DNA from: a virus
Taxonomy: Duplodnaviria > Heunggongvirae > Uroviricota > Caudoviricetes
IMG/VR virus record: IMGVR_UViG_2869947659_000009
Span: 1-18,386 of that record
Length of the DNA: 18,386 nucleotides
Reading direction: 5' to 3' (one strand)
Shown here: piece after piece, positions 1 to 18,386 of the stretch
How positions within the stretch are numbered: position 1 is the first letter of the stretch
Layout: each line of letters begins with the position of its first letter
Position numbers and translations under genes: made by a program
Notes under the pieces: model-generated
What the model was told of the DNA's origin: nothing
Seen by the model: only the letters and a program-made list of their open reading frames with translations
The model's database searches: none

Positions 1-342
1 ATGATGAAAAAAAGTATTCTGGCGTTTCTGTTACTCACCAGTTCTGCAGCGGCGCTGGCTGCACCGCAGGTGATTACCGTCAGTCGTTTTGAAGTGGGTA
101 AAGACAAATGGGCGTTTAATCGCGAAGAGGTGATGCTGACTTGCCGACCGGGTAATGCTTTGTATGTTATTAATCCGAGTACCCTCGTGCAGTATCCTTT
201 AAACGATATCGCACAAAAGGAAGTTGCCAGTGGGAAGACCAATGCCCAACCCATTTCGGTGATTCAGATTGATGATCCTAACAATCCCGGCGAAAAAATG
301 AGTCTGGCACCGTTTATAGAACGAGCTGAAAAACTCTGTTAA
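1..342 (+). CDS. yebY: YebY-like small secreted protein (DUF2511 family), 113 aa
   Basis: Complete ORF with an N-terminal signal peptide ([22 protein letters not shown]). Sequence recognised from memory as E. coli YebY, and the sdsR sRNA lies immediately downstream on the same strand as in E. coli K-12. Followed by a hairpin terminator. Confidence 0.65.
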
Positions 343-377
343 TTACCTAAAATAGCCTTTTGATTTCCAATAAAAAA

Positions 378-414
378 ACCGCCTCAGTTCTTTCACCAGA
401 ACGGGCGGTTTTTA
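378..414. terminator. Bidirectional intrinsic terminator (yebY on + strand; candidate RyeA 3' end on - strand)
   Basis: Imperfect GC-rich hairpin accgcctcagttctttcaccagaacgggcggt, preceded by an A7 run and followed by a T5 run, so it reads as stem plus U-tract on both strands. Confidence 0.5.
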
Positions 415-500
415 ACATTTCAGCTGATGACCACCACGCTTTTTATTGACCATTTTGCACGCAAACTGGAAAACCTGGCGTCGTCATCTATTCTTAAAGG

Positions 501-603
501 GCAAGGCAACTAAGCCTGCATTAATGCCAACTTTTAGCGCACGGCTCTCTCCCAAGAGCCATTTCCCTGGACCGAATACAGGAATCGTATTCGGTCTTTT
601 TTT
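501..603 (+). ncRNA. sdsR: SdsR (RyeB) small RNA, RpoS-dependent
   Basis: Sequence gcaaggcaactaagcctgcattaatgcc...ccgaatacaggaatcgtattcggtcttttttt matches my recollection of SdsR/RyeB, including its terminal hairpin and U-tract. A sigma-S-type -10 (tctattctt, 487-495) sits just upstream. Position downstream of yebY matches K-12 synteny. Confidence 0.6.
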
Positions 604-636
604 AATTTCATTTGAAATCAATTAGTTGCAAATGTC

Positions 637-656
637 TCCCCGAAATTCCCCGAAAT
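637..656 (+). repeat. Perfect 10-bp tandem direct repeat (tccccgaaat x2)
   Basis: Read directly at 637-646 and 647-656, in the 130-bp gap between the sdsR 3' end and the integrase stop codon. Candidate integrase arm-type or accessory-protein site. Confidence 0.6.
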
Positions 657-669
657 TTACTCGAATTTC

Positions 670-690
670 TGTATTCCGGTCTTTTTTGGT
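670..690 (+). repeat. Imperfect second copy of the sdsR 3' terminator end (att-core-like)
   Basis: tgtattccggtcttttttggt (670-690) versus cgtattcggtctttttttaat at the sdsR 3' end (586-606), about 84 bp apart, directly upstream of the integrase 3' end. Confidence 0.4.
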
Positions 691-734
691 TATATCACAA
701 CCAAAATACATTTAACAATCCATTTACGTTAAAA

Positions 735-1263
735 TCAGAGCAGTAAGTACGTTTTTTCTCTCTCATCAAGATACATTTTTGTTGTCTTCTCCGATGTGTG
801 GCCAAGTAGACGCTGAGCAAATTCTTCTCCACATGTTTCTTTGTACAATCGTCCAGCCAGGCTTCTGACTTCGTGAAAAGTTGGTGGGTTTTCACTGAAC
901 TGGATACCTGTTAATTTTCTGGCTGCGACAAATTTCTTTGTCAGGCCGTCCGGGTGAATGCTGCCGTCAGGGCTGTTTTTTCTAATCCCGGCACTGATTA
1001 GATAATCCCCCCTACTTACCATGCGGCACTGTTCAACTACTGCACCAAGTCGTAAACCAGCGACAGGAAGGCTGAGTGACAGGGGGATAGCAATCATCAT
1101 TCCTGTCTTAATTTGCCTGATGTGGAGACGATCATCATAAATATCACTGAACCGCATATTCGTTATGTCTTCGCGACGTTGTCCTGTTACAAGGGCTAAA
1201 TCCATAGCTAATGGGAACCATGCCGGAAGTTGATCTGCTGCCTCCCTGATGCAGTTGTATGTC
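735..1263 (-). pseudogene. int: Lambda-family tyrosine integrase, C-terminal catalytic fragment (separated from the rest by IS600)
   Basis: Translation ...LAMDLALVTGQRREDI...PPTFHEVRSLAGRLY...FAQRLLGHTSEKTTKMYLDERE aligns closely to the lambda Int C-terminus (LAMELAVVTGQR..., PPTFHELRSLSARLY, LLGHKSDTMASQY) with the catalytic R, HxxR and Y. The fragment ends exactly at the IS600 end at 1264. Confidence 0.85.
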
Positions 1264-1429
1264 TGAGGTAGCCTGAGTTTAACGGACACTCCTTCCTGAA
1301 ATAGAATGGCATCAGAAGGAGCTAATAATGAGCAGAAAAAACCAACGTTACTCTAAAGAGTTCAAAGCCGAAGCTGTCAGAACGGTTTGAACCGCCCCGA
1401 GTTTCCTGGAGAGTGTTTTATCTGTGAAC

Positions 1430-2320
1430 TCAGGCTGCCAGATCATCGTTTCCGATGGAAGCATAATAAGCTTTTTCTGCTTCTGCCGGAGGGATGTGGC
1501 CCAGCCTTTCCAGCAATCGTCGATTATTATACCAGTCCACCCACGTGAGTGTGGCCAGTTCCACTTCTGCACGGTTTTTCCAGCTCTTACGGTGTATTAC
1601 CTCCGCTTTGTAAAGACCATTGATGCTCTCCGCCATCGCGTTGTCATACGAGTCGCCTGTACTTCCTGTTGATGCCAGTAATCCGGCTTCCTTAAGCCGC
1701 TGTGTGTAGGCCAGCGATACATACTGAGAACCTTTATCACTGTGATGGACCGTGCCGGACGGTCGACGGGCCCATAACGCCTGCTCCAGAGCATCCAGCA
1801 CGAATGTCGTTTCCATGGACGATGAGACCCGCCACCCCACGATGTATCCGGCAAACACATCAATAATGAACGCCACATAGACGAAGCCCTGCCATGTGCT
1901 GACGTAAGTAAAATCAGCCACCCACAGCTGGTCAGGTCGTTCTGCCACGAACTGACGGTTTACGCGGTCGCCTGCGGCAACGGCTTTCCGGCTGATGGTC
2001 GTACGGACCTTTTTACCCCGGAGAACGCCGGCAAGTCCCATAACCGCCATGAGACGTGCCACAGTGCATCTGGCCACTCTGATACCTTCCCGTAACAACT
2101 GACGCCAGACTTTACGCACACCGTATACCTGATGATTCCCATCGTATACGCGCAGTATCTCTTTCTTCAGCCAGTCATCGCGCTGCGCACGGGCACTGCG
2201 TTTATCAGGATGATGTCGCTGTTGCTGACAGTGGTAATACGTTGACGGGGCAATATGTAGTTCACTGCATACCGGTCCGACCCCGTACAGCTTACGCAGC
2301 TTATCCAGCAGTGGCATCAC
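1430..2320 (-). CDS. IS629 OrfB (DDE transposase catalytic part)
   Basis: 296-aa uninterrupted [32 protein letters not shown]... with the DDE region ...WVADFTYV...HSDKGSQY... Confidence 0.85.
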
Positions 2321-2643
2321 TTTTTCCAGAGGCGGTCGAACTCCGCCTTCGCAAAATAAGCGGAAGCCTGGCGAAGGATATCGTTACTGCGGCGCAGTTC
2401 ACGATTTTCACGTTCCAGCTCTTTCAGACGCTGACGTTCAGCGGTGGTGAGCCCGCCATCACCGCCTCCGGTATCCCGCTCATGCTGGCGTACCCAGACA
2501 CGCAGAGTCTCCGGTGTACAGCCAATCTTTGGGGCAATGGAACAAATTGCCGCCCACTGTGAGTCATATTCGCCCTGACTTTCCAGAACCATACGAATCG
2601 CCCTCTGACGGACTTCGGGGGAAAAACGAGTATTTTTAGTCAT
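2317..2643 (-). CDS. IS629 OrfA (transposase N-terminal, HTH part)
   Basis: 108-aa [29 protein letters not shown]... recognised as IS629/IS1203-type OrfA. It overlaps orfB in the arrangement typical of IS3-family programmed frameshifting. Confidence 0.85.
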
Positions 2644-2978
2644 CCTGTTTACCTCTTTCTCAGGGAGTTTAGTCTCCAGGATTCCCGGGGCGGTTCAGTT
2701 CTTGAAAATCAACTTTCGATCAGTGAAGGCGCTTCCCGATTATCCCTTCCTGAAGGCACTTTAGGACAATGGGTTACCGCCGCCAGAAAAGGGCTCGGTA
2801 CTCCTGGTTCCCGCACGGTGGCTGAACTGGAATCTGAAATTCTGCAACTGCGTAAGGCGTTAAATGAAGCTCGCCTTGAGCGAGATATATTAAAAAAAGC
2901 AACAGCGTATTTTGCACAGGAGTCGCTGAAAAATACGCGTTAATCGAACAATGGCGACAACAATTTCCCATTGAAGCG

Positions 2979-3797
2979 ATGTGTCAGGTATTTGGTGTAT
3001 CCAGGAGCGGTTATTACAACTGGGTACAGCATGAACCCTCAGACAGAAAACAAAGTGATGAGCGGCTAAAACTGGAGATTAAGGTGGCACATATCCGCAC
3101 TCGCGAAACATATGGAACCCGGCGGCTCCAGACGGAGCTGGCAGAGAATGGCATCATCGTTGGTCGTGACCGACTGGCACGTCTTCGTAAGGAGCTAAGG
3201 CTACGCTGTAAGCAGAAACGCAAGTTCAGAGCGACTACGAACCCGAACCACAATCTGCCAGTTGCGCCAAATCTGCTGAACCAGACGTTCGCTCCTACAG
3301 CACCAAATCAGGTCTGGGTGGCGGACCTGACGTATGTTGCCACACAGGAGGGATGGTTGTACCTCGCTGGCATCAAAGATGTTTATACGTGCGAAATTGT
3401 CGGCTACGCCATGGGAGAGCGCATGACAAAAGAGCTGACAGGTAAAGCCCTGTTTATGGCGCTCAGGAGCCAGCGCCCACCTGCCGGGCTAATCCACCAC
3501 TCTGATCGAGGTTCACAGTACTGCGCATACGATTACCGGGTCATACAGGAGCAGTCTGGTCTGAAAACATCAATGTCGCGTAAAGGTCACTGTTACGACA
3601 ACGCTCCGATGGAAAGCTTCTGGGGAACGCTGAAAAATGAGAGCCTGAGCCACTATCGTTTTAATAACCGGGATGAAGCCATCTCAGTAATACGGGAATA
3701 CATTGAGATTTTTTACAATCGTCAGCGTCGTCACTCTCGTCTGGGGAATATCTCCCCGGCAGCCTTCAGGGAAAAATATCATCAGATGGCTGCTTAA
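2979..3797 (+). CDS. IS600 copy A OrfB (DDE transposase part); its partner orfA is disrupted by IS629
   Basis: 272-aa ORF MCQVFGVSRSGYYNW...WVADLTYV...HHSDRGSQY... It ends ...HQMAA because of TAA at 3795-3797, where copies B and C have CAA and run six codons further. Confidence 0.75.
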   Translation: MCQVFGVSRSGYYNWVQHEPSDRKQSDERLKLEIKVAHIRTRETYGTRRLQTELAENGIIVGRDRLARLRKELRLRCKQKRKFRATTNPNHNLPVAPNLLNQTFAPTAPNQVWVADLTYVATQEGWLYLAGIKDVYTCEIVGYAMGERMTKELTGKALFMALRSQRPPAGLIHHSDRGSQYCAYDYRVIQEQSGLKTSMSRKGHCYDNAPMESFWGTLKNESLSHYRFNNRDEAISVIREYIEIFYNRQRRHSRLGNISPAAFREKYHQMAA

Positions 3798-3840
3798 AAA
3801 AAGAACAAATGGTAGTGTCCGCTATTGCCAGTACACCTCA

Positions 3841-4276
3841 GTCTTTAGTTTCAGTCGTTCTCTTGTAACTACTATTTTCGGTGCTCTTGTTGGCGTGACT
3901 GGATTTTGAGATATACGTCCTTCAACAATGGCCTCGCGAAACATATCAGACAACACAGAACGCATTGATCCTGCCATTGTGTTTTTCCCTCCTTCAATCC
4001 ACAAATCAAGAAACTCGGCAATATGGCGAGTGGTTATTTCTGTCAGTAAAATCTCTCCCAATTTTTCTTTTATTGTCTTCAGTTGATTTGCCCGAATTTT
4101 ATAAGTATTTCTGGACACTTTTCTCCTTATAAGAATCGTTTTGTAACGTTCAATCCAGTCTGCCATAGTAAATGAGTCGAACCCTTTAAGTTTTTCAATT
4201 AAGGCAGCAGGAGAGTAGTTTTTGTATATATAATGATTTGCTTCAATTGCCTGCGCTACTGCATCTCTTCTTGAAA
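3841..4276 (-). pseudogene. int: Lambda-family integrase, central (core-binding) fragment; 5' end missing at the IS911 junction
   Basis: Translation RRDAVAQAIEANHYIY...WIERYKTIL...ITTRHIAEFLDLWIEGGKN...MRSVLSDMFREAIVEGRISQNPV aligns to lambda Int residues about 40-180. Removing IS600 and one GTC copy rejoins it in frame to the 735-1263 fragment (...RERLKLKT/YNCIREAADQ...). The upstream boundary is the IS911 end at 4277. Confidence 0.8.
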
Positions 4277-4284
4277 TGAAGTGG

Positions 4285-5453
<1,169 letters not shown>

Positions 5454-5572
5454 TGGAGCACCTGTGTTGTTCTGAGGTGAGCATATCACCTCTGTTCAGG
5501 TGGCCAAATTCAGTGTGCCACTTCATAGATAGGCCTGTGTGTTTATTGCTCGTTGAAAAAGCGCCATAGATT

Positions 5573-5869
5573 TTAGTCCTCCAAATCAATATCAACCTGG
5601 TGGTGGGCAATGGTTTCAGCCATGTACCGGATGTGTTCTGCCATGCGCTCCTGAAACTCAACATCATCATCAAATGCGTGGCTGATTGCCTGTTTATTGG
5701 CACCGTGGCGTTGCAAATGGTCGATGCAGAGCGATTCAAACAGGTGCTGAGGCAGACCTTTTTCCAGATCGTCCGCCAGTTCCGTTTCTTTTTCTTCACG
5801 AACGATCTGCTGGTAGTGACGAGCCCATGCCATTTCTTCAATACGATCAAAAATCGGGTAAGCGCTCAT
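5573..5869 (-). CDS. Hypothetical acidic 98-aa protein (prophage early-left region)
   Basis: [43 protein letters not shown]... with a GGAG Shine-Dalgarno 9 nt upstream of the ATG at 5869. No family recognised. It lies immediately beside the IS911 end. Confidence 0.5.
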
Positions 5870-7577
5870 CACTGGTCACTCCAAAATTTTCAAGCTTGTT
5901 GGCAATCATCATTGCGATGCCAGGGATTGCAGGCGCATAGGCTATGCACGCAGGATTCGCACATAAACCGTAAACCGCCGCAATCAACACCTGTTTTTTT
6001 CCAGTTGAGTTCATCTTCGCCAGTTTCATTATTGCTATCATTATGCTGATCGCTGCCAGCGTTCTCCGGCAACAAATCATCAGCTTTTTCCGTTTTCTTC
6101 GGCTCTTCTTCCTGTGCTTCATCTGGTTTTTTTCGTCAAAAGTTTCCTGATAAGTTGCGTCTCCCATCACCGCGCCACAGTCAGGGCAGTTATCCTCGCC
6201 AGTCTGATTGCAGGGTGTTCCCTCCTCCGGTTCGCTGTTCTGGTGCTGTTTATCTTCAGTCTGTCGCACTTCATTTTCCGTTTTTTTGACTTCATTTGAG
6301 GAGATATGATGACCGGGAATCCATTTCGAATCATTCGGGTCGCTAATCCCTTCAACAAATTCTCCGCGAGAGGCAGCCAGTAATTTGTCTGCATCGACAG
6401 GATTTTTGGGCGGAATGTTTTTCCGGGCTTCATGGAGTTCTGTCCGCAGTTTCTGATATTTCGCATCAACAGCATTTACCTGTGACTGAGCATCCAGCGG
6501 CTGCGTGTCCTGATGATGTTCAGTTGCATCCGGTTCCACTGTTTCAGCCGTTGCCTGTTCATCTGCCATTGCGCAAGATGGTTGCGGTTTTTCTTCATCA
6601 TCCTGTTTTCCTTCTTCTGTTACACGTTGCGGCATCGGGGCAGAGGAGCGACCGCAGGCAATATCCACGATTTCCGGATCAGGGTTGGCATGATCGGTTT
6701 CAGTCAGTACCTTGTTCAGATATTCAGTGACGTGCGCGGGGATGACCTCGATACCAATCGGTGCTTCTTTCACTGACGCAACCACGATGGCGCGGGAATA
6801 ATCCATCCCGCCAGGCATGGTGATGAATTTGTCGCGGAAAACAGAAAAGGGTGGTTTATTTTCAGCGATAATTTCCTCAATGCGTTTAGCGTGTGCCGGA
6901 TGAAGGTTATAAATATCCACGTCCATTGAACGGGCCAGTACGCCAGTGGCTACGTCGCGCGCCAGCGACGTCAGATCGTGGACGAAACCTTCGCCGCGAT
7001 CGGTGAGGTTCCCGCCGCCAGCATTCGCACCGGAAGCCGTGCGCGTGATGCGTGAAACACGATTTCCTTTCATCCACTCTTTTGTCAGCAGACCGCGATC
7101 GGTGTAGTTGGCATCCAGATATGCTTCGAAAAAAGCAGTCATCAGTCCCAGATTTGAATTGCCAGGATTAGGGAAAACTTTGTCAGTATCACGCACGAGT
7201 TTGTGGAGATCGCGAATTTCCAGCGGGTCGAGCAGGCTGGTTTTATGCGAAACAGCCAGGGCAGTAACAGCTGGTAGTTCCTCAGCCCGTGCAATGTGTA
7301 ATGCCTGGAGTTCGTCGCGTGAAACGTACGTTACCGGTTTTTCGCTGCCGTGTTGAGCAAGCCAGCGAATGGGCAGCTCCTGACCAGAAATCGGGAGTAG
7401 CATATTCTCCTCAATCTCCGTCATGTCTTCGCCATTAACATTGGTATTGTCAGTGCTGGCTGGTTTGTCCTGCGCAGAGGGTGAGGGCGCGATAAATACC
7501 ATTGTGATGCCATCTTCCCCGCCTTTTTCGTAACGGTTGCAGAATTCCGTATCAAACACGCCTTCTGGTGGGAGGTC
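5847..7577 (-). pseudogene. recE: RecE-like (exonuclease VIII family) gene, distal part; interrupted upstream by IS600 and apparently lacking the C-terminal nuclease domain
   Basis: Long ORF with strings ([107 protein letters not shown]) that match my recollection of the non-catalytic N-terminal two-thirds of Rac RecE. After ...DPNDSKW the sequence diverges and ends in [10 protein letters not shown]..., a polybasic run and a hydrophobic tail, with nothing resembling a PD-(D/E)xK nuclease domain. Confidence 0.55.
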
Positions 7578-7641
7578 TGAGGTAGCCTGAGTTTAACGGA
7601 CACTCCTTCCTGAAATAGAATGGCATCAGAAGGAGCTAATA

Positions 7642-7884
7642 ATGAGCAGAAAAAACCAACGTTACTCTAAAGAGTTCAAAGCCGAAGCTGTCAGAACGGT
7701 TCTTGAAAATCAACTTTCGATCAGTGAAGGCGCTTCCCGATTATCCCTTCCTGAAGGCACTTTAGGACAATGGGTTACCGCCGCCAGAAAAGGGCTCGGT
7801 ACTCCTGGTTCCCGCACGGTGGCTGAACTGGAATCTGAAATTCTGCAACTGCGTAAGGCGTTAAATGAAGCTCGCCTTGAGTGA
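7642..7884 (+). pseudogene. IS600 copy B orfA with nonsense mutation (80 codons instead of 100)
   Basis: Identical to copy C OrfA up to ...ALNEARLE, then TGA in place of CGA (a single C-to-T change at 7882). Confidence 0.7.
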
Positions 7885-7979
7885 GATATATTAAAAAAAG
7901 CAACAGCGTATTTTGCACAGGAGTCGCTGAAAAATACGCGTTAATCGAACAATGGCGACAACAATTTCCCATTGAAGCG

Positions 7980-8816
7980 ATGTGTCAGGTATTTGGTGTA
8001 TCCAGGAGCGGTTATTACAACTGGGTACAGCATGAACCCTCAGACAGAAAACAAAGTGATGAGCGGCTAAAACTGGAGATTAAGGTGGCACATATCCGCA
8101 CTCGCGAAACATATGGAACCCGGCGGCTCCAGACGGAGCTGGCAGAGAATGGCATCATCGTTGGTCGTGACCGACTGGCACGTCTTCGTAAGGAGCTAAG
8201 GCTACGCTGTAAGCAGAAACGCAAGTTCAGAGCGACTACGAACCCGAACCACAATCTGCCAGTTGCGCCAAATCTGCTGAACCAGACGTTCGCTCCTACA
8301 GCACCAAATCAGGTCTGGGTGGCGGACCTGACGTATGTTGCCACACAGGAGGGATGGTTGTACCTCGCTGGCATCAAAGATGTTTATACGTGCGAAATTG
8401 TCGGCTACGCCATGGGAGAGCGCATGACAAAAGAGCTGACAGGTAAAGCCCTGTTTATGGCGCTCAGGAGCCAGCGCCCACCTGCCGGGCTAATCCACCA
8501 CTCTGATCGAGGTTCACAGTACTGCGCATACGATTACCGGGTCATACAGGAGCAGTCTGGTCTGAAAACATCAATGTCGCGTAAAGGTCACTGTTACGAC
8601 AACGCTCCGATGGAAAGCTTCTGGGGAACGCTGAAAAATGAGAGCCTGAGCCACTATCGTTTTAATAACCGGGATGAAGCCATCTCAGTAATACGGGAAT
8701 ACATTGAGATTTTCTACAATCGTCAGCGTCGTCACTCTCGTCTGGGGAATATCTCCCCGGCAGCCTTCAGGGAAAAATATCATCAGATGGCTGCTCAAAA
8801 AAAGAACAAATGGTAG
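7980..8816 (+). CDS. IS600 copy B OrfB (DDE transposase part)
   Basis: Open frame MCQVFGVSRSGYY...HQMAAQKKNKW. The upstream in-frame extension exists only because the orfA stop is displaced. Confidence 0.75.
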   Translation: MCQVFGVSRSGYYNWVQHEPSDRKQSDERLKLEIKVAHIRTRETYGTRRLQTELAENGIIVGRDRLARLRKELRLRCKQKRKFRATTNPNHNLPVAPNLLNQTFAPTAPNQVWVADLTYVATQEGWLYLAGIKDVYTCEIVGYAMGERMTKELTGKALFMALRSQRPPAGLIHHSDRGSQYCAYDYRVIQEQSGLKTSMSRKGHCYDNAPMESFWGTLKNESLSHYRFNNRDEAISVIREYIEIFYNRQRRHSRLGNISPAAFREKYHQMAAQKKNKW

Positions 8817-8841
8817 TGTCCGCTATTGCCAGTACACCTCA

Positions 8842-9054
8842 GTCATCAACAACGGGCAAATTGACGCGAACAGGTTTTTTGAAGTCATCTTCATCGTATC
8901 CAGCATCGTCAATCGCAACAGCACCACGGGAGATGGCAATGGATAATTTTTTCGCTTCAGCCCAGTAAAAACCGCCTTTAATACCGAGACGTTTTCTTAC
9001 TTTGTCATTTTTTGCTTCGTAATACAGTGGGTAAACTTGTTTATCGGTGTTCAT
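8842..9054 (-). pseudogene. recE: RecE-like gene, N-terminal 70 codons (upstream of the IS600 insertion)
   Basis: ORF MNTDKQVYPLYYEAKND...KPVRVNLPVVDD with a GAGG Shine-Dalgarno before the ATG at 9054. Removing IS600 B and one GTC copy gives the in-frame junction ...[23 protein letters not shown]..., resembling the RecE segment [23 protein letters not shown]. Confidence 0.5.
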
Positions 9055-9124
9055 TGTTTTTTAACCTCAACTCAGATTAAAATTACTGCGAGTGATGAAT
9101 AAATGTCCCAGGTTCTTCACTCAG

Positions 9125-9154
9125 GCCTGCACAGTGTGCAGGCTTTCTTTTTTT
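9125..9154 (+). terminator. Intrinsic-terminator-like hairpin on the + strand
   Basis: gcctgcac-agt-gtgcaggc stem-loop followed by tttcttttttt, in the 176-bp gap between two minus-strand genes. On the minus strand the hairpin is not followed by a U-tract. Confidence 0.4.
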
Positions 9155-9230
9155 CAGATTTCACCTTTTAATTTCATTGCAATCAGAGTTGCCAGAAATT
9201 CGGCTTTTTTTTCTGCGGGCAGATTCTTTC

Positions 9231-9428
9231 CTATGTGCACCAGACACATTTTTTTACACCATCGTTAAGTGTTTTAACGTTGCCTGATGGACCGTCGATA
9301 TCAACCACAGTGAATGGGGTTTCTTTATTTTCTGTCTTAATCACGTAGCCAATACGCTTTCCTTCCAGATTAACCTCGTGAACAATGTCATCAGTAGTTA
9401 CAACAGTGGCTTCATAACTGGTAATCAT
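9231..9428 (-). CDS. Hypothetical 65-aa protein
   Basis: ORF MITSYEATVVTTDDIVHEVNLEGKRIGYVIKTENKETPFTVVDIDGPSGNVKTLNDGVKKCVWCT with a strong AAGGAG Shine-Dalgarno 7 nt upstream of the ATG at 9428. C-terminal CxxC. No family recognised. Confidence 0.5.
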   Translation of the reverse strand: MITSYEATVVTTDDIVHEVNLEGKRIGYVIKTENKETPFTVVDIDGPSGNVKTLNDGVKKCVWCT

Positions 9429-9512
9429 GTTTTTCTCCTTAATTAAGGTTGAGCGAACCCCTGCCATTGCTGGCATATAAGAATGAAACCGGATATTTAT
9501 TACGGAACTGTT

Positions 9513-9704
9513 TTAAAGACCTGCCGGGATTTCGTTATTATCATGGTGAATAACTTTATCGACCGGATAACAGTCACCGGGAATTTTCTGTTTCGCTGCG
9601 GCAGTCATACATTCTTTCATTGAGCTGTATACGCCAGTAACCATGTCAACCGGTTCACCGGAAACAAGAAAAACCGTCAGAACGAGTGCAAATACTGTAT
9701 TCAT
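9513..9704 (-). CDS. Hypothetical 63-aa protein with N-terminal signal peptide or membrane anchor
   Basis: ORF MNTVFALVLTVFLVSGEPVDMVTGVYSSMKECMTAAAKQKIPGDCYPVDKVIHHDNNEIPAGL. Its ATG overlaps the stop of the upstream gene (ATGA at 9701-9704). Hydrophobic N-terminus and two Cys. Confidence 0.5.
   Translation of the reverse strand: MNTVFALVLTVFLVSGEPVDMVTGVYSSMKECMTAAAKQKIPGDCYPVDKVIHHDNNEIPAGL

Positions 9705-18386: not shown

Follow-up and report, generated by a model that had tools for sequence, protein, structure and literature searches.

What kind of element adjoins the sdsR gene at its 3′ end, and what the sequence between sdsR and the neighbouring integrase gene represents, were the questions asked for a stretch of 18,386 nt, hereafter called the window. 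SdsR is conserved and RpoS-dependent and regulates porins, mismatch repair and tolC, and RyeA is its antisense antagonist, the two having been described as a toxin-antitoxin pair. A preliminary description had placed a prophage boundary at the sdsR 3′ end and had pointed to an imperfect second copy of this end and to a 10-bp tandem repeat, either of which could belong to the attachment site or be the scar of an earlier integration. The features of the region are as follows:

1-342, + strand: yebY, a 113-aa ORF upstream of sdsR, named "YebY family protein" in matching E. coli records
374-413, unstranded: bidirectional terminator hairpin (inverted repeat I4, AAAAACCGCC/GGCGGTTTTT)
463-607, - strand: conserved body of ryeA (sraC); Rfam RF00101 SraC_RyeA, 179 bits
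504-603, + strand: intact sdsR (ryeB); Rfam RF00111 SdsR_RyeB, 118 bits, full length
578-604, unstranded: putative att core, the block common to attB (K-12), attP (phage pPE4), attL (window) and attR (strain 7_33_80A); by alignment it holds the terminator loop AGGAATC (580-586), the 3′ arm and the T tract
604/605: chromosome/phage junction
616-628, + strand: IHF-consensus site AATCAATTAGTTG, matching WATCAANNNNTTR, putative counterpart of lambda H′
638-667, + strand: three putative arm-type Int sites in tandem, P′1 CCCCGAAAT (638-646), P′2 CCCCGAAAT (648-656) and P′3 ACTCGAATT (659-667)
671-687, + strand: second copy of the sdsR terminator 3′ arm and T-run, GTATTCCGGTCTTTTTT, a conserved, putatively core-type-like half-site of the P′ arm
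688-701, - strand: conserved motif GGTTATATCACAAC, reading TGTGATATAAC on the - strand, extended -10-like and aimed at sdsR; its TG (697-696) and TATAAC (694-689) make it a candidate for a phage-borne ryeA promoter that would start near 682
735-1264, - strand: integrase remnant with the C-terminal catalytic domain (Pfam Phage_integrase only)
1265-3841, unstranded: nested IS3-family elements (IS3 transposase matches) that cut the integrase gene

The position of the boundary was determined by aligning the window with the prophage-free locus of E. coli K-12. The identity ended at 604, which is the end of sdsR, and the site was continuous, with no insertion, in 5191 of 5426 complete E. coli genomes, while the same P′ arm was found in 228 genomes. 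These results agree with the earlier proposals that the prophage boundary lies at the sdsR 3′ end and that an sRNA gene, and not a tRNA gene, is the attachment site; the coordinates given in the preliminary description were all right to within one base. It had also named native intergenic sequence as the alternative, and the chance that the second copy and the repeats are prophage-independent parts of the sdsR-pphA spacer is now virtually nil, as the empty sites of K-12 and O157 read ...GGTCTCTTTTTATCTGTTAAAAGCC... with both elements missing, and the repeats and the second copy accompany the integrase in phage records as well as in other genera. We consider, with a probability of about 85%, that the whole region of 578-735 is best explained as the attL of a lambdoid prophage having an sdsR-specific integrase of the lambda type, and prophage insertion at sdsR is a phenomenon already published for Salmonella. 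The junction, the core block, the architecture of the site, its conservation and its covariation with the integrase are directly observed features of this attL.

The sdsR terminator forms a hairpin at 569-597 (folding energy -15.4 kcal/mol) with the 7-nt loop AGGAATC at 580-586 and a T-run to 603. The block of identity between attP and attB, together with two phage-type single-nucleotide differences, indicates that the att core is this terminator (578-604), so the second copy, which the preliminary description had considered as a possible att core, does not have that role. The last ~26 nt of sdsR come from the phage copy of the core, and the gene differs from that of K-12 at two positions, 589 (A for G) and 598 (T for C), both of which match the phage attP. 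At these positions attL has phage-type and attR has K-12-type bases, and therefore the strand exchange probably occurred to the left of 589, within 578-588. The left limit of attP/attB identity sits at the loop, which lies as 7 nt between inverted arms, and AGGAATC may thus be taken, by analogy, as the 7-bp overlap region. The stem arms flanking it would serve as core-type Int sites, with the anticodon or T stem-loops of tRNA-targeting integrases as the model for these roles; the exact cleavage sites are likewise assigned by analogy. The loop, the 3′ arm and the T tract are also present on the phage, so that integration rebuilds an intact sdsR, here with the two phage-type bases.

The other forms of the site were found elsewhere. 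The intact prophage of NZ_CP074815.1 has an attR composed of the P arm, ACAGGAATCGTGTTCGGTCTCTTTTT and the K-12 right flank, and three sister assemblies have attR as well, but inverted by an IS-mediated rearrangement. The attP form is present in PP818812.1, in OK490361.1 (73% identity) and in the IMG/VR locus L052, the core being found in only 2 of 50,697 deposited phage records. No second core copy (attR) was detected in the window with up to three mismatches, and the window stops short of the far end of the prophage.

The integrase stop codon lies at 735-737, 131 bp from the sdsR end, in line with the ~130 bp noted earlier. The gene is a remnant of about residues 183-358 of 358 from which the arm-binding and core-binding domains have been lost, a truncation that had escaped the preliminary description; homology to the intact Shigella flexneri gene stops at 1264, where an IS3-family element starts. 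This element occupies 1265-1387 and 2698-3841 and is split by a second one at 1388-2697, with an ALIL frameshift pseudoknot at 2246-2362. By BLAST, 1388-2697 is an extra insertion in the window relative to the sister assemblies (GCA_002949345.1 and others), which are 99.7-99.8% identical over window positions 1-1387. The intact relative of 358 aa contains Arm-DNA-bind_1 (PF09003), Phage_int_M and Phage_integrase and matches lambda Int (PDB 5j0n, 1z1b) over its full length with E = 1.4e-71, and the assignment of the integrase to the lambda type was thereby confirmed. In all 16 complete relatives of the integrase obtained from genome contigs and IMG/VR (48-95% identity; Shigella, Citrobacter, Scandinavium, Buttiauxella, Rahnella, Rouxiella, Yersinia, Serratia and Erwinia), the int stop is followed immediately by sdsR, which has the same orientation, and an excisionase gene is located upstream of int in the intact relatives. 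Because the window's integrase is truncated, it is non-functional, and the prophage appears to be dead, with its integrase cut by an IS and its remainder riddled with IS elements as in Shigella and enteroinvasive E. coli (EIEC); the sdsR/ryeA arrangement would thus be fixed.

To the right of the core, the P′ arm appears to be colinear with that of lambda, where an IHF-type site would be followed by three sites for the Int N-terminal domain. The segment of lambda between the core and the P′ repeats (ATCAATTTGTTGCAA), which we take to be the H′ IHF site, aligned with 616-628 at 14 of 15 positions. A match to the IHF consensus was found only in E. coli and Salmonella lineages, plus in reverse orientation in four Yersinia loci, and was absent from many aligned lineages of the integrase family. 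The perfect 2 × 10-bp tandem repeat TCCCCGAAAT (family D4) at 637-646 and 647-656, which had been noticed earlier, corresponds to P′1 and P′2. Three repeats with an invariant CGAA core occur at the same place in all 17 aligned loci of the integrase class (the arm alignment has 8 long-arm and 11 short-arm rows, window included). Counted from the core start, the P′ sites are at +61, +71 and +82 and related P-arm motifs are at -144 and -123, and the arm sites of both sides are colinear with lambda P1, P2 and P′1-3.

Furthermore, the 3-nt prefix of the repeat covaries across 15 lineages with one residue of the Int arm-binding domain, located two positions past the motif NLPKNLTYR[KR]. The pairs were D with CC[CT], R with GTC, Y with ACA, V or Q with TAT, and S with CTC, and the covariation persists among integrases that are 76-82% identical overall and have differing prefixes. 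Identity over the whole N-domain did not predict the arm-site type (0.74 versus 0.69, and the ratio to the remainder of the protein did not differ). The position, conservation and covariation with the integrase support the suggestion that the 10-bp repeats belong to arm-type sites, at which binding by the Int N-domain is assigned by analogy. The arm sites are not left from another element, because they match the P-arm sites and covary with the linked integrase. The extra spacer of ~48 bp in the long-arm lineages was also considered as a fossil 3′ end of a short-arm int gene, and showed no similarity above shuffles.

The integration has a different consequence for ryeA. The hairpin at 374-413 terminates yebY on the + strand, and it is inferred to be also the RyeA end on the - strand, ~263-272 nt from the K-12 start; RyeA 3′ ends have been mapped at +261 to +270 (PMC6610125). 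From the primers of that study, the K-12 ryeA +1 falls at the window-equivalent position 641, 37 nt to the right of the junction, and its -10 element TATGGT at 654-649, also right of the junction. Mutation of this element (ACCATA/TATGGT) led to the loss of RyeA (PMC6610125). Since the validated K-12 promoter lies right of the junction, it is displaced here, in line with the earlier suggestion that the RyeA promoter may now be phage-derived or lost; integration would split ryeA so that the validated promoter and the first 37 nt shift to the far end of the prophage.

A replacement may be present in the P′ arm. Outside the core, no segment of the long-arm lineages is more conserved than the motif at 688-701 (0.84 identity). 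A consensus promoter scan of 604-735 gave no canonical sigma-70 promoter, and TGnTATAAC was missed by it because the hexamer does not end in T; the candidate -10 hexamers are TATAAC, TATAAG and TATAAA, in which the usual last-position T is never present. For Shigella, a SraC exceeding the usual length by ~35 nt and a -10 box shifted upstream by ~35 nt were reported (PMC3333887), and this SraC peaks earlier. The position of TGnTATAAC fits the longer transcript, and the Shigella strain of the published Northern blots may carry this P′ arm. In the long-arm lineage, TGnTATAAC beyond the second copy would probably fire toward sdsR and produce a chimeric RyeA ~40 nt longer, its promoter activity, like protein binding to the arms, being put forward by analogy.

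The second copy of the sdsR 3′ end is real: GTATTCCGGTCTTTTTT (671-687) equals GTATTCGGTCTTTTTT (587-602) apart from one inserted C, and the pattern GTATTC-N(0,1)-GGTCTTTTTT has two occurrences in the 18.4-kb window and none in 200 dinucleotide shuffles. It sits in the attP of PP818812.1 and of the Salmonella phage record OK490361.1, and has been kept in every lineage of the integrase family examined, from Shigella to Yersinia, Serratia and Erwinia, at Int identities as low as 48%. Pairwise identity averages 0.72-0.76 for the second copy as against 0.50-0.54 for the spacer between the core and P′1. No covariation with Int was observed for it, and the Erwinia copy has diverged (GATCCCCGGGC) without following the changed terminator of its host.

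Since a phage record has the second copy within its attP, the copy is no scar of the window's own chromosome, and its conservation in all the lineages examined also goes against the suggestion that it marks an earlier local integration. One could imagine an older event, namely a tandem insertion of two elements at sdsR followed by deletion of the first, from which a degenerate core would remain at a distance of 84 bp from the active core; the conservation would then reflect inheritance, perhaps with gene conversion from the first copy, instead of function. This is quite unlikely in our estimate. The second copy is indeed a direct repeat of the 3′ part of the core, exact second copies (GTATTCGGTCTTTTT) exist in the loci L032 and L067, and at L029 the two copies have recombined with deletion of the arm sites, so that the copies do interact; the locus is moreover a documented hot spot of repeated insertions (PMC7380047, PMC3333887). 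However, a neutral relic would be expected to decay like the adjacent spacer, and the second copy keeps the same position right after P′3 where integrases are only 48-52% identical and the spacer is randomised to ~50%. A function in RNA was weighed as well. That the second copy is a back-up terminator, halting sdsR read-through before it enters the integrase gene in antisense, would suit the leaky sdsR termination in K-12, where an sdsR-pphA read-through transcript was found (PMC6610125), the retained T-run, the position just before the convergent int stop, and the ability of P′3 (CGAA) and the second copy (TTCG) to form a short stem. The hairpin in the window, however, has -2.5 kcal/mol (z = 0.26) and two other lineages are similar, the range being -2.5 to -4.1 kcal/mol (z from +0.26 to -1.08), which shuffles equal, as against -15.4 kcal/mol for the real terminator. 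The terminator scan called only 569-597 and not the second copy; the stem bases of P′3 and the second copy are invariant and so show no compensatory change, and the pair closing the stem is mismatched (A-G) in Rahnella-type arms. Such a back-up role is therefore highly improbable, and the second copy was rejected as a terminator on the folding energies and the scan.

It has also been considered that the second copy is conserved as the initial transcribed region of a phage-borne RyeA, whose RNA would begin AAAAGACCGGAAUAC. The second copy would then give this RNA another segment able to pair with the SdsR 3′ end, or would serve as a promoter-proximal element that is required. The extended -10-like motif lies 1-8 nt upstream on the - strand in long-arm lineages, in class-2 elements the equivalent place is taken by TGTTATGGT, in some Yersinia elements by TGCTATAAA, and the published Shigella SraC (PMC3333887) is longer by about the right amount. 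Several short-arm lineages, on the other hand, have the second copy without a good -10 (TGCTGTAAA, TGTTGTAAA, TTGTCTAAA), and the SdsR 3′ arm is a poor pairing partner because it is locked in the hairpin of -15.4 kcal/mol; we regard this reading as rather unlikely. Because the second copy does not fold as a terminator, it is likely to be a protein-binding site on DNA, most likely an extra one of core-type-like nature, and this role within the attL is our guess.

A bolder extension concerns the origin of ryeA itself. The "empty" site of K-12 looks like an older scar, in which the ryeA -10 box would lie inside a fossil integrase 3′ end. The K-12 -10 TATGGT (within AACCATAAC) lies in a 64-nt stretch that resembles the end of class-2 sdsR-specific integrases, with 44 of 64 nt identical to their last ~22 codons and 14 codons colinear and in frame (K-T-L-D-S-D-S-R-V-C-V-M-V in K-12 and K-Y-L-D-A-R-G-A-E-Y-V-M-V-stop in class 2). 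The signal was seen by +1/-1 local alignment with shuffle controls, where the score was 24 against a mean of 9.1 (sd 1.3, maximum 16) in 2000 dinucleotide shuffles and 9 and 11 in the control alignments. Default BLASTN of the K-12 spacer against class-2 elements found only the core, and at the protein level the match was weak (tblastn E = 0.72, 6 of 13 residues identical). Intact class-2 int genes have an identical TGTTATGGT, 36 nt further from sdsR. Tentatively, and with the odds somewhat against it, RyeA/SraC could be a phage-born antisense RNA whose native E. coli promoter is the fossil of an sdsR-targeting integrase module. Such modules may carry an outward-facing promoter at the int 3′ end or in the P′ arm, and because of it each integration would re-create an antisense transcript over sdsR; the second copy would on this view belong to what the integrase family has added to the attP plan of lambda. 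Should the K-12 ryeA promoter be such a fossil, an old prophage would have given rise to an sRNA that textbooks count as "core".

Independent of that origin, the remnant in the window keeps sdsR and swaps the promoter and 5′ end of RyeA, so Shigella/EIEC and ~4% of E. coli genomes would have a different RyeA, which agrees with the published longer and earlier-peaking Shigella SraC. The use of one target from Escherichia to Yersinia, Serratia and Erwinia makes the locus a natural series of lambda-type attP sites in which the covariation of an Int residue with the arm prefix can be read, and it offers one conserved element that lambda is without.

The likeness to lambda extends over P1, P2, the core, a putative H′, three tandem P′ sites and the int 3′ end facing the P′ arm. 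The lambda core, however, corresponds to the gal-bio intergenic attB whereas that of the sdsR family is the terminator hairpin of an RNA gene, and the arm site nnnCGAAAT is not the lambda motif. Lambda has no core-like half-site after P′3, which is followed directly by the int stop, and the long-arm lineage of the sdsR family has a further spacer of ~48 bp. The tRNA and tmRNA integrases, as Williams (2002) is cited in PMC3603311, use a symmetric stem-loop target whose 3′ end is restored, and the sdsR family is like these cited cases in having a small-RNA stem-loop with a 7-nt loop, a phage-carried 3′ part and an adjoining integrase gene. It is unlike them in that it targets an Hfq-dependent sRNA at its rho-independent terminator and that ryeA spans the site on the opposite strand and is not rebuilt. 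The Yersinia enterocolitica prophage vB_Yen_24-YE00064 is reported to have a 27-bp att and to be integrated between an integrase gene and yebY (PMC12653942); likened by description only, its position and core length are those of the Yersinia relatives here, and PMC12653942 does not name an sRNA gene as its target. The Salmonella phage record OK490361.1 has an attP and integrase homologous to those of the window, with 73% DNA identity.

The closest published case is the ryeA/ryeB hot spot of Salmonella enterica, which the preliminary description had mentioned and which was traced to Balbontin et al. 2008 (J Bacteriol 190:4075). According to the summary of that work in PMC7380047, the att of PhiW104 is the last 23 bp of ryeB, and PhiW104 lysogeny alters the 5′ part of ryeA, with RyeA decreased and RyeB increased. 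Unlike PhiW104, the window contains a dead, IS-riddled remnant in a chromosome of the Shigella/EIEC type. As far as that summary describes PhiW104, the target is the same in both, namely the last ~23-27 bp of ryeB/sdsR inside ryeA, and in both sdsR stays intact while the 5′ part of ryeA is replaced.

The chromosomal part of the left end and the arm-type sites of the adjoining phage DNA contain the following features.

1-342: yebY
374-413: bidirectional terminator hairpin
504-603, plus strand: full-length SdsR/RyeB (Rfam)
607-463, minus strand: conserved 145 nt of SraC/RyeA (Rfam)
569-579 paired with 587-597: stem of the sdsR terminator, with the loop AGGAATC at 580-586 and a T-run to 603
659-667: third arm-type site P'3, ACTCGAATT

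The stem of the sdsR terminator is a perfect 11 bp and its loop is 7 nt. When the window was compared with a K-12 derivative, identity ran through 604 and the sequences were unrelated from 605; two differences, at 589 (A for G) and 598 (T for C), fall within the last 27 shared bases. The site is uninterrupted in 5191 of the 5426 complete E. coli genomes and split in 235, and the window's own sequence right of 604 was found in 228 of them. Thus, the sRNA gene sdsR is the attachment site, as the preliminary description had proposed. In E. coli NZ_CP074815.1, an intact prophage occupies the same site. Its genes for an excisionase and a 358-aa integrase are on the yebY side, and its other end lies ~48 kb off, adjoining pphA, where the order is phage gttgacgaaa-ACAGGAATCGTGTTCGGTCTCTTTTT-atctgttaaaagcc, the core with K-12-type bases and the K-12 right flank. 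In the deposited phage genome PP818812.1, this far-end left arm is joined to the window's right arm around ACAGGAATCGTATTCGGTCTTTTTTT. Therefore, all four att forms are represented, and the block common to them is 578-604. At 589 and 598, attL has the phage-type bases and attR the K-12-type ones, which would place strand exchange left of 589; the left limit of attP/attB identity in two distant lineages is 1-2 bases before the loop. By analogy with lambda and the tRNA-targeting integrases, we infer that the 7-nt terminator loop would be the overlap region and the stem arms the core-type sites.

The integrase/attP region of PP818812.1, a record named 'Actinobacillus phage vB_Apl-pPE4', shares 96.7% identity with the E. 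coli/Shigella prophage and is directed at the sdsR terminator of enterobacteria. Actinobacillus pleuropneumoniae, which the record gives as host, seems a doubtful assignment. A Yersinia thracica locus (NZ_CABHXX010000022.1) has the core and the P' arm, a left flank that is not sdsR, and the TTTCGAAAT motif at -124; it is either an attP-form copy (excised or tandem) or the attR of an adjacent element. In Shigella flexneri SFBU1023 (CP182556.1), the integrase is intact (95% identity) and sdsR carries several substitutions and indels, its Rfam score being 81 bits as against 115-118 elsewhere; these changes could be real decay or an assembly error.

The tyrosine-recombinase ORF of the window lies on the minus strand with its stop at 735-737 and is reduced to the catalytic domain, homology to an intact copy stopping at 1264, where nested IS3-family elements start. 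The exact 184-aa fragment is present in many NCBI assemblies, and positions 1-1387 are 99.7-99.8% identical to four of the assemblies carrying it. In its intact form, the integrase has arm-binding, central and catalytic domains and is closely homologous to lambda Int over the full length (PDB 5j0n, 1z1b; E = 1.4e-71). Relatives of 48-95% identity were found in Shigella, an Enterobacteriaceae genome, Scandinavium, Citrobacter, Buttiauxella, Rahnella, Rouxiella, Yersinia, Serratia and Erwinia, and in all 16 complete relatives sdsR directly follows the int stop in the same orientation. Scanning IMG/VR for the core revealed a large further class at the same place (class 2), with a 362-aa Int that is 52% identical to the E. 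coli Int and has the C-terminus ...TKKYLDARGAEYVMV. A Yersinia prophage with a 27-bp att adjoining yebY has been reported, the sRNA not being named there (2025; PMC12653942).

The arm between the core and the int stop (P' arm) has the same plan in every lineage, with ~30 variable bp followed by three tandem 10-11-bp repeats and a second copy of the terminator end. In the window, TCCCCGAAAT is perfectly repeated at 637-646 and 647-656, and these two units are P'1 and P'2. The repeat consensus is CGAAAT (or CGAAAA, CGAATT) with a 3-nt prefix, which in the first integrase class is largely uniform per element and varies between elements (CCC/ACT, CCT, TAT, GTC, ACA, CTC); class-2 elements have mixed prefixes in a single arm (ACA, CCC, ACT). 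Related motifs occur at -144 and -123 in the other arm of attP. On alignment, this attP is colinear with lambda attP, in the order P1, core, ATCAATTnGTTGCAA segment and P'1-P'3, and the ATCAATTnGTTGCAA segment is identical to lambda at 14 of 15 positions; its lambda counterpart we take to be the H' IHF site. When residues about 17-21 of the integrases of L007, L066 and L081-L096 (compared loci) were set against their own P' repeats, the prefix tracked the Int residue two positions after NLPKNLTYR[KR]: D with CC[CT], R with GTC, Y with ACA, V or Q with TAT, and S with CTC. How closely the integrases are related overall does not predict the prefix: among five with mutual identities of 76-80% there are three prefixes, and a pair sharing 82% identity has CCT with D in one member and TAT with V in the other. 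We regard this covariation as strong comparative evidence for the repeats as arm-type sites that the Int N-terminal domain recognises, and the pairing may be a natural recognition code of a lambda-type arm-binding domain.

The second copy, GTATTCCGGTCTTTTTT (671-687), repeats GTATTCGGTCTTTTTT (587-602) with one additional C; the window has two matches to this pattern, and 200 shuffles gave none. Both this imperfect copy and the 2x10-bp repeat noted in the preliminary description are thus real; of the proposal that they represent an att core and arm sites, the arm-site part is supported by the covariation with Int, and the core lies outside the second copy. This copy is neither native intergenic DNA, K-12 having no such sequence, nor a scar of an earlier integration in this chromosome, as had also been suggested, since it is present in the attP of phage records. 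A terminator function was likewise rejected, the best RNA fold being -2.5 kcal/mol (z = 0.26), with -3.4 and -4.1 in two other lineages as against -15.4 for the real terminator. The copy is kept in all lineages as [GA]TAT[TC]C(C)GGTCTTTT, the class-2 form being ATATCCTGTCT; its pairwise identity (0.72-0.76) is comparable to that of the arm repeats (0.74-0.79) and well above that of the neighbouring spacer (0.50-0.54). Where the arm is short, at about 82 bp (Yersinia, Serratia and others), the int stop codon overlaps the T-run of the copy. The sequence of the copy is that of the right half-site of the core and shows no covariation with the arm-binding residue of Int, so our best guess is that the copy serves as an accessory core-type-like DNA site. 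In lambda, by contrast, there is nothing at this place and the int stop comes directly after P'3.

The two terminator copies can recombine: in IMGVR_UViG_2728369554_000022, exactly the 84 bp between them (equivalent to 603-687 of the window) are missing, and with this stretch the three arm sites and the IHF-type site are gone, as expected from direct-repeat recombination. Such a deletion would lock the prophage in place.

Changing the K-12 ryeA -10 box ACCATA (TATGGT on the ryeA strand) to CTCGAG leads to loss of RyeA, and the primers of that study place the K-12 +1 at the equivalent of window position 641 (PMC6610125). Because promoter and +1 map right of the junction, the prophage has displaced the promoter along with the sequence for the first 37 nt of RyeA, in agreement with the earlier suggestion that the promoter may now be lost or phage-derived. 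The promoter/5' segment is present in 5426/5426 E. coli genomes. In three sister assemblies with the same truncated integrase (GCA_002968185.1, GCA_900457245.1, GCA_002949175.1), a segment next to an IS (locus positions 8405-8775) is inverted relative to attL; it comprises attR, the ryeA promoter and the initial 205 nt of pphA, whose remainder adjoins yebW. An IS-mediated inversion has split pphA there and uncoupled the native promoter, which is unable to feed ryeA.

In the long-arm lineages (about 131-136 bp), found in E. coli, Shigella, Salmonella, Citrobacter and Scandinavium, the second copy and the int stop are separated by an additional ~48 bp. Conservation outside the core is highest within this stretch, at GTTATA[CT]CACA, which corresponds on the ryeA strand to TGTG[AG]TATAA, an extended -10-like motif with a putative start near 682. 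Its hexamer is without the usual final T, and the motif is placed 40 nt beyond the K-12 -10 box. According to Frohlich et al. (PMC3333887), SraC exceeds its E. coli length by ~35 nt in Shigella and Salmonella and peaks earlier there, and a potential -10 box lies ~35 nt further upstream; the candidate motif would be a good fit to this longer SraC.

The K-12 sdsR-pphA spacer contains AACCATAACACACACTCTACTGTCTGAGTCCAGCGTTTTTTAAC...TTGTTAAGATTATGTG and aligns with the last ~22 codons of class-2 int genes. Between the K-12 derivative J53 (L001, 2849-2912) and the IMG/VR locus L108, 44 of 64 positions (69%) are identical, and both side and orientation with respect to the core agree. The local score was 24, as against a mean of 9.1 (sd 1.3, maximum 16) in 2000 dinucleotide shuffles, 11 for the window's own arm and 9 for the reverse complement. 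At the protein level, where fourteen codons are colinear and in frame, the fossil signal is weak. The -10 box TATGGT, which was validated experimentally, sits in V-M-V codons, and an identical TGTTATGGT occurs in intact class-2 genes 36 nt further from sdsR. On this alignment and the position of the -10 box within it, a moderate signal, we hypothesize that the reference 'prophage-free' locus may itself be an older scar, with the ryeA promoter representing a domesticated integrase end.

The window holds a decayed lambdoid prophage of the type seen in Shigella/EIEC, and the remnant is an ipaH carrier. The remainder of the window contains more IS3-family copies, with at least 5 transposase ORFs in 18 kb, a RecE fragment, a Rha-type gene and the following features.

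1265-3841: nested IS3-family elements, one within another, with an apparent 3-bp flank overlap (1385-1387 / 2698-2700)
2246-2362 and 15449-15565: two ALIL frameshift pseudoknots
10506-10694, minus strand: C4 antisense RNA (79 bits) and isrK (65 bits), side by side (Rfam)
16671-18386, minus strand: IpaH-family T3SS E3 ubiquitin ligase effector gene, running past the window end (NCBIfam IpaH_Shig, 564 bits)

The closest match in the E. coli collection was an O121 strain with ipaH3 (NZ_CP119441.1). The C4/isrK pair sits within the 5' part of the Rha-family ORF (9900-10745), an arrangement resembling the isrK/anti-repressor region of Gifsy-1.

Taken together, the preliminary description was correct in its observation and partly correct in its interpretation; its novelty is modest, and the side results add some interest. 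As far as can be told, the lambda-like anatomy of an sdsR-specific attP, the extent of the sdsR-targeting integrase family, the covariation of Int residue and repeat prefix, the conserved second half-site of the P' arm and the putative integrase fossil in K-12 are undescribed in the literature consulted. The altered SraC of Shigella was already known (PMC3333887). The insertion hot spot in Salmonella mentioned in the preliminary description has a published basis, a phage there integrating in the last 23 bp of ryeB and altering ryeA (Balbontin 2008, as cited in PMC7380047), and the window is a further, degraded instance of ryeB integration in a Shigella/EIEC-type genome.

Follow-up and report, generated by a model that had tools for sequence, protein, structure and literature searches.

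What kind of gene occupies positions 5847–9054 of the window, by which we mean the whole 18,386-nucleotide (18-kb) stretch of Caudoviricetes DNA analysed here, and why does a protein that resembles RecE over most of its length seem to end as something else? A first-pass annotation, made from the letters alone, described a recE-like gene split by an insertion sequence and carrying a non-RecE 3´ end. Our analysis points to a pseudogene of a nuclease-less RecE-like (“RecE-2” type) gene. The host genome is of Shigella or EIEC type, and the gene belongs to the early-left operon of a Rac-like prophage that is integrated by yebY and has degraded. We assign this reading a probability of about 0.88, and we infer that the gene no longer functions.

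The first lesion is an insertion that leaves the gene in two pieces:

7578–8841, plus strand: IS600 (IS3 family), 1264 bp, in opposite orientation to the recE-like gene
7575–7577 and 8842–8844, no strand: the two copies of the target-site duplication GTC at the IS600 junctions
8842–9054, minus strand: 5´ part of the recE-like gene (“RecE-2” type); its 71 codons end in GAC, the duplicated target triplet
5847–7577, minus strand: 3´ part of the same gene, with 576 codons followed by the stop

Removal of IS600 and one GTC places the 71-codon piece and the 5847–7577 ORF in a single frame of 646 aa, as had been proposed. The uninterrupted site with a single GTC exists in the related assemblies L008 and L009, where it appears as a 3-bp overlap of blast segments, and the 5´ fragment is 100% identical to both across the junction. 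The element has 99.8% identity to annotated IS600 and is identical to a copy at 13805–15069; in all, the window holds three IS600 copies together with IS629 and IS911. With its full length of approximately 1264 bp, its 3-bp direct duplication and an empty site in relatives, the insertion resembles other IS600-made pseudogenes of Shigella genomes and has nothing unusual compared with them. The IS600/recE junction itself gave no match in a scan of GTDB representative genomes.

The body of the rejoined protein is RecE-like, in agreement with the initial description. Similarity is significant, residues 52–189 matching the N-terminal Exonuc_VIII region (PF06630) with E = 2e-36, and window positions 7580–6120 share 81% identity with residues 62–550 of K-12 RecE. 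The NCBIfam exoVIII equivalog model NF007259 aligned to model positions 1–568 of 877 only, and the whole-protein score of 1038.6 bits lies below the equivalog cutoff of 1269. The rejoined protein had no Pfam match to the PD-(D/E)XK nuclease PF12684. In tblastn searches of the window, K-12 RecE residues 590–866 reached a best E of 4.1 across six frames, and RecT a best E of 0.96. The whole window, in all its frames, showed no RecE nuclease domain and no RecT, Bet or Exo. The absence of a nuclease-like domain and of a downstream recT, both suspected from the outset, is thereby upheld. Judged by domain content, 5´-3´ dsDNA exonuclease activity would not be expected of the window protein. The position directly downstream, in place of recT, is taken by a gene that had been left unrecognised:

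5573–5869, minus strand: gam, intact, 98 aa (PF06064, E = 8e-56 over the full length; 90% identity to Gam of strain R1)

The apparent oddity of the gene lies in its 3´ part, which is composed of the following elements:

6129–6191, minus strand: Cys knuckle and flank, 21 residues, nearly identical in K-12 RecE and all relatives
6127–6133, minus strand: site 1, a coding-strand A7 run that is A8 in intact alleles (-1 frameshift)
6000–6128, minus strand: 43 out-of-frame codons (...NSTG) in place of the acidic linker (...GEDELNW)
5994–6000, minus strand: site 2, an A7 run that is A6 in all relatives (private +1, frame restored)
5850–5999, minus strand: C-terminal tail of the nuclease-less family (...ENFG...), in frame, with GLCANP at 5952–5969

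The ORF was said to diverge from RecE after the motif DPNDSKW. This holds for the 43-residue stretch of variable linker that follows the motif (6192–6320); RecE identity then returns at 6129–6191, and homology continues through the CxxC knuckle to approximately K-12 residue 585. The CxxC motif had been counted as non-RecE, yet K-12 RecE has the same Cys knuckle. The “polybasic stretch”, likewise listed as a feature, is the acidic linker misread out of frame between two homopolymer changes. Run lengths at sites 1 and 2 are A8/A6 in intact L001, L003 and L004, A7/A6 in L008–L011 and A7/A7 in the window, the site-1 A7 thus being common to four independent Shigella assemblies (L008–L011). When repaired, the window ORF is identical to the intact protein of CFSAN029787 (EIEC) at 638/646 positions.

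The same evidence bears on the idea that the polybasic stretch and the hydrophobic tail together represent a real domain newly acquired at the C-terminus, e.g. a nucleic-acid-binding or membrane-anchoring module. The stretch does sit within an open frame of 646 codons, and tail hydropathy reaches a maximum of 1.72 in a 19-residue span, a borderline value for a membrane helix. However, the basic reading is confined to the interval between two single-base changes in homopolymers, every relative has an acidic linker at this place, and K-12 RecE residues 551–585 align to 6000–6128 in a different frame; a real basic domain was rejected as a frame artefact. A transmembrane anchor was rejected because distant tails contain acidic residues (...FDEIAEMA..., ...FEEIPHMA...). 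We regard a new domain as extremely improbable.

The +1 at site 2 was seen in this sequence alone and may be a real mutation or a sequencing or assembly error. If it is a sequencing error, the true ORF ends at codon 600, as in L009. One alternative is that the +1 was selected as an intragenic suppressor that restored the tail, the protein having still been useful to the host before IS600 arrived. The -1 and +1 compensate exactly, inside a disordered and variable linker, and an unrelated E. coli protein (P0004) has this -1 too but regains the frame at another downstream point. Against this, neither of the closest assemblies, L010 and L011 (99.95% identical), has A7 at site 2, and a scan of GTDB representative genomes gave no exact match to the allele. 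Assemblies also commonly contain miscalled homopolymers, and IS600 disrupts the gene regardless. Selection for suppression is accordingly an unlikely explanation, though less so than a new domain.

The hydrophobic tail had been described as a non-RecE oddity; it is instead the native, family-conserved C-terminus of nuclease-less RecE-like proteins. A tail criterion was derived in this analysis, L-x-[WFY]-x-Q-x-L-x-[IL]-A-A-x-x-G-L-C-A-N-P, and the window copy carries this motif in frame at 5850–5999. The tail is common to L001, L002, L005, L006, L012 (the same protein as P0181) and L014 (the same protein as P0138), and recurs in P0132, P0135, P0136 and P0144. A profile of it, run against 1.84 billion representatives, matches only the C-termini of RecE-body proteins, and a word-indexed protein search returned eight fragments only. 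In tblastn against the phage collection the 55-aa tail gave no match, probably owing to the low-complexity filter. There was no match in Pfam; among PHROGs, the E-value was significant only for phrog_26058 (unknown function), with a marginal match to the mixed profile phrog_607. The end of the tail overlaps the start of gam by 23 nt, as it does in strain R1.

These observations weigh on the possibility that recent deletion or replacement in this Shigella lineage deprived a classical RecE (exonuclease VIII) of its nuclease and recT, leaving the tail as meaningless read-through. The truncated, sub-cutoff alignment to NF007259 would fit such a loss, as would the labelling of close relatives, including the intact EIEC copies, as “incomplete, missing C-terminus” by PGAP, a tag that arises because they are measured against full-length RecE. 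However, inducible Stx phages, as well as prophages of E. coli, Salmonella, Cedecea and Buttiauxella, carry intact genes that terminate in this very tail, whose motif is conserved while the neighbouring linker is not alignable. On the evidence of its substitutions, the tail is under purifying selection, with dN/dS about 0.1 over six sequences (0.07–0.16). Recent deletion of a nuclease was rejected on the grounds of the intact tail-bearing genes in phages and the constraint on the tail, and we consider it highly improbable. The suggestion that the 3´ end had been replaced survives in an evolutionary sense only: the body-plus-tail gene is widespread, intact and constrained, and no replacement specific to this locus is involved.

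The existence of nuclease-less RecE-like proteins is already published: “RecE-2” proteins without a nuclease domain have been described, their role being unknown (Genome Res 2025, PMC12315714), as is the function of the RecE N-terminal domain (PMC11611040). The window copy has the RecE body without any nuclease domain that characterizes these proteins; what it lacks is their intact ORF, being split by IS600 and having 43 codons out of frame. With AHB80178.1 of Shigella phage 75/02 Stx and WP_155849666.1 of E. coli R1 it shares the body, the acidic linker and the GLCANP tail, and like them it lies directly upstream of gam and has no nuclease. Unlike them, it has the IS600 break, the -1/+1 pair and a deleted recombinase partner. 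Intact 646-aa copies are, at the least, numerous in S. sonnei, S. flexneri, S. boydii and E. coli. In strain R1, in Salmonella prophages and in the Stx phages 75/02 and phiSTEC1589, gam-bet-exo lies downstream of the body-plus-tail gene; in a Cedecea prophage the gene is present and no recombinase was called in the 12-kb locus.

Comparison with K-12 RecE (Rac prophage, exodeoxyribonuclease VIII, b1350, 866 aa) reveals a homologous N-terminal body of about 585 residues and the same early-left operon position, downstream of kilR/ydaE/racC-type genes. In contrast to K-12, the window gene is without the PF12684 nuclease and recT, having a tail of about 40–50 aa and then gam, and the first approximately 60 residues of its protein represent a different allele. 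Fusions of the RecE body to a DnaQ-like (DEDD) 3´-5´ exonuclease (PF16473; P0118, 814 aa) share 86% identity in the N-terminal body and end in that other nuclease, whereas the window gene has none. Since the body is shared with these fusions, it is a module joined to alternative C-termini. It is about an even bet that the RecE body mixes with any recombination module (RecE nuclease/RecT, Gam-Bet-Exo, Gam-Sak4 or DnaQ-like exonuclease), K-12 RecE being a fusion that lost the former tail, the role of the body being independent of the exonuclease, and the window copy being a dead member. As a best guess, the intact proteins may assist the phage recombination or early-left module without catalytic activity of their own, and the tail may serve as a protein-protein or self-association element. 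A PDB sequence search with an intact homologue gave no match, and an AlphaFold model of moderate quality (mean pLDDT 63, tail 55–60) had no informative structural neighbours.

The window gene is thus of an already known kind, here as a pseudogene, and the locus is ordinary, because its odd end is in part a frameshift artefact and in part a conserved short tail. By itself it means little, as one more prophage gene of a Shigella-type genome that an IS and frameshifts have disrupted; the seeming new C-terminal domain vanishes on inspection. The large N-terminal part of RecE boosts linear-linear recombineering. Its natural occurrence as a stand-alone protein, with a conserved tail and no nuclease, offers a cleaner handle on its function.

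Comparison with relatives shows the order in which the gene decayed. The ancestral protein would have been the 646-aa form still intact in EIEC and many Shigella, with the N-terminal part of RecE as its body (two folded regions at about residues 1–100 and 130–385), a long, acidic, disordered linker containing the Cys knuckle, and a conserved helical tail of about 40 aa; the PD-(D/E)XK nuclease was probably present at no stage. A -1 slip in the A8 run first garbled the linker, relatives being truncated at 600 aa, and a +1 slip 126 nt downstream, in this sequence only and perhaps an assembly error, put the tail back in frame. IS600 then entered codon 71 with duplication of GTC, and finally an IS911 insertion with an adjacent deletion took away the recombinase side of the module. 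The annotation that the gene had been “inactivated twice” is supported by IS600 and by the lineage-shared -1 at 6127–6133, the frame of which is restored by the +1 at 5994–6000.

The last of these steps concerns the region downstream of gam:

4277–5526, no strand given: IS911, with 99.8% identity to the copy annotated in L003

The order in the window is Rha/Ash, DUF1482, a small ORF, recE´, gam, [IS911], int and yebY. The same layout is seen in L002, L012 and L014, with an early-left position upstream of gam or xis-int. In relatives the recE-like gene is followed by gam and either bet-exo or a Sak4-like ATPase (AAA_24), not by recT. The deletion at IS911 took the Sak4-like ATPase, DUF1187, xis and the 5´ end of int, all present in relatives. 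Of the ATPase, only the first approximately 14 codons remain (5567–5527); residues 1–22 align to 5567–5502, the last part falling inside IS911.

The window covers a Rac-like prophage in decay, adjoining yebY, and the recE-like locus within it is an ordinary pseudogene. The features are:

1-342: yebY, the first gene in window order
735-4277: int, split at 1264/3841 by an IS600 carrying an element taken to be IS629; 5´ end truncated by IS911
1388-2697: 1310-bp IS3-family element with terminal repeats that point to IS629, within the int-splitting IS600
4277-5526: IS911, with ~14 ATPase codons left directly before it
5573-5869: gam, intact, next gene after the recE-like gene (PF06064, E = 8e-56)
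7577-5847, minus strand: recE-like long ORF, on the other flank of the 1264-bp element
5850-5999: C-terminal tail, last 50 residues, in the original frame
6321-6341: DPNDSKW
7578-8841: IS600, 1264 bp, ends TGAGGTAGCC... and ...GTACACCTCA, GTC on both sides
9054-8842, minus strand: recE-like 5´ piece, 71 codons, stop at 8839-8841 inside the IS
11137-11685: IS3-family integrase-core fragment, within region 11137-13740
11706-12056, 12469-13740: tail-fibre and tail-fibre-assembly fragments, after the integrase-core fragment
16671-18386, minus strand: ipaH-type gene for a type III effector, with LRR_TTSS and NEL E3-ligase domains

The first-pass annotation described a recE-like gene split by IS600 whose pieces rejoin in frame, and this is sound. 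The element, bordered by GTC at 7575-7577 and 8842-8844, matches a second copy in the window (13805-15069) without differences and annotated IS600 at 99.8% identity; a third copy is itself split by the 1310-bp element. Removal of the IS and one GTC yields a continuous 646-codon ORF. This is no reading-frame accident, because two related Shigella assemblies (L008 and L009) carry the gene unbroken, with a single GTC at the empty site and 100% identity to the window across the junction.

The rebuilt protein is RecE-like: Exonuc_VIII (PF06630, E = 2e-36) is its sole Pfam match, and it aligns to positions 1-568/877 of the NCBIfam exodeoxyribonuclease VIII equivalog at 1038.6 bits, below the 1269-bit cutoff. 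Homology had been thought to end at DPNDSKW. In tblastn with K-12 RecE (from NC_000913.3), residues 62-550 match window 7580-6120 at 81% identity, after which a change of frame matches residues 551-585 to 6120-6016 (E = 8e-4), and RecE homology therefore runs past this motif. Only the 43 residues past the motif (6192-6320) form a variable linker stretch, which differs among other alleles too, and identity to RecE picks up again at 6129-6191. The CxxC motif, previously regarded as foreign, is native RecE sequence. At the first cysteine pair of the RecE knuckle, K-12 has CNAC and R1 CTAC; the window allele (6192-6320) is down to a single Cys (TPCNQTG), and another allele (P0131) has no Cys knuckle at all; the putative zinc site is therefore not conserved in the family.

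DNA alignment of the window with the intact genes of E. coli CFSAN029787, an EIEC strain, and E. coli R1 mapped two single-base changes in homopolymer runs. At site 1, after TTTGACG, the window has A7 versus A8 in the intact genes (plus-strand T-run 6127-6133), and at site 2, after CAACTGG, it has A7 versus A6 (5994-6000). The 43 codons between them are out of frame, replacing an acidic linker in translation, and with both sites reverted the protein agrees with that of CFSAN029787 at 638/646 residues. The polybasic stretch, once counted as part of a replaced 3´ end, is a frameshift artefact between these changes. The -1 at site 1 is real and inherited, being common to four independent Shigella assemblies (L008-L011). 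In these, A7 at site 1 combined with A6 at site 2 ends the ORF at codon 600 (...NSTGKNRC*), leaving the tail to be called as a separate 75-aa remnant ORF (P0001). L008 and L009 have the frameshift without IS600 in the recE-like gene; the frameshift therefore predates the insertion. The suspicion of inactivation more than once was thus right, the events being the IS600 insertion and the older -1 frameshift. The +1 at site 2 occurs in the window only. Even L010 and L011 lack it, although they share 99.95% identity with the window and their contigs break off near the same IS positions, and a scan of GTDB representative genomes did not find the A7 allele. Either a private mutation restored the frame or the homopolymer was miscalled, and we favor neither. 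A 97-aa E. coli protein (P0004) has the same -1 reading with an earlier return to frame at ...KKADDLL; as this is another genome, the linker seems repeatedly hit by homopolymer indels or miscalls.

The hydrophobic tail is how RecE-like proteins of a class without a nuclease domain normally end. Intact tail-bearing proteins of 646 aa are found in EIEC, S. sonnei, S. flexneri, S. boydii and S. dysenteriae, one of 665 aa (WP_155849666.1) in E. coli R1, and others of 682-690 aa, which carry the annotation exodeoxyribonuclease VIII, in Shigella phage 75/02 Stx and Escherichia phage phiSTEC1589-Stx1c; Shigella phage POCJ13 has a tail-gam DNA match like that of other Stx phages. A tail profile run against 1.84 billion representative proteins gave 11 matches in all, which, save one short gam-start overlap, are RecE-body C-termini or fragments (the body being the N-terminal part of RecE). 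They include distant Buttiauxella members (~30% body identity) and relatives of Cedecea proteins; members from Cedecea, Salmonella and an unclassified isolate of the Enterobacteriaceae came from a further search. The family shares the motif L-x-[WFY]-x-Q-x-L-x-[IL]-A-A-x-x-G-L-C-A-N-P, with [DE]-I-[PA]-x-[MFI]-A in a second helix after it; just upstream of the tail, the linker is unalignable among these proteins. Because dN/dS is 0.07-0.16 over 39 codons (dS 0.4-1.8; E. coli and Stx-phage alleles), the tail is a constrained coding module, not read-through junk. In the AlphaFold prediction, residues 596-634 form two helices, at a low pLDDT of 55-60. Hydropathy of the E. coli tail is borderline (1.72 over 19 residues), and acidic residues in distant tails argue against a membrane anchor. 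Of the supposed non-RecE 3´ end, what stands is a conserved tail, belonging to a known nuclease-less family; the rest is native RecE linker and frameshift artefact.

The body occurs with a PF12684 PD-(D/E)XK nuclease in classical RecE (866-892 aa), with a PF16473 DnaQ-like (DEDD) exonuclease (814 aa), or with the tail alone (572-736 aa). The 814-aa E. coli proteins P0118, P0105 and P0115, with the body fused to the Rv2179c-like/DnaQ-like 3´-5´ exonuclease, represent a third natural C-terminal architecture, in place of the PD-(D/E)XK domain. Rec modules of lambdoid phages were surveyed in 2025 (PMC12315714); that study reports DnaQ-like nucleases in such modules and describes "RecE-2" proteins as RecE-related, without a nuclease domain and of unknown role, and the kind of gene in the window is therefore already known. 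Such genes are routinely annotated as "RecE family exodeoxyribonuclease". The remaining interest lies in this family rather than in the window copy.

The reported lack of a nuclease domain and of a recT-like gene was borne out by tblastn in all frames of the 18.4-kb window, where neither the RecE nuclease domain nor RecT, Bet or lambda Exo was found (best E 4.1, 0.96, 1.8 and 0.2, respectively). Between the recE-like stop and the gam start there is a 23-nt overlap, which R1 has too. In R1, Stx phages and Salmonella, gam is followed by bet and exo, in place of which EIEC relatives have a 365-aa AAA_24 ATPase (8011-9108 in CFSAN029787) whose best match is phrog_1366 (no assigned function) at E = 1e-79, with a weaker one to phrog_124, the Sak4-like annealase family, at E = 1e-8. 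RecE-2, Gam and this ATPase in EIEC amount to a swapped module at an unchanged place in the prophage. The ~14 ATPase codons abutting IS911 suggest an IS911-adjacent deletion: the ATPase remainder, DUF1187, xis and the first ~38 int codons are gone, int being cut at 4277, at its border with IS911. Relative to E. coli O121 strain 201805972 (11248-13066), window 4277-5567 lacks the ATPase, DUF1187 and excisionase genes; L008 has the same deletion joint. In a Cedecea prophage at yebY, a body-plus-tail gene is followed directly by DUF1187-xis-int, and no recombinase was called in that locus.

After int, the window continues with gam, the IS600-split recE-like gene, DUF1482 and Rha/Ash genes, an IS fragment, tail-fibre fragments, more IS600 and IS629 copies and the ipaH-type gene. 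Both the int-splitting IS600 and its nested element are flanked by 3-bp duplications. A 296-aa minus-strand ORF (12058-12948) has no family match and is probably spurious. The ipaH-type ORF begins at the window's last base, and its leucine-rich repeats are encoded by 60-nt tandem repeats at 17838-18077. Such a number of IS elements and an ipaH gene are in keeping with Shigella or EIEC, and proteins of the closest assemblies are named as S. boydii or S. dysenteriae.

Follow-up and report, generated by a model that had tools for sequence, protein, structure and literature searches.

A terminator hairpin in the racC-recE spacer of Rac-type prophages and the antisense RNA that it probably ends

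The racC-recE spacer of a decayed Rac-type prophage

The DNA analysed here, called the window throughout, is the 18,386-nt stretch at positions 1-18,386 of the viral record IMGVR_UViG_2869947659_000009 of IMG/VR. It contains the early-left arm of a Rac/Qin-type lambdoid prophage, now decayed, in which the 100-nt spacer between a racC-like gene and recE holds a stem-loop followed by a U-tract. The racC stop codon is 8 nt away from the hairpin and the recE start 69 nt away (Table 1). The neighbouring genes are all on the minus strand and the hairpin is directed against them, upstream of the recE-like start, as the initial annotation of this DNA had observed. Both protein genes beside it are pseudogenes. 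RacC, which is a 91-aa protein in relatives where it is intact, is spelled jointly by ORFs 9231-9476 and 9154-9249, and recE is split by IS600, the remainder of the gene continuing from ~7559 downward (ORF 5847-7559, which matches Pfam Exonuc_VIII). The homologous sites in relatives are annotated recE (exodeoxyribonuclease VIII). The predicted RNA unit described below (promoter, body and terminator) shows no difference from that in intact prophages, for example our locus L004; since both flanking genes are pseudogenes, only this unit is still intact within the racC-recE segment of the window.

Insertion sequences make up much of the surroundings (1382-3840, 7577-8841 and 13805-16425), at a density that looks Shigella-like. 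Three copies of IS600 are present (2698-3840, partial; 7577-8841; and 13805-15069, inverted), as is an inverted pair of another IS3-family element with an ALIL frameshift pseudoknot (Rfam matches at 2246-2362 and 15449-15565). At 463-607, some 0.8-1 kb from the first IS-like sequences of the IS-rich segment, lies a core-chromosome locus, the overlapping sRNA pair SraC/RyeA (minus strand) and SdsR/RyeB (plus strand).

The Rha-domain gene calls for a separate comment. Gathering-level Rfam matches to C4 antisense RNA (79 bits) and isrK (64.8 bits) fall at 10506-10694 on the minus strand, inside the first ~100 codons of this 281-aa "Rha family" ORF. The same stretch is a match to Pfam Phage_ASH (residues 14-104), and the Rha domain begins at residue 117. 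In the form annotated in relatives, the ORF may thus be too long, taking in two RNA genes that belong to a P1 immI / Gifsy isrK-type module, and its start is more likely the Met in ..AAIMATTL...

Table 1. Features of the window in and around the racC-recE spacer
Feature	Position	Strand	Description
Rha-domain ORF	9900-10745	-	Early-left arm
dicB	9701-9889	-	Early-left arm
DUF1482	9513-9758	-	Early-left arm
racC-like gene	9154-9428	-	Frameshifted in A-run 9241-9247; stop codon abuts the U-tract
U-tract UCUUUUUUU	9146-9154	+	Adjoins the 3' side of the stem; tail also given as TCTTTTTTT
Terminator stem-loop	9123-9145	+	AGGCCUGCAC / AGU loop / GUGCAGGCUU; 10 pairs, one G-U, 6 G-C; GC-rich stem, 3-nt loop
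SL1, predicted 5' stem-loop	9090-9122	+	Stems GAGUGA/UCACUC and GAAU/GUUC; 11-nt loop
Predicted sigma-70 promoter of the antisense RNA	9054-9083	+	-35 TTGTTT 9054-9059, 18-nt spacer, -10 TAAAAT 9078-9083; from sequence only
recE translation initiation region	9052-9069	-	ATG 9052-9054, Shine-Dalgarno GAGGUU 9064-9069; nearest sense-strand feature to the antisense RNA gene
recE N-terminal stub	8842-9054	-	71 codons, cut by IS600; from the ORF list and repeat analysis
IS600 copy B, in recE	7577-8841	+	Transposase reads toward the hairpin; 1265-nt repeat, 100% identical to the inverted copy 13805-15069

The initial annotation had described a clean stem-loop with a U-tract at 9125-9154, and closer inspection bears this out, with a 10-bp stem at 9123-9145 and the tail at 9146-9154. 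On the plus strand the stem-loop reads AGGCCTGCAC-AGT-GTGCAGGCTT and is followed directly by T-C-T7, the last T of which (9154) doubles as the first base of TCA at 9154-9156, the racC-like stop codon on the opposite strand. The structure therefore has the features of an intrinsic terminator: a GC-rich stem with a short loop, and a U-tract directly 3' of it on the transcribed strand. Read on the minus strand, the same hairpin runs into GAGUGAAGAACC and has no U-tract, as had also been noted. The combination of an A-tract upstream and a U-tract downstream that a bidirectional terminator requires is likewise lacking, the minus strand continuing as GAGUGAAGAACC. Because there is no minus-strand terminator, we infer that the spacer is co-transcribed with the genes of the operon.

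How unusual is such a structure in this DNA? A consensus terminator scan ranked the hairpin second in the window (10 pairs, 6 G-C, 3-nt loop, tail TCTTTTTTTC); the third-ranked terminator-like site is the terminator of SdsR. The generic form of the scan is permissive, giving 29 sites in the window versus 19.5 +/- 4.6 in shuffles. As it is unselective, the sites were recounted with 9 or more bp, 6 or more G-C pairs and 6 or more T in 8 required; by these strict criteria the hairpin is the sole site in the 18.4-kb window with both strands counted. Dinucleotide shuffles of the whole window contained any such site in 4 of 100 cases (mean 0.04), although the thresholds were set after the hairpin had been seen, so that this uniqueness figure is indicative only.

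Two of the origins that the initial annotation had offered for the hairpin can be dealt with at this point. The first is that it ends read-out from IS600. Copy B is aimed at the hairpin from 282 nt away, which makes read-out physically possible, but relatives without the IS, K-12 included, have the hairpin too, in conserved form, so that it predates the insertion. Termination of IS600 transcripts was accordingly rejected as the primary role and would be an incidental side effect. The second is that the hairpin is the relic of a convergent gene. The sole plus-strand ORF at the site (9092-9268) extends through the terminator and the two alleles of the spacer have no frame in common, so that no conserved plus-strand ORF remains to support the suggestion; a plus-strand coding gene was rejected for the same reasons.

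Two spacer alleles, their fold and their strand preference

Of 5,426 complete E. coli genomes, 1,787 carry the spacer, K-12 among them, as do six phage records. In the E. coli matches it always lies between racC (or a racC-like hypothetical gene) and recE; in K-12 (NC_000913.3) these genes are at 1417488-1417763 and 1414786-1417386, respectively. RacC is 92-96% identical among the relatives, and a search for more distant ones via RacC brought up no sequences outside Escherichia and Shigella, all of them at least 95% identical. A few records carry unexpected labels. The racC-recE spacer of Actinobacillus phage vB_Apl-pPE4 (PP818812.1, 4972-5100) is 96.9% identical to that of the window, and metagenome-assembled genomes labelled Candidatus Nanosynbacter and "Proteobacteria bacterium" (L010, L013) have RacC at 95-96% identity. 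These probably all represent E. coli prophage sequence to which an incorrect host or bin has been assigned.

Two alleles of the spacer exist, that of the window and that of K-12, which are 74.6% identical overall. Invariant between them are the recE start, its Shine-Dalgarno sequence and the next ~20 nt as far as TAAAATT, together with the 3' end of racC. The ~45 nt that correspond to the body of the putative RNA are replaced, and the hairpin and the T-tract are kept, the T-tract being non-coding. Neither the recE N-terminal allele nor the upstream gene content is tied to the spacer alleles, which recombine independently of both. Strain VL7S7 has no racC, its exonuclease gene following directly after DUF1482 with the Shine-Dalgarno sequence kept. 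Its spacer is without the variable body, the hairpin and the TTG/TAAAAT hexamers of the candidate promoter, a pattern indicating that racC and the spacer element behave as one module.

When viral contigs were searched for the invariant block, the tally of distinct variants rose to 34, and the terminator stem is preserved in every one of them. RNAalifold applied to 11 alleles returned a 9-pair terminator stem with no pair broken, one G-U to A-U change, and two compensatory pairs between the alleles (A-U to U-A and A-U to G-C), numbers that make for weak covariation statistics because the variation is limited to two alleles plus point variants. The loops vary freely, being AGT, GTT, ACT, ACA, TGA or GTC in variants of the window allele and CCATA, TCATA, ACATA, GCATA or TATGG in those of the K-12 allele. 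In strain GmM062 (L095, ~1280-1300) and in viral loci L122 and L150 the entire hairpin is present as the exact reverse complement of its usual form. The stem is unchanged and the loop is flipped, with TATGG in place of CCATA for the K-12 allele and ACT in place of AGT for the window allele, which suggests palindrome-mediated loop inversion.

When folded as plus-strand RNA, both alleles begin with a few unpaired nucleotides and then form a 5' stem-loop (SL1), the terminator hairpin directly after it, and a U-tail. The folding energies are -26.6 kcal/mol (z -4.2) for the window allele and -24.7 kcal/mol (z -4.3) for the K-12 allele; z ranged from about -3.6 to -4.3 across folds, and none of 200 shuffles folded as well. 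SL1 is the very segment that differs between the alleles: its sequence in K-12 is different and the SL1-plus-terminator architecture is the same.

Which strand does the variation favour? As a hairpin is mirrored on the other strand, one-sided substitutions were used as a strand test. Among the 34 variants, pairing is kept on the plus strand only in six independent changes of this kind and on the minus strand only in two, and is lost on both in one. The six plus-favouring changes give G-U on the plus strand and an A-C mismatch on the minus strand; C-to-U variants in SL1 yield G-U on the plus strand only. As for the two that favour the minus strand, one is at a loop-closing pair and the other in a weakly predicted inner stem. 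Within the terminator stem alone the changes favour the plus strand 4 to 1, and the reference stems are paired at 20/20 and 21/21 positions on the plus strand, compared with 18/20 and 20/21 on the minus strand. The overall signal of 6 to 2 is modest, and agrees with the U-tract and with the direction of the Term-seq end described in the next section.

These counts bear on another explanation, namely that the element works in the racC-recE mRNA, as a stabiliser of the racC 3' end, as an RNase III or RNase E site, or as a fold that tunes recE translation, in which case terminator activity on the plus strand would arise incidentally from the A-rich stretch that follows the racC stop codon. The start of the hairpin only 8 nt past that codon fits such a role, as does the fact that the minus-strand spacer also folds well (-29 kcal/mol, z -2.9). 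That said, the minus strand has no U-tract, the reference stems are fully paired on the plus strand only, the one-sided changes run 6 to 2 for that strand, and the T-tract is kept in both alleles though it does not code. In addition, stems at RNase III sites are usually longer than 10 bp. A sense-strand role thus seems to us quite improbable. The processing or attenuation structure that the initial annotation had considered for the minus strand is disfavoured on two of the same counts, the missing U-tract and the one-sided substitutions, which mostly keep plus-strand pairing only.

An RNA 3' end at the K-12 hairpin

The K-12 homologue of the hairpin has an extended 10-bp stem at MG1655 1417458-1417482 (3959-3983 in L005, our MG1655 1413500-1420500 Rac locus). 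We compared its position with the curated Term-seq 3' ends of MG1655 (Adams et al. 2021, PMC7815308, Supplementary file 1). These include an end at 1417486 on the plus strand, classed as "antisense" to racC, which occurs three times across three condition sheets, with average reads of 185,664 (LB OD 0.4) and, in a second sheet, 146,140 (PMC7815308). On the plus strand of the same sheet SgrS has 6,222 reads, SokC 66,698 and the thrL attenuator 4,852, and most ends have 1,000-20,000 (PMC7815308). As the SgrS row makes clear, every 61-mer in the list has the 3' end at its position 51 (PMC7815308). To position 51, the K-12 61-mer reads ..GCAGGCUAUUUCU, that is, ...AUAGCCUGCGCCAUACGCAGGCUAU-UUCU, which places the 3' end 4 nt past the extended stem (..GGCUAU-UUCU) and 2 nt short of the racC stop codon. 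The tail after the extended stem in the K-12 allele is UUCUUUC, an interrupted tract; the window allele has U7. The Rho-termination table of the same study has no racC or 14174xx entry (PMC7815308).

Because the Term-seq end maps to the hairpin, we conclude that the K-12 homologue is a working plus-strand terminator of an abundant RNA, made in a lysogen in which the early-left operon is repressed. The initial annotation had named the lack of transcript 3' ends on both strands as the observation that would count against it; at the K-12 homologue a strong plus-strand end is present, and this dominant end supports its option of a terminator for an antisense RNA. By analogy with the mapped end, which belongs to the K-12 allele and hence to a spacer only 74.6% identical to that of the window, the 3' end in the window allele is expected at ~9148-9153. 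The lack of minus-strand Term-seq ends at the site is uninformative as to the sense strand, since the early-left operon is repressed in K-12.

Elsewhere in the K-12 Rac locus, minus-strand Term-seq ends are found at 1419679 and at 1420148, the latter inside racR. The MG1655 annotation of Rac lists RalA and KilS (b4833, upstream of kilR) and has no entry at the spacer site. The Rac early-left arm seems to be unusually rich in small transcripts.

The mapped end also bears on whether the hairpin is a chance palindrome, or a relic of a lost convergent gene, with no function at present. Generic terminator-like patterns are indeed common in the window, at 29 against 19.5 expected. Against this, the hairpin is the only strict match there, it is conserved with compensatory changes across ~1,800 genomes, it serves as an RNA 3' end in K-12, and a conserved plus-strand ORF is absent. 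Chance is effectively ruled out as an explanation of the hairpin, and we consider it very hard to believe that the element is functionless.

A candidate antisense RNA on the recE leader

What transcript would this terminator serve? A candidate sigma-70 promoter, TTGTTT-N18-TAAAAT, matches the consensus at 8/12 positions, with the six most conserved ones present (TTG, TA and the final T). It scored below the threshold of a promoter scan tool, which called it neither in the window nor in K-12. The candidate overlaps the recE start codon and Shine-Dalgarno sequence (on the opposite strand) in the region that is invariant in both alleles, and the conservation of this block is ambiguous because it doubles as the recE translation initiation region. 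Strain VL7S7, in which the Shine-Dalgarno sequence is kept and the hexamers are lost, mildly favours a promoter function. Going by the sequence, the RNA is predicted to start near 9090 and to end at ~9150, giving a length of ~60-65 nt.

Searches for a prior record of such an RNA gave the following. No start-site entry for the locus was found in the Cappable-seq supplement, none of the 229 candidates from small-RNA deep sequencing (Shinhara 2011) is at this position, and the sRNA predictions based on RIL-seq (Bar 2021) have no racC or recE entry. Rfam 15, searched with both alleles at gathering and at permissive thresholds, has no family at the site, and a literature search found no paper naming an RNA between racC and recE. 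The predicted antisense RNA is therefore absent from the K-12 annotation, from Rfam and from the literature found, and would be an unnamed prophage RNA.

The only near-match in Rfam, obtained with the window allele, was to OmrA/OmrB (RF00079; 22.5 bits versus a gathering threshold of 40, E = 0.14). The terminator hairpin (CCUGCxCAG..GCAGG plus a U-tract) and the overall length of ~80 nt resemble those of OmrA/B. In contrast, the conserved 5' seed of that family is unmatched, and the K-12 allele had no OmrA/B match in Rfam. Membership was rejected, the sub-threshold score reflecting terminator resemblance only. The Pas prophage sRNAs were set aside because they differ in locus, lying in late regions beside Q and holin genes.

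Could the hairpin instead act as an insulator, with no dedicated RNA gene behind it? It would then keep long or spurious plus-strand transcripts from running into the early-left operon upstream of racC. The sources of such transcripts would be antisense starts in the AT-rich recE/recT genes, read-in from the int end, or IS600 read-out, and the K-12 end would be a stable, hairpin-protected decay product. A hairpin-protected 3' end could indeed derive from a longer transcript, IS600 copy B points at the hairpin, a search of the 1 kb upstream in K-12 found no strong consensus promoter, and neither the Cappable-seq supplement nor the 229-candidate catalogue provided evidence of a start site. However, the reads for the plus-strand 3' end are very high in all three conditions, and the TTG/TAAAAT hexamers co-occur with the hairpin. 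In E. coli, moreover, Rho normally terminates long untranslated antisense RNA well before 2.6 kb. Finally, the SL1 architecture is kept despite replacement of its sequence, and a bare insulator would not need SL1. Taken as a whole, the insulator explanation is unlikely.

The explanation that we favour, and hold to be probable, is that the hairpin and U-tract are the Rho-independent terminator of a gene for a lysogen-expressed, ~60-65-nt cis-antisense RNA in the racC-recE spacer of Rac-type prophages, and that this RNA restrains recE. The small RNA gene would fill the spacer and be transcribed against the early-left operon, in the lysogen, while that operon is repressed. Transcription would start at the weak-consensus promoter atop the recE start codon and Shine-Dalgarno sequence, and the product would fold as a 5' stem-loop with the terminator hairpin directly behind it. 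It has the attributes of an antisense RNA in that it lies wholly inside the spacer of a co-directional row of genes and is complementary to that spacer.

Two routes to an effect on recE and on the downstream recT can be envisaged, involving the RNA, the promoter or both. Being fully complementary to the spacer of the racC-recE mRNA, the RNA could form a duplex of ~60 bp, which RNase III could cut, so that recE would be uncoupled from racC or destabilised. Convergent transcription, and the presence of RNA polymerase on the recE initiation region, could also interfere with transcription entering recE, and the two effects could act together. Direct masking of the ribosome-binding site is not expected, since the predicted RNA ends ~20 nt short of the Shine-Dalgarno sequence. 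We infer from this arrangement that the RNA probably damps recE expression.

There is precedent for such an arrangement in temperate phages. The sar RNA of the P22 immI region, of ~68 nt, lies in the arc-ant spacer against the operon, has its promoter at the start of the downstream gene and an intrinsic terminator, and exerts negative control on that gene. The candidate RNA would likewise be a short spacer RNA, transcribed against the operon from a putative promoter at the start of the downstream gene, with an intrinsic terminator. The two differ in that sar covers the ant ribosome-binding site, whereas the predicted RNA stops ~20 nt upstream of that of recE and its promoter takes the place of the RNA in overlapping the site. 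In sequence the two RNAs are not similar. OOP of phage lambda is a 77-nt antisense RNA of the lysogen with its own promoter and a strong intrinsic terminator, and it leads to RNase III cleavage of the cII message. It shares with the candidate RNA the expression in the lysogen, the antisense orientation and the intrinsic terminator, with the difference that here the promoter is predicted and the RNase III route is proposed. Unlike the present case of a non-coding spacer in a leftward recombination operon, OOP overlaps coding sequence, at its 3' end, in the rightward operon, and the two are not homologous.

A closer neighbour is RalA, an antisense sRNA antitoxin of the same Rac prophage, which is also a small plus-strand RNA in the minus-strand early-left operon expressed while that operon is repressed. 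RalA, however, is 179 nt long and overlaps a gene beside the toxin gene ralR, whereas the spacer RNA is wholly intergenic. Nor does the locus resemble a type I toxin-antitoxin system, as there is no ORF opposite the RNA and the flanking genes are racC and recE.

A more far-reaching version is that in K-12 and about one-third of E. coli and Shigella this abundant unannotated RNA of the lysogen, which exists as two replaceable alleles with the same fold, sets the RacC:RecE/RecT ratio on derepression or acts in trans on host or competing-phage RNAs. We put this forward tentatively and think it rather doubtful. A search for trans complementarity found that the longest exact match to the rest of the window, or to the 7-kb K-12 Rac locus, was no better than for shuffled RNA. 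A review that summarises Bobonis et al. 2022 counts racC as a blocker, and recE as a trigger, of the retron toxin RcaT. Given these opposite effects on the retron, an element lying between the two genes could, speculatively, matter for their ratio. If the ratio-setting or trans-acting reading is true, it would mean a new regulatory layer in a classic recombination system, possibly one with a part in phage-defence interplay.

The RNA belongs to a known kind, that of phage antisense RNAs with intrinsic terminators, and is not a new type of element. The surprise is mainly that an RNA so abundant in K-12 is unnamed and is placed on the recE/recT leader; if it were a mere terminator-protected fragment, the finding would be an ordinary one. 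For genome annotation, nothing but the small RNA unit is still intact between racC and recE, both included, in this decayed, Shigella-like prophage, and its conservation, unannotated, in ~1,800 sequenced E. coli genomes would make it another prophage small RNA that was missed in the best-studied bacterium. The recE and recT genes of Rac constitute the classic RecET recombination system, on which recombineering is based. To our knowledge, their silence in wild-type K-12 has hitherto been explained by repressor control alone. If the favoured explanation is true, a strong antisense RNA on the recE leader would be a second, post-initiation lock on recE/recT.
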